From positions 3,872,001 through 3,936,000 of the forward strand of contig CM000150.2 in the NCBI GenBank assembly GCA_000004695.1: a stretch of 64,000 nucleotides of DNA, written 5' to 3'. Shown here in pieces: positions 1 to 64,000 of the stretch. A program made the position numbers and the translations under genes. The notes beneath the pieces are model-generated. The model was not told the origin of the DNA. It did not search any database and worked only from the letters and a program-made list of their open reading frames with translations. Source of the DNA: Dictyostelium discoideum. Taxonomy: Eukaryota. The first letter of the stretch is position 1, and each line of letters begins with the position of its first letter.

Positions 1-2707
1 CGTGGTTTAAATAGAGTTATTGATTTCTTTGGGATGATAGAACCCTTTAGAGTTGAATAATTGAAAGAGTAACCATTTGGAACTGATGAATTATTATATT
101 TGAAAGCAACGGCATCCATTAATGGTGGCATTTTCTTTTTAGCCAAAGCAGAAACATCCTCGATGGTACCATAGATTTTAGAACTGTTTTCAGGTAATTG
201 AGTTACGGAACCCTCTTTAAAGGCACTATTGATATTTGAATCCTTATGACAAAACATTAAATCATGACCCAATGTATTACGATCGACTTCTTCCTCTGTT
301 AAAAGTGGTTCAGTTTTTGAAATAGTTTTCAAAAGTTTAATACTATTGATGAATGGTAATAAACAAACACCCTTATACAATGGTTCAGTGGGACCTCTAT
401 CGATACGGAAAGCACGTGGATAGAATTCGATGATTGGCGATTCCTCAACTGGTTCACCATCGACTGAAATACCCATTAATTTCTGATAAGGTTTTGGTAC
501 GAATTGACAACTTGCTGGTGGCAAAACACTCATCAATTGATTGAATGGTTTAAAAGGCTCACCCATTTCATATTGAGGATATTCGAATTGGTCAAAGAAT
601 TTACTGATATCGGTGATGTATGGTGAATAATGGTATGGATAATACCAACCCCAAGATGAGCACCCTTTGAAATAGTATTTCAATACCCAAACTAAACCTT
701 CGACATAGGATTTACAAATTTGTTTAATGTCATCTTCATTTTCAACTTGAAAGCATGATTGATAGTATCTATCTCTCCAACCCTCTTCAGAGTATTTAAT
801 ATTTCTACTATTATCAAAAAAGATCTCTTTTTCAGTTGGTAAACTACTATCATCATAACTATTGACAAATAATGATGGTTTATCATTTTCTTGATGTTCT
901 TTTTCATCGGCTTCCTCTTGTATTTGTGCTGCTTTTTGTTGTTTAGATTTCTTATTTAATAATTTCTTTTCATTTTCTGCTGCAACTATATTTAATTGTT
1001 GTTGTTGATCATCATCTAATTCAATTACTTTTAAACCTCTTTTCTTTGATTTCTTTGAGGATGCTGATTGTTCGTCATCTTGTTCAGTCTCTTCTTTATC
1101 TTTTTCTTTACCACCACCACCACCAATAAGTTTATTTTTAATTAATTCAGCTGCTTTTTTATTTGATTTAACGGTTGTAGTTGTGGTAGAAGAAGCTGAA
1201 GAATTTTTTGATTTTTTAGTTGGTCTTGAATCTTCTTCTTTTTCTTCATCTTGTGTAGTTTCTTCAACTGGTTTTAAAATCTCGGCTAAAAATTTATCAG
1301 CCGCTTCTTTATGTGATAATGAAGTTTTATCATTAAGATTTAAAGAATTTGGTCTTGATACTATATTTGATAGATTTTGTCTTTTCTTTAAGATTTGAGC
1401 ATCTTTTTGAATCTTACGTTGGAATGATTCTTCTTCACCTTTTGTAAGGGCAACAAAGATTTGAGATAAACGTGGAAAATTAACTTCACCATTGGACACT
1501 AGATAATCGTCGAAACTTGGCAACAACTCTTTATAACATTTGATAACTCTATCGATTGCACCGTCTTTAATCTCCAAGTTTGGTAAATGTGGTAAGAAAT
1601 CATTACCAACAAAGAAACAAAGGAAAATGAAATCATCGACGATTCTATCAATATCGAAACCAAATGGAGTTGACACCTTTGTCTCTAATTCTAAATACTC
1701 TTTCAATAGATGTAAATGAAGAATTTGATAATTTTTCACAAGGAAATCCTTAACACTATCATCGACCTCCTCCTTGCATTCAATTGCTAAATGACCTTTC
1801 TTGTGACATTTATGACAAACACCACGTGCAATTGGTTGAATAAACTCTCTTAAAATATCGAAATTAACTTCATGTGTTGCTAAACCTAACATAATTAAAT
1901 CTGCATCTAAACCATAAATAATATGTTTTAAATTTGGATCATAATCTGGTTGTGCTCTTTGATGTCTAACATAATCCATAATCTTATGTTCACCTTCACC
2001 TGGTACACTTGCATCTGAAATTATAATTTTAACCTAAAAAAAAAAATATATATTATTAATAATATGTTCCTCTATAAATTATTATTATTATTATTATTCG
2101 AATTATTATCATTATAACTTACATCTTTCCAAGCTGGATCAGTTGTTAATTTTTCAGCTACATAAGTTCTTAAAGATTCAGCAACTCTATCCATAAATAA
2201 AGTACCTGGAGTGATACAATTTGAATCGAATTTGAATTTATTTTTCTTCTCTTCCATATATTGTTCGTATTCTTGTTGAGTTGCGAGACCATCGTAAATT
2301 CTTTCACGCCATAATGCTGCTTCTTTATCTTTATCTAAACGTGAGTCTAATGCAGCTCTAAATCTACGAGTACGTTGTTGATTCATTTTTGCTCTTGGTG
2401 CAACACCATCAACTGCCATATAAATTAACTTTCTTGGACGTATAATTGCAAAGAGTAGATCCAAATATTCATAGATCGATTGAATCATATCTTCAATTGA
2501 TTTAGGCTTTGGTCCCTTCTCTGGATGTGCACAAGGATGTATAATACCATTCATATCTAAATATAGATTATCATACTCTCCATTTGGATTCGGTGTTGTG
2601 AAATCAACTACACTTCTACCACCATCTGCTTCTCTTGGTTCAGTTGTTTCTTGAATTAATCCTCCATATTTATCAATTAACCATCTAAAAAAAGCTGGAA
2701 TACCCAT
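1..2707 (-). CDS. 5'-3' exoribonuclease, XRN2/Rat1-like (3' end of gene lies outside window). Exons 2123..2707 and 1..2032; intron about 2033..2122 (GTAAGT..AG).
   Basis: Exon 1 starts MGIPAFFRWL..YLDMNGIIHPC, the XRN N-terminal catalytic signature. A GTAAGT donor follows ..PAWKD at phase 0. From 2032 down to position 1 the frame stays open through ..VKIIISDASVPGEGEHKIMDYVRHQ.. and a CCHC knuckle (CHKCHKKGHLAIEC). The track omitted exon 2 because it runs off the window edge. The track frame and my base count disagree by 1 bp somewhere between 2074 and 2705. Confidence 0.85.
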
Positions 2708-3326
2708 TCTCTATATTAATATCTATATTTATATATTTGTTTATGTATTTGTATATGTAAAACTATCTTTTTTTTTAAAAAATAAAAAAAAAAAAATAAT
2801 AAAATAAAATAAAAAATAAAAAAAAAAAAAGAAAAAACGGTTTTATTTATTTTTTATAATATTCATTTTTTTTTTTTATTTTTTTTTTTATTTTTTTTTT
2901 GTTAATACTTAAGGAAATTTTTAAAATATAAAAAAAAAAAAAAAAAAGATATTGATATCTTAAATAAAACTCATTTTGTATATTATGATGTATTTACCTT
3001 AACTCTAATTTCGTATGTATTTTTATGTTAAGCTTACTTTTTTTTATTAAAAAAATTTAAATAATTAACAATTAAATAAAATAGGGATAAAAAAAAAAAA
3101 AAAAAAAATAGTCGGTGTATTTTTTTTTAATTTTTTTAAAATTTAGATATTTATTTGGGGGTTTATTAATAAATGTTATAAAGTGGAAAAAAAAAATCAA
3201 TGAATTTATTTCTCTCTATATTTTCTCTCTCTCTACTCTCTTATTTTAAACGAAAATCAATTGATTCAATTTTATTTGATTCTTAAAAAAAAAATAAATA
3301 ATAATGTGTGGGATTCTTATTTGAGG

Positions 3327-3357
<31 letters not shown>

Positions 3358-3485
3358 CGAAAAAATTTTTATTTATTTTTTGAAAAAAAAAAAAAAAAAA
3401 ATAAAAATAAAAATAAAAAATAATAATTTTCATAAAAGTGTTAAAAAAAAAAATAATAAAAAATAAAATTAAATAAAATAAAATA

Positions 3486-3590
3486 AATTCAATTCTTTTG
3501 AAACAATTTCTTGAGTGGCCCGAGTCGTTAAGCATTACAAATCACACAATCATCATACCACTTGAGAAATTGTTTCAAAAGAATTGAATT
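3486..3590. repeat. Imperfect inverted repeat: arms of about 33 bp (aattcaattcttttgaaacaatttcttgagtgg / ccacttgagaaattgtttcaaaagaattgaatt) around a 39-bp GC-richer loop.
   Basis: Arms compared directly; 25 bp match perfectly, with 2 central mismatches. It sits about 550 bp upstream of the vps18 start. Confidence 0.6.
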
Positions 3591-3804
3591 TCAACCAAGA
3601 TAATTCTAAAAAAAAAAAAAAAAAAAAAGAAAAAAGAAAAAAATAAAAAAATATATTTATACACATATATTCATGTCTATAAATAGCCAATATTTTAAAA
3701 TAAAAGGTCAATAAAAATTTTCGTCATCTTCAATAATATATTATTTTATTTTATTTTATTTATTTTTTTTTTTTTTTTTTTGATTTTTGAAATTATTTTT
3801 TTTT

Positions 3805-3876
<72 letters not shown>

Positions 3877-4053
3877 TAAACATTAAATTAATTCCTTTCT
3901 TTTTTTAATTTATGGTGAAAGATATTGATTTCACCAATTAGAAGAATAAAGGATGAATTTAAATTTCAATTCTACCCAATTAATGGTAAAAAAAAAAAAA
4001 CAAAACTAATAATACAATCACCTATGACATCAAACTAACTCAAAGATATCTTA

Positions 4054-4085
<32 letters not shown>

Positions 4086-4134
4086 GAATGAGAATTTCAA
4101 TGATGGAGATTATAGCGGATACAATAATGGAGGT

Positions 4135-7788
<3,654 letters not shown>

Positions 7789-8003
7789 AATCAAAAAAAA
7801 AAAAAGAAAACAATAAAAGAATAATAATAATAAATAAAAAAAATAAATAAAAAGTAAAATATAAATAAGTGTTAAATTAATAATAAAATTGTTACATCAT
7901 CCACAATTATTTTAAAAAAAAATAAATAATAATTAAAAGTTATATATAAAGTTATTAAAAAAGTATTTTATTCTTTTATTTATTGATTATATTTTTTTTT
8001 TTT

Positions 8004-9446
8004 TTATTGAGATGAGATGATTGTAGTATTATTTGCAATAGTATTTGAAATATAGTATAAGAGTATACGCCATAATTGTAATACAAAATCATCAGCATTA
8101 TTTTCAAACACATCTCTAAGTTTTAAAATAATATCGGTTGGTTCTAAATGAGTTTTTAAGAGGTTTAAGATGAAATCGATCAATTCATCTTCCTTTGCAC
8201 CAAAGAACTCAATAACTTTTGTGGTGATCCAAGCTTTCATACTTTCATTGACAATTGTTGGATTCTTATCAACATAATTCCAATCAATTTTAAATTTAAA
8301 TATTTGTTCTCTATCATTTGATATTCTCGATAAATCAATACCACCATTTGAATTATTATTATTTGGTGTTGTTGTTGTTGTTGTTGTAGTTTCTGTAGAT
8401 TGTTGTTGTTTTTGAAGTTGTTGATATTGTTGTGGATTTAAAACTTGATCAATTTCATTATAATCCAATGGAATGAAAGTTTGTTTCTTTTTTGACATTT
8501 GTAAACTATTTTGTAATTCATTTTCAGATTGATTTTCATCATCCTCATCTATAGAGTTAAAACCTTTGCCTACTAATTTCAATTTTTTGTTATTATTGAT
8601 ATTACTACTCAATTGGATCCTATTTAATTCTTCTTCTTTTTGTCTCTTTAGTTCGAGTTCAGCCAATTCGGCCAATTCTCTCTGTCTATCTTTTTCATCA
8701 TCTTCTCTCTCCTTTTGTCTATATTTGATTGCTTCTCTTGATCTGATACGTTTTCTCATTTTCTCATCTGAATCTGAATATTCGTCCATTTCCAATTGTC
8801 TAGCTTTAATCTCTCTTTGTTCCTTCTCCTTTTCTTTCTCTTTCTCTTTCTCTCTATCAATTTCTTTGGTTCTCTCTCTTCTCTCCCAATTTTTCTCTCT
8901 CTCTTTGAAATCTTTTAAATCTCTTTCTTTATTCTTTAGCTCTCTCTCTTTGTGTCTTTGTTTCTCTTTTTCCTTTTCTTTTTCAATGATTTTAATTTTC
9001 TCTTCCTTTGTTAAGTCTCTTCTATCCTTATTATAGAAATCATTGATTTCATTTGATTCCATTTTCTTTTTCTCATAAATATTGATAAAATTCTTTTCAA
9101 CCATAGCCTTTATCGATTCCCTTAAAATGATATCTTGAGGTGAGTCTGATGATTGATCGGTTAATCCACCCTTCTTATCTAAATAATCACTGAAAAACTT
9201 TTGCCCTTTATCAACTTTTACAACTAATTTACCACCATCCCTATCAACCTCTAAATCATTAAGAACTCTCAATGCTGTAACTGCACCCTCTGCATGCTCA
9301 AATTCACAAAGTCCAAATTGTTTCAATTTTCCATTGGTATCTGATGCTCTATTCCATTTACTAACTTTACCACATTGATTTAATAATGATCTAATAAATG
9401 AATCTTCTACAAATTGTGGTATTTTACCTATATATGCTGTTGTACT

Positions 9447-9524
<78 letters not shown>

Positions 9525-10178
9525 GTTATTAAAATTATTTGTATTGTTTGTTGTGTTGGTTGTAGTAATAGTGGTAGGTGTAGATGTGGGTGTAGATGTA
9601 GCTGGTATAAAAGTTGATGGGGTAATGTTAGTGGTGGTAGATGCTATATTATTAATTTTATTTTGATTCAATGGTGTTGGTGGTGAATTAATATTTTCAT
9701 TTTGGTGATGTAATGGACTATTATTATTATTTTTATTATTATTAATATTAATATTATTATTGTTATTAAAAATATTAGGTTTTTGATTTATGAATGAACC
9801 TGGTACCATTGGGTAATGTGGTTGTGGTGGTTGTGTAGGTTGTGGTGGTTGTGGTGGTTGTTGTTGTTGATTGTGAGGATGCATTGGAATACCTCTTCCC
9901 ATTGGTGGTGTTGGATGAATTGGATATCCATTGTTATGATGTTGAAGATGTGGTGGTATTCCACCAACCATACCACCATTAAAATTTGGGGGCATTACAT
10001 TTTGTGGTGGGAAGGGGCCATGGTGTGGTGGAAATTGACCACCATATGGTGGTTGTACTAATCCAGGTGGGAAGGGACCAAATGGTGGTGGACCACCAGG
10101 TGGAAATCCACCATATGGTGGTTTCATCATCATACCTGGTGGTTGTGGTTGAAATGGATGATGACCATAAGGATTCAT
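8004..10178 (-). CDS. RBM25-like splicing factor: Pro-rich N terminus, RRM, RE/EK-rich region and C-terminal PWI domain. Single exon, 724 aa.
   Basis: RRM segment is AYIGKIPQFVEDSFIRSLLNQCGKVSKWNR..GLCEFEHAEGAVTALRVLN. The RE/KE repeat is ERELKNKERDLKDFKEREKNWERRERTKE... The PWI-like C terminus is ..MKAWITTKVIEFFGAKEDELIDFILNLLKTH... Confidence 0.8.
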
Positions 10179-10584
10179 TTTTATTTTATTTTATTTTATT
10201 GTATTTTTTTTTTTTTTTTTGTTTTGTTTTTATTTTATATAAAATTTAATTTACTTTTATATTTAATATCTATCCAATCTAAGTTTATTAAATTTTCACT
10301 TTTTTTTTTTTTTTCTAATTATCTATTTCTCTCCCTCTCTTTATGAATTATTTATATTTATTATGTCAAATTATTATTATATTATTATTACTAGTAATAT
10401 TATTATTATTATTATTATTATTAAACCTTTTTGATCGATATTCAGCAATTCACAAATATACACCAAACTTTCATATAAAACATTATTTAATATTATAAGT
10501 TATCAATTTTAATATTTGTGTTATGAGGAGAAAATGTAAAAGATCTGTTGAAAAATTTTCAAAAAAATATAAAAAAAAAAAAAC

Positions 10585-10900
10585 TTTTTTTTTTTATTTT
10601 TTTTTTTTTATTTTTATTTTTATTTTTATTTTTGGTAAATGAAAATAAGACTTAATTTTGGGTTGAATATTTTTTTATTTTTGATTAAATTATATCGAGT
10701 ATATAGAATTTGTAATTAATGTTTTTTTTATTTTTTTTTATTTTTATTTTTATTTTTTTAATTTTTATTTTTATTTTAATTTTTATTTTTGGTAAATGAA
10801 AATAAGAGTTGACTCGAAATTTAATTTTGGATTAAATATTTTTGGAAAACAATTTTATTTTAATTTTTTTTTTTATTTTTGATTTAATTATATCAAGTAT
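10585..10900. repeat. Two tandem copies of an approximately 150-bp intergenic unit (..tttttggtaaatgaaaataaga..ttttgg(a/g)tt(g/a)aatattttt..gattaaattatatc(g/a)agtatata(g/c)aattt..).
   Basis: Direct comparison of 10590-10720 with 10735-10915. Confidence 0.6.
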
Positions 10901-11217
10901 ATACAATTTTTATTTTTAAATGTTTTTTTATTTTTTTTTTTTATTTTATTTTATTTTATTTTATTGAGTAATTTACAATTATCTGGTTTAAATATAAATT
11001 GTCATTTTAAAATACTTTAACGACAAACCAAAATATCACAATTACAATTTCTAATGCAGTAATTTGAAGTTGAACCCATTGTTATACTGAAAAATTAAAA
11101 TTAAAATTAAAATATTAGTACACAACCTTTTTATTTTTATTTATATATATTTCATTCACAAAATAATAAAAATGAAAAAAAAAAAAAAAAAAAAAAAGAA
11201 TTAGATATATTTATTAC

Positions 11218-11583
11218 TTACTGATCATTATTAATAAGACCAACACGACCTAGACATAAAACATCAATGGATTTATCTTCAACTACTTTAACTATAATAT
11301 CTTTTGGTGTACCCTCAACACGTATTGCTTCTACATTATTAATTAAATATTCATTTCTTGCTAAATCTTCATATTTCTTTAATAATGCATCACCATTGTC
11401 AAACATTCCTTGTTTAATATCTGAAATTAATGTCATATCAAAGTTTGTATTTGACATCATATAATGTACTAAATCTACAACTACAAGTAATACAATTGTA
11501 TCTGTTTCTTTGTATAAATTCATTGCCTTTAAAAATGCTTTATGAGAATTTGCACTACCATCTATTGCTATTAAAAATTTCAT
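11218..11583 (-). CDS. Universal stress protein (UspA family), 121 aa, single exon.
   Basis: MKFLIAIDGSANSHKAFLKAM..TIVLLVVVD.. is the typical USP alpha/beta fold signature. Confidence 0.75.
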   Translation of the reverse strand: MKFLIAIDGSANSHKAFLKAMNLYKETDTIVLLVVVDLVHYMMSNTNFDMTLISDIKQGMFDNGDALLKKYEDLARNEYLINNVEAIRVEGTPKDIIVKVVEDKSIDVLCLGRVGLINNDQ

Positions 11584-11753
11584 TTTCTTGATTGGTCTTG
11601 ATTTTTTTTTTTTGATTATTTTTTTTTTTTTTTATTTTATAAATTCGAGAGTGATTCTAAATTTATTCTTTTAATTAATAATATTTCTTAAAATACTATT
11701 TTTTTTAAACAGGAGAAATAGAAAAGGGTTATTTTAATTTTTTATTATAAAAA

Positions 11754-11788
<35 letters not shown>

Positions 11789-12396
11789 CAGAAATTACAC
11801 GAAAAAAAAAAAAAAAAAAAAAATTAAAAATAAAAAAAATAATTTTTAAAAATGAAATTGTTTACCAGGTTTATAGATATTAAAAATAAAAAAAAAAATT
11901 TTAAAAAAAAACAAAAAAAAAAAATTAAATTGAGAAGTTCAATATTTTAAAATTAAATTGACCAATTAAAATAATATTTATTATTATTATATTTTCCCTT
12001 ATAAGGAATGAAGGGTTTTGGCGATATTAAAATTTTTTTTTTATTTTTCTTTTTTCAACTTGATAAATGTAAAAAAAAAAAAATATTTAATAAGAAATTT
12101 CAATAATTTAATTTTTTATCGTCAAAAATGTATCCTATTGAGTAAAATGTTGTTTCTTTGTATATGGAATTTAAAAAAACATCAATGATAGAGAGAATAA
12201 ATATTTTTCAATATCATTATGGTCAATATCAATTATTTGGATCCAGTGTCAGAGATAATAAATCTATCAATGCGCTACGACTTCAACAAAAATAACAAGT
12301 ATACTTGTTGGATTAATTTAATCGTCATCAACAAAAATAACAAGTATACAATTTTCAAATATTTTTAAATGAATGTCATAAATTAATCCATATCAT

Positions 12397-12431
<35 letters not shown>

Positions 12432-12501
12432 ATAATTTAAATAAAAAAATCAGAAATTGTTTTTAAACAAGAGTGAATTAATTTATTAATTAATTAAGCT
12501 T

Positions 12502-13310
12502 TTAAAGATCTCCCATACAAGTGGATGTTTTATAAAAACCAACTGGATTTTTTACTTTTTCTTCTTCTTCAGATGATTGAAGGAATGGTTGTTCAGTAAT
12601 ACAAACGTAGTTAAAGAATTCACTAAAAATATTAATTTTTTTTTATATTTTTTATAAGTTAATAAAATATTAAATATTTAAAGTTTTTTTAAAAATTTTA
12701 AATAGGATAATTCTTACTTTGAACAGTATGGCATACCATTGTAAACACCACAAGAACGAGTATAGGTTTCTTTGTAAACATTACAGTAAACAATTTCTTG
12801 ATCTTCTGTATCGATGGCAGTGTAGTTGGTTGCAAATGATGCAAATACAATATCATTGGTTGAGCAACCACTACCATGAGTGAATGAATTTACCCATGAA
12901 AATTTTGGATAGGATGGTGTATTACTTATGGTGACCAAGTAAGAGTGGGCTTGTTTTGGAGCAAAATAACCATCAAAGTAATGTTCACCAATAGTTTCAA
13001 TGCATTCACCATTGGAAACAACCATAGTTTCACCTTGTGGCTCTGAACAATCTAAGTGAGAACTTGTACCATTTGCGAAATAAGAGTATTTGACTGATGA
13101 GGAATCTGAAGATAATGAAAACTTCCAATTTCTAAAAAAATCAAAAGTTATACATGAATCAACTGGTACAGAATATCCAACACCTCTAACATGGCTGTTA
13201 CCTCCGTTACAGTTTGATCCTTTTTCATATGGAATAAAGTTTACATATGATGTGGATAATACTGTTGCTACTGATAATGTTAATAATAATAATGATAAAA
13301 TAACTTTCAT
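12502..13310 (-). CDS. Secreted Cys-rich protein with signal peptide MKVILSLLLLTLSVATVLS. Proposed exons 12718..13310 and 12502..12622, with a 95-nt AT-rich intron.
   Basis: The track ORF ends at a TAA that overlaps a GTAAG donor (..TCA AA|GTAAGA). A downstream acceptor tttttag|T restores an open frame through NEFFNYVCITEQPFLQSSEEEEKVKNPVGFYKTSTCMGDL*. The unspliced form (12714..13310, 198 aa) remains possible. Confidence 0.5.
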
Positions 13311-13720
13311 TTTTTTATTTTTTGGTATTAATCTTTCTTTGTTAATTAATAAAATGAAAAAAAAAAAAAATTAAAAGAAAAAATTTATCTTATTTATATC
13401 ACTAAAAAAAAAAAATTATTAAAATAAAAAAAAATAAAAAAAAACAAATATTAAAATTTATTGGTTTCCATTTAAAAAATCGTATTTTCGATTGGTTCTA
13501 TAAAAAAATTATTTCCCGGCTGTTGAAAAAAAAAAAAAAAAAATTCAAATTTCCTCGGTTCCAATCAATTTTAAATTGAATGACCTCCTTGACTCATTAA
13601 AAATGGAATATTTCTTTTTTTTTTTAAGTGAATTAACACTCAATTACTAATTATTTTTATTTTTATTTTTTTTTGATAAAGGAAGGTCATAGAAATAATA
13701 TTATTTTCCATGTGAACAAT

Positions 13721-13755
<35 letters not shown>

Positions 13756-14059
13756 AACATTGATATATAAAAATATTTTTAATAATAATAAAAAAAGTAG
13801 TGTTCGTGTTTTAGTTTATTAAAAACATTAACAAATTTTTAATTCAATGAATATCAACTCTTTTTTATTTTTTTTTTTTTTATTTTTTTTTTTTTTTTTT
13901 TTTTTTTTTATTATTAAAACTTTGGTGTGTGATAAATTTAATAAACCTTAATTGGTTTTGATCAAAACATAATCGGCATGTTATTTATTAAACAATAAAA
14001 TACAAAACTTGATCGTTTTAATTCTTTTAAAAAAAAACTTCGAAAAGAATAATGTTCGG

Positions 14060-14098
<39 letters not shown>

Positions 14099-14179
14099 TC
14101 CAAATTTCACTTTTTAAAACTTATTCATTGATGGAATTGAGAGCTAATTTTTTAATAAATTGGAATCTTTACTGAATAA

Positions 14180-14223
<44 letters not shown>

Positions 14224-14300
14224 TTATTTAAATAATTTTTTTTTTTTTTTTTTTTTTTCTAAAATATTAAACAAGTAAAAGAAATTCAAAAAAAATAAAA

Positions 14301-14597
14301 ATGTCATCAACCCAAGTAAATGTTTTCGCAACATCAATTGTAAAACCAGAATTTGTAGAAGAATTTATTAGTTTTTTTAAAACAGTGGTTCAAGAATCAA
14401 ACAAAGAGGATGGTGTTATTAAATATGATTTAAATCAAGATTTTGAAAATAAAAATATTTTTTATATTTATGAAGAGTATAAATCTATGGATGCATTGGA
14501 GTATCATAAAACAACCCCACATTTCTTATCAATGCTCAAATTTACAGAAGGGAAAATTTTAGATCTTCAAATTAAAATTTTTAAACCAATTCAATAA
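14301..14597 (+). CDS. ABM-domain (antibiotic biosynthesis monooxygenase / Dabb-like) small protein, 98 aa.
   Basis: Sequence pattern ..VKPEFVEEF..KEDGVIKYDL..FYIYEEYKSMDALEYHKTTPHF.. Confidence 0.65.
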   Translation: MSSTQVNVFATSIVKPEFVEEFISFFKTVVQESNKEDGVIKYDLNQDFENKNIFYIYEEYKSMDALEYHKTTPHFLSMLKFTEGKILDLQIKIFKPIQ

Positions 14598-15189
14598 ATT
14601 AAAAATTTAATTAATTTAAAATAAAAATAAAAATAAAAAAAGTTTTTTACACATTTTATTTTTTAAAATAATTTTATTCTTTATTTAATTTTAATTAAAA
14701 TTTGTTTTGAATTATAATTTTATTGAAATATTTTTTTAGTTTTTTTGAAAATTTTAGGGGGGGAATGAAATTGTCATCTATTATCGTAATGTCATAGTGC
14801 ATAGATAAATCTTTCCTTTCTCTGACACTAGTTTAATATTGATCATTTTTTTTTATTTCCCTTTGGATAGTATTGATATGATCATTAGCTTTTCTAAATG
14901 ATATAGTGCATAGATAAATCTTTCCTTTCTCTACCATTAGATTGGTTTTGAATTCATATCATATTACTACATTTTCTTTAAAGGTAACAACTTAATAATT
15001 CTTTTTTTCTATATTATTTAAAAGAAAAAATTAGAAAATTATTTTTTTTTTTATTTATTTATTTTTATTTTAATTCTTTTTTACCTTTTTTAACTTTTTT
15101 CTCTTTAATTCTATCTTTAATCTTTTAATTTCTTTGTTTTGAAATAATACTATTTCATTTTATTTGTTTTAATTCTTTGGTTTGGAATG

Positions 15190-15223
<34 letters not shown>

Positions 15224-15598
15224 CAATTTATACTCTGATAATTTTTTATTATTTCCATTTCAAATTATTTAGATTTGTCCTAAAAAGTAATTTTTACTTT
15301 TTTTTTTTCTTTTTTAATCAATCAAAAAAAGATTCTAAATTGGCAATTATTAGATAATAAAAATGGTAAATATACCAAATAGGGAAACATTTATTTTTTT
15401 TTTTTTTTTTTTTTTTTTTTTATTCTCAATCTCCCCATGAGCCATCCACCAACATCCAAACTATTTTAAAATTCCTACTCACAAATAAATAAATAAATAA
15501 ATAAATAAATTAAAAAAATTTAAAATGAAATAAATTATACGGATGTAATAATAGATTTTGTTTTTCTTTTACCCTTTTTTTTTTTGTTTTGTTTTATT

Positions 15599-18500
15599 TT
15601 ATTTTTTTAATTTTGGTAATATAACTTCTCTGATTTTCTCCTCTATTATTTGATATACCATCTGTGGGTATGGATGTTCTAATAATACACAAATTTCACC
15701 TTTTCTATTACAAATATAACCAGCTGGTAAATTATTAATATTTATAGTTTTACCATCTAAAGTTGTTAAAGTTGTAGTTAATGTTGTTATTAAAGTAGTA
15801 GTTGTTGTACAAACTACATTATTTTTACTTGGTGAAGATAGTGGTGTACTATTACTACCATTATTAATATTATTATTATTATTATTATTTGGATTATTAT
15901 TATTATTATTTATTATATTACAAGTTTGAGTATCATTATTACTTATACTATTTATTAATGGTAATGAATTTGATAATTCTTTAAAGGAAGGTTGTTTTGA
16001 TAAAGAGATTGGAGAAGTTAAAATTGAATTTGGAGCGGAATTAGTTTGAGTTGTAGTTGAAGTTGTTGACATTGACGATGATGATGGATTAAATATTTTA
16101 TTTGGTAATGGACTATTATTATTTAAAATTAAATTTGAATTATGAGTTTTAATTAAAAGTGATTCATCAGATTCTAAACGTAAACCTAATCTTTCAATTA
16201 CCGCTTTAAAATGATAAGCTTGCATGACAGGTTTACACCATTTCAATTGAAGGAATATGGGATCGTTATTGACCCTATTTGATAATTTTGAAAGCATCAT
16301 AATCAATAGAATGATTTCATCAGCGATTTGAATACCTTCATCTATATCATCAACGATTTGGTCGGCGCCATTGTAATTTGGCTGATTTTGAAACTCGTCC
16401 AATAGGGATAACAAATTGTCAATGGTTCTCTCAACGATACCACTGAGTGACATAATTTGATTTTGAGAATTTCTTAATGTTACATTCAAAGTATCCAAAT
16501 AATCCAATGAACCTTGTAATAGTACTAAATATTGTTCTTGTTCTGGTGTCTCTTTAAAATCATTCATAAATTGAAATTGTGATTGAATACCCTCAATTTG
16601 TGATTTAATTAAAAGGTACATAAACATTGGTGTTAAATCATTTGCATCAGTTCTACTAATTTGCATTGTTGCTTCATTCAATGTTTCAATCTTTTCAGTT
16701 GGTGTTTTTTTATTTTGTAATGAACTTAATATTTCAAATGCTTTTGGTAATAAATCAACATTCTTTTCCCAACTACTCTCTGAAATATCTAATTCATTAT
16801 ATTCTACATCTTTAAACATATTAACTCTTTGTTGAAATAATAAATCTTTTGATTTATTCTTTTTTTTTTTAAAATAAAAAAAAAAAAAAAAAAAAAATTA
16901 ATATACATATATTTATATTTATATTTATATGAATTTTATATATTATATATATATATAACTTACAGTTTCTTGATATAAATGAATTATTGTATCATAAATT
17001 TGATTAAAAATTAAATCTTTAAATTTTATAATGAATTGATGATCATCAATTTTAGTATCTAACCAATTGAATAATCTTGATAAAGTATCTTTTGCACGTT
17101 TTAAAAGTATATTTACATTTTGATGAGACATATTGATTGTATAATGTTGTTTAATTATTATAATGATACGAGTTATTAATTTACCAAATGGATTATTTTG
17201 TCTGAAATCATCGTTATATATAATTGAATCTAATGGTGTCCTAGTTGTAATCTCTAATGGATCAAAAGATTCCAATTGTGTGAAAAAGGATTCCAATACT
17301 TTTGATTCCGCTTGTGCTCTATATTTTACAATTAATTTACTTAATGTAGTATGACCATCTTTCATTGCAATCTGTAATGCTGATGCCATTGAATTATTAA
17401 CATCATCAATATAATCTTGTAATTGTTCGCCACTTAGACCATCACTAAGTATTCTTAATATATTCTCACCAATTGATTGTGACGTCTTTGAATTATATTT
17501 ATATGCTAAAATATGTAAAACAGTATTACCATTATCATCTTTCACTCTCAATGATTCAACTGTTGAATGTGTTAATAAATATTTTGATAATGTATTATTT
17601 CTACTAATTAATGATAAATGTAATGGTGTTTGATTTTGGATTGTCTAAAAAATAATAAAAATAAAAAAATAAATATTAGTATTTTTTTTTTTTTTTTTTA
17701 ATTATTATTATTAAATAAATAATTTTACTCTTGAAGCAATTATTTGAGTTGGATTATTTTTTAAACGTTCTAATGATGTAAATATTTTTTGAACTAAATC
17801 TAAATGATTTTCAGGTGAATATCCAATTAAGCTATCAGTTGTTGAATTATATAATTCTTTTGGTAAATCTAATGAACAAAGTTTATGAAGTGGTGTCCAT
17901 TTTTGATAATTTGATAAAAGTGGTGACGCACCTTGATCCAATAGTAAGGTTGCTGCTTTATAGAAACCATTTTCACAACAAATGAAAAATGGTGTTTTCA
18001 ATTTATCATTTTGACTATTCACTAAATTACCTTTAGTTTTCTCTAATAAAAAAATAACTGATACCATTCTTTTCGATCTACATGCAACATGAAGAAGTGT
18101 GTCCCTTTTTGAGAGTAATACAGTCAAGGGTATCACTGGTTTCGTCTTTAAAATACCCGCTAAAAATACCATATTATCCGCTTTTACTGATGTTATCATT
18201 TTCTCCAGTTTGGTTGGTTCTGGTTTTCTATCATCTTTTGAAAATATACCACCAATTGTATTATTATTATTATTATTATTTAAAACACCATCTTTTAAAC
18301 TACCACTACTATTTGATTTACTATTCGTTATTGAATTTGGTTTAATTATTGGTCTTTGAAATGTAATTATCGCATTATTATTATTTGTTGTAACTATACC
18401 ATTTGCTGATACTATTGCCGCTGCTAAAGGTTCACTCATTTTTGATGATGATATATTATTTGTTGTTGTTACAGGTGCTGTTGTTGTTGTTGGTGGTGGT

Positions 18501-18811
18501 ACTACTGTTGTTGGTGGTACTACTGTTGTTGCGGGTGCTGTTGTTGTTGTTGGTGCTCCTAATGTATTAAGTGATGTAGTTGTGGTGGTTGATGATGGTG
18601 GTGGTGGTGGTGGTGGTGTATGTGGTATGCTATCAAGCGATGATGATGAGGTTATGAATTGTGTTGGTATTGACGGGTTTGAATGATTAATATTGAATGG
18701 ATGTTGTTGAGAAGTAGTTAATTCACAAATACTAGATGTACTACTAGTATCACTAATTTCTTCAATTAATAAATTTTGCTCAGGTGTCGATGATGACCCT
18801 GGTGTCTCCAT
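15599..18811 (-). CDS. Ankyrin-repeat plus C-terminal VPS9-domain protein (putative Rab5-family GEF), about 1007 aa. Exons 17729..18811, 16964..17644, 15599..16858.
   Basis: Three track ORFs are joined by a GTAAAA donor after ..IIASR and an acceptor ttttttag|ACAATC, then a GTAAGT donor after ..LYQET and an acceptor aaaaag|AATAAATCA. All junctions are phase 0. Ankyrin repeats include TPLHLSLISRNNTLSKYLL and NGNTVLHILA. The VPS9-like core is ANDLTPMFMYLLIKSQIEGIQSQFQFMNDF..EQYLVLLQGSLDYL. Confidence 0.75.
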
Positions 18812-19120
18812 TTTTATTTTTTTTTTTTTTTTTTTTTAAATATTTGATTTTTTTTTTTTTTTTTTTTTTTTTTTCTGTTTTTTTCTGTTTTTTACCACGC
18901 GCTAAAAATTATTTTATTTTGTTTTTTTTTATTTTTGGTGTTTTAAACGTATTTTTGTATTAATTTAATTTATTTTATTTTTTATTATTTTATTATTTAA
19001 TTTATTTTAAATTATTTTATTATTTAATTTATTTTAAATTATTTTATTTTTATTTATTTTATTTTTATTTTATTAATTTTAAAATGTTTTAAAAAAAAGT
19101 AATAAATATTAATTTTTGAT

Positions 19121-19171
<51 letters not shown>

Positions 19172-20075
19172 TTATTACTATTATTTTTATTTAATTTATT
19201 ACTATTATTATGTATATAGTATAGTGTAAAGTGTGTGTGTGGTGTGTGTGGTAGTAATACAATTATATTTAATCTTATGTTTGAAGTTTACTACTATTTA
19301 TATAATAATATTAAAAAAAAAAGATACAGTTTTAATAGATTTATGTTCTGTCTTTTTCTTTTTTTAAATAAAAATAAAATGAAAAAATATAAAAAAAAAA
19401 AAAAATGATAAAAATGAAAAATAAAAAAATAAACGCCGTTGGCGATTTCTTCATAAAAAAAAAAATCTAAAAAAATTCAAAAAAAAAAAAAAAATTCAAA
19501 AAAAAAAAGTTTTGTTTTTATTATTATTATAATAATAACTTCTTTGTATGCATATTTATTTTATTTTTTGTTTTATTACTTATTTGTATTTTTTTTTTAT
19601 TTTATTTGTATTTTTTTTTTACTAAAATGAATTTCACCAACATTTTAAACCAAAAAAAATAAAATAAAAAAAATAATAAAAAAATAATAATAATAATGAA
19701 AATAAAAAACGAATCAATTGAACAAAACTGGAATTAAAAAAAAATTCAATTCCATACTTGAAATCAAAAACAATTGTTTAGGATTATAAAAAAAATTCAA
19801 TTCCATACTTGAAATGAAAAAATTATTAAAAAAACAATTGTTTAGGATTATAAAAAAAAAAAAATGAAAAAAAATAAAAAAAAATAATTTAAAAAAAGCC
19901 AAAAATTGACCCAAATTTTTTTTTTTTTTTTATTGTTTTCATTTGAAAAAAAAAAAAAATTTCAAAAAAAAAAAAAAAAAAAAAATAAAAAAAATCTTTT
20001 TTTTTTTTTTTTTTTAATTTTTTTTATTATTTTAATTTCCTTATCATTATTGTTGTATATTATTAATAAAATAAA

Positions 20076-20341
20076 ATGGTAGGTTATAGTATAATTTACA
20101 CATATTTTCAATCATTGGAAAATATGATATATACTCCAAATAACAAAATTTTGTTATTTTTTTTTTAATTTTTTTTTTTTTTGATGATCACTCATACTAA
20201 TTAAAATATTTTAATATAGTCCACAGCTCAAGTTCCATATTTAAATTGTATTAGAAACACATTGACCGCTTCAATGTGTCTCCAAAATTTTGGTTCACAA
20301 ATTGTCGAAAGACACAACAAACCAGAAGTTGAAGTCAAGTA

Positions 20342-20372
<31 letters not shown>

Positions 20373-20410
20373 TATCACCATTGTGATGATCATATGAAAT
20401 TTTAAGTTTG

Positions 20411-20448
<38 letters not shown>

Positions 20449-20759
20449 AAACACACCCACACCACTTTATCAAATTAAAAAACTTTAATCATAAATATTA
20501 ATATTTATATATTTTATCACGATTATCATTAGAACAAGCAAAGAATTAGTTTTAAATCCAGTTATCATTGCACGTAACAAAAATGAAAGAGTTTTAATCG
20601 AAACTTCAATTAACTCAATTCGTATCAGTGTTTCAATCAAGAAATCTGATGAAGTTGATGTTATCTTAGCAAAGAAATTCGTTCGTTTCTTACAACAAAG
20701 AGCTGAAAACTTTATCATCTTAAGAAGAAAACCAGTTGAAGTAAGTATAGTTTATTTTA

Positions 20760-20832
<73 letters not shown>

Positions 20833-21050
20833 TATACTGACTCATAATTATTTATATTGGATAATTATAGGGTTATGATATTAGTTTTTTGGTTACCAAT
20901 TTCCATACTGAAAATATGTTTAAACACAAACTTGTTGATTTCATCATCCAATTTATGGAAGATATCGATAGAGAAATCAGTGATTTGAAATTAACACTCA
21001 ATGCTAGAGGTCGTATTGTTGCTTCTGAATACTTAAAGAACTTTGCTTAA
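20076..21050 (+). CDS. arcD: Arp2/3 complex subunit 4 (ARPC4, p20-Arc), 169 aa. Exons 20076..20078 (ATG only), 20220..20338, 20533..20740, 20871..21050.
   Basis: Spliced product [102 protein letters not shown] aligns end to end with human ARPC4 (MTATLRPYL...). Donors are GTAGGT, GTAAGT and GTAAGT. Intron 3 carries a (TTA)21 run. Confidence 0.88.
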
Positions 21051-21328
21051 AGCAATAACATCAATATCATAGTATATAAAGAGGAAAAAAAAAAAAAAAA
21101 AAAAAAAAACCCATGACACATTACAAACTAAAACTCCAATAAATATATTTATTTTTTTTAAAAGAAAAAAAAAAGTAAACAAATAATATTTTTTTTTTTA
21201 TTTAAATAAGAGAAAGAAAATAAAAACTTATATTACTATAATTTATTTATATTTTAAAAACAATTTAAAATTTAACTTGATATTTATTTATTTTTTTTTT
21301 TATTTTTTTTTTATGGATTTTAAAACAA

Positions 21329-21358
<30 letters not shown>

Positions 21359-21365
<7 letters not shown>

Positions 21366-22770
21366 GACATATAAGTACTTGGATCTGGGGTTGCAACAAG
21401 TTCTTTAATTGAAACAACAAATTTAGATTGAACTTGTTCAAGTACTGGATCTTCTTTTGAAGGAACAAAAGAAATGGCTAAACCCTTGGTACCAAAACGA
21501 CCAGCACGACCTACTCTGTGAAGATAGGTATCGGCAGATTCAGCCATATCGTAGTTGATGACGACATTGACACGTTCAATATCGATACCACGACCAAAGA
21601 TATTAGTGGCAACCATGATACGAGATTCAAAGTTTTTGAATTTACGGTATTGTTCGATACGATCCTTTTGATCGAGGTCACGATGAATACAGATGGATGG
21701 GAAACCAATATCTTGGAGGATCTTATTTAAGGCATCAGCACGTCTAACAGATTTGACGAAAATAACGGCTTGATTAAAGTCTAATGAATCCAAGAGTTCA
21801 ATGAGTTTTTTATTCTTTTGTTCTTCAGTGATTGGTACGTAGTATTGTTGAAGACCATGGAGAGTGAGTTTACTACCATCATTGATGTAGATTTCCAATG
21901 GATTGTTCATAAACTTCTTACAGATTGGACGAATGGTATCAGAGAGGGTAGCTGAAAACATCATAACTTGTTTGTTGGCTGGGATGAGTTTGAAGATCTT
22001 TTGTACATCCTTTCTCATATCCAATGATTCGAGCATGGTATCACATTCATCAAGAATGAATTGTTTAATCTCTTTGAGTGAGAGTGCACCTTCAGATGCT
22101 AATTGTAAAATACGACCTGGGGTACCAATGATAATGTTTGGTTTCTTTTCTTTGATCAAATCTTTATGGGTTTGAACTGGAATACCACCATAAATCACTG
22201 CAGTTTTAACATTTGGTAAATATTTGGTGAAACGATCAAATTCATCACAAATTTGATATGCTAATTCTCTAGTATTACATAATACTAATGTTGTAATCTT
22301 TAAAGTAAATGAGGAGAGGAAAAAAAAAAAAAAAAATAAAAAATAAAAAAAAAAAAAATAAAAAAAAATAAAAAAAAAATAAAAAAAAAATTAGTTTATT
22401 ATTATTATTTATTAATTTTTTAATATTTATTTTATACATACACCATTTGGATTGTTATCAATTTGTTGTAAAGTTGATAAAACGAAAACAGCGGTTTTAC
22501 CCATACCACTTTTAGCTTGACAAATGACATCTGTACCAAGAATGGCTTGTGGAATACATTCATTTTGAACTTCAGATGGATGTTCAAAACCACAATCACC
22601 AATGACTCTTTCCAACTCTGGTTTTAACAAGAACTCTCTGAAACCACTTGAATGCATAGCAACATGTGTATCAGCACGACTGTAATTTTTGAATTATAAT
22701 GATTGACAATAATATAAAAAAAGATAAAAAGAAAAAGAAAATGTTATTATTATGTTATATGATTGGGTTA

Positions 22771-22805
<35 letters not shown>

Positions 22806-23027
22806 CTCAAGATGAAATTATTTTAAATTTGGCGATATTTATGATTGATATTTTCATAAAACCATTAATATTTTAATACTATTATAACTGTTATTATCAT
22901 TATTATTATTATGAATTCTTAATATAATTTTTGTTACCAAATTTATCGCTCTCGATATCTTTGTTTATTAGGCTATAAAAAAAAAATAATAAAGTGATTT
23001 TATAACAATCTGTATGGTATTGAAAAC

Positions 23028-23105
<78 letters not shown>

Positions 23106-23582
23106 TACTATTGTTATTTTTATTATTATTTTTATTATTATTTTTATTATTATTATTATTATTATTATTGTTTTCATTATTACTATTATTATTATTATTA
23201 TTATTGATTAAACTTTCTATTTGAATTTGAGGAGGAGGAAATTAATAAGACTGTAGCCATAGAAGTGGTGTAGTTTATTTTTTTATTTTTGTGTGCAAAA
23301 CTTGGGATACAAAAACATTACTACTGCCACCATTGACTAAACCAAACAAGGTAATATTAATTGAGACTCTAAATTGATGCAGTGTTGTTGCCACCAATCA
23401 AATTAGAATGAACAAACTAAATATACCATCAATTGATTCTATTTTCTTTTTTTTTTTTTTTTTCACATAGATATTTATAGTATTGGTTGTTTATGGTTGT
23501 GGTTGTGTTGTGTTTGGGTTATAATTGAAAGCTGATTTATTATTATTATTATATTAATTATTTTTATTATTGTTTACTTTAT

Positions 23583-23613
<31 letters not shown>

Positions 23614-23841
23614 GGTATTACAGTTATTTTTCTTTTTTTTTTTTTTTTAAAAAAAAAAAAGAAAAACAAAATAAAATATAATTTCAACACTAAAGGATTC
23701 ATTTGGCTCGGTGTTAAATGAAATCACTCACTTTGCAGTTTTATTCTTGGTATCGGTAACATCATTTTGGACCTCTTCATCACTCTCTTCTTCATATTCA
23801 GCTAATTCACTGATATCAACTTCTGGATTAGTTTCGGCCAT
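21359..23841 (-). CDS. DEAD-box helicase UAP56/Sub2 (DDX39B homolog), 428 aa. Exons 23732..23841, 22442..22679, 21359..22297.
   Basis: Exon 3 matches UAP56 from [15 protein letters not shown] through [35 protein letters not shown] and the C terminus. Exon 2 is ..[60 protein letters not shown]... Exon 1 is [36 protein letters not shown]. It ends AA|GTGAGT and splices (phase 2+1) to acag|T at 22679 across an approximately 1050-bp intron. The total length equals the human protein. Confidence 0.75.
23010..23210. repeat. (ATT)n microsatellite of about 200 bp inside the long first intron of the UAP56 gene.
   Basis: Read directly. Confidence 0.9.
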
Positions 23842-24542
23842 TTTTTTTTTTTTTTTTTTGGTTGTTAAAGTTTAAAATATATATACAAATAAATTGAAGG
23901 TGTGGTGGAAAGTGGTGTGAATGTACAAATATAAATAAATTAAAAAAAAAAAATTTTAAAAAATTTTGAAAAAAATTAAAAATTTTGAAAAAAAAAAATT
24001 AAAAAAAAAATTAAAAAAAAAATTAAAAATAAAAAAAAAATAAAAATAAAATAGTGTTGGCTTTTGAATATTCAACAGAATCAAATAACCAAGTTTGGAG
24101 TGTTCAATCAAATAATTGAATAACTATTTAATTTTTTGAGTTATTATTTTTTTTTTTTTCCCAAAAATGGAGAACAAAAAAAAAAAAAAAAAAAAAATTG
24201 ACAAACAAAGGTTTGGAATCTTTTTTTTTTTTAAGATTAATTCATAACATTTTTGGGTGTTATTAAAATTAAAAAAAAAAAAAAAAAAAATGGAAAACAA
24301 GCAATCCAGAAAGTTAATCATCTTTATATAGAATTATTCTATATGAATAAATATAAAAAAAAAAAAACCTTTTAAAGAAAAAAAAATATATAAATATCAA
24401 AAAAAAAAAAAAAAAATGAATGTATAGAATATTATCTTTATTTTAAATCTTTTAATTTTCAAAAAAATTGTATTCAAATAAATCAAAACAAAGTTTCAAA
24501 GTAGCGGTTAATATAAAAAAATTCTTTTTTTTTTTTTTTTAA

Positions 24543-24573
<31 letters not shown>

Positions 24574-24582
24574 CAAAAAAAA

Positions 24583-24619
<37 letters not shown>

Positions 24620-25215
24620 CCAACTATTAACTATTGTAGTTGTACATAAAAAAATTTAAAAAAAAAAACTATAAAACTTTATTGTTTTTTTTTTTTTTTA
24701 TTAGTTTTAATTTTTTTATTTATTTTTTTATATTTTTTTTATTTATTTTTATTTTTTTTTTTTTGGTTTAAACACATATATTTTTATATATATCTTCACC
24801 CACTTTTTTTATTATTTTATTTTATTTTTTTTATAAATTTTATTTTAATCGATATTTATAAAACTATTTAAATCACCATAATAGTATAATCACACTCACA
24901 TATTATTGATTTTTTTTTTTTTTTTAAAATATTTTTTTTATGTTGTTATTATAAGAAACCCCATTTTCATAAAAAATTTTAAAGTAAGGATTTCTAAAAT
25001 ATCTTTTTTTTTTTTTTTTAAAAATTTTTTTTTTTTTTTTTTATTTTTTTTATTTTTTATTTTTTATTTTTTTTTTTTTTTCCCTCATACTAATAATTTT
25101 TATTTTTATTTTTATTTTATTATTTTTTTTTATTTGATATTTTTTTTATTTTTTTTTTTTTTTCCGATTTGTTATGAACAGTAAATAAATAAAAAAAAAA
25201 AAAAAAAAAAAAAAA

Positions 25216-28200
25216 ATGTCACAACCACCAATTTCAAACAGACCATCAACGATTGCAGCAAATGGTGGAAGTCTTGTATCACCAAATAGTATAGTTAATA
25301 GTAATAGCAATAGTAGGGGTAATTTAACTGGGGGTAGACCATTACCCTCACCACCAATCAATACTAGTTCAGGTTCAATAAATGTAAATAATAATAATAA
25401 TAGCAACAATAATACAAATGGGGGTGTACCAGTTTCATCATCACCATTAAAATCGCCACCACCATTAAAACCAAGACCAAAAACTTTATTAACACCAGTT
25501 GCACCAATTGGTTCACAAAATCCTCAACCACCTTCATTACAACAACAACAACAACCACAACCACAACCACAAAATACATCATCATCAAATTTATTACAAC
25601 AACCATCACCATCGCCATCACAGCAACCACCATCACAGCAACCACCATCACAACAACAACAACAACAACCACCATCACAACAACCACCAAAATCTACATC
25701 ACCACCAGCTTTACCAAGAAGAGAATGGCCTCCAAATAATACTAGCAGTGGTAATTTAAATAGTTTAAATAGTAGTGGTGGTAATGTTATAAATAGGCCA
25801 CAACCAGTTGCTGATAACAGTAATAATAATAATAGTAATAAACCAGTAAATGTAACAACACAACCGCCACAACCACAAACTACACCAATAAAACCAGCAT
25901 CAACCGCTCTACAATCAACTCCAATAAAAGAAACAACAACAACAGCAACAGCAGCAACAACAACACCAGTATCAGTTCCAACACAAACAGCAGTACCAGT
26001 TGCACAAGAAACTTCATCAACAGTAACACCAATTAAAATTAATAATCTTGAAGCATCAGGTCAAACAACAGAAAGTGGTAATAATTCAACATCAACTAGT
26101 ACACAATCATCACCATCAACATCTACACCACCAACACCAAACTCATCAACATCAACCACACCATTATCAACATCAACTACACAATTAGCACCCCCACCAC
26201 TAGCACCACCATTATTCAACACACCACCAATTAGTGTTTCTCAATCAACCTCAAGTGGTAATTTAAATAGTTTATATTCATCATCAGCACCAACCAATTC
26301 AGGTATGGCCAATTATAAACCAATTTCACCAAATTCTAGTATAATCTCACCAAGTAAACCTGAACCATTGGTTTTACCATCTTCAATTTCAACAACCACT
26401 ACACCAACAAATAGTACTCCAAATACACCATCAACTCAGCAACAACAACAACAACAATCATCACCAAATAATACAAATGAAAATAAACAAAAAAGAAATT
26501 CATTAGGTGAACAAACTTCAATAACATTAGAAAAAATGGCACAAGAATCATCATTAACCATCAATGAAAAGGATGAAGAGGAAACAAACGATAGTAGTGG
26601 TAAAAAATCCAAATCTAAACCAAAATTATTCCCACATCAATGGTCAATGGGTAAACCATCGGAAAAAGATGCTAAAAAGGAGGAGAAAGAACGTAAAGAA
26701 AATGAAAAACGTGAAGAGAAAGAACGTAAAGAGTTGGAAAAACGTGAGAAAAAAGAACGTAAAGAAAAGGAGAAATTAGATAAAAAAGGTGAAAAAGGTG
26801 ACAAAACAGAAAAAGATAAGGAAAAAGAGAAAGAAAAGGAGAAAGAGAAAGAGAAAGAAAAAGAGAAAGAGAAAGATATAAAATCTGGTATTGAAAAACC
26901 ACCACCACTCTCTAGAACATCTTCATCATTTGCCTCGAAATTAAAACATGCAACTTTAAGAGGAGGTAAAGTGAATGACATTGATGATACCGACTCAAAT
27001 AGTGGTAGCAGTGTTGGTAATAGTCCATCATTGACAGCACAAAGAGATACAAGAGGTTCATCAGTTCCTCATCCACCAGTAAATATTTCCACCTCCACCA
27101 ATTCAGCAACAACACCATCATCATCGTCATCGTCCACTCCAATCTCATCACCACCACCATCACTTTCATCATCTTCAAATATTGCAATATCATCATGTTC
27201 AGCATCAAATCTTTCAAATGTTTTGGCAGATAATAGTGGTTCAAGTACTGGTACAACACCAACAGACGGATTTTCATCATCACCACCAAATGGTCAATCA
27301 CCATCATTATCATCGACAGCACATCGTTCAGCTATTCATTTGGATACAAGCCGTGGCTTAATGACATGGGGATCAGCATCAAATTGTAAATTAGGCTTCA
27401 AGGTCACAGCAAAAGATCAATCACAACCAACACCAGAAAGATTACCAAATTTCAATATTCCAGACATTTGTTCGATTTCCTCAGGTTCCTATTATAGCTC
27501 TGTATTGACAGAGAATGGTGATGTCTATCTTTGGGGCCGTGGCGCTGTAAAGACACCAGCCGTTCCAATTTTAGGTATTCCACAAATTGAAGATCAATTA
27601 TTACCATTCAAATTAGAGTCACTCTCTGATGTTGTCTCTGTTTCAATTGGTTTTTGTCATGGTGCAGCCGTTAGAGCCAATGGTGAACTTTTAACTTGGG
27701 GTGTTGGTGAAAATGGTCAATTGGGTCATGGTGATACAAACAATCAAATCGAACCAAAGATCATTCAATCACTCACTAGTTTTTGGATCACCCAAGTACA
27801 ATGTGGTGAGAAACATACTATTTGTCTCACAAAGAATGGTAAAGTTTATTCATGGGGTGCTTCAGAGTATGGACAATTGGGTTTGGGTGATGTTACACAA
27901 CATTCCTCACCAATGCAAGTCAGTGCCTTGGAGAAATATAATGTACTTCAAATTGCAAGTGGTTCAACTCATTGTGCAGTTTTAACCACATCAAAAGAGG
28001 TCTTGGTATTTGGTAATGGTGCAGCTATGGGTGCTGCAAGTGTTGTAAGTTTACCAACATTAGTACCATCATTGAAATATCTTCACATTGATAGACTATG
28101 TTGTGGTCATTATTCAACCGCTGCTATCACAGAATGTGGTGATGTCTATACTTGGGGTACTGGTCAAGAATTAGGTCATGGTGGTAACTCAACTGAAACC

Positions 28201-31200
28201 TCACCAAAATTGATCGAAGCATTACGTAATCAATCAATTCGTCAAATTAGTTGTGGTGGTCGTCATACTGCATTCTTGACTGATTCTGGTAGAATTTTTA
28301 CTTGTGGTAAAGATTCATTCGGTCAATTGGGTCAAATGTCAGGTGATCAAAATAAACCAAAAAGAATTGAATCCTTAACAAAGACAACATTCATTTCAGT
28401 GTCATGTGGTGAAAATTATAATGTTGCATTATTTGATACCACAAGATCATTTAGAGATAAATTCTGTTGGAAATTATTAGAAACTCAAAGAACCTATGTT
28501 AGAACTTTAGATATCATCCAAACCATATTTTTAAATCCACTTAGAATTCGTGATCGTGATTTGTTACCAGAATCAATGAAACATTTACCATACATTTTCT
28601 TATCGGAAGAAGAGATTAGAACCATTTTCGGACCAATAGAGAAATTGTATGCATTGAATTCAACATTACTTCATGTTATGAATAAAAGATTTGCAAATTG
28701 GTCCAATAAAAAGAAGGTTGGTGATGTTTTATTGAATCATTTCAAACATTCCGAAGATACATTCATTCAATATATGGAGAATTTACCATTGGCATTGACT
28801 TGTTTAGATAACCTTTGTAAGAAACAAACTGCACCAATCATTGGTTACCTTAAAGAATGTGAAAAACTTGCATTGGATAGAAAGAAGATCGATACTGATG
28901 ATGATAGTAAAGAATTTAATTTACGTTCATTATTGATAGAACCATTGAATATCATTTCACGTTATCATAAAGCAATCAATGGTATGGTTAAATATACAAA
29001 AACCACTCATATCGATTATAGTGGTTTGGTTGATTTAGATGGTATCATGGAGATCAAAGTAAACAAAGTTACAAATATTCTAAACATTACACAATCACCA
29101 TCATCAATGGCATCTTACACTACCTCAAATCCAACGGTTACAGCAGTTTCAAGTTCTTCCTCTGAAAATAGTGAATTCCTCAAAGAGTATGATATCAAAT
29201 TGGAAGCATTACAAAACTTTAAGAAAACATGTACAAAGATCATAAAATCCTCAAAGAAATACTATGAAGTTGAACCAGATTCCTTCAAAGAACAAGGTCA
29301 TTTCTCTGAACATCTTATCAATGTAAAAGCTTGTTTCGATGGTAATATCGATCCTGCATTGGCCGCTTCAATCGATCAATTCTCTAGTAGCATTAAAAAG
29401 ATTGGTTATCTTCGTTCAGAATTATCAACTCGTACTCATACCTCATTTGCTCAACCATTATCAACTGTCGCCGATGAGTTGGAAAACTTCCTTCCATTGA
29501 TTACTGAAATGAGAAAACGTGTTTTCGAATCTCATACTGAGTATGAAAATGCTGTAAGTAAACTCTACTCTTTGGCAAAGAATTTACAACCAACTGAAAA
29601 GAAAATGATTGAAGCTGAAAAGGAAGTTGCATCACTTAAAAAGGTTTTGGATAAAACTTTGTTTGAATTTGATGCAATCTTTAAGGAGGGTATTTCCATT
29701 CAAACTAAATCACTTAAACTATTCTATGCCTGTATGAAAGCACAACAAGAATACTATGAACGTGGTTTACAAAGATTCCAAGCCATGAAACCTTCTTTCG
29801 ATGCATTGGATACTTACTTTAGACAACAAAGTAGAAATACTTGGGCTAAATCAATTTTCGAAACTGTTACCACAACTTTTACTCAAGAGAAGGGTGCTCC
29901 AACTCCATCATTAACAAGTATCAAATCAACTCCAATTATTCAATCTCAATCATCTGCTTCTTCTACTTTACAAATACCACCATCAGATATTGCTGCTGCT
30001 CCTTCTTCTACTCCATCTTCTGCTCCTTCTCCATTGGTATTGGCTACTCAATTAAATTCTGTAAATAACACTGATATGTCTGCCAATAGTAGTACACCAT
30101 TATCTTCAACTCCAAAAGAACAACATCCATTCGCTTTATCTGAAAATATTGAAAAAACTGAATCATCACCATCAACTAAACTACAACAACCAACTATTAA
30201 TGCCACAACTACAAATACCACCACTTCACCAGTAGCTACTACAACTGCAACAGCAACAACAAATAATAACACTGCATCATTATTAGATCCACACCAAATT
30301 ATGACAGAATTAGAACAATCAGATTGGACATTCCTTATGGATCCACCAGCAAGTAATGAGTTTACAGATACATTCATAGAGGAACAATATAATGGTTTAG
30401 TTGAAATTTTAGCATCACCATCACTTCAAGTAGCTCAATGCGTTGTTAGTGCAGCACCATCAGATCAACAATCTCCAACCATTGAATCTATTTCAAGAAT
30501 ATTTGAAAGTTTCAATAAGATTCGTCCAATTATTCATTCTGGTATTGAACAAGAGGTATTGTCAACTGCTAATCCATCCACTTTATTCCGTTCCAATACA
30601 ACCGCTACTAAGTTGATGACAGCATTCACAAAACTCAAGGGTATGCCATACCTTCAAAAACATATCACTCCATTAGTACGTGAAATCATTGATAATCCAA
30701 ATGGCTATGAAGTAGATCCAGCTAAAATCAATGAAGGTAGTGAAGAGTTGATGACAAATATGATGAATCTCATTCAAATTTGTGAGAAATTCACAGATGC
30801 CATCATTGATTCCGTCGAAAATTTACCAGCTTCCCTTAGAGAGATTTCATCCTATCTTCAACAAGAAGTCGTAAAGAAATTCCCAGACAATAAGTATAGC
30901 AGTGTTGGCGGTTTTATTTTCTTACGTTTCCTATGTCCATCAATTTTGGCTCCACATACAAGTGGTTTGGTTGAAGAACAACCAGGTCCAGAAGCAACAA
31001 GAGCCTTGGTTTTAATTGGCAAAGTACTTCAAAATCTTGCAAATGGTATAGAGTTTGGTCAAAAAGAATCATTTATGATTCCAGTCAATCGTTTCATCAT
31101 TGGTAATGTCACTCGTTTAAATAATTACTTTGATAAACTCACCAATGTTCCAATGTACACATCATCCGATTCCATAAGTACAACATCAAGAGAGGAGGTT

Positions 31201-31350
31201 CAAAAGGATATTCGTAACATTCATCTCCTTATTGTTAAAAACCTTTCAAAATTAGTCAAACAATTGGCACTTTACAAACAAAAAGAGATTATAGGTCAAC
31301 TTTCAAAAACTTTAGTTTTCTTAGGTGATCCATCTTCAATGTATAAATAA
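25216..31350 (+). CDS. Large multidomain signalling protein, 2044 aa: low-complexity N terminus, KE/EK repeat, RCC1-type beta-propeller repeats, DH (RhoGEF) domain and C-terminal RasGAP domain. Apparently a single exon.
   Basis: RCC1 repeats include WGSASNCKLGF, TWGVGENGQLGHGD, SWGASEYGQLGLGD, TWGTGQELGHGG and TCGKDSFGQLGQ. The DH domain runs ..LLETQRTYVRTLDII.. to ..LRSLLIEPLNIISRYHKAINGMVKYT. The RasGAP block is FRSNTTATKLMTAF..GGFIFLRFLCPSILAPH with the FLR arginine-finger context. Confidence 0.8.
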   Translation: MSQPPISNRPSTIAANGGSLVSPNSIVNSNSNSRGNLTGGRPLPSPPINTSSGSINVNNNNNSNNNTNGGVPVSSSPLKSPPPLKPRPKTLLTPVAPIGSQNPQPPSLQQQQQPQPQPQNTSSSNLLQQPSPSPSQQPPSQQPPSQQQQQQPPSQQPPKSTSPPALPRREWPPNNTSSGNLNSLNSSGGNVINRPQPVADNSNNNNSNKPVNVTTQPPQPQTTPIKPASTALQSTPIKETTTTATAATTTPVSVPTQTAVPVAQETSSTVTPIKINNLEASGQTTESGNNSTSTSTQSSPSTSTPPTPNSSTSTTPLSTSTTQLAPPPLAPPLFNTPPISVSQSTSSGNLNSLYSSSAPTNSGMANYKPISPNSSIISPSKPEPLVLPSSISTTTTPTNSTPNTPSTQQQQQQQSSPNNTNENKQKRNSLGEQTSITLEKMAQESSLTINEKDEEETNDSSGKKSKSKPKLFPHQWSMGKPSEKDAKKEEKERKENEKREEKERKELEKREKKERKEKEKLDKKGEKGDKTEKDKEKEKEKEKEKEKEKEKEKDIKSGIEKPPPLSRTSSSFASKLKHATLRGGKVNDIDDTDSNSGSSVGNSPSLTAQRDTRGSSVPHPPVNISTSTNSATTPSSSSSSTPISSPPPSLSSSSNIAISSCSASNLSNVLADNSGSSTGTTPTDGFSSSPPNGQSPSLSSTAHRSAIHLDTSRGLMTWGSASNCKLGFKVTAKDQSQPTPERLPNFNIPDICSISSGSYYSSVLTENGDVYLWGRGAVKTPAVPILGIPQIEDQLLPFKLESLSDVVSVSIGFCHGAAVRANGELLTWGVGENGQLGHGDTNNQIEPKIIQSLTSFWITQVQCGEKHTICLTKNGKVYSWGASEYGQLGLGDVTQHSSPMQVSALEKYNVLQIASGSTHCAVLTTSKEVLVFGNGAAMGAASVVSLPTLVPSLKYLHIDRLCCGHYSTAAITECGDVYTWGTGQELGHGGNSTETSPKLIEALRNQSIRQISCGGRHTAFLTDSGRIFTCGKDSFGQLGQMSGDQNKPKRIESLTKTTFISVSCGENYNVALFDTTRSFRDKFCWKLLETQRTYVRTLDIIQTIFLNPLRIRDRDLLPESMKHLPYIFLSEEEIRTIFGPIEKLYALNSTLLHVMNKRFANWSNKKKVGDVLLNHFKHSEDTFIQYMENLPLALTCLDNLCKKQTAPIIGYLKECEKLALDRKKIDTDDDSKEFNLRSLLIEPLNIISRYHKAINGMVKYTKTTHIDYSGLVDLDGIMEIKVNKVTNILNITQSPSSMASYTTSNPTVTAVSSSSSENSEFLKEYDIKLEALQNFKKTCTKIIKSSKKYYEVEPDSFKEQGHFSEHLINVKACFDGNIDPALAASIDQFSSSIKKIGYLRSELSTRTHTSFAQPLSTVADELENFLPLITEMRKRVFESHTEYENAVSKLYSLAKNLQPTEKKMIEAEKEVASLKKVLDKTLFEFDAIFKEGISIQTKSLKLFYACMKAQQEYYERGLQRFQAMKPSFDALDTYFRQQSRNTWAKSIFETVTTTFTQEKGAPTPSLTSIKSTPIIQSQSSASSTLQIPPSDIAAAPSSTPSSAPSPLVLATQLNSVNNTDMSANSSTPLSSTPKEQHPFALSENIEKTESSPSTKLQQPTINATTTNTTTSPVATTTATATTNNNTASLLDPHQIMTELEQSDWTFLMDPPASNEFTDTFIEEQYNGLVEILASPSLQVAQCVVSAAPSDQQSPTIESISRIFESFNKIRPIIHSGIEQEVLSTANPSTLFRSNTTATKLMTAFTKLKGMPYLQKHITPLVREIIDNPNGYEVDPAKINEGSEELMTNMMNLIQICEKFTDAIIDSVENLPASLREISSYLQQEVVKKFPDNKYSSVGGFIFLRFLCPSILAPHTSGLVEEQPGPEATRALVLIGKVLQNLANGIEFGQKESFMIPVNRFIIGNVTRLNNYFDKLTNVPMYTSSDSISTTSREEVQKDIRNIHLLIVKNLSKLVKQLALYKQKEIIGQLSKTLVFLGDPSSMYK

Positions 31351-31395
31351 AGTTAAAAATAATAAATTATAAAAATAATAATAATAATAATATAA

Positions 31396-31440
<45 letters not shown>

Positions 31441-31566
31441 AAATAGCTTTATAGTTAAAAACGAAAATCAATATTTATAAAGAAAAAACAAAAAAAAAAA
31501 AAAAATGTATTTTTAGAATAAAATCTATAATATTATAAAATAAATTAATACAAGTATTCAATTTAA

Positions 31567-31597
<31 letters not shown>

Positions 31598-31677
31598 AAT
31601 TTTTAATTTCCCATTGTTTTTTTATTTATAAAAAAAAAAAAATACGAATTTTCAACTTTCGAAAAAAAAAAAAAAGA

Positions 31678-32826
31678 ATGATATTTAATAGAATAAATTC
31701 AAGTATAATAAAAACAACAAACTTTTTATTTAATAATAATAATAAAAATGTTTTAAAGAATTTTAAAATATTTTATAGTAGTGGAATAAATTCAACATTA
31801 CCTTCATCATTATCAAATAATATAAACAATTTTAAAAACAATAATAATGATTTATTTAAAACATTTGATATTGAAAAAATTAAAAAGGAATATGAAAATA
31901 ATAATGAAAGTGGTATAATTGAATATTATGAATCATTTATTGATGATTTTGCAAAGAAAGAAACAAGATTGATGAATTGGGATTCGTCTCATTGGGCATC
32001 TTTTAAAGGTCATAAAGAATATTTAAAATTATTATTAGCAGATGGTAAACAGCAAAAACCTGATAAATTTGGTGTAACATCATTACAAATTGCAATTCAA
32101 AGAGGATTTTTCGATAGTGCTATATTAATTGTTGAAAGTGGTCTAGTTGATCCAAATCAAAGGGATACTAAACCTGGTATTAGATTATCACCATTACATT
32201 TATCATTAAATCATTCAAATCCATCAATTGATTTAATTAAATTATTATTAAAAAAAGGTGCAAATGTTAATCAAGAATCAACTGATAAAAGAACACCTTT
32301 ATTCCGTGCTTGCCAACTTTCAAGAGAAGACATCATTCAATTACTATTAGAATATGGTGCAAATATTAACATTCAAGATAATCCAAAAACTAATGGTTGG
32401 GAATATTATAGAGTTTCAACTCCTTTACATATTTCAGTTTCAAAAGGTGATTACAATGTATGTTATTTATTTTTTATTTTATTTTATTTATTTTATTTTA
32501 TTTTTGTAAATTTAGTACTAATTGGTGATATCATTCAAAAATTATTGATTTAGATTGTAAAATTATTATTAGAAAAAGGAGGTAATGCAAATTTAAGATT
32601 AATGGATGATTGTGGTGAAAGTTTACTTCATGTTGCAGCATTAAATGGTGATATAGAAATGTCAAAATTATTAATTGAAAATGGTGCTGATTTTAATGCA
32701 TTGGATTGTTATGAAGCAACACCATTAGATTATGCACAATCTGGTTATCAATCTAATTTAGAATATGTTGAATTTTTAAAATCAAATTATAAAAATATTA
32801 AAAATGGAAAAGGAAGAAAAATGTAA
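31678..32826 (+). CDS. Ankyrin-repeat protein, about 350 aa. Exons 31678..32457 and 32554..32826.
   Basis: A GTATGT donor follows ..SVSKGDYN and an acceptor tgatttag|ATTGTA follows, both phase 0. The product continues ..GDYNIVKLLLEKGGNANLRLMDDCGESLLHVAALNGDIEMSKLLIENGADFNALD... Confidence 0.7.
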
Positions 32827-32925
32827 AAAAAAAAACAAACAAACAAACAATAAAAAATAAATATATTTATATATATATATATATACTTTATTATATATAT
32901 ATAATAATATATATATATAATAATA

Positions 32926-34193
32926 TCAATCTTTATAAATTATTGGTTCCCAAATATTATTATCTGTATTCAAATGAAATTGAGATATTTTCCAATTTAA
33001 TTTCTTTTGATACTCAAGTATTTTTGATCTCTCTTTTGAAATATTAATTTTTTCACCCTTGCTAATTGGTACTATAATATCTTTCCAAACAATTGAAGAA
33101 TCTGTTGGTAAAATATCAGGAATTATTTTTGTAAAATAATTAAATGGTCTTTTATAAAGAAGTTTAGTTTCTTTAGTTTTACAATTTATAATTTCCATTT
33201 CATTTGACCAAGAACCATTTATTTTAAATAGTGGATTTGGATCATCACCATATAATAATTTAGCCTCAACCATATTTACATTTCCACCAATTAATGGTTT
33301 TGCAAGATTTGTTTTTTTTATATAATATTTTGAATTTTTAGATGTAATGGTAGTTTCACCACAATATTCAACAAATCCTCTTAAATAACGACCATAGAGA
33401 GTTGGATTGGTTATTGTATACTCTTCATTAAATTTTTCAAAACGAATAATAATATTACCAATTATTGGTAGTTTAATATTTGTTCCATTAAAAATTGTTT
33501 TTGTTTCAGTATTAAAGTGTACTTTTACACCTTCTCTTTTATTATAAATACATGATCCAACAAAAGCTTTTTCTTGATCCAATGTCTCTACCATATAGTA
33601 ATTATCTTTAATTATTTTTTCACTTTTATCTTGTTCATCAATAATTGTAACGTGAAAATTTGAACTTTTTGTTTCACCATTAACCGAACGAAGTGGTGAT
33701 CTAGTTGAATCTTCAATAATAGGTTTTATTGATAAAATATATTTAAAAACTCCTAATAATCTTTCAATTTCATTGTCTATATTTGATCTTTTTTTTTTAT
33801 TTTTTTATTTTTTTTTTTTTTAATCAAAATTAATTTTATTAAATTTAAATTTAAATCAATAAAATAATTGAATATTTACTTTAATAAAATATCAAATTCC
33901 CTTGCCATATTATCTGAATAATATTCATGTGTTGAATGGGGGAGTAAAAAACTTGACGCAAATTCAAAATGAGTTAAATCTGTTCCAATACCTATACCAT
34001 TTTTTTTAATAAATGAAAGAACAATGTGTAGTCTCGATGCACCAGAATTTTCAAGCTTTTCTAAATTCTCAATTTCTAAATCAGTTGGTGGTGATAGTTC
34101 TTTACAAGTTGTTTTAACATCAACTTCATTTTCTTCTTGATCAATAATTTCTTCTTTTTTATTATTTTTATTTAATATTTTAGTTTTTGCCAT
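32926..34193 (-). CDS. Oxysterol-binding-protein-related (short, ORD-only) protein, paralog A, 391 aa. Exons 33880..34193 and 32926..33787.
   Basis: Donor is TTA TTA AA|GTAAAT and acceptor is aaaaag|A TCA AAT (phase 2+1). The ORD lid-like N terminus is ..[34 protein letters not shown]. The LGET box is ..[13 protein letters not shown]... The tandem paralog B 1 kb downstream has clearer OSBP motifs. Confidence 0.65.
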
Positions 34194-34623
34194 TTTTATG
34201 TATTTATTTAAATAAACATAAAAAAAAAAAAAAAGAATTTAATTATTTATACCTTTTTTTTTAAATAATATTATTGTGGTTTAAAAAAAAAAAAAATTAC
34301 TTTAATTGTTATAAATTTAAAAAAAAAAATAAACAAACACCAGATGAGATAAAATCTTATTTTTTATTTTTTTTTTGTATAAAAAAAAAAAATAAAAGAT
34401 TTGTAAGTTTAATTTTTTTAAAACTATTTACAAATCGATTAATATTTTCAAATAAAAAAAACACATATAGAAAAATTAATTATTATTATTATTTTTTTTT
34501 TTTTTTTTAATTGTTGTGATCATTTTTTTATTTTCACAATAATTTTTATTATTATTTTATTTTTTTTTTTTTTTTTATAAATTTATTTTTAAAAATGTTA
34601 TTTATAAAATTAATTAAAAAATT

Positions 34624-35837
34624 TTAATCATTTAATAATTTTGGTTCCCAAACACCCATTTCAAGATTTAAAAAGAATTGTGATGGAGCCCAATTTAAAG
34701 TTTTTTGATTTTCAATTATTTTTGATTTTTCTCTTGCTAAATTGATAGGTTTACCTTGAGCAACAGATTGAATGATTTTACCCCAAACTACACTTGAATC
34801 AGTATTTAAAATTGTTGGAGTGAAATTTGTAGTAGTTGTAATATTTTTAAAGAATGGTTTTGTTTCATTTGTTTTTAAATTTGTTATTTTACTTTCACCA
34901 TCCCATTGACCACTAATTTTATATATTGGTTTTGAATCAATACCATTATAAACTTTAGCTTCATATGCATGATAATTACCACCAATTAACGGTTTTGCAA
35001 TATAATTTGTTGAAACAAAACATTTTGATTTATTTGATTTAATTGAACCTTCACCACAATATTCAACGAAACCTCTCATGAAACGACTATGTAAAACTGG
35101 GAATTCAATATCATATTCCTCATCAAATTTATCAAAACGTACATATTTTCTACCAGTTGTTGGGGTTTTTACATTTGTAATTTGAAATACAATCTTTGAT
35201 TCATGGTTAAATAATGCTTTTACGCCTTCCTTTTTATTATATATACAAGTCGCAGTATTTGGTGGTAATTCACTAACTTGTTCAGTTATTAAATAATTAT
35301 CTGAAATTAAATCATTTGGACTATTTAAATCTGGTGTTTGAAAATTTAATGATTGAGTTTCACCAATAACTGCATTCAATGGAACTTTCATACAATCTTC
35401 TGGAATTTTATGTATTGTTGTTGAATATTTAAAAACTTCAATTAATCTATCCATTTCATTTTCAATTTTATTTGCACTAAAAATAAATAAAAAAAAAAAA
35501 AAAAACATAATAAAATTAAAATTATTATTATAAAGGATTGTTTTTTTATAATAAAAAAATTAAATAAATACCGTAATAAAATATTGAAATGATTTGCAAA
35601 ATTATTTGAAAAGAAATTTAAAGTTGAAAAAGGTGCTATAAAAGATGATGGATATTCCACTTGTGATAAATCACTTCCAAGTCCTAATCCTAATCTTTTT
35701 GCCATACTTGCAATCGCTACTATCTTTGATTGAGATGAATTATCAATTGCATCCATTTCTTCTTCTGTTAATTTCCCTGGTTTAACTCCATTTTCTATAC
35801 TATTCTCTTCTGTTAATTTTCTATCTGATTTTCCCAT
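34624..35837 (-). CDS. Oxysterol-binding-protein-related protein, paralog B, 372 aa. Exons 35572..35837 and 34624..35476.
   Basis: Donor is TTA TTA CG|GTATTT and acceptor is tttttag|T GCA AAT (phase 2+1). The lid is ..KIVAIASMAKRLGLGLGSDLSQVEYPSSFIAPFS... KVPLNAVIGETQSL resembles the OSBP KKPxNPxLGET box. LITEQVSELPPNTATCIY is a degenerate EQVSHHPP fingerprint. Confidence 0.7.
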
Positions 35838-35999
35838 ATTCTTTTTTATTATTTTATTTTTTGTATAAAATTATTATAATAATTATATTTAAAAATTAAA
35901 AAAATTACCACTGTTTTTAACAAATAAATAATATTTTTTTAATTTAAAAAAAAAAATATAAAATATAAAATAACAATTAATTATTTAAATAATATTTTT

Positions 36000-36042
<43 letters not shown>

Positions 36043-36171
36043 AAGATAAAAAATAACAATAATCTTTTTTTATCTCACAAATTTTAGAACCCACACACAC
36101 ACAATAATAGTAATTTTTAATGGGCTAAAATAGCATAATATATTTAAATATAATTTTGGAGATTCAAACCT

Positions 36172-36209
<38 letters not shown>

Positions 36210-36490
36210 ATGTAAAATTTTGTAGTTTGGCAGTAATAATGTGAAAACATTAAAGTAAACACCATTTCAATATTAATAAATAAAGACAATTAATGGACCA
36301 ATTAAAATAATTATTGAACAATTTCATACAAGTTATTAAAAAAAAAAAAAAAAATTACATTGAAATGCTATTTACACGCTATTTCTTTTTATTTTTTTTT
36401 TTTTTATTTATTCTTATTTAAGACATAATTGAAATATTAATCATTTTTAATAGATTTTGAAATTGAGGTTGCAAACTAAATATTTAATTA

Positions 36491-37660
36491 TTAAAATAGA
36501 AATAAAATTAGTAATCTTTTTTTTTTTTTTTTGGTTTTTTTTTTATGGATAGAAAAATTATATATAATTTTTACATTAAAAGAAGTTTCTGGTAATAAAT
36601 ATAATTGAGTTTCAGAAGTTGGAATTTGAGATAATTTATCTAAATAATTTGAACTAACCAAATAACCAGTTGTACTAACATTTGAATTATCAATACCTTT
36701 ACGAATGAGACGAATTACCTCGGCGTCAGCTTGACTTTTTAAACGTTTGGATTCAGCAAAACCTTTAGCATTTTGAATGGATACAGTTTTATCAGACTCT
36801 GAAGAGAGTACGACCTTTGCAGCCAAACCTTTACTTTTTACAATCATACTTTCTTTTTCACCTTCAGCATGGAGTATAACGGATCTCTTTTCACGATCTC
36901 TTTGTATTTGCATCTCCATTGCATGTTTAATATCTTTTGGAGGTCTAATACCAGCTACCTCGACACGTTTAATAGTGACACCCCATCTTTCAGCATCTTT
37001 CATTGTACGTTCTTTCAATTGTGAATTAATGAATTCCCTCGATGAGAATGTATCATCTAATGTCAATGTTGCAATAATATTACGTAGAGTAGTTTGTGCT
37101 AACAATTCAACAGAGTCTGGTAAATTTTGAACTGAATACACAGCTGCCATTGGATCTGTCACTTGAATATACATTAGGGCATCTATATTAATTTGAACGG
37201 TATCTTTGGTAATAACATGTTGTCTTCCAAATGTAATAACATGTTCTCTCATATCGATTCTATCAGTATTTTGAATCATGACTTGAGTTTTCTTTGCACC
37301 AACAGGTAAATCAACATATCTCCAATGTATAACTCTTGGTGAATCTATAAAAGGTGCTAAAATATGTATACCAGGATTTAAAATTCTATGATATCTACCA
37401 AATCTTTCAATGATCATAACTTCAGTATGTCTAACTATCTTTATTATCTTTTTTGAAATTATTAATGTTAAAAATAATATTGAAAATACAATTATATACA
37501 ATGCTATTGCCAATCCAACTCTGGCATTTGAGTCTTCTCCATCACCACCACCACTATTATTGATATTATTATTTGGTATAAATGTACTACTACTATCTGC
37601 CCATGTTCCAACAATTCTATCACCATTAGTTTTTAAATAATCTAATATTTCAATCCCCAT
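36491..37660 (-). CDS. SPFH/band-7 stomatin-like protein with an N-terminal TM segment, 389 aa as unspliced. The C terminus is uncertain.
   Basis: Core is ..IIERFGRYHRILNPGIHILAPFID..VQINIDALMYIQVTDP..LAQTTLRNIIATLTLDDTF..IRPPKDIKHAMEMQIQRDREKRSVILHAEGEKES.. The last 27 aa (VKIIYNFSIHKKKTKKKKKRLLILFLF) read like A/T-tract read-through. An alternative terminal intron (AAT|GTAAAA .. tatttag|TTT GCA) would end FATSISKSIKND*. Confidence 0.7.
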   Translation of the reverse strand: MGIEILDYLKTNGDRIVGTWADSSSTFIPNNNINNSGGGDGEDSNARVGLAIALYIIVFSILFLTLIISKKIIKIVRHTEVMIIERFGRYHRILNPGIHILAPFIDSPRVIHWRYVDLPVGAKKTQVMIQNTDRIDMREHVITFGRQHVITKDTVQINIDALMYIQVTDPMAAVYSVQNLPDSVELLAQTTLRNIIATLTLDDTFSSREFINSQLKERTMKDAERWGVTIKRVEVAGIRPPKDIKHAMEMQIQRDREKRSVILHAEGEKESMIVKSKGLAAKVVLSSESDKTVSIQNAKGFAESKRLKSQADAEVIRLIRKGIDNSNVSTTGYLVSSNYLDKLSQIPTSETQLYLLPETSFNVKIIYNFSIHKKKTKKKKKRLLILFLF

Positions 37661-37754
37661 TCTTTTTTTTTTTTAAAAAAAAAAAAGGATTTAATATGTA
37701 TTTTGTTGTTTATTATTTATTTATCTATATATTAATGTATTTATTTATATTTCT

Positions 37755-37810
37755 TTCTTTATTTCTTTATTTCTTTATTTCTTTATTTCTTTATTTCTTT
37801 ATTTCTTTAT
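37755..37810. repeat. (CTTTATTT)7 tandem octamer repeat, intergenic.
   Basis: Read directly. Confidence 0.9.
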
Positions 37811-38093
37811 TAATTTATTTATTAATTTATTTATTATTTTTATAAACAAAGTAGAAAAAAAATTTTTCTTTGATTTTTTTTTTTTTTTTTTTTTTTATTT
37901 TAATATTTTTTTTTTTTTTTTTTTTTCAGTTGGCAAATTTATCAAACACCAAAAATTTATATTATTATTATTATAAACTGTAAAATAAATAAATTAATTA
38001 ATAATAAATATTAAATAATAAATAATTTATTTTAATATGAACTTAATATAGAAATAGTATTCAAAATACACAATTCGATATAAAAAAAAAAAG

Positions 38094-38124
<31 letters not shown>

Positions 38125-38223
38125 CAAAAATTTTATTTTTAGAATTTAATTATTTATCATTATGAATATCATGGTTTAAGTTTTGATCAAAACAGAATTG
38201 ATTTTGTTTTTAATAACCACTTT

Positions 38224-38258
<35 letters not shown>

Positions 38259-39016
38259 AGATTTATTAGTTTAAATCTGTTTATTATTAGGTTTTATAAA
38301 AATATGATTTTGTTTTAGTGTTTAACTTTTGTAAGTATCCATCTTGAGGTATTACAGCTGTGGCTATTGAAGTTCTAACTAATCCAATTCTATTGTTTTT
38401 AATAGAGCTTGTAGAAATAAATTATGATCCTCATATAATTTAGTACTCTGCGGTATGGTTGAAAAATAATTATCATAAAACTATTGTCAAGGATGCTTTT
38501 AACCGCACCTTAAAATTATAATATTTATTGATTAATTTTCATTTTTTTTTTTTTTTTCATATTACCTGTCGTATCCCACAAGTTAAAAAAAAAAAAAAAA
38601 ATAAAAATAAAAATAATAATAATAATAATAAAAATAATAATAATAATTATTATTGTTTTTTTAATAAGTAACACATAATAATAAATATAGAAATAAAAAT
38701 AAAAATAAACAAAATATAAATATAAATTTTATTTATAAATAGTTCAAATTTCCTTTATTAATATTCAAATAAACGAATGCATAGTTTCATTTGACTAATT
38801 AATAAAATGAGTCATCCAAAATAAAAAAAATAAAAAAAAAAAAAAAATAAAAAATATCATTTTTTAAAAATTTTTTATTTTTTATTTTTTGTTTTTTTTT
38901 TTATTTTTATATTTAATTAATGTCAAGTAATAAAATAAAAAAATAAAATAATTATAACAATAATAATAATAATAAAATAATAAAAAAATAAAAAAATAAA
39001 TATATAGAATTTAAAA

Positions 39017-40100
<1,084 letters not shown>

Positions 40101-40176
40101 ATAAAATAAACGATTTTTAAATAATAGAACAAAAAAAAAAAAAAAAAAAAAAAGAGTAATAACAATTTTTATTATA

Positions 40177-40269
<93 letters not shown>

Positions 40270-40888
40270 ATTAAATAATAATTTTAAAATAAAAAAAATA
40301 AGGAAATTATATGAAATAATCATTTAATTTAAAATGATGGTAATATATAAATAAATAAATAAACTAATTAATTAATTAATTAACTATGTGATTAATAATA
40401 ATTAATCATAATGATTAAAAAAAAAAATAATAATAATAATAATAATATAAAGTTTTTTTTTTATTATTTTATTTATTTTTATTTACACGTGCTTTAAACA
40501 ATTTTTCATTTGTTTTTCATATTTAATTTAATATGAAAAATATATTAATATATTTTATTTAAATTTTAATAGTGTTATTAAATTGGAGTGGATTTTTATA
40601 ATTATTTTTTCATTTGCTATAAAAAATAAAAAAATATTAAAAATTAAATAAAAAAAATTAAATAAAAAAATAATTAAAAAATGGGAAAATTTAAAAAAAA
40701 AATATTAAATACATGTGCACCACAAACACACTCTTGATCTTTTAAAAATAAAAACAAACAATGACTAAACAATCTAAAACTAATTGTTAATTGTTAACTA
40801 CCTTTATCAATCTTCCTGGGGAATTAAAATTTTAATAAAAAAAAAAAAAAAAAAAAAAAATAAGAATAAGAAAAAGGATTACTTGTTG

Positions 40889-40926
<38 letters not shown>

Positions 40927-41000
40927 CATTATTTAATATATTAATAAAATCACACAAACCACAATAAATAATAATAAAAAAAATAATAAAATTTAAAAAA

Positions 41001-42017
41001 ATGACAATGGAATTTATAGTATCAAATTATAATACTGGAAATTATAATATTAGTAATAGTGGAGAAATATTTAATACGGGAGGGTTAAATAATCCATTGG
41101 CAGTAATTTATGGGTATTTAGGATGCAATAAATCTATATTAATTGGCCAATATTCGAGTATTTGGACAAATAGAGGATTCAATGTTTTAATTTATTATCC
41201 ATCTTCAATTTTATCAAATTATAGAAAAGGTGTGAAAATTTTAAATACATGGATAAATAAATATTTTAATGAGAATCCATATAGGTCAAAAGTATTAGCA
41301 TTTCATTCAATTTCATCTGGTGCAAATTGTTTAGCATATCATTTGAAATTAATGATGAATGATAAATACTCAAATTCAATATCAATGATTAAAGCATGTT
41401 TATTTGATAACATTTCAAATTTTAATAATTCAATATTATCTTTAAAAAATAATTTAATTTCAAGTGGTGATATTTTTAAATTAATAAGATCAATATTTTT
41501 ACCTTTTTTTATACCTTTATGGGGTTGGGGGGGAAAAAATGAGTTTAAATATTTAATTTCAAAAAATGTAAAACCAAAACCAAAAATATTTTTTTTTTTT
41601 TTTGCTTTTTATTTATTTTAATTATTATTAATTTTTTTATTTTATTTTTAAAAAAAAAAAATTCTCTAAAAATAGAATAAATTTCATTATTTAGTAATTT
41701 ATAATAGTGGTTATAATAATAATGATAATAGTAAAACTTTTATTAAAACTTTAAAACAAAAAGGAAATCAATTCAATGAAAAAAATTCAGATTCTGGAAT
41801 TATTTTAATTGAAAAAGTAATTCACGAGAATAATTCACAAATATATTCAGATTGTACAAATCAATTGATTGATTTAATAATATACAATTACAATAAATGT
41901 AACAGTATCGATAATTATAATAATAATAATAATAATATTAAAACCAATAATAGTAATAATAATAATAACAATAGTAATATTAGACATCAAAATAGTAAAA
42001 ACACAATGTATTGGTGA
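41001..42017 (+). CDS. TMEM53/DUF829-like alpha/beta-hydrolase-fold protein, about 302 aa. Proposed exons 41001..41567 and 41676..42017.
   Basis: Family-like blocks are PLAVIYGYLGCNKSILIGQYSSIWTNRGFNVLIYYPSS, LAFHSISSGANCLAYHL and ACLFDNISNF. Donor is AAT|GTAAAA and acceptor is aaaaatag|AAT AAA, both phase 0. The product continues NKFHYLVIYNSG..GIILIEKVIHENNSQIYSDCTNQLIDLI.. to TGA at 42017. Confidence 0.5.
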
Positions 42018-42309
42018 AATTAAAAAATTTTTAAATAAAAATAAAAAAAAAAAAAAATTTAATTTAATTTTGGAACTTTCAAAAAAAAAAAAAAATATCA
42101 AAATAATTTTTATTTAAGTTTTAAATCTAATATGAAGGTGGACAGGAGGGTTTGTATTTTTCATTTTTTTTTTTTTTTAATTTTTTTTATTTTTGAAAAT
42201 TTTTTTGAAAAAAAAAAAAAAAAAAAAAAAAAAATAAAAAAAAGGTTTAATATATTTTTTTTGATCACTTTTAATTAAACTGTTTAAAATAAAAAAAATA
42301 ATAATAGGA

Positions 42310-43255
42310 ATGGAATCAGTTATTGGACAAGTAAATCAAGTAATTAAAACTACATTAGGACCAGAATGGGATTTAAGTTTACTCATTAGTAAAGCTTTAG
42401 GTTATGGAATTATTGCAGGCTCATTATTATTAAAAGTACCACAAATACTTAAAGTTGCAAGTAGCAAATCTGCAGAATCTTTATCTGCTTCATCAATTGC
42501 CATGGAAAATATTGGGTATGTTAAAAAACATATATATATATATATATATATATTTTAAAAGATTATAATTAATTATTAATTAATAAATTATCATCACCAT
42601 AATCGAAATAGTTTCACAATTTCACTCCTTGCAGGTTATAAATTATTGAATCCATTTTCAACCTATGGTGAAAGTGCATTCATTTTAGTTCAAAATTTCT
42701 TCCTTTTAATTTTAGTTTTAAAATATACTCAAAAATTAAATGCTGTCTTTTTTACTGGTTTAGCTTTGTAAGTATTATTTATATATATAAAAAAAAAAAA
42801 TAAAAAAATAAAAAAAATAAAAAAAATAAAAAAATAAAAATTAACCCATTCCATCCACCCATCCATCGATCCATCAATTTAATATTAAACAGATATGCAG
42901 GAGCTGTTTTTGCTGCATTAAATTATGTCGATAACGATGGTTTCAATTTATTATTGGTAAATTTTAAATTATATATTTATAGATATATATAGATATATAG
43001 ATAATGATCATTATATTAATATAGGGAAAAATTAATAATCAATTTATTTTTACATACTATAAATATATATATAATAAATAGAAACTCAATATTCCATTAT
43101 TCATTATTAGCAAATTCCCACAAATCATTACCATCATCAAGAATAAGAGTGTTGGTCAACTTTCATTCATTACTTGTTTCTTAAATTTGGCTGGTAGTTT
43201 AGCACGTGTTTTCACAACCATCAAAGAAGTTAATAATCCAGTTAGTAAGTATTTA

Positions 43256-43308
<53 letters not shown>

Positions 43309-43463
43309 TACTTTTTTTTTTTTTCTTTTCCTAATAATTTTTAGTTTTATTAAGTTATGGAATTGGAAGTTTCTTAAATAGTATTATTTTAATCCTCTTC
43401 TTTGTATATGGAACTAAAAAAGTACCAGCAAGAAAACAAGTTGGTACTAAGAAAACAAATTAA
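42310..43463 (+). CDS. MPDU1 (mannose-P-dolichol utilization defect 1) PQ-loop protein, 235 aa. Exons 42310..42515, 42612..42767, 42893..42956, 43082..43244, 43345..43463.
   Basis: First PQ-loop is LISKALGYGIIAGSLLLKVPQILKVASSKSAESLS. Second is ..FIISKFPQIITIIKNKSVGQLSFITCFLNLAGSLARVFTTIKEVNNPV.. Both match human MPDU1 (..[30 protein letters not shown]..). Donors are GTATGT, GTAAGT, GTAAAT and GTAAGT, and phases are consistent. Intron 2 is unusually C-rich and intron 4 holds a 47-nt A run. Confidence 0.8.
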
Positions 43464-43624
43464 ATTAAAGTTCTTAGTTGGAAAAATAATAATAATAATA
43501 ATAAAAAAAGGTTTTAAATCAATTATTTGTGTAGACTACTATTTACAATTTATTACTCTTTTCGTGTTTTGTTTTTTTTTTTTTTTTTTTCTTTATATTA
43601 TAAATTTTAATTTATGATCACTTC

Positions 43625-43986
43625 TTATTTCTTTTTTGGTTGTTGAGTTTTTTTATTTTTTGTGCTATCTTCTTCAGCTTTTAAGACTGTTAATTTGCCA
43701 TTGTTTTTCTTTAATCTGGTAGTCATTTCAGTTTCAATCTTTTGAGTGATAGCTGATTCTAATTTTCTATTTACTTTAGCTTTGGCTATTGAAATGGCTG
43801 ATTTATTAACTTTTTTCTTTTTATTTAAACCAACTAATTAAAAAAAAAAAAAAAAAAAAAAATTAATTAGTTATTATGTAATAAATATTATTATTATTTT
43901 TATGATTTTGTTGTAAAGTATTTTGTACCTTTAGAAACTTTATTGGTTGCACCAGCTTTTTTAATTTTTAAATTTGATTGTGCCAT
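43625..43986 (-). CDS. UPF0390 family small basic protein (C19orf53/L10K-like), 88 aa. Exons 43929..43986 and 43625..43833.
   Basis: Product MAQSNLKIKKAGATNKVSK|VGLNKKKKVNKSAISIAKAKVNRKLESAITQKIETEMTTRLKKNNGKLTVLKAEEDSTKNKKTQQPKKK*. Donor is AAA G|GTACAA and acceptor is ttaattag|TT GGT (phase 1+2). Confidence 0.6.
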
Positions 43987-44815
43987 TGTTGTGTGTGTAT
44001 GTATGCGTATAGTTGGGAAAAAAAAAAAAAAAAAAAAAAAAAGAAAAAAAGTTTAAAAAACGAAAAAAAAAAAAATTTTATTTTCACTTTTTTTTGGAAT
44101 AAAAAAAAAAAAAAAAAGAAAACTATTTTTAAATAATCAAATAATTATCTTTCTAATTAAGTCATTTTATTTTTATCTTTTTTTTATTTAATAGTTTTAA
44201 TTTAATTTGTTTATTTTTATTTGTTTTATTTTTTTTTATTTTTTATTTTTTATTTTTTTTTTTATTTTATTTTTTTTTCAAAATTGTGGTGTGGGTGAAA
44301 AAAAAAAGAAATATATTTATCTTTCATATTTTCTAATTTTATAATCTTTTTGTAAAAATAATAAAAACAAGAAACATCCTTTTTTTATATTATTTAGGTA
44401 TTATTAATTTGATTTATAATAAATTCTTGAATTAATTATGTGAACTTGGCCATCCACATTTTTTTTTTTTTTTTTTTTTTTTTTCAAAATTGTTTTTTTT
44501 TTTTTTATTTTTTTTTTTTTTTATTTTTATTTTTTTTTTTTTTATTTTTTTTTTTTTTTTATTTTATTTTTTTTTTTTTTTTTTCTCAATCATTTACACA
44601 TCATTACTACATATATACTTTTTTGACCCATTTATTAAAGAAAAAAAAAAAAAAAAGTATTTTAAATAATAATAACTTTTAAAATTAAATAGTTTTTTTT
44701 GTTTTTTTTTTTCAAATAATAATAACTAATAATTAACAAGTAAATAAAATTTTTAGAATAGTAATATTATAATAGAAAAAAAAAAAATTAAAAAAAAAAC
44801 AAAAAAAGAATAAGA

Positions 44816-44920
44816 ATGAGTGAATGGGTACCAAACCAAGATGGTTTAAAACAGTTAGTTTATGTTTTAAATTTATCAAATTCAACATCAAGAGAAGTTC
44901 ATGACCAAATTAGAGAGGTA

Positions 44921-44959
<39 letters not shown>

Positions 44960-47900
44960 ATTTTCATTAGTTTTACAAAAAATTTTTTAATCTTTCTCTC
45001 TTTCCCCCTTTTTTTTTTTTTTTTTTTTTTCTCTCTCTTTTTCTCTTTTACACAATTACCAATAAAATAATAAATTAATTTATATTCATTACTAATTATA
45101 TAAATAAATAAATAAATACACCTATTACAACAAATATAATTATAATTTATTTTCAAATATTTGAAAAAAACATAGGAATTAGATAAATTCCATTCAGTAC
45201 CAGATTATAATAACTATCTAACACTTATATTCAAAAGTAATGAATTACAACCACATATTAGAAGTGTTGCAGGTTTAGTTTTAAAGACTAATATCAAACA
45301 ATACTTTGAAAAAATGCCAAGAGAAGTTCAAAACTATATCAAAAGGGAGATTTTACCAGTTTTATCTGACCCAGATGCTTCAGTTCGTCATACAGTTGGT
45401 AATATCATTACAAATTTAATTAAAAAGAGTTGTTTTTCTGTATGTATAAAATTAATTTAATATTATAATATTAAATAAATATAAAATATAAATACTAATT
45501 CTTTATTATTATTATTATTATTATTAATTTATTTTAGGAATGGCCAGAATTATTACCAGCATTAAATTTAGCATTAGATAGTAATAGTCAAGATTTAATT
45601 GAAGGTTCACTTTATACATTATCATTGTTATGTGAAGATTCAACTAAAAAACTTGATTCAGATGATAGTGGTAGAGCATTGAATCAATTAATTCCAAAAT
45701 TGATTATGTTTTTCAAATGCAATAATGCAGATTTCAGAAAGAAAGCATTGGTATCCATTTCCTATTTCATTATTAGTATGCCAGGAGCATTGCTTATCAA
45801 TATGGAAGCATTTTTAAAGGGTATCTTTTCAATGAGTGAAGATCCATCAGAAGCTGTTAGAACCAATGTTTGTAAGACATTGGTTACCTTGGTAGAGACA
45901 AAGATCGAATTTTTACTACCATACATTAAAGATGTCATTCAGTATATGTTACATGCTACCAAAGATAAATCTGAAGAGGTAGCATTGGAGGCATGTGAAT
46001 TTTGGACAGCAATATCTCAAGCTGAAGGTTGCAGAGATTTATTAAGAGATTATTTACCAGTATTAGTACCAATTCTATTGAATGGTATGGTTTATACCGA
46101 ACAAGATTATGAATATTTAGATCAAGGTGATGATTCAATGACACCTGATAGACCACAGGATATTAAGCCATTTATAGCATCAACTAAATCACATGGTAGT
46201 GGTAGTAGTGGTGGTGGGCAAGATACAGGTTTTGTAAATCCAGATAATAATAATAATAGTAACAATAATAATAGTAGCAATAATAATAGTAGCAATAATA
46301 ATAATAATAATAATAATGAGGATGATGAAGAATATAATGATGATGATGATGATGACGATGATGATGGATTTGAAGATGAAGCATGGACAATTAGAAAGAG
46401 TTCAGCTTTTGCAATTGATGTTTTATCAGGAATATTTCCAGATGCAGAATATTTATCAGTTACATTACCATTGATTGAACAACGTATGAATGAACAAAAT
46501 CCATGGCCAGTTAGAGAATCGGCCATTTTAGCATTGGGTGCAATTGCAGATGGAAGTAAGAATGGATTGGCACCTCATCTTTCAAAAGTAATACCTTATT
46601 TAATCAATACATTGAATGATCCAAAACCATTGGTACGTAGTATAACATGTTGGACATTATCACGTTACTCCTATTGGATTGCACAAGCGGATGGACGTGA
46701 TTACCTTCATCCATTGGTTGTCAACTTGCTTAATCGTATCGTTGATAACAATAAAAAGGTTCAAGAAGCAGCATGTTCAGCATTTGCAACATTGGAAGAG
46801 GAAGCTGATCTCCTCTTGATACCATATCTTCAAATGATTTTGGTCACATTTGTCAATGCATTTGGAAAATATCAAGCAAAGAATCTCTTGATTCTCTACG
46901 ATGCAATCTCAACATTGGCCAAGGTGGTAGGTAATGAATTGAATAAACCAGAGTTGATCAATATATTGGTACCACCACTCTTACAGAAATTCAATGCATT
47001 GGATGATTCAAATAAGAATCTATTACCATTGTTGGGTTGTTTGAATCAAGTTTGCTCCTCCATTGGTGCAGGACTTCAAAATTTAATTTCTTTGTTTTTC
47101 AATCGTTCAATTAAATTAATTGAAGGTTCATTACAAGCTCATTATAAATATAATAATCAAGATCAAAAGGGCTCATCATCGTCGTCTGATCAAGATTTCA
47201 TTGTTGCAGCATTGGATCTCTTACAAGGTCTATCCGAAGGTATTGGTACATCGATCGAATCACTCATTCCAAATAGTAATTTACCTCATCTCCTCTTACA
47301 ATGTATGAATCTTCGTGGCTCCGATGTTTTACAATCAAGTTTTGCACTTCTTGGTGATATGAGTAAATTCTGTCTCATTCATTTCAAACAATACATACCA
47401 GACTATTTAAATATCCTCACAAACAATCTATATCCAGAGTATTTATCGGTTTGTAATAATGCAAGTTGGGCAATCGGTGAAATTGCCATTAGAATGCCTG
47501 ATGAAGTTAAACCATTCGTGGTTGCAATTCGTGACCGTTTAATTTCAAACATCAATAAAGTCAATTTAAATCGTGGTGTACTTGAAAATACCGCTGTAAC
47601 CATTGGTCGTTTGGGTATCGTTTCACCTGCTGATATCTCTCCATTTGTCGACAAGTTTATTCAATGTTGGTGTATGGCCATTCGTAGAAAAACTGATGAT
47701 ATTGAAAAGGATTCAGCTTTTCGTGGTATGTGGTTAATCATTAACAATAATCCAAATGGTGCTTTACGTCATTTAGTTTACATTTGTGACGCTGTTGCCT
47801 CTTGGGATAAAATGCAACCTGATCTCTATGAAGCTTACTTTAAACTTTTACATATGTATAAAACTAGTATGGGTGGTGTTTGGGCTCAATTCTATAATCA

Positions 47901-47967
47901 ATTTCCAGAACAACTTCGTGAAATTTTAAATGAGAAATTTAAATTGAATCAAGATATATCTCAATAA
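44816..47967 (+). CDS. Transportin (karyopherin beta-2, importin-beta family), 931 aa. Exons 44816..44917, 45176..45439, 45538..47967.
   Basis: It is collinear with human TNPO1, for example PDYNNYLTLIF.., ..EEVALEACEFWTAISQ.., ..KPLVRSITCWTLSRYSYWI.., ..KVQEAACSAFATLEEEA.., ..KNLLILYDAISTLA.. and ..KDSAFRGMWLIINNNPNG... An acidic H8-loop analogue is NNNN..EDDEEYNDDDDDDDDDGFEDEAW. Donors are GTAATT and GTATGT, phase 0. Confidence 0.88.
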
Positions 47968-48039
47968 ATAAAAAAAAATAAATAAAAAATAAAAAATAAA
48001 AAATAAAAAATAAAAAAAAAATCAATAAATTAATAAATA

Positions 48040-48162
<123 letters not shown>

Positions 48163-48490
48163 TTAAAAAAAAAATAAAAATAAAAATAAAAAAAAAAAAA
48201 TTAAAAAAAAAAAAAAAAATAGATCAAATTAATTTAATCACAAAATTAATATTTAATCATAAAATAATAGCCAATAATAAATAATAATAATAATAAATAA
48301 AACAATGGCTATAATAATAATATAGCTATTTATAAAAATAATTTTTTTCTTTTTTTTTTTATTATTTCTCCGATCGGCGTTCTATTTTATTTTTTAAAAA
48401 CAGGGTTTTTATTTTTATTTTATTTTGGTTTTATAAAATGGTTTTTTTTTTTTATTTTTTATTTTTTTTTTTTTATTTTCCCAAACTGCA

Positions 48491-48522
<32 letters not shown>

Positions 48523-48592
48523 TTATTTTTTTTTTTTTATAACTTTTCCTAAAACAAACGTTTATAAAAAAAAAAAAACAAATAAAATTAAA

Positions 48593-49329
48593 ATGACAGA
48601 AAATATTAATGAATTTAGAGTTAATAATTTTGGAGCAGGACCAGGATGTATTCCAACTGAAGTTTTATTAGAAGCACAAAAAGAATTATTAAATTTTCAA
48701 GGTTGTGGTAAAAGTATAATGGAAGTATCACATAGGGGTAAAGAATTTGAAGGTGTAATCAATGAAACCAAATCAAATTTAAAGAAATTATTATCAATCT
48801 CTGATGATTATGATATATTATTTTTACAAGGTGGTGCATCATCTTTATTTGCAGGTATTCCAATGAATTTATGTGAAAATGGTGTTGAGGATATTGTTGA
48901 TTTCATAGTAACAGGATCATGGTCAAAACAAGCCTCAAACGATGGGAAATACTTTTGCAAAGTTAATAAAGTCGTTGATATGGAGAAAGAGAAATTCCTA
49001 ACTGTTACAGAGCCACAATCATGGAAATTCTCACCAGATGCAAAGTATGTCCACTATTGTGATAATGAAACCATTCATGGTATTGAAATGCCAATTTCAA
49101 CACCTGATCATTTACCATCAAATCTTATCAAAGTTTGTGATATGTCTTCAAACTTTTTATCAAAACCAATCGATGTCAATAAATTTGATTTAATTTTCGC
49201 AGGTGCTCAAAAAAATGCTGGTATCTCTGGTATTACAATAGTTATAATTAAAAAATCTTTATTATTAAAAACAAAACCAAATGTACCTTCAGTTTTTAAT
49301 TTTTTAGTAAGTTTTAATTATTAATTATT

Positions 49330-49361
<32 letters not shown>

Positions 49362-49886
49362 GTGTTTAGGTTGTGATTTTTTTTTTTTTTTATTTTTTTT
49401 TTTTTTTTATTTTATTATTTTTATTATTAATTATTTATTAATTATTTATTAATTATTATTTTATTAAAAAAAAAGAAAAAAAGTCAAAATAATTCATTAG
49501 ATAATACACCACCAACATTTAATATTTATATTACAGGATTAATATTGAAATGGATTATTAATAAAGGTGGTTTAAGTGAAATTGAAAAATTAAATATTGC
49601 AAAAGCACATGCACTTTATGAATATATTGATAATTCAAATAGTTTCTATAAATGTTCAATCGATAAGAACTATAGATCAAGAATGAATGTTGTATTTAGA
49701 ATTCAAGATGGTAATACTGAATTGGAAGAGAAATTCATTAAAGAAGCTTCAAAAGAAAATATCACCGATATTAAAGGTCATAGATCTGTTGGTGGTTTAA
49801 GAGTTTCTTTATATAATGCAATCACTATTGATCAAACTTTAATTTTAATTAATTTTATGACAAATTTTCATAATAATAATAAATAA
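48593..49886 (+). CDS. serC: Phosphoserine aminotransferase (SerC/PSAT), 374 aa. Exons 48593..49306 and 49476..49886.
   Basis: Matches to PSAT include ..FGAGPGCIPTEVL.., ..KVCDMSSNFLSKPIDVNKFDLIFAGAQKNAGISGITIVII.., ..SLDNTPPTFNIYITGLILKWIINKGGLSEIEKLN.. and ..KGHRSVGGLRVSLYNAITI... Donor is TTA|GTAAGT and acceptor is aaaaaag|AAA AAA AGT, phase 0. Confidence 0.88.
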
Positions 49887-50019
49887 AATTTAAAAATAAA
49901 AATAAAAATAAAACCAATAAAAAAAAAAAAAAAAAAAAAAACCAATTACAATATCTTTTTTTTATTTTTTATATACACTTATATTTGAATATTATTTATT
50001 TATTTTTTCATTTTTCATT

Positions 50020-50077
50020 CTATAAAAGTGAAAGATTACCAAGTAAATCTTCTAAATCATCAATAGTTTTTGAAATT

Positions 50078-50150
<73 letters not shown>

Positions 50151-50814
50151 CATCATTCATATCATCATTCATATCATCATTCATATCATCATTATTATTA
50201 TTATTATTATTATTATGAATTCTTTGTTGAGGATGCTCAAAATTATAAATGATTTTTTTTATTTTTTCTTTATCTTTTTCACTACCAGAAACATTTACAT
50301 AATCAATTATACTCTTTATGATTTGTCTTAATTCATTTTCTAATCTAGTTGCTTGTTGTTGTCTTTCAAGTTGATTAGTTGTTTTAATATTATCAAACAT
50401 TCTTTTTAATCTTGAACTTGCTAATTGTAATGCAGTATTATTGTTATTATCTCTTGTTAATATTGATTGCTGTTGTTGTTGTTGTTGTTGTTGTTGTTCA
50501 ATATTTCGATTATTTTGATTATTATTATTTTGATTATTATTTAATATCATTGAAACAATATTTGAAAAACCATTTATTGAAGCAATATGTAATGGTGTAT
50601 TATTATTTATATCTTTAAGTGTTGGATTTGCACCATTTTCTAATAGGTATTTTACAACATCTTGTTTATTTTTACAAACTGCAAAGTGTAATCCACTTCT
50701 TTGTTTATCATCAACTTGATTAACATTTACCATCCCATTTTGTATTAAATAATCAAGTAGTTGTAAATTTGAATCACTACATGCTTGAATATATTGACTC
50801 CAAAAATTATCCAT
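50020..50814 (-). CDS. Small ankyrin-repeat protein with a poly-Q/poly-N and DDMN-repeat C-terminal region, about 264 aa from MDNFWSQ. An upstream in-frame ATG at 50880 would add 22 poly-F/Y residues.
   Basis: Ankyrin repeats include ..QRSGLHFAVCKNKQDVVKYLLENGANPTLKDINNNTPLHIASINGFSNIVSMIL.. The start was chosen at the first ATG after the T-tract. Confidence 0.6.
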
Positions 50815-51640
50815 TAAAAAAAAAAAAAAATATAAATCTCTATATAGTGGTTGTTGTTGTTTATAAAAAAAATAAAACAAATAAAATAAAAAAAAAAAAT
50901 TAAAAAAAAAAAAAAAAAAAAAAATTTGAAAATTAAAAAAGTGAAGTTATTTTTGGTTATTTTTTTTTTTTTTTTTTTTTTTATTTGATTTTTTATTTTT
51001 TTATTTTTTATTAAAATTCTCTTTCCCCAAAAATTTTTTCCATTTTTTTTGAGGGAAAAACTAATAAAAAATAAAGAAAAAAAAAAAAAAAAAAAAAAAA
51101 TCAAAACAATTCCCACTTTGAAAAAAAATGAAAAAACAATTAAAAAAAAAAAAAACCTAAACCCAAATCCAATTTTAATACAAATGCTCGAAACTCAAAA
51201 TCTATAAATTCCAAAATTTTTTTAATTTTTTTTTTTTTTTATTTCTTACTTGTACAAAAGCTCGGTTTTAGATAGATATTTTAATAATTGATTTTTATTT
51301 TTTTCTTTTGTTTTCGTGCAATGATTGGTTTTTATTTTAAAAATTTTTTTTCCAATTATTTTACCCAAAAAATGAGAAAAATCACAGAATTTGCGCTTTT
51401 GGATATTTTCATTTTGGAAAACTACGTCATGAAAATTATAAAATGATGAAATTAATCGGATTTTTTTATTTCTTTACCAAAAAATTTTTTTTTATAAATA
51501 GGGGATCGTTTTTTTAAAAAAAAAAAAAAAAAAATAATTTATTTAGTTAAACCAAAATAATTTATTTAAATCCATAAAAAATACAAAAAAATAATAATTA
51601 TAATAAATAATAAATTTATATTATAAAAAAAAAAAAAAAA

Positions 51641-54025
51641 ATGAAACAAATAATTTTCATTTTTTTAACTCTATTTATTTCATTAATATTTTCCGAATCA
51701 TCTGTTTATAATAAATTTGAATTCTTAGGCGAAGGATGTTCAGATTTTGGTGATAATTTAACAATTTCAAATTGCCAACCTTTATGTACCAACCATTTTG
51801 CTTCAATTTCACCAAGTAGTTCTATTTCCAATGGTTTTGATATTATTTTATATAATAATTCAGATCAATCATGTAATGTACCACTAATTCCAACCTTAAA
51901 TTTTACTTGTCTTGATAATGAGACTCCAGTTAAATTTGAAGATTTTGCAGTTATTTGTCAACAACAACAACCACCACAACCAGTATCAAAATTTATTAGT
52001 TTCCAATTTTTAGGTGATTCATGCCCAGATAATGGTGATTATTTAAATGTTTCTAATTGTCAAAATGCATGTGGAACTGATTTAATTTCAATTTCTCCAA
52101 GTCCAGATGTAACAGATGGTTTCATTGTAAATTTTTATAATTTAACTGATACTCTTTGTAAAACACCAATTGCTAATGATGTTTTCCAATGTCAAAATAA
52201 TGTCAGTGAATCTATAATTAATGATGGTACTAATGAATTTGATATCTATTGTAGTACCACTGTTCCAACACCAGCTCCATTACCATCTCCTTCCCAATTT
52301 ACTAGATTCTTATTGTATGGTGATTCATGTCCAGATAGTGGTCAATATTTAAATATTTCAAATTGTCAAAATACCTGTGGTACTGATCTCGTTTCAATTT
52401 CTCCAAATCCAACTGTTACTGATGGTTTCCTTGTAAATTTTTATAATTTAACTGATACTCTATGTAAAACCCCAATTGGTAATGATGTTTTCCAGTGTCA
52501 AAATAATGATACCGAATCAATAATCAGTGATGGTGATAATGATTTTGAATTATATTGTGAATATCCAGCAACATTATCCCCATTACCAACAAAAACTCCA
52601 TCACCAACTCCTTCACCAACTCAATCACCAACTCCTTCACCAACTCCTGCCCCATCAAAATATAATGAGTTTGAATTATTGGGCGATAATTGTCCTTCTG
52701 CTGGTGATCAAGTTGTAATTGGTCTTTGTCAAAATGCTTGCAATTATAGATTGGTTAATATTATTCCAAGGGATGATGTTTCTGATGGTTTTATCATTGA
52801 GTACTATAATATTACTGATACTTATTGTCAAACTATTTTAGATACAGACGAATTCCAATGTTCTGCCAGTACTTCAGTTGTTGATTTGTTCAATATTAAT
52901 TGTGAAGCTGTTACTCCTGCACCTCCATCTCCAACTCCAAATCCTTCAAATGGTAATATCTTTGGATTTTATGGTGATTATTGTCCTTCTGCTGGTGATA
53001 GACTTGAAGTTGGACTTTGTCAAAATGCTTGTAATTATAAATTACTTAGTATCATTCCTAGTGACGATGATAATGAATCTTTTAATGTTCAATACTTTGA
53101 ATTAAATGATACCTATTGTCAAACCGTTGTTGATAATGATTATTTCGAATGTGCAGATGGTGAATCAAATATTGATGATTTCCAAGTTAATTGTTTAGTA
53201 ACCCCATCACCATCACCAACTCAAACTCCTTCACCAACTCAAACTCCAACTCAAACTCAAACTCCAACTCAAACTCCAACTCAAACTCCAACTCAAACTC
53301 CAACTCAAACTCCAACTTCAACTCCATCAAGATATAATTATTTTGAATTCTATGGTGATAATTGTCCAGAAGATGGTGATTATTTAGAGGTTGGTCTTTG
53401 TCAAAATGCATGTGATTATTTAAGAGTTAGTATCATTCCAAGACAAGGTGTTACTGATGGATTTACTGTTCAATATTATAAATTAAATGATACAGTTTGT
53501 GATAATCAAATTGATTCTGATGTTTTCCAATGTTCAGGTAGTGCTTCATCTATTGATTATTTTGATATTTATTGTGATGTTTCTACACCATCGCCAACTG
53601 AAACAACAACACCAACCCAAACACCAACTCAATCTCCTTCAACATCAGAATATGATGGTTTTGATTTTTATGGTCAAGTTTGTCCAACCACTGGTTATAA
53701 TCTTACAGTTGGAAATTGTCAAAATCTTTGCGACTATAGAAGAGTTTCTATTATTCCATCCGAAATAACTCAAGATGAATTCCAAGTACAGTTTTATCAA
53801 GTTTCAGATAAAAAATGTGCAAATGTTATTGAATCTTCATCATTACAATGCAATAATGGTGGTAACTCTACAACAATTGATCAATTTAACATTTATTGTG
53901 AAAAATCTTTTACCCCAACTAATACATCCTCTAATTCAAGCCATGAAAATATTGGTTATAAATTTGAAACTAATAATTTATTAATATTACTTTTATTGTT
54001 AATTTCAATTTTTATTTTTTATTAA
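51641..54025 (+). CDS. Secreted, probably GPI-anchored protein, 794 aa. It has a signal peptide, seven tandem Cys-containing domains of about 110 aa, PT/PS/(TQTP)n linkers and a hydrophobic C-terminal tail.
   Basis: Signal peptide is MKQIIFIFLTLFISLIFSES. The repeat consensus is F(E/Q)FLGD.CP..GD.L.(V/I)(S/G)NCQN.C.....(V/I)SI(S/I)P...V(T/S)DGF.V.(F/Y)YN(L/I)(T/N)DT.C.T.I..D.FQC...... Linkers include TPSPTPSPTQSPTPSPTPAPS and PTQTPTQTQTPTQTPTQTPTQTPTQTPTSTPS. The tail after SSNSSHENIGYKFETNN is LLILLLLLISIFIFY. Confidence 0.75.
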   Translation: MKQIIFIFLTLFISLIFSESSVYNKFEFLGEGCSDFGDNLTISNCQPLCTNHFASISPSSSISNGFDIILYNNSDQSCNVPLIPTLNFTCLDNETPVKFEDFAVICQQQQPPQPVSKFISFQFLGDSCPDNGDYLNVSNCQNACGTDLISISPSPDVTDGFIVNFYNLTDTLCKTPIANDVFQCQNNVSESIINDGTNEFDIYCSTTVPTPAPLPSPSQFTRFLLYGDSCPDSGQYLNISNCQNTCGTDLVSISPNPTVTDGFLVNFYNLTDTLCKTPIGNDVFQCQNNDTESIISDGDNDFELYCEYPATLSPLPTKTPSPTPSPTQSPTPSPTPAPSKYNEFELLGDNCPSAGDQVVIGLCQNACNYRLVNIIPRDDVSDGFIIEYYNITDTYCQTILDTDEFQCSASTSVVDLFNINCEAVTPAPPSPTPNPSNGNIFGFYGDYCPSAGDRLEVGLCQNACNYKLLSIIPSDDDNESFNVQYFELNDTYCQTVVDNDYFECADGESNIDDFQVNCLVTPSPSPTQTPSPTQTPTQTQTPTQTPTQTPTQTPTQTPTSTPSRYNYFEFYGDNCPEDGDYLEVGLCQNACDYLRVSIIPRQGVTDGFTVQYYKLNDTVCDNQIDSDVFQCSGSASSIDYFDIYCDVSTPSPTETTTPTQTPTQSPSTSEYDGFDFYGQVCPTTGYNLTVGNCQNLCDYRRVSIIPSEITQDEFQVQFYQVSDKKCANVIESSSLQCNNGGNSTTIDQFNIYCEKSFTPTNTSSNSSHENIGYKFETNNLLILLLLLISIFIFY

Positions 54026-54819
54026 ATAAAAAAATATTTATTTAAATAAATTAATTATTATTAATATTATATGTTAGACATTTTCGCGTTGTTCATGTGA
54101 TTAATAATTCTCTAAATTTTTAAACATTTTTTAAATTTTTTAAAACTGTTACAGTTTTAAAAAAAAAAAAAAAAAAAAAAAATTTAAATTCCTTCACCCA
54201 AATTTTTTTTTTATTTTGGTAAATAGATAGAAAAGGTAAGATTTTATCAAAATATAGTGTCATTTTTTCAAATTAAGTAAAATTTTATAAAAATAAGAAA
54301 TATAATTAAAAAACAATAAAAAATAATTAAATATATTTAAAAAATGAATCTTGTTATAAATAATAAAAAACATATTTAATTAAATATAATAAAGGAAAAT
54401 ATAAAATAAAAAATAATATGTAAAACATTTTCTTTTTTAGTTTTTATTTTTTAATTTATTTTATATTTTATTTTTCCAAATAAAACTTTTTTTAAATTAC
54501 AAACAGTGGAAATTATTCCCAACAAATTTGTAATGATGTGGAAAATATGCATATAAAGACAATATTAATAATAATAAAATTAAAAACCACACTGGTAGCT
54601 CTAATTAGGAAATCTACAAAAATTTCCTTAATTAATTTCAATTTTTTATATCAATTTCAGAACACATATTAATATTTAATTTATTATTATCAATTTTGTT
54701 TAAATTTTTTTTTTTTTTTTACCTGTGATCAGACCTTCAAGGAATGTCCTTGTGTCTTTTCGGCGGTGTTTGTTAAACGGTTTTATTTTTATTATTCAAT
54801 TGTATTAAATTTTTTAAAC

Positions 54820-54829
<10 letters not shown>

Positions 54830-54897
<68 letters not shown>

Positions 54898-55975
54898 ACT
54901 ACTTAAATTGGAAGAGGGTTCGGAGCTGCTGGGGTTTGCCAGGCTTTGTTGAATTTGTATTTGTGAAGATCTTGATTGGTGTTTTTTAGTATTGCTTCGT
55001 CGTGTTTGATTTTCTTTAGTGTGATGAATTTTTCAGTTTCGATGAGATTTAGTTATTCTGTTTCTATGACCTTTTGTTCGAATTTTGGCTCTGGTTTGCT
55101 TTCATCAGTGTTGAACAATTTGTGACAGATTATCTTCCATAATTGGTGTGCTATTATTCCTATGAGATTGGGGAAGATTCTCTCAGTTCTGTTGTATTTT
55201 GATATGTCTAAGGTATCCATCGACCATCTGTGGATTTTGATGAATGATAATTTGTTAACTGTTGATATGATGGTTTTTTCAATATCTAGGATATCTTGGC
55301 ATAGAGTGAAGAGGTGAGAATAAGGGTCTCTGAATAGGTGGCCACAGATCTTGCATCTGGTGTCTCTTTCGTGGTTGATACCTGGAAGTGATCTTGAGAA
55401 GAATCTGAAGAGGGTGTTTCTACCTTTTTGGTGAGAAATGCTGTTGATGTTTATGAATACTTTGGGTATTGCTGTGTTGTATCTCACCGCCCATAACTTC
55501 TGCCATTCTGTTCTTCTTGGTGTTGGGTGTCTGTCTTTGATCATGAGTTCGTAAATTTCTTTCAGTTTTAGTGGTTCGTCATTGTCGTTTCTTATACAGT
55601 CTGGAAGTTCATTTATCTTTGGATGGTTTTGGTAAAATTTGACTCTGAATACACCCCAGTGTCTGCACATATCGTTGAGGGTTGAAGTGTGGGCTTTTTT
55701 TCTACTTAATTGCTCCGTGTACCATTCTTGTAAGGTATTGTTGTTGTTGTTGTAGTTGTTATGGAGTAGCCTGTTCATGTACCAGATTTTGAATGCTATA
55801 TGTCTTAGTTCTATATCCCATAATTTTATGCCTCCTTCTTTCCAATCTGCATATGCTCTGTCTATTTTCATCATAGTTTTGTATTTTCTCTCTTCTGTAT
55901 ATGTATTCTTAACTGAGGAGAATAAGAACCATCTGGTCATGTTAAATTTTGTTTAAATAAATAAAATTTAAAAAA
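54830..55975 (-). mobile_element. 5'-truncated tRNA-gene-targeted non-LTR (L1-clade, TRE-type) retrotransposon. It comprises the ORF2 C-terminal fragment 55053..55940, a 3' UTR and a 66-nt poly(A) tail (the T run at 54830..54895 on the + strand).
   Basis: The minus-strand ORF ends with a CCHC-type Cys motif (CKICGHLFRDPYSHLFTLC), typical of the ORF2 C terminus. It is GC-richer than the surroundings. The poly(A) tail lies at the 3' end. Its truncated 5' end sits about 48 bp downstream of the 3' end of tRNA-Val on the same strand. Confidence 0.65.
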
Positions 55976-55977
55976 GT

Positions 55978-56008
<31 letters not shown>

Positions 56009-56022
56009 TTGTTAAAAATATA

Positions 56023-56095
56023 TGAGATAGATGGGGATCGAACCCACGACCTAACCCGTGTGAAGGGCTCGTGATAACCACTACACTACTTTCCC
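56023..56095 (-). tRNA. tRNA-Val (anticodon CAC), 73 nt.
   Basis: Sequence GGGAAAGTAGTGTAGTGGTTATCACGAGCCCTTCACACGGGTTAGGTCGTGGGTTCGATCCCCATCTATCTCA. The A box TAGTGTAGTGG and B box GGTTCGATCC are intact. The anticodon stem is AGCCC/GGGTT and the loop is TTCACAC. The acceptor stem has one A.A mismatch and one G.U pair. The D arm is identical to vertebrate tRNA-Val. Confidence 0.65.
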
Positions 56096-56109
56096 ATAGG
56101 CTGGAATGT

Positions 56110-56299
56110 TATCCTAAAATTTTTGGGAATTTTTATGATTCTTTTGTAATAATTTAATAGTTAATATTAATCACTATCAATCGGACCGCATCAATAAAAA
56201 GAAGACTCGAAAAATTCAGCCACAACTGGAACTCGAAACTCATGACCATAAAAATCCCGGAACACTTCATACCATACTGCTCATATAACACCAACTACT

Positions 56300-56339
<40 letters not shown>

Positions 56340-56340
56340 A
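56110..56340 (+). mobile_element. Possible retroelement 3' remnant: an approximately 180-bp GC-richer segment ending in a poly(A) tract of at least 40 nt plus an (AATAAT)n run. It begins about 15 to 50 bp upstream of tRNA-Val, on the strand opposite to the tRNA.
   Basis: Composition shift at ..caatcggaccgcatcaataaaaagaagactcgaaaaattcagccacaactggaactcgaaactcatgaccataaaaatcccggaacactt.. followed by a long A run. This location is typical of TRE5-type insertions upstream of tRNA genes. No ORF is retained. Confidence 0.3.
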
Positions 56341-56463
56341 TAACAATAATAATAATAATAATAATATAATAATAATAATAATATAATAATAATAATATAA
56401 TAATAATAATAATAATATAATAATAATAAAAAAAAAAAAAAATAAGAATAACAAGAAAAAAAG

Positions 56464-56498
<35 letters not shown>

Positions 56499-56688
56499 CA
56501 AATAAACTCTCCTAGAACACACTCAAATTGAGTGATGTTATTAAAAAAAAAAAAAAAAATAATTTAATGTGAGAGACCCTGTAAAAAAAAAAAAAAAAAA
56601 ACTAAAAATAAAATGAGATCTAGCATCTCAAGGAGAAGCAACTAATAATTGCGTTATCCAATTCAAAAAAAAATTTGTAATAATTTAT

Positions 56689-56745
56689 TGAACCCACGAC
56701 CTAGCCCGTTTAAAGGGCTCGTGAAAACCACTAAACCACTTTCCC
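56689..56745 (-). pseudogene. tRNA-derived fragment: 5' part of a tRNA-Val-like gene, truncated in the T loop. It is a duplicate of the 56023..56095 copy with about 12 bp of identical upstream flank (ggctggaatgtt on the + strand).
   Basis: Sequence GGGAAAGTGGTTTAGTGGTTTTCACGAGCCCTTTAAACGGGCTAGGTCGTGGGTTCAA.. diverges from the intact copy in the D and anticodon loops and lacks the 3' T-stem and acceptor. Confidence 0.45.
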
Positions 56746-57079
56746 ATAGGCTGGAATGTTATAGGTGGATTTACAAATTTTTATGTTTTTAGTTATCCAA
56801 TTCAAAAAAAATAAAATTTTTATGGTGGTTTCTTCTCTTTCATTGTAAATTTGACACACAAGTTGTTCTAATGTATATCCAAAACTCCATAGTTGATCCA
56901 TATTCAATCATTACCAAGCTTTTTTACATTGTATTCATTAAAACACACAACTATAAAATTAAAAAACCGTGAATATGGCTACTATTTATATTTATTTATT
57001 TATCTTCAACTGTTTTCAATATATTCTTGATAGCTTTGTGTTGGTATAATTTCTTTGGATAGTTCATCTGAACATTGCA

Positions 57080-57391
57080 TCATATAGCCAGAAACCGATC
57101 GGTTCCAATCTTGCTGGCCTTTAGAATATAACTGATTTTTTGATACAACCCCCAACATACCAACTCTATATTACCTTTGATATAACCCTTTTGATTGCTA
57201 AGTCTATTCAAAGACATTTGGAAAACACGTTCATCAATATCAATTTTACGGGCGTACAACATTATAATCCCACCAAGTTTCCATTTACCTCTTTGTTTCA
57301 CATACAAATCTACTAAATCTTCTATAGTAATATCATGATCATATTTTTCTATTTTACCATTAATTACCTTTTTTTTATTTTTTCTAGTTAG
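57080..57391 (-). other. Orphan ORF fragment, probable decayed mobile-element or orphan gene piece. It encodes ..INGKIEKYDHDITIEDLVDLYVKQRGKWKLGGIIMLYARKIDIDERVFQMSLNRLSNQKGYIKGNIELVCWGLYQKISYILKASKIGTDRFLAI*
   Basis: GC-richer open frame with no ATG start, bounded upstream by an in-frame stop. It lies within a region that carries TE remnants. Confidence 0.25.
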
Positions 57392-57455
57392 AAACTATGG
57401 TGGGAATTAAGTAGAAGTTAATTCAATGAAGATAAAGTATTTTCAAAAAAAAATT

Positions 57456-57821
57456 TCAGAATAAATGACATTGTAACAACTGGTGGTCGGTGTCATCAGT
57501 GTTAGTTTTTCCTAATGATTTCTTTATTGTGTTGGTTATTGCTGCTGAAGTTATTGGTGTTGTAATGTTGGGTGATGATGGTGGTGTCGAATGGTTATTT
57601 AATTGTTGTTGAGATTGTTGATTTATTAATTGAATGTGTTGTTGAAGAAGTTGATTTTGTTTATCTATTACCTGTTGCTGTTCCCTTATTTGACGTAGCT
57701 GTTCATTGAAAGTTGATACCTGTGGTTGTTGTTGATGTTCCTCATTATCCTGTTGTTGCAATTCGTCATTATCAATATCTCCATTATTATTGTTGTTGTT
57801 ATTATTATTATTAGTTGACAT
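57456..57821 (-). CDS. Small Asn/Gln-rich coiled-coil protein, 121 aa. It may be a complete small gene or a first exon.
   Basis: ATG-initiated [60 protein letters not shown].. with Dictyostelium-style codon usage. No homology is recognised. Confidence 0.35.
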   Translation of the reverse strand: MSTNNNNNNNNNNGDIDNDELQQQDNEEHQQQPQVSTFNEQLRQIREQQQVIDKQNQLLQQHIQLINQQSQQQLNNHSTPPSSPNITTPITSAAITNTIKKSLGKTNTDDTDHQLLQCHLF

Positions 57822-57964
57822 TCTTTTTTTTTAATTATTTAATAAAATTTGATTATTTATTATTATTAATTTTATTTATTGTTTTATTATTATTGAATTT
57901 ATTTATTTTATTATTAAAATAAGTGATTAATTATTTAAGAAATAAATGTACACATGTATTTAAT

Positions 57965-58100
57965 TGATGACCGTAGCCCTATCGCGTTTTTATTATTTTA
58001 TATTTTTTTTTATTACTGAGGTTGAATTAGAAACCTGGTTTTCTTTTTATAGTCCTCAGATTTGAGCGAACTCAAATCTGTTAACTACTCCAACCTCAGT
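57965..58100. repeat. Nested inverted-repeat structure. Outer arms are gccctatcg / cgatagggt. Middle arms are ctgaggttg / caacctcag. The inner palindrome is gatttgagcgaactcaaatc.
   Basis: Arms compared directly; it is GC-richer than the flanks. Confidence 0.55.
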
Positions 58101-58626
58101 CGATAGGGTTAGATCCAATTTAAACTACAATATTATATTATTTTAATTTTATTCTAATTTATTATTATTTTCTTTTTAATTAAATTATTTTTAAATTTAT
58201 ATTATTTCGTATGGTGATTTTGTGTGTGACATTTTTAATATCTGGTATCTAATATCTATTATGAAAACTTTTGTGAAATTCAAATTAAATTTTTTTTTTT
58301 TTATTTTTTTTTTTGAGTTTATTATATAAAATGAAACAATTTATTAAAATAAATTGTTAGTAATAATTAATATTGAATTATTAATTCAATATTAATAGTT
58401 ATTTTTAAATGTTCTGTTTAGAACATTTCATAAAATTAAATATATATTAGTATTAACAAGATATTTTTGAGATCTTGTTACAGACATTCCTTGTAGAATC
58501 TTGTTCCCTTCTTGTTTTCACTGAGAGCCATTTTTATCTGTTCCAATTTGCAGAACTTTGCATTATACTTATAATTGGTTCAACATTACAAAACTCTTTT
58601 CCATTTTCATCGCGATACTTGATATC

Positions 58627-59600
58627 TTAGGTGATACTATTATCTATTCTATTTTCGGAGAGTGAGTTTAGCTTATCAGATCTTTTAACGAATTCGACCA
58701 TGGTAAAGGCACATCTATTTTGAAAATCATCACAGATCTTTTCTAAAGCTTTTTTAGTTAAACTATAAGTTCCTCTTCTACCTTGTTTTAAATGTTTTTT
58801 TGATTTTGTAAGTGCTCTTGCAGCAACTGTCTCAGTATAAAGTGTACCTTTTTTAAATCTGTGTGTGTAATTATTATGAAAAAAAAAATTAATATTATTA
58901 TAACTATTAAATAATTATAACTATAATAATAAATATAATAATAAAAAATAAAATATTGAAAGAAAATAATGACTACTTACAAACACATTATACACATTTT
59001 ATATGTATTTTTTTTATAATTTGATAATGGTTGAAATTGTAAACATTCATAACATTGTAAAAAAGTTTTTTCATCAGAATCAATAAAAATATCATTTTTG
59101 TCAAACTATTGTGAAAATGGAACAATTAAATAGTATTCATTTTCAATATTTTCCTTTACAAAGTATGATGATCTTGGATATTTTAAATAATGATCCATAA
59201 TTACTTTATTAATATCAACCCCATAATGTTTACTAGCAATATGTGAAAAATATTGAGTTCGTAAACGACAGCAAACCATACAATAACTATTTGGATCATG
59301 ATTATTAGTTTTTCTTTTTTTACCTATTCTAATTGATTCTTGATCTTTTTCAACTGATACTTTATATGGTGATGGTGAAGAAGATGATGGTGATGGTGAT
59401 AGTGATGGTGATGGTGATGGTGATGGTGATAGTGATGGTGATGGTGATGGTGATGGTGATGGTGATGGTGAGGATGTAATTGTTTTATTACTATTATCAA
59501 TTGCTTCATTATTAATTTTATTATAATTTATACTACAACTATTATAAATATCTTGTTGTGATTTTTTATTAAAATAAAAAGAAGTACCAAACTCTTCCAT
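58627..59600 (-). pseudogene. Two-exon gene encoding a Cys/His-rich protein with BED-type zinc-finger-like motifs, interrupted by an in-frame TAG. Exons 58981..59600 (TAG at 59106..59108) and 58627..58858. It is a candidate hAT-transposase-derived gene or pseudogene.
   Basis: Exon 1 reads MEEFGTSF..(SP)n..NSYCMVCCRLRTQYFSHIASKHYG..(TAG)..FDKNDIFIDSDEKTFLQCYECLQFQPLSNYKKNTYKMCIMCL. Its donor is TGT TT|GTAAGT. Exon 2 follows the acceptor acacacag|A and reads FKKGTLYTETVAARALTKSKKHLKQGRRGTYSLTKKALEKICDDFQNRCAFTMVEFVKRSDKLNSLSENRIDNSIT*. The C-x2-C-x10-H-x5-H spacing fits a BED finger. A 54-nt GTAAAG..AATAG interval (59161..59108) could remove the TAG if it is spliced. Confidence 0.4.
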
Positions 59601-59785
59601 ACTATTCTCTCTAATCTCTTGGTTTTCTTTTTCTATTTTTTCATTATATTCATCTTTTGAAAAAGATGTTTCTGGTCCTGAAGGATAAACAAATTTTGGT
59701 GAAGAATTTTTATTTATTTTTGAATTATTTTTATTTTTTTAAAAAGAGGCATTATATAAAATTTCTTTTAAAAGAATAAATAATT

Positions 59786-59968
<183 letters not shown>

Positions 59969-60636
59969 TGAATAATGGTTTTAATAATAATAATAATTTT
60001 AATAATAATAAAAATAATATTATTAATCTATTTCCCCAATTTCTTTGAATTACGATCTCGGGTTTAATTTTTAAAAAAAAAAAAATAAGAAAAATGGTGG
60101 TAATTGTTTTTATTGTTTATTTTTTTATTTAAATAATGAAAAAATATATTACGTTATTTTTAAAGAATTAATTTCATTTAAATTTTAATAAAAAATCCTA
60201 TATCTTATATTTACAATATTGTATAGAAAACTGAATTTTATCTAAAATTATTTAGGGAAGTTTAATAGATAATAAAAAAAAGAGGCCAAATTACCCATAG
60301 ACCTATAAAATTACTATTCAAACCTAAATACTGAAATTTTTTAATCAGGCCAAACTTTTGGAGAGTTGACTTTTTTTTTTTCTTTTTTTTTTTTTAAATA
60401 AAATAAATATAATTTATATAGCACAATGAAGGAATATTAAAACGAATAATTTAAAAATTAAATAGAAATTTTATATTAAAAATATTTTATAAAAAAAAAA
60501 AAGTAAAAATAAATAAAAAAAATTAAAAAAAAAAAAAAAAAAAAAACTATTATAAAGATTTTAATTGTCTTTTTCATATATATATATATTAATTAAATGG
60601 AAATTTTAAATGAAAAAACTCCTTTTTAACTTTCAA

Positions 60637-61662
60637 ATGATTGGATTTTTGATAAAGAAATTAAAAAAATTTGAAAAATCAATAAATAACTCCAATAATA
60701 TTATTGATCAAGATTTATTTAATTTAATAAAAATGTTTTTCATTTGGAATTTTACAAGATGATGAAAAAAGTAGAATTGTAGTAGAGGATTTATTTAAAA
60801 TGGCAATTTATTGTTTTCCATTATTAGTTGATCAAGAACAATTAAATTTAATTGGTGAAATTATTATGGGGTTTTCTATTAGATGATATTTTTGAAGAGG
60901 TTCCAATCATTAGAAAACAATATGAAATTCAACAATTAATTTGGTTATTTGGTCAATCCAATGAAATTTGCTCACAATTTGATAAATGGGCAATTGAATT
61001 AAGGAATACAATTCAAAACTATTGTGGTGATAATAAAATCCTTTTCAATAGATTCATAAATTCTGGTATTACAACCATTGAAGGTACTCTTTCATTTCAT
61101 AATATTAATTATTCATCAATTTATCAATTGGATAATTATATAAATATTCGTATTCAAAATAGTTCAGTTGGATTTTTAAATAATTTTAATCATCTTTTTA
61201 TTTTAAAATCACTTCCTACAAGTATGATCCTATTTTAGAGAAAATGGAAAAAATTCAATCTTTATTACTTGGTTTAATAAATGATCTCTATAGTTTTAAA
61301 AAAGAAGTTTTATTAAATGAAGAAAAGAAAAATATAATTTATTTATTTTCAAATGAAAAACCAAAACACCAACAACAAAAACCACAACCACAACAAAAAG
61401 AAAAAGAAAATAATCAAGATGACCAAAAAATTAAAAAGTTTATGATTTAATAAATGATTACATTTCAACTTATAAATTTTTAGAAATAAAAGTTAAAGAA
61501 AAATATATTCATACTTTTAAATTAAAATCTCAAGAAATTGAATTTATTAAAGTTATAAATTCTCAAAAATATTTAATTTATGGTTCCATAAAGTATTCAA
61601 TAGAAAGTAGAAGATATAATTGTAAAGAATTAAATCAATTATTATATAAATTTAAAAACTAA
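60637..61662 (+). pseudogene. Terpene synthase (class I, microbial-type)-like pseudogene. Reading continuity is broken by at least three frameshifts and in-frame stops.
   Basis: Successive frames encode MIGFLIKKLKKFEKSINNSNNIIDQDLFNLIKMFFIWNFTR*, then ..RIVVEDLFKMAIYCFPLLVDQEQLNLIGEIIMGFSIR*, then ..LLWGFLLDDIFEEVPIIRKQYEIQQLIWLFGQSNEICSQFDKWAIELRNTIQNY.. (DDxxE metal-binding motif LLDDIFEE), then MEKIQSLLLGLINDLYSFKKEVLLNEEKKNIIYLF.. (NDxxSxxxE, the NSE triad), then ..KFLEIKVKEKYIH..YNCKELNQLLYKFKN*. The total span of about 340 codons equals one TPS gene. The frame breaks have no GT..AG intron of plausible size. Confidence 0.5.
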
Positions 61663-61754
61663 ATTAAATTAAAATAAAAAATTATAATAATTATAATAAT
61701 AATAATATTGTTTAAATAAATTATTTTTTTATTTTTATTGATTATTTATTTTGT

Positions 61755-61785
<31 letters not shown>

Positions 61786-61817
61786 CCAATACTATCACTC
61801 TATTACTATTATTAATT

Positions 61818-61870
<53 letters not shown>

Positions 61871-61878
61871 TTATTGTC

Positions 61879-64000
<2,122 letters not shown>

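Follow-up and report, generated by a model that had tools for sequence, protein, structure and literature searches.

According to reviews, EQVSHHPP is present in all ORDs, and PI4P may be the common ligand of the oxysterol-binding-protein homologues (ORPs). The same literature lists among its open questions whether all ORPs act as exchangers. The window analysed here, a stretch of 64,000 nucleotides of Dictyostelium discoideum DNA, carries two adjacent genes, osbC and osbB, in which this fingerprint is degenerate. The reading preferred overall, with a probability of about 0.7, is that both genes encode an intact ORD with a dismantled PI4P site, which would still carry a hydrophobic ligand without PI4P exchange.

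Gene models, family membership and fold

The two genes lie head to tail on the minus strand, with osbC (paralog B) upstream and osbB (paralog A) downstream. The features of the locus are:

36491..37660, minus strand: Band_7/SPFH-domain gene, upstream neighbour (ORF; Pfam Band_7 on same-position orthologues, plus unannotated genes matched by length and position)
34624..35837, minus strand: osbC (OSBP3), 372 aa; splice model, exact match to XP_646419/Q55CR2, PF01237 E 8.7e-28
35837..35572, minus strand: osbC exon 1
35571..35477, minus strand: osbC intron (95 nt, phase 2)
35476..34624, minus strand: osbC exon 2, including stop
34194..34623, minus strand: AT-rich intergenic spacer of 430 nt, from osbC stop to osbB start (sequence)
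32926..34193, minus strand: osbB (OSBP2), 391 aa; splice model, exact match to XP_646418/Q55CR3, PF01237 E 1.9e-18
34193..33880, minus strand: osbB exon 1
33879..33788, minus strand: osbB intron (92 nt, phase 2), with GT..AG borders
33787..32926, minus strand: osbB exon 2, including stop

The spliced translations match OSB2_DICDI (osbB) and OSB3_DICDI (osbC) of D. discoideum AX4 at 100%. The original prediction of tandem head-to-tail paralogs of 391 and 372 aa is thereby confirmed; the genes had not been recognised there as the annotated osbB and osbC. The gap of 1 kb that it placed between them is wrong, as the genes are 430 nt apart from stop to start and 1644 nt apart from start to start. 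The spacer presumably holds the 3′ end of osbC and the promoter of osbB. The common intron that had been proposed is also found, with the split codons K105 of osbB and R89 of osbC falling in one alignment column. The proteins share 44% identity, and the genes are lineage-specific tandem duplicates encoding ORD-only (‘short’) oxysterol-binding-protein homologues.

The assignment to this family, as predicted, is strongly supported by Pfam Oxysterol_BP (PF01237), which scores 66.9 bits in osbB and 97.6 bits in osbC against a curated gathering cut-off of 28.9 bits. PF01237 is the sole domain in the Pfam scan of either protein, which places both in the short class, to which all 12 D. discoideum OSBPs are assigned in the literature. 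The phmmer matches of the two proteins comprise ORP8, Osh4, Osh6 and ORP3, and sequence matches are stronger for osbC than for osbB. An AF2 model of osbB, built on a 119-sequence alignment, has a pLDDT of 83.7 and a pTM of 0.82. Its best 35 Foldseek matches in the PDB are all ORDs, with target-length TM-scores of 0.56-0.74 and E-values down to 2e-20. The model of osbC, from an 11-sequence alignment, is of low confidence (pLDDT 56) and was kept out of the analysis. Each gene encodes a complete ORD with an N-terminal lid helix, a beta-barrel and C-terminal helices. The EQVSHHPP sequence is a family hallmark and no precondition of homology, and the homology of osbB and osbC to ORPs is secure.

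The fingerprint and the PI4P head-group site

The site is defined here by the seven head-group contacts of Osh4 with PI4P, namely K109, N112, H143, H144, K336, E340 and R344. The segments that contain them are:

35356..35388, minus strand: osbC K-box KVPLNAVIGET, residues 119-129; Osh4 K109 = V120, N112 kept as N123
35260..35283, minus strand: osbC fingerprint EQVSELPP, residues 154-161; H143 = E158, H144 = L159
34702..34731, minus strand: osbC helix alpha-7 motif EKSKIIENQK, residues 338-347; K336 kept as K339, E340 = I343, R344 = K347
33670..33702, minus strand: osbB K-box, residues 134-144; K109 = S135, N112 = R138
33565..33588, minus strand: osbB fingerprint ETLDQEKA, residues 172-179; H143 = Q176, H144 = E177, PP replaced by KA
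33004..33033, minus strand: osbB helix alpha-7 motif, residues 357-366; K336 = R358 (K in other species), E340 = L362, R344 = K366

Both degenerate fingerprints had been read correctly, and they align column for column with the EQVSHHPP of ORP8 and Osh4. The osbC version keeps 6/8 positions, with both histidines gone, and that of osbB 1/8. In all 5 osbC orthologues the histidine pair is replaced by E followed by L, F or V, and EQVSHHPP is likewise lost in the orthologues from 4/4 other genomes. The original prediction had named two grounds for its rejection, the lack of a Pfam match and a pair of histidines at a shifted position. The Pfam match is the one given above. A shifted pair is ruled out, as no HH or HxH occurs anywhere in either protein and E-L and Q-E sit exactly under H143/H144 in profile alignments. 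Imperfect conservation of the motif in 11/12 Dictyostelium OSBPs is already in print (PMC10653851), a report that the earlier reading overlooked. One review states that OSBP1-12 all contain the signature motif, and this blanket statement needs correction. Partial variants (SHRPP, SHQPP and SQHPS) were found in scattered eukaryotes.

The changes extend beyond the fingerprint. At K109/N112/H143/H144/K336/E340/R344, osbC of AX4 has V, N, E, L, K, I and K (2/7 unchanged), and osbB has S, R, Q, E, R, L and K (0/7 unchanged). The corresponding orthologue groups show V/I, N, E, L/F/V, K, I/M and K for osbC and S, R/C, Q/E, E/Q, K/R, L/Q/I and K/R for osbB. The triad that binds the 4-phosphate (H143, H144 and R344) has become E/L/K in osbC and Q/E/K in osbB. 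The ‘K.P.N..LGET box’ claimed for both paralogs is present only in part: osbC has KVPLNAVIGET, its remaining lysine corresponding to Osh4 K108 and the PI4P-contacting K109 being valine, and in osbB both K109 and N112 are replaced. This damage to the K-box had been missed. All seven contacts are kept in 108/108 generic short ORPs and in the nearest relatives among the dictyostelids, including the closest outgroup, Heterostelium P0017. As judged from the mapped residues, the polar PI4P head-group pocket of canonical ORPs is dismantled in both proteins.

It is nevertheless conceivable, if unlikely, that PI4P or another phosphoinositide is still bound through a rebuilt pocket, formed by K339, K347 and N123 with K119 in osbC and by R138, R358 and K366 in osbB, and that both proteins remain counter-exchangers. 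The 1-phosphate lysine K336 is broadly kept (9/10 orthologues), and position 344 is basic in both groups, with a conservative R344K in osbC. Furthermore, N112 is retained in osbC, an arginine is gained at this position in osbB, and the ORDs of ORP1 and ORP2 accept other phosphoinositides, their PI(4,5)P2 structures 5zm6 and 5zm8 being among the fold matches. The retained residues may thus hold an anionic head group of some kind, or a phosphoinositide in another pose. Against this, the Osh4 mutants K109A, N112E, H143A/H144A, E340A, R344A and K336A load sterol normally and lose the response to PI4P, so that every single change at these positions is sufficient (PMC3241724). The double histidine mutant is the most severely affected, with a ninefold drop in PI4P-dependent transport (PMC3241724). 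The H143 position is occupied by glutamate in 8/10 orthologues, which would place a negative charge at the location of the 4-phosphate, and K109 and E340 have given way to residues without charge, for the most part aliphatic (V/I or S, and I/M/L/Q). It can also be argued that the canonical set of seven is required, because all 108 of the other short ORPs keep it.

Selection and origin of the pair

Both genes have orthologues in D. cf. discoideum, D. citrinum, D. dimigraforme and D. firmibasis. In 3/3 species with loci read, the intron is conserved and the genes follow one another as Band_7 - osbC - osbB - Ank, and the Band_7 gene adjoins one or more ORP genes in 5/5 Dictyostelium species examined, serving as the synteny anchor. 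Among four Dictyostelium species, pairwise dN/dS for osbB and osbC is 0.17-0.27 at a dS of 0.37-0.86, with values for the neighbours of 0.03-0.07 (Band_7) and 0.18-0.21 (Ank). The constraint is real but moderate, near 0.2, which is above that of Band_7 and like that of Ank.

Erosion of this kind could also arise under relaxed selection in decaying duplicates that are functionless or on the way to becoming pseudogenes. Such decay would account for the retention of only 37-38 of 99 columns with high conservation among generic ORPs, a dN/dS 3-6 times that of the adjacent Band_7 gene, a Pfam alignment limited to profile positions 3-262 of 368, and the presence of an apparently frameshifted copy in the D. 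purpureum array. However, the ORFs are intact and the intron conserved in the four species analysed, where dN/dS remains far under 1 at a dS of up to 0.86; the replacements keep their residue type from one species to the next, and the osbB model is confident over the whole ORD. Decay is therefore rejected as highly improbable. Because the ORFs are intact, synteny is kept and purifying selection acts in the four Dictyostelium species, osbB and osbC are not pseudogenes.

A neighbour-joining tree was constructed, with four hand-curated D. purpureum copies in place of the D. purpureum protein P0020, which proved to be a chimeric gene model. The two paralogs form one clade with 95-100% bootstrap support in every alignment partition. 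The derived states common to both, across the orthologue groups, are the loss of K109, H143 to E, E340 to a hydrophobic residue and R344 to K. Given this single clade, and the complete set of contacts in the D. purpureum gene next to Band_7 (copy c1), loss of the site probably preceded the duplication that gave osbC and osbB. From the tree and the shared derived states we infer an ancestor with a single ORP gene, intact in its site, beside the Band_7 gene. On the stem of the D. discoideum group the site would have been lost and the gene then duplicated, with further erosion of osbB after the duplication. Gene conversion between tandem copies could imitate a recent duplication.

Similar losses occur elsewhere. 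Five HH-less lineages of dictyostelid short ORPs have given up the 4-phosphate triad as a whole, at least three of them independently; those named are the osbB/osbC stem, copy c4 of D. purpureum, the D. citrinum P0024 lineage and C. fasciculata P0021. In these lineages K336 is retained, apart from its replacement by R in osbB of AX4. A broad 35-sequence profile search returned generic fungal and protist ORPs and no other D. discoideum paralogs among its matches. Nor were D. discoideum paralogs found among the representative matches of a composition screen followed by cluster look-up of motif variants.

Functional reading and comparison with known systems

The residue mapping supports the suggestion of a possible loss of PI4P counter-exchange, or a change of ligand, in these paralogs, with 5/7 contacts replaced in osbC and 7/7 in osbB of AX4. 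By analogy with the Osh4 point mutants, PI4P binding would be lost. Most probably the proteins would still take a hydrophobic ligand, a sterol or another lipid, into the tunnel, but extraction of PI4P would be impossible, and with it counter-exchange driven by a PI4P gradient. They would then serve as sensors or as passive carriers of a single ligand, or recognise another polar head group; any statement on the actual ligand of osbB or osbC is inferred. The literature searched holds no biochemical, expression or knockout data on OSBP2 or OSBP3, and a single paper in it mentions osbB and osbC by name.

A role outside lipid transfer is a further candidate, though a rather improbable one, in which the ORD has been co-opted, for example to regulate development in a ligand-gated manner or to act as a scaffold there, as has been suggested for the related OSBPa (osbA) in culmination. 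In published clustering OSBP1 (osbA), 2, 3, 5 and 6 form one separate cluster; OSBPa has a developmental phenotype, as far as the citation of Fukuzawa and Williams (2002) in PMC10117887 conveys; and some ORPs are described in reviews as sensors and not exchangers. Against it, retention of the lid and barrel is consistent with lipid occupancy. Co-option is also compatible with the preferred reading of a lipid-carrying ORD without PI4P exchange, and the two are not mutually exclusive.

The balance tips slightly towards OSBP2 and OSBP3 being ORPs that evolved naturally to function without PI4P and are kept by selection, in which case they would define a PI4P-independent sub-class of ORDs. Such a sub-class would transport another lipid, or an unchanged cargo with no gradient to drive it, and would contradict the view of PI4P as the common ligand of all ORPs. 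On their sequences, osbB and osbC are probable natural exceptions to the use of PI4P by all such proteins. As knockouts and PI4P probes are routine in Dictyostelium, ORD function without PI4P is open to direct test. In practice the value is modest, with both genes annotated and the imperfect motif in print; the additions made here are the more extensive loss of the site and its recurrence.

The Saccharomyces cerevisiae sterol/PI4P exchanger Osh4/Kes1 (PDB 1zht and 3spw) is similar to both proteins in its ORD-only composition, lid, beta-barrel and alpha-7 helix, and is matched significantly by sequence and by fold at a TM-score of about 0.6. It differs in the head-group contacts, and the sequences of osbB and osbC resemble the PI4P-blind Osh4 mutants H143A/H144A, K109A, E340A and R344A combined. 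OSBP2 and OSBP3 would be natural counterparts of these mutants, held under purifying selection. The studied Dictyostelium ORP, OSBP8 (osbH), shares with them the organism and the ORD-only (short) class; unlike it, OSBP2 and OSBP3 group with OSBP1, 5 and 6 and lack the histidines.

The ORP array of D. purpureum (copies c1-c4, locus L004) sits at the corresponding place in the chromosome, downstream of Band_7, with four copies as against two in D. discoideum. It forms one dictyostelid subfamily with osbB and osbC (clade support 88-100%), and the first intron is at the same position. In contrast to osbB and osbC, three of the copies (c1, c2 and c3) have the full set of seven PI4P contacts. HH and R344 have been lost from c4 alone, and this loss is independent because its sister c3 (99% bootstrap) keeps them. 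The ORDs of human ORP8 and yeast Osh6, which are PS/PI4P exchangers (8p7a, 4ph7 and 4b2z), are the best PDB matches by both sequence and structure; unlike osbB and osbC, they have a canonical HH site, and they are known PI4P binders. By the seven contacts, osbB and osbC would fall outside the functional class of PI4P-driven exchangers formed by Osh4, OSBP, ORP5/8 and Osh6.

Organisation and identity of osbB and osbC

The interval flagged in the AT-rich window contains two genes, both on the minus strand, with paralog B upstream and paralog A downstream.

35837..35572 + 35476..34624, minus strand: paralog B (osbC), spliced model, 372 aa
34193..33880 + 33787..32926, minus strand: paralog A (osbB), spliced model, 391 aa

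The spliced translations bear out the original prediction of 372 and 391 aa; the gap between the genes, put there at about 1 kb, measures 430 nt from the stop of B to the start of A. Each gene has a single GT..AG intron in phase 2 (95 nt in B, 92 nt in A), and the split codons, R89 in B and K105 in A, occupy one alignment column. Exact-sequence look-up identified A as D. discoideum AX4 oxysterol-binding protein 2 (osbB, Q55CR3, XP_646418) and B as oxysterol-binding protein 3 of the same strain (osbC, Q55CR2, XP_646419). The gene models are thus the annotated ones, and both genes are already named.

Between the convergent ankyrin and osbB stops, a 99-nt spacer (32827-32925) consists almost purely of (TA)n and (CAAA)n, and upstream of osbC there are long poly(A) runs, each some 40 nt (35990-36045 and 36175-36210). 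Such low-complexity stretches are typical Dictyostelium intergenic sequence. Two further features were recorded in the window.

56022-56096, minus strand: tRNA-Val (anticodon CAC), found by ARAGORN and Rfam
25216-31350, plus strand: single ORF of 2044 aa, upstream of the ankyrin gene

The tRNA is the only structured RNA reaching threshold in the window. The ORF is conserved, with counterparts of 2011 aa in D. firmibasis and 2064 aa in D. citrinum, and has no Pfam match on record.

Both proteins score far above the Pfam Oxysterol_BP gathering score of 28.9 bits (A 66.9, B 97.6), as the predicted family membership required, with matches extending no further than position 262 of the 368-position profile. 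Oxysterol_BP was the sole domain in the Pfam scan, in agreement with the literature, where each of the twelve D. discoideum OSBPs is described as a ‘short’ protein consisting only of the lipid-binding domain (ORD). Searches of PDB sequences with phmmer matched ORP8, Osh4/Kes1, Osh6 and ORP3. A confident AlphaFold2 model of osbB from a 119-sequence alignment (mean pLDDT 83.7, pTM 0.82) was compared with the PDB by Foldseek; the best 35 matches were all ORDs, those of ORP8, Osh6, Osh4, ORP3, OSBP, ORP1, ORP2, Osh3 and Osh1, with target-normalised TM-scores of 0.56-0.74 and E-values down to 2e-20. The osbC model, from an 11-sequence alignment (pLDDT 56), was set aside. Of the 99 columns with conservation of 85% or more among generic short ORPs, A keeps 37 and B 38; judged from sequence, both are very divergent ORDs.

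The PI4P site

In yeast Osh4, the 4-phosphate of PI4P is gripped by H143, H144 and R344, the 1-phosphate by K109 and K336, and the inositol hydroxyls by N112 and E340 (De Saint-Jean et al. 2011, PMC3241724). Mutation of any of these seven contacts leaves sterol loading intact and abolishes the PI4P response, the largest transport defects being those of HH/AA and K336A (PMC3241724). The seven positions were mapped on the 119-sequence alignment and on a second, independent alignment.

Residues at the seven Osh4 contacts (order: 108 generic short ORPs; Heterostelium homologue P0017; osbC group, n=5; osbB group, n=5)
K109: K (100%); K; V/I; S
N112: N (100%); N; N; R/C
H143: H (100%); H; E; Q/E
H144: H (100%); H; L/F/V; E/Q
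K336: K (100%); K; K; K, R in AX4
E340: E (100%); E; I/M; L/Q/I
R344: R (100%); R; K; K/R

The predicted loss of both histidines was correct but understated: on these alignments the whole 4-phosphate triad, K109 and E340 are replaced in osbB/osbC. Glutamate occupies the H143 position in 8/10 sequences. A shifted HH motif is excluded because neither full protein contains HH or HxH at any position. The K.P.N..LGET box, held to be kept in both, survives only in part in osbC (KVPLNAVIGET), where N112 is kept and the retained lysine corresponds to Osh4 K108, not the ligand-contacting K109; in the equivalent 11-residue box of osbB, K109 and N112 are both gone. Three basic residues are retained around the osbB pocket.

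This pocket is still drifting within the species complex. Codon 358 of AX4 osbB (33024-33032) gives R at the K336 position, with K in all four other genomes, and the N112-equivalent codon 138 gives C in D. cf. discoideum and R in the others.

Conservation and history of the pair

Orthologues of both genes are present in D. cf. discoideum, D. citrinum, D. dimigraforme and D. firmibasis. In all three species whose loci were fetched, the single intron is conserved and the order Band_7 - osbC - osbB - ankyrin-repeat gene is that of the window. With dS between 0.37 and 0.86, pairwise dN/dS (Nei-Gojobori) spans 0.17-0.26 in osbB and 0.17-0.27 in osbC; the local controls gave 0.03-0.07 (Band_7), 0.04-0.10 (2044-aa gene) and 0.18-0.21 (ankyrin gene). 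Purifying selection on both genes is therefore clear, though moderate. Chemical type is also conserved among the substituted pocket residues. The genes are not pseudogenes.

Searched against 1.8 billion representatives, a profile recovered 1158 relatives. With the A and B representatives set aside, nearly all of the top 148 have SHHPP in the fingerprint, and clear losses are confined to dictyostelids: D. purpureum DICPUDRAFT_74116, the D. citrinum paralog P0024 (an unlinked locus beside Nckap1) and C. fasciculata P0021. Another C. fasciculata protein, P0018 (XP_004366473, 828 aa), has two complete ORDs in one model and adjoins the ORP gene P0022; it may be a genuine protein with two ORDs, or annotation may have fused two tandem genes.

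The D. purpureum gene DICPUDRAFT_44602 (P0020), annotated as 402 aa over 5.3 kb, is a chimeric model that fuses 5′ sequence of one ORP gene with the 3′ exon of a second one 4 kb distant. Downstream of Band_7 in this species lie four tandem ORP copies (L004:8001-14870, GL870943.1).

8001-9363: c1
10314-11599: c2
about 12175-13355: c3
13648-14870: c4

All seven contacts are kept in c1, c2 and c3; HH and R344 are lost in c4. Exon 1 of c3 has an apparent frameshift and lacks a clear ATG, and this copy may be a pseudogene.

Trees built by neighbour joining from the whole alignment and from two partitions of it (300 bootstraps), with the hand-curated D. purpureum copies replacing P0020, recovered osbB + osbC at 95-100%, c2+c3+c4 at 92-100% and c3+c4 at 99%; c1 grouped weakly with the D. 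discoideum-group genes. Derived states common to osbB and osbC are the loss of K109, H143 to E, E340 to a hydrophobic residue and R344 to K. The pattern is explained most economically if an ancestor with an intact site stood beside Band_7 and the site was lost in the D. discoideum-group stem before duplication, although these methods leave room for gene conversion between the tandem copies instead. Under loss before duplication, osbB would have eroded further afterwards (EQVS to ETLD, PP to KA, N112 to R).

In the five HH-less lineages (osbB, osbC, D. purpureum c4, D. citrinum P0024, C. fasciculata P0021), R344 is replaced in each (K, K, E, K, K) and K336 is kept in all, AX4 osbB itself having R. 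The 4-phosphate triad thus seems to be lost as a unit, while the phosphodiester-binding lysine stays.

Relation to published work and proposed function

OSBP1, 2, 3, 5 and 6 were placed in a separate cluster by Vormittag et al., and a passage in Anand et al. indicates that the degenerate fingerprint had been seen before. A fully conserved motif has been reported in OSBP8 only (PMC10653851). General reviews ascribe the signature to all ORPs, and one states that OSBP1-12 contain it (PMC10117887), which is wrong for OSBP2 and OSBP3 and at odds with PMC10653851. The literature search found no paper reporting that the PI4P site is lost more widely, that selection conserves this loss or that it recurs, and the searchable literature on OSBP2/OSBP3 yielded no ligand, localisation, expression or phenotype data.

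On the best-supported reading, OSBP2 and OSBP3 function as ORD lipid binders and are predicted, from residue identity and the mutational data of a homologue, to lack canonical PI4P recognition. Cargo transfer would then be uncoupled from the PI4P gradient, and the proteins might serve only as passive carriers or sensors, or bind a different head group. In this they would resemble the Osh4 HH/AA mutant, in which a hydrophobic ligand is still loaded without coupling to PI4P.

Follow-up and report, generated by a model that had tools for sequence, protein, structure and literature searches.

The window analyzed here, a stretch of 64,000 nt from the genome of Dictyostelium discoideum, contains a tRNA-Val(CAC) gene that is followed after 78 nt, on the same strand, by a 5′-truncated copy of a non-LTR retrotransposon of the TRE3 family (L1-type), which extends from position 55944 to position 54705; the probability of this reading is put at about 0.9. 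The assignment to TRE3 is based on integration behavior, domain content, and homologs from dictyostelids rather than on sequence comparison with the named consensus sequences (TRE3-A, -B, -C, and -D). That a TRE3 copy resides behind a tRNA gene of D. discoideum is already known biology, and the flanking of tRNA genes of this species by TRE3 and TRE5 elements is a textbook case of position-specific retrotransposition. A TRE is carried by 61% of the tRNA genes of D. discoideum (PMC5006619).

The tRNA gene and the limits of the element

The tRNA-Val(CAC) gene comprises 73 nt of the minus strand (56023..56095) and is supported by ARAGORN, by Rfam, and by the sequence itself. ARAGORN calls a tRNA-Val(CAC) on the minus strand at 56022..56096, and the Rfam family RF00005 gives a full-length match at 56023..56095 with 54.5 bits (gathering score 29) and an E value of 4e-10. 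The A box TAGTGTAGTGG and the B box GGTTCGATCC (56044..56035) can be read directly, which bears out the initial annotation of a 73-nt tRNA-Val gene with both boxes on this strand. According to the Rfam match, the cloverleaf contains two non-canonical pairs, an A·A pair in the acceptor stem (5-68) and a U·U pair (13-22). The gene is followed by a Pol III terminator region on the same strand (55982..56018), which reads as a run of five T (56018..56014) and a run of 27 T (56008..55982). The locus thus has the anticodon-bearing cloverleaf, the two internal promoter boxes, and the T-run terminator behind the gene that characterize a tRNA gene with a Pol III type 2 promoter.

The dead TRE3-family copy behind this gene spans 1240 nt of the minus strand (54705..55944), with limits that are defined by homology and by a target-site duplication, and consists of the last ~1.0 kb of ORF2, the entire 3′ UTR, and the tail. 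The alignment with an independent D. discoideum copy located downstream of a tRNA-Ser(TGA) gene (locus L001, 10760..11963) begins at 55944, crosses a long A run and a segment of 60 nt, and stops after a stretch of 16 A. Apart from the length of the A run, the two copies are ~99% identical, and the same is true of a copy downstream of a tRNA-Val(AAC) gene (locus L010, 9847..10609). Exactly at both limits of this homology lies the identical 14-mer ATTTAAACAAAATT, once at 55945..55958 and once directly after the A16 tail at 54692..54705 (both on the minus strand), so that the duplication encloses all 1240 nt. When the two 30-nt flanks were shuffled, a shared run of at least 13 nt arose by chance in 24 of 20,000 cases.

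The first base of the element (55944) is located 78 nt past the 3′ end of the tRNA gene (56023) and 100 nt past the start of the B box (56044). The initial annotation had assumed a start at 55975 and a spacing of 48 bp, which is at odds with the onset of homology at 55944. It had also suggested a search for duplications of 12–16 bp; the 14-bp duplication ATTTAAACAAAATT falls into this range but occurs at the junctions 55944/54705 instead of 55975/54830. The presence of a GC-richer element behind the tRNA gene and on its strand was correctly recognized: the GC content amounts to 33–42% in the GC-richer stretch versus 7–20% in the flank, and both tRNA gene and element are on the minus strand, with the truncated 5′ end of the element facing the tRNA gene.

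With its A16 tail, its 5′ truncation, and its 14-bp duplication, the copy in the window shows the hallmarks of non-LTR retrotransposons. Because it is devoid of reverse transcriptase and endonuclease and has a premature stop in its reading frame, it is inert. A remnant of the LTR retrotransposon Skipper-2 (DGLT-P), a family marked by long terminal repeats, an integrase, and a chromodomain, was considered as an alternative, as this family likewise targets the 3′ side of Dictyostelium tRNA genes, at distances that range from 8–23 bp in D. discoideum to ~130 bp (PMC5006619). However, the oligo(A) tail, the variable 5′ truncation, and the duplications of 12–16 bp speak against such an origin, as do the lack of an LTR and of any terminal direct repeat beyond the 14-bp duplication; moreover, the relatives of the element carry a non-LTR reverse transcriptase with a FADD motif and are named non-LTR reverse transcriptases, which renders the probability of a Skipper-2 remnant negligible.

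The ORF2 remnant and the family of the element

The coding part of the element is a C-terminal remnant of ORF2 with 296 codons (55053..55943, minus strand), which was delimited from the list of open reading frames and their translations. It is closed by a premature TAA (55055..55053), and the natural stop, also TAA, follows 50 codons further on (54905..54903). The copy in L001 reads TTA at the position of the premature stop and has a frame that is broken by a frameshift; in the alignment, the homologs P0001 and P0003 extend to the terminus ...NPLPI. All protein matches to the window ORF are from dictyostelids, with a best E value of 4e-102.

Translation and alignment reveal a zinc-finger-like CCHC motif, CKICGHLFRDPYSHLFTLC (C-X2-C-X9-H-X4-C; 55299..55355, minus strand), whose residues C196, C199, H209, and C214 are invariant among the seven aligned homologs, in agreement with the CCHC-finger part of ORF2 that had been claimed at the outset. 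A Pfam search with the window ORF and longer homologs yielded no domain above threshold and just sub-threshold matches to Forkhead; PF00078 is carried by the homologs P0008 and P0012. In a related copy of D. discoideum, the reverse transcriptase motif FADD is located upstream of the homologous C-terminal domain, and homologs from Tieghemostelium lacteum are named “Non-LTR retroelement reverse transcriptase-like protein”. The truncation point of the copy in the window lies downstream of the reverse transcriptase, which is seen just in longer relatives, and none of the sampled copies showed an APE domain. The junction of ORF1 and ORF2, at which ORF2 of TRE3 is reached by a −1 frameshift, is likewise missing from the truncated copy. 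The published ORF2 of TREs has the domain order APE-RT-ZF and belongs to clade L1 (PMC5911963; PMC5006619).

The ORF is covered by a 326-aa gene model in a second D. discoideum assembly (GCA_054883475.1) and by DDB_G0268722 in AX4, and the annotation of these models as “hypothetical protein” might suggest a genuine protein-coding gene of the host. This interpretation deserves next to no credence, because the sequence is present in multiple copies with A tails and target-site duplications beside tRNA genes, and because its frame is interrupted by the premature stop in the window and by the frameshift in L001. The models themselves are artifacts, with P0007 spanning a tRNA gene and P0008 fusing two adjacent elements of different subfamilies. 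P0008, which is first 55% and then 100% identical to the window ORF, had also been considered as a recombinant between subfamilies; this was rejected, as the underlying DNA consists of two adjacent insertions with their own duplications.

The sample of related copies comprised ten from D. discoideum, D. citrinum, D. firmibasis, D. dimigraforme, and T. lacteum. In eight of the ten, a tRNA gene on the same strand directly precedes the copy, at a distance of 48–243 nt; this placement is found in the window and in L001, L010 (two copies), L002, L003, L004 (7415..7290), L007, and L009. D. discoideum possesses about 400 tRNA genes in a genome of 34 Mb, so that such a placement of eight copies in ten is not explained by chance. 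Neither for the copy in L008 nor for a second copy in L004 (8007..8910) was a tRNA gene called alongside; the latter is situated ~400 nt upstream of a tRNA gene, in a TRE5-like orientation. The copies are truncated at differing points, and most have target-site duplications of their own with 12–16 bp, represented by TCCATATAAAGAGCA in L001 (87 nt after the tRNA-Ser gene), TTGATGTTGATGATGT in L010, TCCTTTGATCAA in L002, GTTGCATGTGTATAT in L003 (77 nt after a tRNA gene), TCAAAAAAAGATGT in L004, and TCTTACACTGACAT in L009 (48 nt after a tRNA gene). At least two subfamilies of D. discoideum, with a nucleotide identity of ~67%, are present in the sample, and the copy in the window belongs to the one sampled most often.

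[quoted passage not shown] The copy in the window agrees with TRE3 (TRE3-A, or Tdd-3, and TRE3-B, -C, and -D) in its distance (78 nt) and its same-strand orientation, and likewise has a zinc-finger-like CCHC motif at the end of ORF2, a 5′ truncation, and duplications. It represents about a quarter of an element of ~5.2 kb (length from PMC5006619), and its membership in TRE3 is contradicted by nothing. The TRE3-type reading of the initial annotation, which had been deduced from a single locus, is supported by the downstream, same-strand placement of eight of ten related copies, since this placement is a property of the whole family.

It is very unlikely that the element belongs instead to TRE5 or to an L1-like family outside the TREs and lies behind the tRNA gene by coincidence. 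TRE5-A (DRE), a sister family of TRE3 within the L1-type clade, likewise inserts near tRNA genes, the ORF2 proteins of TRE5 and TRE3 have the same domain order and both contain a zinc-finger motif (PMC5006619), and the L004 copy at 8007..8910 has a TRE5-like position. By contrast, TRE5 elements insert ~44–54 bp upstream of tRNA genes in the opposite orientation (PMC5911963; PMC5006619), with TRE5-A inserting ~48 bp upstream and pointing with its 5′ end toward the 5′ end of the tRNA gene, whereas the element in the window is located downstream and co-oriented, as are most of its relatives. Bona fide TRE5-A pieces are present at two of the loci and behave as published, 47 nt upstream of the tRNA-Val(CAC) gene and 49 nt upstream in L010, on the opposite strand in each case; the TRE5-A from the sister assembly has no nucleotide similarity to the element in the window.

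T. lacteum harbors a related element, the protein of which aligns with 92% of the window ORF at 42% identity. A tRNA gene on the same strand precedes this copy by 48 nt; the copy is bordered by a 14-bp duplication and shows an internal run of 38 A after the ORF2 stop and the terminus ...CACAGGUCC-A9. It differs from the element in the window by a much longer 3′ UTR (~300 nt), which is devoid of the ACACCGCCGA motif. The T. lacteum element probably corresponds to Dl_TRE3-A, because this is the sole downstream-targeting non-LTR family listed for the species (PMC5006619).

Layout of the 3′ end

The 3′ UTR of the element has a defined order, in which the ORF2 stop is followed by an A run of variable length, an AT-rich spacer, a terminal stem-loop, and a short oligo(A) tail. 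The A run begins 8 nt past the natural ORF2 stop (54829..54894, minus strand). It had been taken for a poly(A) tail of 66 nt; the length is exact, but the run is internal, because both homology and duplication demonstrate that the element continues for another 124 nt to 54705, with similarity to L001 on both sides of the run. The number of A is highly variable and amounts to 66 in the window, 35 in L001, and ~28 at the same locus in GCA_054883475.1; it is 31 in D. firmibasis, 32 in the second subfamily of D. discoideum, and 38 in T. lacteum. The AT-rich spacer TATAATATAGTTTAAAAAATTTAATACAATTGAATAATAAAAATAAAA (54781..54828, minus strand) is conserved in L001, L002, L004, and L007.

The adjoining segment of 60 nt (54721..54780, minus strand) has a core that extends from ACACCGCCGA to GAUCACAGGU (54769..54721). 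Its earlier description as a GC-richer, hairpin-forming sequence is substantiated by a GC content of 47% and a minimum free energy of −14.3 kcal/mol (z = −2.2; 5 of 200 shuffled sequences fold as well). The same segment had been regarded as unexplained sequence beyond the poly(A), but it proves to be the conserved 3′ end of the element itself, which is followed by the true oligo(A) tail (A16; 54705..54720, minus strand), where the homology to L001 ends, and by the duplication, to which the last A may belong. The terminal segment stands immediately before the tail in every sampled copy and is 100–85% identical in D. discoideum, D. citrinum, and D. dimigraforme and shortened in D. firmibasis. 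A terminal unit of the form ACACCGC...(variable hairpin)...AGGU-A(n) makes up the 3′ extremity in four species of Dictyostelium and in two subfamilies of D. discoideum, and a CACAGGU-type end is still recognizable in Tieghemostelium. The terminal segment of each species folds on its own into a common architecture, with one compensatory change from C:G to A:U.

Two A runs in tandem on the same strand might also result from two separate insertions, as the initial annotation implied, with a TRE3 fragment that ends in the 66-nt poly(A) and a tiny fragment formed by the 60-bp segment and A16, and piles of tiny truncated TRE fragments indeed occur across the tRNA gene at the same locus. Such a composite is highly improbable, as at least seven independent copies, which differ in flank and target-site duplication, show the same 3′ order, and as ATTTAAACAAAATT brackets the full 1240 nt, with no duplication bracketing the inner part.

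The layout of this 3′ end is analogous to that of TRE5-A, in which an A run inside the C-module is likewise followed by a terminal unit of ~60 nt and a short tail. APE-type non-LTR elements such as mammalian L1 also generate 5′-truncated, A-tailed copies with duplications by target-primed reverse transcription and have a C-terminal Cys/His motif in ORF2. Mammalian L1, however, does not target Pol III genes and depends on its poly(A) tail instead of a particular structure at the 3′ end, whereas the element in the window has a conserved stem-loop ahead of its tail. The terminal unit may be the cis-signal that the reverse transcriptase of TRE3 needs to start target-primed reverse transcription, a tentative proposal with modest support from the folding score (z = −2.2) and one compensatory pair among few independent sequences.

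Insertions upstream of the tRNA gene and a proposed insertion history

The locus in GCA_054883475.1 is 100% identical to positions 54600..56142 of the window if the length of the A run is disregarded, and two ORFs of the window, a neighboring one of 794 aa and another of 121 aa, have exact matches in this assembly. The sister assembly contains a fresh TRE5-A insertion of 2.37 kb, located 47 nt upstream of the tRNA-Val(CAC) gene, which is absent from the window. Since the integration of TRE5-A depends on the B box and TFIIIC (PMC5911963), this insertion suggests that the tRNA-Val(CAC) gene is occupied by the Pol III machinery or was so until recently.

In the window, the upstream side of the gene carries TRE5-type debris and piles of tiny 5′-truncated TRE fragments. 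BLAST searches of the poly(A)-ended fragments at 56156..56337 and 56495..56560 against the compared loci matched just the locus in the sister assembly; by eye, one poly(A)-ended upstream fragment resembles the end of a repeat in D. dimigraforme. The idea that different elements occupy a single breakpoint in the window and in L005 was rejected, as an insertion in L005 and L006 stands against an empty site in the window.

According to the established integration mechanisms of non-LTR elements and TREs, the Pol III transcription complex on the tRNA gene would have attracted an active TRE3 to a site ~100 nt beyond the B box, where the endonuclease of the element would have set a nick in the AT-rich flank. 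From this nick, reverse transcription would have been primed on the 3′ end of the element; it would have stopped after about 1.2 kb and left a 5′-truncated copy, and a staggered cleavage of the second strand would have produced the 14-bp duplication ATTTAAACAAAATT.

The boundaries of the element are now exact, and the formerly unexplained segment of 60 bp is accounted for. Several “hypothetical protein” models in public databases represent retrotransposon debris, and the locus provides a clean natural case of an occupied versus an empty TRE5-A site in two assemblies of D. discoideum. If the terminal unit should indeed act as the start signal for reverse transcription, TRE3 would belong to the “stringent” non-LTR elements, which do not prime on the long A run; this run would then be an internal, hypervariable homopolymer, in a layout that TRE3 would have in common with the C-module of TRE5-A.

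The tRNA-Val(CAC) gene and the element behind it

The minus-strand tRNA-Val(CAC) gene (56022..56096; ARAGORN) is the sole tRNA called within the window. The Rfam tRNA model aligns over its full length with the 73 nt of 56023..56095 (-) (54.5 bits; gathering score 29; E=4e-10), and both the A box (TAGTGTAGTGG) and the B box (GGTTCGATCC, 56044..56035) are intact, which bears out the 73-nt tRNA-Val of the initial annotation. Runs of T5 and T27 follow on the 3' side. The Rfam alignment contains two non-canonical pairs, a common U·U (13-22) and an A·A in the acceptor stem (5-68).

The stretch downstream of the gene is richer in GC than its flanks (33-42% versus 7-20%), as noticed initially, and contains a 295-codon ORF (55940..55053, -), whose translation includes the C-terminal CCHC-finger peptide of ORF2 recognized earlier (CKICGHLFRDPYSHLFTLC). 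Alignment with an independent D. discoideum copy downstream of tRNA-Ser(TGA) (locus L001) begins at 55944, spans the ORF, an A run (35 A in L001, 66 in the window), a 48-nt AT-rich spacer, and a 60-nt segment (54780..54721), and ends past a second run of 15-16 A. A 14-mer (ATTTAAACAAAATT) is identical at both junctions (55958..55945 and 54705..54692); when the flanks were shuffled 20000 times, 24 shuffles produced a shared run of at least 13 nt. Together, these limits and the 14-mer define a minus-strand element of 1240 nt (55944..54705). With homology to L001 starting at 55944, the element begins 78 nt past the tRNA 3' end and 100 nt past the start of the B box, not 48 bp downstream as first proposed. 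The supposed poly(A) tail (54894..54829) is exactly 66 nt long but internal, the real tail being A16; the 14-bp duplication exists, but at the new junctions rather than flanking 54830 and 55975.

The window copy is an inert relic. All that is left of it is the final ~1.0 kb of ORF2 plus the 3' UTR, and a T-to-A change (TTA in L001) has produced a TAA codon (55055..55053) 50 codons ahead of the natural stop (54905..54903). Sequences for a reverse transcriptase or endonuclease are absent from the element, and a Pfam search of the ORF returned no domain. Sub-threshold Forkhead (winged-helix) matches to ORF residues 115-179 (about 55404..55598, -; E=0.0015, 19 bits) and to the same stretch of the D. 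firmibasis homolog (E=6e-5, 23.5 bits; cut-off 27) may reflect a winged-helix-like fold in the C-terminal region of ORF2 or noise.

A protein homology search found homologs of this ORF in dictyostelids only, namely in D. firmibasis (54% identity, full coverage, E=4e-102), D. citrinum, D. dimigraforme, D. discoideum, and Tieghemostelium lacteum, where the source name is 'Non-LTR retroelement reverse transcriptase-like protein'. The window element itself is annotated as a 326-aa hypothetical protein, and DDB_G0268722 of strain AX4 is 99% identical to residues 1-144 of its ORF. Public gene models on TRE debris (L001 10001..11090; L010 8001..10433; L005 6225..7262) are artefacts; among the annotated homologous proteins, the model of P0007 runs across a tRNA-Ser gene, and that of P0008 is a fusion of two adjoining TRE3 copies of different subfamilies.

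In the sister D. discoideum assembly (GCA_054883475.1), the window ORFs 51641-54025 and 57456-57821 are matched residue for residue, and the corresponding locus (L005/L006) differs from window 54600-56142 in A-run length alone, being otherwise 100% identical. The run comprises 66 nt in the window (54829..54894) and about 28 nt with one interruption in L005 (~6190..6220), a difference that stems from genuine instability of the homopolymer or else is an artefact of assembly or sequencing.

A shared 3' terminus

The 60-nt segment, which had remained unexplained, is real (47% GC) but proves to be the element's own 3' end. The same order of ORF2 stop, A run, AT-rich spacer, terminal unit (...AUCAYAGGU), short tail, and private target-site duplication recurs in D. 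discoideum at L001 (duplication TCCATATAAAGAGCA, 87 nt after tRNA-Ser) and L010 (9847..10609; TTGATGTTGATGATGT, downstream of tRNA-Val(AAC)), in D. citrinum (L002; TCCTTTGATCAA, downstream of tRNA-Pro), D. firmibasis (L003; GTTGCATGTGTATAT, 77 nt after a tRNA), D. dimigraforme (two copies in L004, one with TCAAAAAAAGATGT, and one in L007; L004 7415..7290 and L007 lie downstream of a tRNA), and T. lacteum (L009; TCTTACACTGACAT, 48 nt after a tRNA). Because the layout recurs at other loci with private duplications, a separate mini-insertion of the 60-nt piece is ruled out.

As RNA, the segment forms a stem-loop of -14.3 kcal/mol (z=-2.2), a stability reached by 5 of 200 shuffled sequences, in agreement with the hairpin described initially. 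When folded separately, the terminal units of D. discoideum, D. citrinum, and D. dimigraforme adopt a common three-tier architecture with an invariant closing ACC/GGU helix and GA/UC step; the pair changes are one compensatory C:G to A:U and one G:C to G:U. The unit of D. firmibasis keeps the basal helices and lacks the apical helix. With few independent sequences, this structural conservation is suggestive but thin; the terminal unit is a putative docking site of the TRE3 reverse transcriptase on its RNA.

A second D. discoideum subfamily (L010 7972..9809; about 67% nucleotide identity, RT with FADD motif) is located 50 nt behind tRNA-Val(AAC) with the duplication GTTTTGAGGTTGAT; its 3' end consists of an A32 run and then a minimal terminus (ACACCGCUUUUAGGU-A18), which retains the closing helix alone. 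The apparently full-length two-ORF element at L010 ~600..5900 (+) (417-aa and 1059-aa models, RVT_1) is a more distant TRE family member; the C terminus of its ORF2 shares only 31% identity with the window ORF, and no tRNA was called beside it within the locus.

Family assignment and proposed insertion

Both TRE3 and TRE5 are L1-type elements with an APE-RT-zinc-finger ORF2, and TRE5 elements are located ~44-54 bp upstream of tRNA genes in opposite orientation (PMC5911963; PMC5006619). TRE3 elements are found co-oriented with the tRNA gene, 40-150 bp downstream of it (PMC5911963); the distances of Dd_TRE3-A to -D are 14-305 bp (PMC5006619 Table 1). Eight of the ten sampled related copies immediately follow a tRNA gene in the same orientation, which cannot be chance when tRNA genes occur only about once every 85 kb. 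The motif C-X2-C-X9-H-X4-C is invariant in all seven homologs aligned, PF00078 is present in longer relatives, and the element has no similarity to a genuine TRE5-A sequence from the sister assembly. Based on these features and the published definitions, rather than on a named consensus, the element is filed under TRE3, which upholds the downstream, co-oriented TRE3-type insertion proposed initially. Its subfamily is the one most often met among the D. discoideum matches, a weak hint on TRE3-A to -D.

The anatomy, duplication, and truncation of the element and the family-wide placement are directly observed. Established knowledge of non-LTR elements and TREs suggests that the insertion would have been targeted via the Pol III complex assembled on the tRNA gene and that the AT-rich flank would have been nicked. 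Target-primed reverse transcription would then have begun at the 3' end and broken off after ~1.2 kb, and staggered cleavage of the second strand would have given rise to the 14-bp duplication. Because sequence inspection revealed no external B box between tRNA-Val(CAC) and the insertion, the insertion was probably positioned relative to the internal B box, at a distance of 100 nt.

TRE5-type debris upstream of the tRNA gene

In the sister assembly, a TRE5-A.2-like element of 2370 bp (L006 11685..14054) comprises a duplicated A-module, a 444-codon ORF1, an ORF2 stub, and B- and C-modules. It lies 47 nt upstream of the same tRNA-Val in opposite orientation, its 5' end facing the tRNA, and its 17-bp flanking duplication corresponds to window 56126..56142. 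The site is empty in the window (56126..56143), so that D. discoideum assemblies are polymorphic for this insertion.

A remnant of an old TRE5-A C-module (56552..56673, +) shares 84% identity with the C-module of the element in L006; its internal A20 run and its end (GTTATCCAATTC-A9) indicate that TRE5-A shares the layout of TRE3, an internal A run followed by a ~60-nt terminal unit. Two GC-richer fragments in TRE5-like orientation upstream of the tRNA (56156..56337 and 56495..56560, +) end in A35 and A17, respectively; among the loci compared, they match solely the same locus of the sister assembly, and are possibly TRE5-B or TRE5-C. The second is similar to the end of a repeat in D. dimigraforme (L004 ~8925..8960). 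Between the TRE5-type fragments lies a microsatellite of AAT/ATA type, about 90 nt long (56339..56430, +).

A truncated and diverged tRNA-Val duplicate (56687..56762, -), called by neither ARAGORN nor Rfam, comprises positions 1-59 only; TAA has replaced CAC in its anticodon loop, and the same 17 nt (ATAACATTCCAGCCTAT) precede it as precede the intact gene. What looks like an extremely 5'-truncated TRE5-A insertion (56792..56811, +), the 12-nt terminus GTTATCCAATTC plus A8, is located 46 nt upstream of the duplicate, which suggests that the duplicate formerly served as an active target of Pol III. A 13-mer (TTTGTAATAATTT) occurs 48 nt upstream of the intact tRNA (56143..56155, +) and again between the A9 of the TRE5-A remnant and the tRNA duplicate, contiguous with both (56674..56686, +); the two copies may represent the duplication made by the oldest TRE5 insertion or a chance occurrence in AT-rich DNA.

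TRE insertion beside a Dictyostelium tRNA gene is already known; the initial annotation correctly recognized this phenomenon and erred in the boundaries of the element. The upstream fragments are the usual pile-up of TRE debris round a Dictyostelium tRNA gene.

Follow-up and report, generated by a model that had tools for sequence, protein, structure and literature searches.

The families phrog_1035, phrog_3322 and phrog_3118 comprise phage proteins annotated 'endonuclease VII', 'endonuclease' and 'HNH endonuclease', with examples such as YP_009004717.1 of Achromobacter phage JWAlpha and YP_010105076.1 of Acinetobacter phage XC38. Homing endonuclease genes are classically found between the two halves of an essential gene that has been split. 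In the zf-BED fingers (PF02892) of hAT transposases, the Pfam consensus spacing from Cys to His is roughly 16 residues. Among the DNA transposons of Dictyostelium discoideum, Tdd-4 and Tdd-5 of the Ginger2/Tdd superfamily have 5-bp target-site duplications (TSDs) and TGTNR...CA termini (PMC2836005).

We analyzed a window of 64,000 nucleotides from chromosome 1 of D. discoideum AX4, which has a G+C content of 15–36% and contains Asn/Gln-rich ORFs. The initial annotation had described the stretch 58627–59600 as a two-exon gene, with a BED-type zinc finger pointing to a hAT transposase. We are confident that this stretch represents instead the central part of a dead, transposon-disrupted and Dictyostelium-specific gene, which is related to phage homing-endonuclease-like proteins. 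The features of the locus are compiled in the table below. Transposable elements are abundant around the gene, as had been stated before: a retroelement fragment is located further downstream and a 1-kb transposon within the gene itself.

Table. Features of the pseudogene and its surroundings (window coordinates)
Feature	Coordinates	Strand	Remarks
Reverse-transcriptase fragment of tRNA-targeted retroelement, DDB_G0269956	55053-55940		exact protein match
tRNA-Val(CAC)	56022-56096		downstream of pseudogene
Whole unitary pseudogene, 2.75 kb	57006..59752	-	collinear with orthologous loci L007 and L002; architecture from relatives P0019 and P0029
Ancestral start ATG	59752-59750	-	now out of frame; from L007 alignment
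Start-codon region with 20-nt insertion relative to L007	59714..59752	-	frame shift, TAA after 12 codons
ORF of the initial annotation, 164 codons	59106..59600	-	ends at nonsense TAG 59108-59106
Ser-Pro low-complexity repeat (SP)n	about 59367..59474	-	Ser/Ala/Pro-rich in orthologue
Junction of 441-bp deletion (relative to L007:10371-10811)	59364..59365	-	
C-x2-C-x9-H-x4-H motif (C107, C110, H120, H125)	59226..59282	-	
54-nt GT..AG interval	59106..59159	-	ordinary coding sequence with nonsense mutation
Nonsense TAG	59108-59106	-	TCT (Ser) in L007
Second Cys cluster CYEC-x16-CIMC	58983..59054	-	zinc ribbon of first phage-type endonuclease-like module
Spliceosomal intron (ancestral intron 2), GTAAGT...CAG, phase 2	58859..58980	-	splice sites conserved in L007
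Exon 3, first part: endonuclease-like domain 1	58483..58858	-	two nonsense TAAs inside
Nonsense TAA	58629-58627	-	TAT (Tyr) in L007 and L002
Nonsense TAA	58536-58534	-	GCT in L007, TCG in L002
Non-autonomous transposon in exon 3, 1,011 bp, ends TGTAACAA...TTGTTACA	57472..58482	-	further disabling lesion; 5-bp TSD ATGTC at 58487-58483 and 57471-57467
Nested palindrome, three arm pairs	57974..58111	-	inside transposon
Asn/Gln-rich ORF (MSTNNNN...), 121 codons	57456..57821	-	leaves 3' end of the transposon without a stop, into flanking DNA
Exon 3, second part: linker, endonuclease-like domain 2, C-terminal tail	57006..57471	-	
+1-nt frameshift in second part of exon 3	near 57453	-	creates TGA
13-nt deletion	57148/57147	-	
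Native stop TGA	57008-57006	-	

A gene broken at many positions

The ancestral gene consisted of three exons encoding roughly 700 aa. Its product started with a low-complexity N-terminus, followed by a Cys4 zinc ribbon, a conserved C-x2-C-x9-H-x3/4-H motif and the DHYLKYPR region, and the remainder was made up of two modules in tandem, both resembling a phage-type endonuclease-like protein. In the first module a zinc ribbon is joined by a helical linker to a '...RCAIT...SL..NRIDNSITY...NVEP' domain, and the second consists of a better-preserved '...GKC.LSG...SLNRI.N..GY..NIELVC' domain and the tail. The relative P0029, a protein of 280 aa, keeps the intact order of the last exon with domain 1, linker, domain 2 and tail. 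In the window the second part of exon 3 was recognized by tblastn with E = 2.5e-19 to domain 2 of the paralogue L001, and it was also aligned with L002 and L003. The span of the pseudogene includes one retained intron and the 1,011-bp transposon.

The minus-strand ORF 59600–59106 reported previously does exist, neither end of the proposed gene being native. The ATG at 59600 is new and lineage-specific, the corresponding codon in L007 being TTG, and the ancestral start codon lies further upstream. The TAA at 58627, which had been taken as the end of the gene, reads TAT (Tyr) in the orthologues. The Ser-Pro repeat was found as described and lies in the same ORF.

We determined the lesions by base-level alignment of the window with L007, L002 and L003. 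L007 is the locus of P0019, a protein of 588 aa from another isolate labelled D. discoideum, and L002 derives from D. cf. discoideum. At the N-terminus P0019 starts with MPTFKKYKKSSPNFVYPSG, whereas the window gives MPLFKKIKIIQK followed by a stop and then ...SSPKFVYPSG in a different frame. With the 441-bp deletion the gene lost the terminal part of exon 1 together with intron 1 and its first zinc ribbon (CYCC-x16-CVPC), which is kept in the paralogue L001/P0001. The fourth Cys of the remaining ribbon stems from a 9-nt in-frame duplication that was found in this lineage alone (L007 alignment). At the positions of all three nonsense codons the intact orthologue P0019/L007 has a sense codon. 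In the second part of exon 3 a conserved Cys is now Trp. These alignments show no fewer than seven independent breaks in the AX4 gene, and the ancestral protein cannot be produced from the AX4 locus any longer; we infer that the locus is functionless. The in-frame TAG in the first exon is present as the initial annotation had noted, being one of many lesions, and an isolated sequencing error behind it is refuted by the number of independent breaks. The suspicion of a decaying gene was supported. The locus combines two marks of a unitary pseudogene: a syntenic orthologue that is open over about 470 codons (P0019/L007) and disabling mutations.

We also searched for relatives of the gene. A HMMER scan of 1.84 billion representative proteins gave nine hits, one of them a spurious repeat protein; the other eight all belong to the D. 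discoideum complex or to read assemblies, with P0019 as the best hit (E = 4e-101), a value that places the gene-like signal well outside chance expectation. A word-indexed search returned a single relative, P0001 from 'Dictyostelium cf. discoideum'. Judging from these searches the family does not extend beyond the D. discoideum species complex, with few copies per genome and most of them damaged. Both flanks of the gene are collinear between L007 and the window, and L002 is likewise syntenic, the downstream tRNA-Val being included in either case. Altogether the gene was found at the collinear orthologous position in four lineages, and every sampled lineage has damaged it in its own way: the L002 copy carries several stops and has lost the intron region, the L007 copy has lost domain 2, and in the read-assembly contigs L003–L006 a giant internal deletion joins exon 1 directly to domain 2.

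Among the gene models predicted automatically for new Dictyostelium assemblies we noticed several artefacts. Those of P0001 and P0018 contain introns that were invented to bypass stops.

The inserted transposon and its nested palindrome

The insertion in exon 3 is revealed by two empty sites, L007 11684–11688 and L002 10244–10247, in comparison to which the window is exactly 1,011 bases longer. Via paralogues, in other genomes, of the ORF carried by the insertion (MSTNNNN...) we detected a second copy at L008:5164–6327 with the TSD AGTTT and a third at L009:5234–6191 with the TSD AATTG. Homology among the three copies starts and stops at the same bases, and their overall identity amounts to 86–94%. 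Since all three copies have identical ends and are each flanked by their own 5-bp duplication, the insertion represents a mobile element. Paralogues of its ORF are annotated as the hypothetical proteins P0030, P0031 (DDB_G0271474) and P0032; no domain match was obtained for the 121-codon ORF, which is the only one of the element. The automatic gene models of P0030–P0032 are likewise artefacts, in which the transposon ORF is fused to flanking DNA.

The nested inverted repeat that had been reported beside the gene is real, its location however being within the transposon and hence inside the last exon of the same gene. It is formed by the arms 57974–57984/58101–58111, 58015–58041/58074–58100 and 58050–58066/58071–58087, with a folding energy of -46 kcal/mol (z = -7.3 in comparison to shuffled sequences). 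Within the transposon no internal segment is better conserved than the palindrome, which is nearly invariant in the three copies. The few differences among them break pairs and are not accompanied by compensatory changes, and no Rfam match to the palindrome was obtained at gathering or permissive thresholds. Conservation may therefore act at the DNA level, for instance on a putative protein-binding site. With a broken gene on the one hand, and a palindrome that proves to be the core of a transposon inside this very gene on the other, the locus is a case of ordinary genome decay.

The TGT...ACA ends together with 5-bp TSDs are, by analogy with Tdd-4 and Tdd-5, the signature of an integrase-type (DDE) insertion. 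When compared with integrase-type transposons in general, the element has the 5-bp TSD and the TGTNR...CA termini, and it lacks the long TIRs (about 45–300 bp) and a transposase. We consider the element non-autonomous because of its TIR of only 8 bp and the missing transposase; it would be mobilized in trans by a Tdd-like integrase. It is at best a non-autonomous relative of Tdd/Ginger2, and it may correspond to thug or DDT-S, small DNA transposons that have been catalogued for Dictyostelium. The published supplementary sequences on thug-S miRNAs contained no match to the palindrome.

A solo LTR was considered as well and rejected, the 1-kb element having a coding-like ORF and being too long in comparison to the known listed Dictyostelium LTR elements with LTRs of 208–390 bp (PMC5006619).

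Selection and splice sites

We assessed selection by comparing the window with L007. The dN/dS ratio was 0.56 over 249 codons, which is intermediate rather than about 1, and 0.58 for the part before the TAG. Changes in exon 3 were polarized with L002 as the outgroup: the window branch has a single synonymous change and 10 non-synonymous ones, including two nonsense mutations, and the L007 branch three synonymous and seven non-synonymous changes. These small counts fit relaxed constraint and are too few to prove it. One could argue that the ancestral gene is dead, yet that a shortened product or a regulatory RNA is still under some selection, candidates being the 164-aa ORF with its Cys2-His2 motif or transcripts driven by the transposon. 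The ratio before the TAG, the new ATG at 59600 and the transposon ORF reading out into flanking DNA point in this direction. We nevertheless consider such a residual product improbable: averaging one constrained and one neutral branch explains the ratio equally well, and the preponderance of non-synonymous changes on the window branch in exon 3 speaks against it.

A dead AX4 copy remains the reading that we favor. The two-exon junction proposed previously held up in our analysis. The donor GTAAGT at 58980 and the acceptor acacacag at 58859 join in phase 2+1, GT and AG are conserved in L007, the gene model of P0019 uses the identical junction and splicing restores the frames. In comparison to L007 the indels inside the intron are not multiples of three, and those in the flanking exons measure 9 and 3 nt. 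Our comparison thus supports the view that this intron is genuine.

The situation is different for the rare micro-intron that was suggested to remove the TAG. A 54-nt GT..AG interval does exist, with its coordinates two bases off in the initial annotation and correctly 59159–59106. In L007, GG is found instead of GT and CT instead of AG; 13 of the 17 sense codons of the interval encode the same residue there, and the position of the TAG is occupied by Ser (GKENIENEDYLIVPFTQS). The alignment with P0001 passes straight through the interval with its TAG and also through the TAA at 58629–58627. The protein expected after removal of the micro-intron had no exact match among 15 billion catalogued proteins, and exact look-ups of other possible AX4 gene products likewise found none of them catalogued. 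It is therefore very unlikely that the gene is functional in AX4, with the TAG being spliced out, read through or due to a sequencing error. The interval does begin with GT, ends with AG and has a length divisible by three, and exon indels in comparison to L007 are multiples of three. But L007 lacks both splice dinucleotides, the 18 codons of the interval are preserved as coding sequence in L007 and P0001, and the product of the putative splicing event is not catalogued. Even without the TAG, two nonsense codons, the 5' frameshift, the 441-bp deletion, the 1-kb transposon and two frameshifts would remain. The micro-intron is thus refuted, and the interval is explained by a nonsense mutation in the coding sequence of a dead gene.

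Phage-type modules and the Cys/His motif

We compared the two modules with phage proteins. The PHROG families matched by domain 2, with E = 1.2e-7 to 3.4e-11, carry the annotations endonuclease, HNH endonuclease and endonuclease VII, the value for the second part of exon 3 in the window being E = 1.2e-7. By tblastn domain 2 retrieved phage 'endonuclease' genes with E of about 1e-6 and 34–44% identity over about 80 aa, and a profile comparison of module 2 with the phage profile by hhalign gave E = 3.6e-16. For the first module, ribbon and domain 1 of the window matched phrog_1035 with E = 1.2e-4, and in hhalign the family profile that contains this segment and the phage profile aligned along 104 columns (E = 2.5e-6, probability 89%). 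The second Cys cluster, which was correctly noted in the initial annotation, aligns with the N-terminal CxxC...CxxC ribbon of the phage proteins in hhalign. A direct comparison of module 1 with module 2 is weak (hhalign probability 3%), their relationship being supported through the phage profile alone, and the link of module 1 to the phage family appears moderate. Four of the five phage homologues that we examined are located between the halves of split essential genes, namely RNA polymerase in two N4-like phages, ThyX in a crAss-like phage and DNA polymerase in a coliphage. We regard common ancestry of the gene with phage homing-endonuclease-like genes as demonstrated at the level of sequence similarity, and its product would be a putative nuclease, for which a His-Me (beta-beta-alpha-metal) fold is a candidate.

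No Pfam family, including Endonuclease_7 and HNH, was matched by the amoeba proteins or by the two phage homologues. Since neither group matches Pfam, the label 'endonuclease VII/HNH' is to be read as annotation only. PDB searches with single sequences and with profiles gave chance-level matches, and AlphaFold models of the conceptual gene product and of domain 2 reached pLDDT values of 40.7 and 41.6, which makes them unusable.

A conserved Cys/His motif is indeed present, with the spacing C-x2-C-x9-H-x4-H instead of the x10 and x5 given earlier. It is common to the window, P0019, L001 and P0025, the final spacing in P0025 being x3. Its gap of nine residues between Cys and His is shorter than that of zf-BED, so that the BED-type spacing assigned to it does not apply. 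We carried out the HMM search for zf-BED, hATC and DUF659 that had been recommended, and none of the three was found in the window protein at E<=10 or in P0019, P0001, P0022, P0025, P0029 and P0020 at E<=1. The motif had no Pfam zinc-finger match either, and scans of the conceptual protein and its parts against NCBIfam and Pfam yielded no credible family, NCBIfam being empty. TIRs or 8-bp TSDs, which might have been expected around a transposase gene, do not flank the gene, and in L002, L007 and L003 the gene and the flanking DNA are collinear. Apart from the 5-bp duplication of the 1-kb insertion no TSD was detected. That the gene is a decaying or domesticated derivative of a BED-finger hAT transposase is hardly credible at all, as the conserved Cys2-His2 motif at 59282–59226 and the transposable elements in the neighborhood are outweighed by the negative domain searches at permissive thresholds, the x9/x4 spacing, the lack of a DDE or dimerization domain, the lack of TIRs and 8-bp TSDs at a position that is syntenic in four lineages, and the homology of the C-terminal two thirds to phage endonuclease-like proteins.

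The main value of our analysis is hence a correction: the locus is a transposon-disrupted pseudogene and not a gene derived from BED/hAT or bearing a micro-intron. As a modest wider point, an amoeba that feeds on bacteria harbors a phage-type endonuclease-like module in the form of a decaying family with multiple copies, which would lend itself to a small case study on how genes are acquired horizontally and lost again. The family may have begun as a selfish or horizontally acquired endonuclease gene. A more far-reaching scenario, which we put forward only tentatively, would be a small nuclear gene family of the D. discoideum complex that arose from a horizontally acquired phage or bacterial homing-endonuclease-like gene. 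Duplication would then have created the tandem modules, extra zinc-binding motifs would have been added by fusion, introns would have been gained, and each lineage would now be losing the family independently. As a separate matter, the 1-kb palindrome element would be an uncatalogued non-autonomous transposon moved by a Tdd-type integrase.

In comparison to known systems, the gene shares with the zf-BED fingers of hAT transposases a Cys2-His2 arrangement, which is probably zinc-binding, and membership in a multi-copy protein family; it differs by the missing HMM match, the missing catalytic or dimerization domain and the missing 8-bp TSDs. The inserted element resembles Tdd-4 and Tdd-5 in TSD length, termini and host species. 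In contrast to these transposons of 3.8 kb with TIRs of 145–297 bp, it measures 1.0 kb, has a TIR of 8 bp and encodes no integrase-like transposase. The phage proteins and the amoeba modules have in common the N-terminal CxxC...CxxC ribbon, a basic helical linker and the C-terminal motifs 'L..LY..Q.GKCA', 'SLD/N-R-I-D/N..GY' and 'NV/I-Q/E-.V'. Unlike the phage genes, the amoeba family is found in a eukaryotic nuclear setting with spliceosomal introns, and its copies are not located between the halves of split essential genes. Its proteins contain two tandem modules plus an extra zinc ribbon, the Cys2-His2 motif and a low-complexity N-terminus. Module 1 has diverged strongly, with TY in place of GY and an insertion before NVEP, and in module 2 part of the 'N..K' motif is missing. 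With respect to its decay the gene conforms to the general class of unitary pseudogenes hit by transposons, showing nonsense mutations, frameshifts, deletions and a transposon insertion along with independent damage in sister lineages. Its sole particular within this class is that the damage is a different one in every sampled lineage.

Reading frames and gene models

Since the Asn/Gln-rich ORF of the transposon, a 1,011-bp non-autonomous element inserted in exon 3 of the pseudogene, contains no stop within the element, each insertion creates a distinct chimeric ORF with the flanking DNA. The hypothetical proteins P0030, P0031 (= DDB_G0271474) and P0032 are three annotated examples of these chimeras. 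In the D. cf. discoideum assembly, the automatic models P0001 (paralogous locus, L001:10001-11441) and P0018 (orthologous locus, L002:10001-10525) have introns placed over the in-frame stops and frameshifts of pseudogene copies; one example from L001 is the stop within 'C*ACC'. Such 'hypothetical proteins' are in part artefacts.

Phage homologues and isolate divergence

The phage homologues of the endonuclease-like module did not match any Pfam family. At L010, L011, L013 and L014 they occupy the gap in split genes for RNA polymerase, ThyX and DNA polymerase, with one half of the gene on each side, a position suggesting that they are homing endonucleases.

The isolate carrying the orthologous locus L007 (assembly GCA_054859355.1, labelled D. 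discoideum) shows about 90% identity to AX4 in the coding region 59364-58483 and 80–84% in the flanks. This divergence is far above within-species expectation, and the isolate may therefore represent a cryptic species.

Features of the region and related phage loci (window coordinates unless indicated)
Feature	Position or record	Remark
RT zinc-binding-domain ORF DDB_G0269956	55053-55940	downstream of tRNA-Val
Real tRNA-Val(CAC)	56022-56096	
Short retroelement fragment	56150-56340	poly(A) tract at end; ~50 bp upstream of tRNA-Val
Truncated tRNA-Val-like copy	~56690-56760	region 56687-56812 compared with 56008-56150
Asn/Gln-rich transposon ORF	57456-57821; L008:6001-6432; L009:6001-6452	
Long (TAA)n microsatellite	~59790-59950	directly upstream of ancestral pseudogene start codon
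Phage loci L010, L011, L013, L014	NC_055823, NC_023556, NC_055880, NC_023593	

tRNA-Val and its surroundings

The truncated tRNA-Val-like copy has the 5' flank 'aacattccagcctatgggaaagt' in common with the real tRNA-Val(CAC), and the segment 'ttttttgaattggataac' is duplicated with it. Neither ARAGORN nor Rfam called the copy, and only one tRNA is present at the corresponding place in L007. A 150-bp segment at 56525-56673 is probably another dispersed repeat; it shows 86–91% identity to L001:7066-7190, a segment that precedes the paralogous gene by 2.8 kb. Retroelement remnants flank tRNA-Val on both sides, and the poly(A)-ended fragment upstream occupies a TRE5-like position.

Follow-up and report, generated by a model that had tools for sequence, protein, structure and literature searches.

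Nine terpene synthase (TPS) genes, DdTPS1-9, were reportedly described from Dictyostelium discoideum by Chen et al. in PNAS in 2016. The complement of the species is elsewhere given as "nine full-length genes" (PMC6524965), and a dictyostelid TPS survey in which predicted proteomes were scanned with a Pfam HMM describes families that grow by species-specific duplication (PMC6156593). The gene described here comes from the same organism group as DdTPS1-9 and shares with them the PF19086 domain, a length of ~330-380 aa, the DDxxD/E and NSE motifs, a sensor Arg and an RY pair, but it lies at another locus (DDB_G0269960, on chromosome 1), stands outside the nine and is disabled in strain AX4. Its lineage, represented by the intact orthologue P0001, is ~25% identical to DdTPS6 (protoillud-7-ene synthase; P0043) and ~26% identical to DlTPS1, the orthologue of DdTPS6. 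We analysed a window, by which we mean the whole 64-kb stretch of DNA, and conclude that it very probably contains a unitary pseudogene, the remains of a tenth class I TPS gene of the D. discoideum group, which is deeply divergent and of the microbial type.

Extent and catalytic motifs of the locus

A three-frame translation of window positions 60500-61750 revealed TPS-like coding sequence spread across all three plus-strand frames. With P0001 as the query, tblastn resolved this signal into six collinear pieces that span residues 1-347 in the frame order 3, 1, 2, 3, 2, 1 (combined E 3e-138; Table 1), and the same search found no second TPS locus in the 64-kb window. We combined the pieces by hand across frames into a joined translation of 351 aa, which scores 38.1 bits against the Pfam profile PF19086 (Terpene_syn_C_2), above the curated cut-off of 23.7 bits; for the orthologues the scores are 53.4 and 40.2 bits. 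Used as the query in a PDB sequence search, the joined translation returned marginal matches (E 0.26-0.39). The TPS homology at this locus is real and far beyond chance. The gene is a single exon in the intact orthologues, as seen in their DNA alignment to the pseudogene. A full-domain open frame is absent from the window, where one nonsense codon and five frameshifts interrupt the coding sequence and the longest ORF, of 128 aa, contains DDxxE and lacks the NSE motif.

The segment had been described in a first-pass annotation as a class I TPS pseudogene, and the Pfam match, the tblastn pieces, the lesion-level alignment and the fold match of the orthologue all bear this out; the profile search on joined frames and the frameshift-aware alignment that it proposed are those reported above. 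Its start at position 60637 needs correction, since the true ATG lies at 60597 and 13 codons at the start, the nonsense codon among them, had been left out. Both metal-binding motifs are preserved where it placed them. In an alignment of the family that includes distant relatives (A2), D99, R190, N236, D237, S240, E244 and R332 are invariant, and the first Asp of DDxxE is the invariant one. R190, which we take to be the pyrophosphate sensor from what is generally known of class I TPSs of the microbial type, sits 46 residues upstream of N236, the Asn of the NSE motif (P0001 numbering), and the R332-Y333 pair is present in P0001. The hallmarks of a class I TPS are all found, namely DDxx(D/E), (N/D)Dxx(S/T)xxxE, a sensor Arg ~46 residues upstream of NSE, and RY.

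Table 1. Features of the TPS locus, its tblastn pieces, its lesions and its intact orthologues. Positions are those of the window unless another sequence is named.
Feature	Position	Strand or frame	Basis or detail
Whole TPS pseudogene	60597-61662	+	Ancestral ATG to ancestral TAA; DNA alignment to L002/L003, tblastn with P0001
AX4 gene model DDB_G0269960 (185 aa, "hypothetical protein")	60800-61662	+	Exact peptide segments mapped to the window
DDxxE, first metal-binding motif (DDIFE in GFLLDDIFEE)	60882-60896	+	Peptide mapping
NIRIQNSS with presumed pyrophosphate-sensor Arg	61143-61166	+	R190 in the orthologue
NSE triad, second metal-binding motif (NDLYSFKKE)	61280-61306	+	Peptide mapping
ESRRYNCK with C-terminal RY pair	61603-61626	+	R332 invariant in A2
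Lesion 1, nonsense substitution AAA (Lys) to TAA, codon 11 (K11*)	60627-60629	+	Ancestral frame
Lesion 2, +1 frameshift, extra A	60663-60669	+	A7 against the A6 implied by in-frame forms; frame 0 to 1
Lesion 3, 17-bp deletion (AAAATCAAGATTATTTA, codons KSRLFK)	~60728-60729	+	AAAA microhomology; frame 1 to 2
Lesion 4, 2-bp (TA) deletion in ATTATTATATGG	~60864-60865	+	Just upstream of the DDxxE helix; frame 2 to 0
Lesion 5, 7-bp deletion (TATACTC)	61222-61223	+	TA microhomology; frame 0 to 2
Lesion 6, -1 frameshift, A lost	61433-61437	+	A5 against A6; frame 2 to 1
K/P/Q-rich low-complexity linker, in frame, +45 bp, not disabling	61356-61400	+	Length varies between alleles
tblastn piece 1	P0001 residues 1-19	Frame 3	
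tblastn piece 2	P0001 residues 20-42	Frame 1	
tblastn piece 3	P0001 residues 49-96	Frame 2	
tblastn piece 4	P0001 residues 92-216	Frame 3	
tblastn piece 5	P0001 residues 213-273	Frame 2	
tblastn piece 6	P0001 residues 273-347	Frame 1	
Intact orthologue L002	ACTFIR_004345, assembly labelled D. discoideum		347 codons, single exon
Intact orthologue L003	ACTA71_010528, D. dimigraforme		361 codons, single exon
Intact orthologue L007	L007:3833-4939, D. cf. discoideum ACTFIZ		368 codons, single exon

Disabling lesions and the annotated gene models

Base-level DNA alignment to the intact orthologues placed six lesions in the window allele, a nonsense codon and five indels that shift the frame (+1, -17, -2, -7 and -1; Table 1). 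The codon hit by lesion 1 reads AAA in every other allele. Around lesion 2 the window exceeds L002 by 10 nt, and in the intact L003 and L007 the excess is 9 nt, which keeps the frame; the 17 bases missing at lesion 3 are retained by L002, L003, L004 and L005, the last two being the alleles of ACTFIW and ACTFIY. The frame path predicted from the lesions, 0>1>2>0>2>1, is the one observed by tblastn and peptide mapping. The earlier description had counted at least three +/-1 frameshifts and two in-frame stops: the frameshifts are real, but only two of the five indels are +/-1, and K11* is the sole true nonsense codon, the remaining in-frame stops being consequences of the frameshifts. Short direct repeats (AAAA, TA and TA) border the deletions in the DNA alignment, as is typical of slippage or microhomology-mediated deletion.

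Two further length differences keep the frame, the low-complexity linker in Table 1, at whose position L003 and L007 likewise have long linkers, and a loss of 6 nt at 60953. An apparent second in-frame stop at orthologue codon 272 and an "E181*", both in the branch counts, were set aside as artefacts of the alignment adjoining the -1 deletion and of single-site reconstruction. Programmed frameshifting or recoding is a poor fit to five shifts of differing size plus a stop, none of them conserved in the orthologues.

The AX4 RefSeq annotation draws a three-exon gene on chromosome 1 over the same sequence, DDB_G0269960 (XP_646431.1; UniProt Q55CQ0; P0023). The model begins at an internal ATG at 60800, and its first "intron" (60855-60897, 43 nt) removes LLDDIFE, while the second (~61222-61482, ~260 nt) has GT..AG ends and removes the NSE motif. 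No Pfam match was found in the 185-aa product, and we found no mention of DDB_G0269960 in the literature searched. The model of the same sequence in the ACTFIT assembly (P0005, 205 aa) contains a 28-nt "intron". The initial view that no GT..AG intron can bridge the interruptions was too strong, given the two that the AX4 annotation draws.

It could accordingly be asked whether DDB_G0269960 is a genuine three-exon gene for a shortened, non-catalytic TPS derivative of 185 aa. The model stands in both RefSeq and UniProt, the ~260-nt length and GT..AG ends of its second "intron" are plausible, and a comparable spliced model exists for the ACTFIT assembly. Against this, the first "intron" is only 43 nt in AX4 and 28 nt in ACTFIT, the introns of both models lie exactly over frameshifts, and the supposedly intronic stretches are matched in the single-exon orthologues by conserved coding sequence that runs on without a break. 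The two automatic models also conflict with each other, and the 185-aa product lacks the first 70 residues, DDxxE, NSE and any Pfam match. We therefore consider a genuine spliced gene very unlikely; the alignments indicate that the intron-based gene models at this locus are artefacts of the lesions that we place in a pseudogene. Because the AX4 model has neither the catalytic motifs nor the domain, TPS surveys based on predicted proteomes would miss the gene.

Orthologues, origin of the lesions and recurrent loss

Only five homologues were found in 5.8 billion proteins, all of them from recent Dictyostelium assemblies, and no papers on these assemblies or on D. dimigraforme genomes were found in the literature searched. 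L001-L005 have common downstream neighbours, a long minus-strand gene followed by COX5B. The intact genes of L002, L003 and L007 all have this downstream setting, and the shared arrangement identifies them as orthologues at the same position. The intact orthologues are 76-83% identical in protein sequence to the repaired window translation. ACTFIR_004345, the ACTFIZ ORF and ACTA71_010528 resemble the window gene in being syntenic and single-exon and in having all motifs, and differ from it in having open frames; they are labelled "hypothetical proteins".

We estimated dN/dS at 0.13-0.24 among the intact alleles, which points to purifying selection on the intact orthologues. Comparisons of the AX4 allele with intact alleles gave dN/dS of 0.22-0.28 at dS of 0.15-0.22, and the AX4 branch carries ~10 nonsynonymous and ~5 synonymous changes once the two artefacts are removed. 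Changes specific to AX4 include N108I, D181Y and F323S, which might also bear on activity. Since the AX4 ratio is hardly above the family background, inactivation is recent when set against the lineage splits, and a loss of constraint on this allele could not be proved from the substitution pattern by itself. The assemblies labelled "D. discoideum" that carry intact or single-stop alleles stand at dS 0.15-0.19, and their flanking DNA differs by 1-8% from the window. They may represent cryptic sister lineages rather than conspecific strains, and for this reason we do not claim within-species polymorphism of an intact allele.

Downstream, a long ORF on the minus strand (61879-63714, running on beyond that point) encodes poly-N, poly-Q and His-rich (HHHH/DH) tracts and has no Pfam match on record; it is kept in all related loci as models of 608-788 aa, with repeat lengths that vary by lineage. 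Upstream, the ORF at 59106-59600 has a long (SP)n tract at 59324-59509 (minus strand), with poly-His in an alternative frame, and differs by ~8.5% from the L002 and L004 copies, which exceeds the divergence of the TPS coding sequence. A 794-aa ORF lies farther upstream (51641-54025, plus strand), ~6.5 kb from the TPS locus, and in L007 a 794-aa gene (L007:1-491) ends ~2 kb upstream of a partial TPS duplicate that begins at L007:2501. A tRNA-Val gene is found at 56022-56096 on the minus strand of the window. Such genes are a classic target of Dictyostelium retroelements. If the two 794-aa genes correspond, the window may hold extra DNA near tRNA-Val in comparison with L007.

The first-pass annotation had suggested a decayed paralogue, and we asked how the gene relates to other TPSs. 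Its nearest nonorthologous relatives are the EukProt proteins P0007-P0010 (gene3957-4944_t etc.), which are 27-29% identical to P0001 (E 1e-43 to 1e-23) and match PF19086 as the window gene does. When 1.84 billion representatives were searched exhaustively with HMMER, only 18 proteins reached E<=1e-3, and no named TPS of D. discoideum (DdTPS1-9) or of D. purpureum (DpTPS) was among them. A search with a seven-sequence alignment was dominated by low-complexity words and had no DdTPS protein among the matches listed; when the alignment was freed of low complexity, clade I TPSs including DdTPS6 were found, and DdTPS1, 3, 4, 5, 7, 8 and 9 were not among its matches. These comparisons point to an old lineage separate from the DdTPS proteins, of which DdTPS6 is the sole DdTPS1-9 member compared directly. 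No second AX4 protein of this TPS lineage was found in the database. With intact syntenic orthologues and no second copy in the window DNA or the database proteins, the locus would be a unitary pseudogene.

A partial tandem duplicate does occur in a relative, at L007:2501-2875 (GCA_054859235.1), ~1 kb upstream of the intact orthologue. It comprises the first ~122-125 codons, is annotated as the 154-aa P0035, and shows dS of 0.21 and dN/dS of 0.11 against the full copy. No such partial duplicate is present in the window.

That the window gene is a recently duplicated, decayed copy of one functional DdTPS gene, a paralogue in the classical birth-and-death sense, would accord with the species-specific duplication through which dictyostelid TPS families grow (PMC6156593), and with the duplicated 5' third of this very gene in L007. 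A second TPS locus is nevertheless absent from the window, identity to DdTPS6 is merely 25%, the exhaustive profile search contained no DdTPS, and the syntenic position is occupied by intact orthologues in other lineages. We regard such a paralogue as extremely improbable and retain the unitary pseudogene as our reading of the locus.

The lesions themselves recur in independent data. The assembly GCA_054883475.1 (L001) aligns to window positions 60400-61900 over 1501 bases with 0 gaps and one mismatch, at 61786 and outside the gene; over a longer alignment of 7875 bases the identity is 99.8%. Run SRR26869268 yielded a Logan contig (L006) that spans 60371-61707 and contains all six lesions, with no indel inside the gene; its 7 SNPs in 1.3 kb mark it as a different strain from the window. 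The ends of the contig lie in homopolymer and repeat DNA, which would fit an RNA or a DNA source equally. Seven Logan contigs encode a 68-aa ORF whose limits are set by lesions 5 and 6 and which owes its existence to them. All lesions are older than the split from the SRR26869268 strain (dS 0.011), and at least two distinct strains of the AX4/NC4 lineage are fixed for them. The other possibility raised at first, that sequencing or assembly errors in AT-rich DNA, such as homopolymer miscalls, conceal an intact functional TPS gene, draws on the two lesions of six (+1 and -1) that lie in error-prone A-homopolymers, yet the -17, -2 and -7 deletions and the substitution are untypical of homopolymer errors and the lesions or the ORFs that they bound are repeated in the second assembly and the Logan contigs, by which the artefact reading is effectively refuted and its chances reduced to almost nil.

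Two other alleles of this gene are broken. The L004 allele has R157* (TGA) as its sole lesion. The L005 allele, from D. cf. discoideum, shows two frameshifts peculiar to it, together with a 12-bp deletion by which the NSE motif has lost its N and D, and its dN/dS is 0.43-0.6. Because the window, L004 and L005 are broken by different lesions, the gene was lost at least three times independently. The proteomes of D. citrinum (ACTFIU) and D. firmibasis (RB653) contain no match to this TPS lineage, although both give DdTPS2/6-like matches; in these species the gene may be absent, or broken and so unannotated.

Automatic annotation has treated these alleles in a similar way. The models P0003 (L004:5001-6044) and P0004 (L005:6448-7504) splice out the same 20 residues, which hides a -1 frameshift in one model and the TGA stop in the other, and P0004 also takes in an exon from upstream that is unrelated. 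As such models of broken alleles show, several of the "hypothetical proteins" annotated in the new assemblies are pseudogene artefacts.

Fold, proposed ancestral function and implications

The all-alpha class I fold was assessed on a model of the intact orthologue, and was found there. The AlphaFold model of P0001 has a pLDDT of 82 and a pTM of 0.84, and the best 50 PDB matches in a fold search, at TM scores of 0.7-0.8, are without exception class I terpene synthases, among them enzymes for sesquiterpenes, monoterpenes and diterpenes. The bacterial and fungal enzymes of solved structure T-muurolol synthase (9hqd), pentalenene synthase (6wkd), 1,8-cineole synthase (5nx7), BcBOT2 (8h6q) and Cop4 (8gr7) share the fold of the model as single alpha-domain proteins, with TM scores of 0.7-0.8 over ~300 residues and a like layout of motifs, but have only 12-18% sequence identity to the Dictyostelium protein.

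We hypothesize that the ancestor was a single-exon gene of ~350 codons for an all-helical enzyme. This enzyme would have bound a prenyl diphosphate through three Mg2+ held by DDxxE and NSE, ionised it and cyclised the resulting carbocation. From the fold matches, the family and what is established about the fold and motifs, farnesyl diphosphate is the most likely substrate, and it is on the same grounds that we infer the enzymatic activity and product class of the intact orthologues. In the AX4/NC4 lineage the gene was inactivated by one nonsense substitution and five indels of the slippage or microhomology type, such that no full-length enzyme can come from the AX4 allele. In related lineages the orthologue has been kept intact and constrained, and in two others it was knocked out independently, a history of recurrent loss of a dispensable gene of secondary metabolism.

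Across the relatives compared, the gene is intact in three lineages; one has only a single stop, and two, AX4 among them, show heavy decay. We give roughly even chances to the broader proposition that this is a tenth, uncatalogued dictyostelid TPS lineage whose functional state varies among very close relatives. The locus adds an uncatalogued gene to a known family and is otherwise a conventional case of birth and death among secondary-metabolism genes. For the reference genome, the correction is that DDB_G0269960 is a dead TPS gene and not a 185-aa protein with an unassigned role, and the TPS repertoire of the D. discoideum group comprised at least ten lineages rather than nine. If the proposition is true, the standard strain AX4 would lack a terpene that its wild relatives still make, and the repeated loss would suggest a volatile whose value is ecologically conditional, for example in defence or in kin or prey signalling. 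Close lineages with intact and independently dead alleles would then offer natural loss-of-function contrasts for volatile profiling, and the alleles together would form a natural knockout series in which the purpose of dictyostelid terpenes could be tested.
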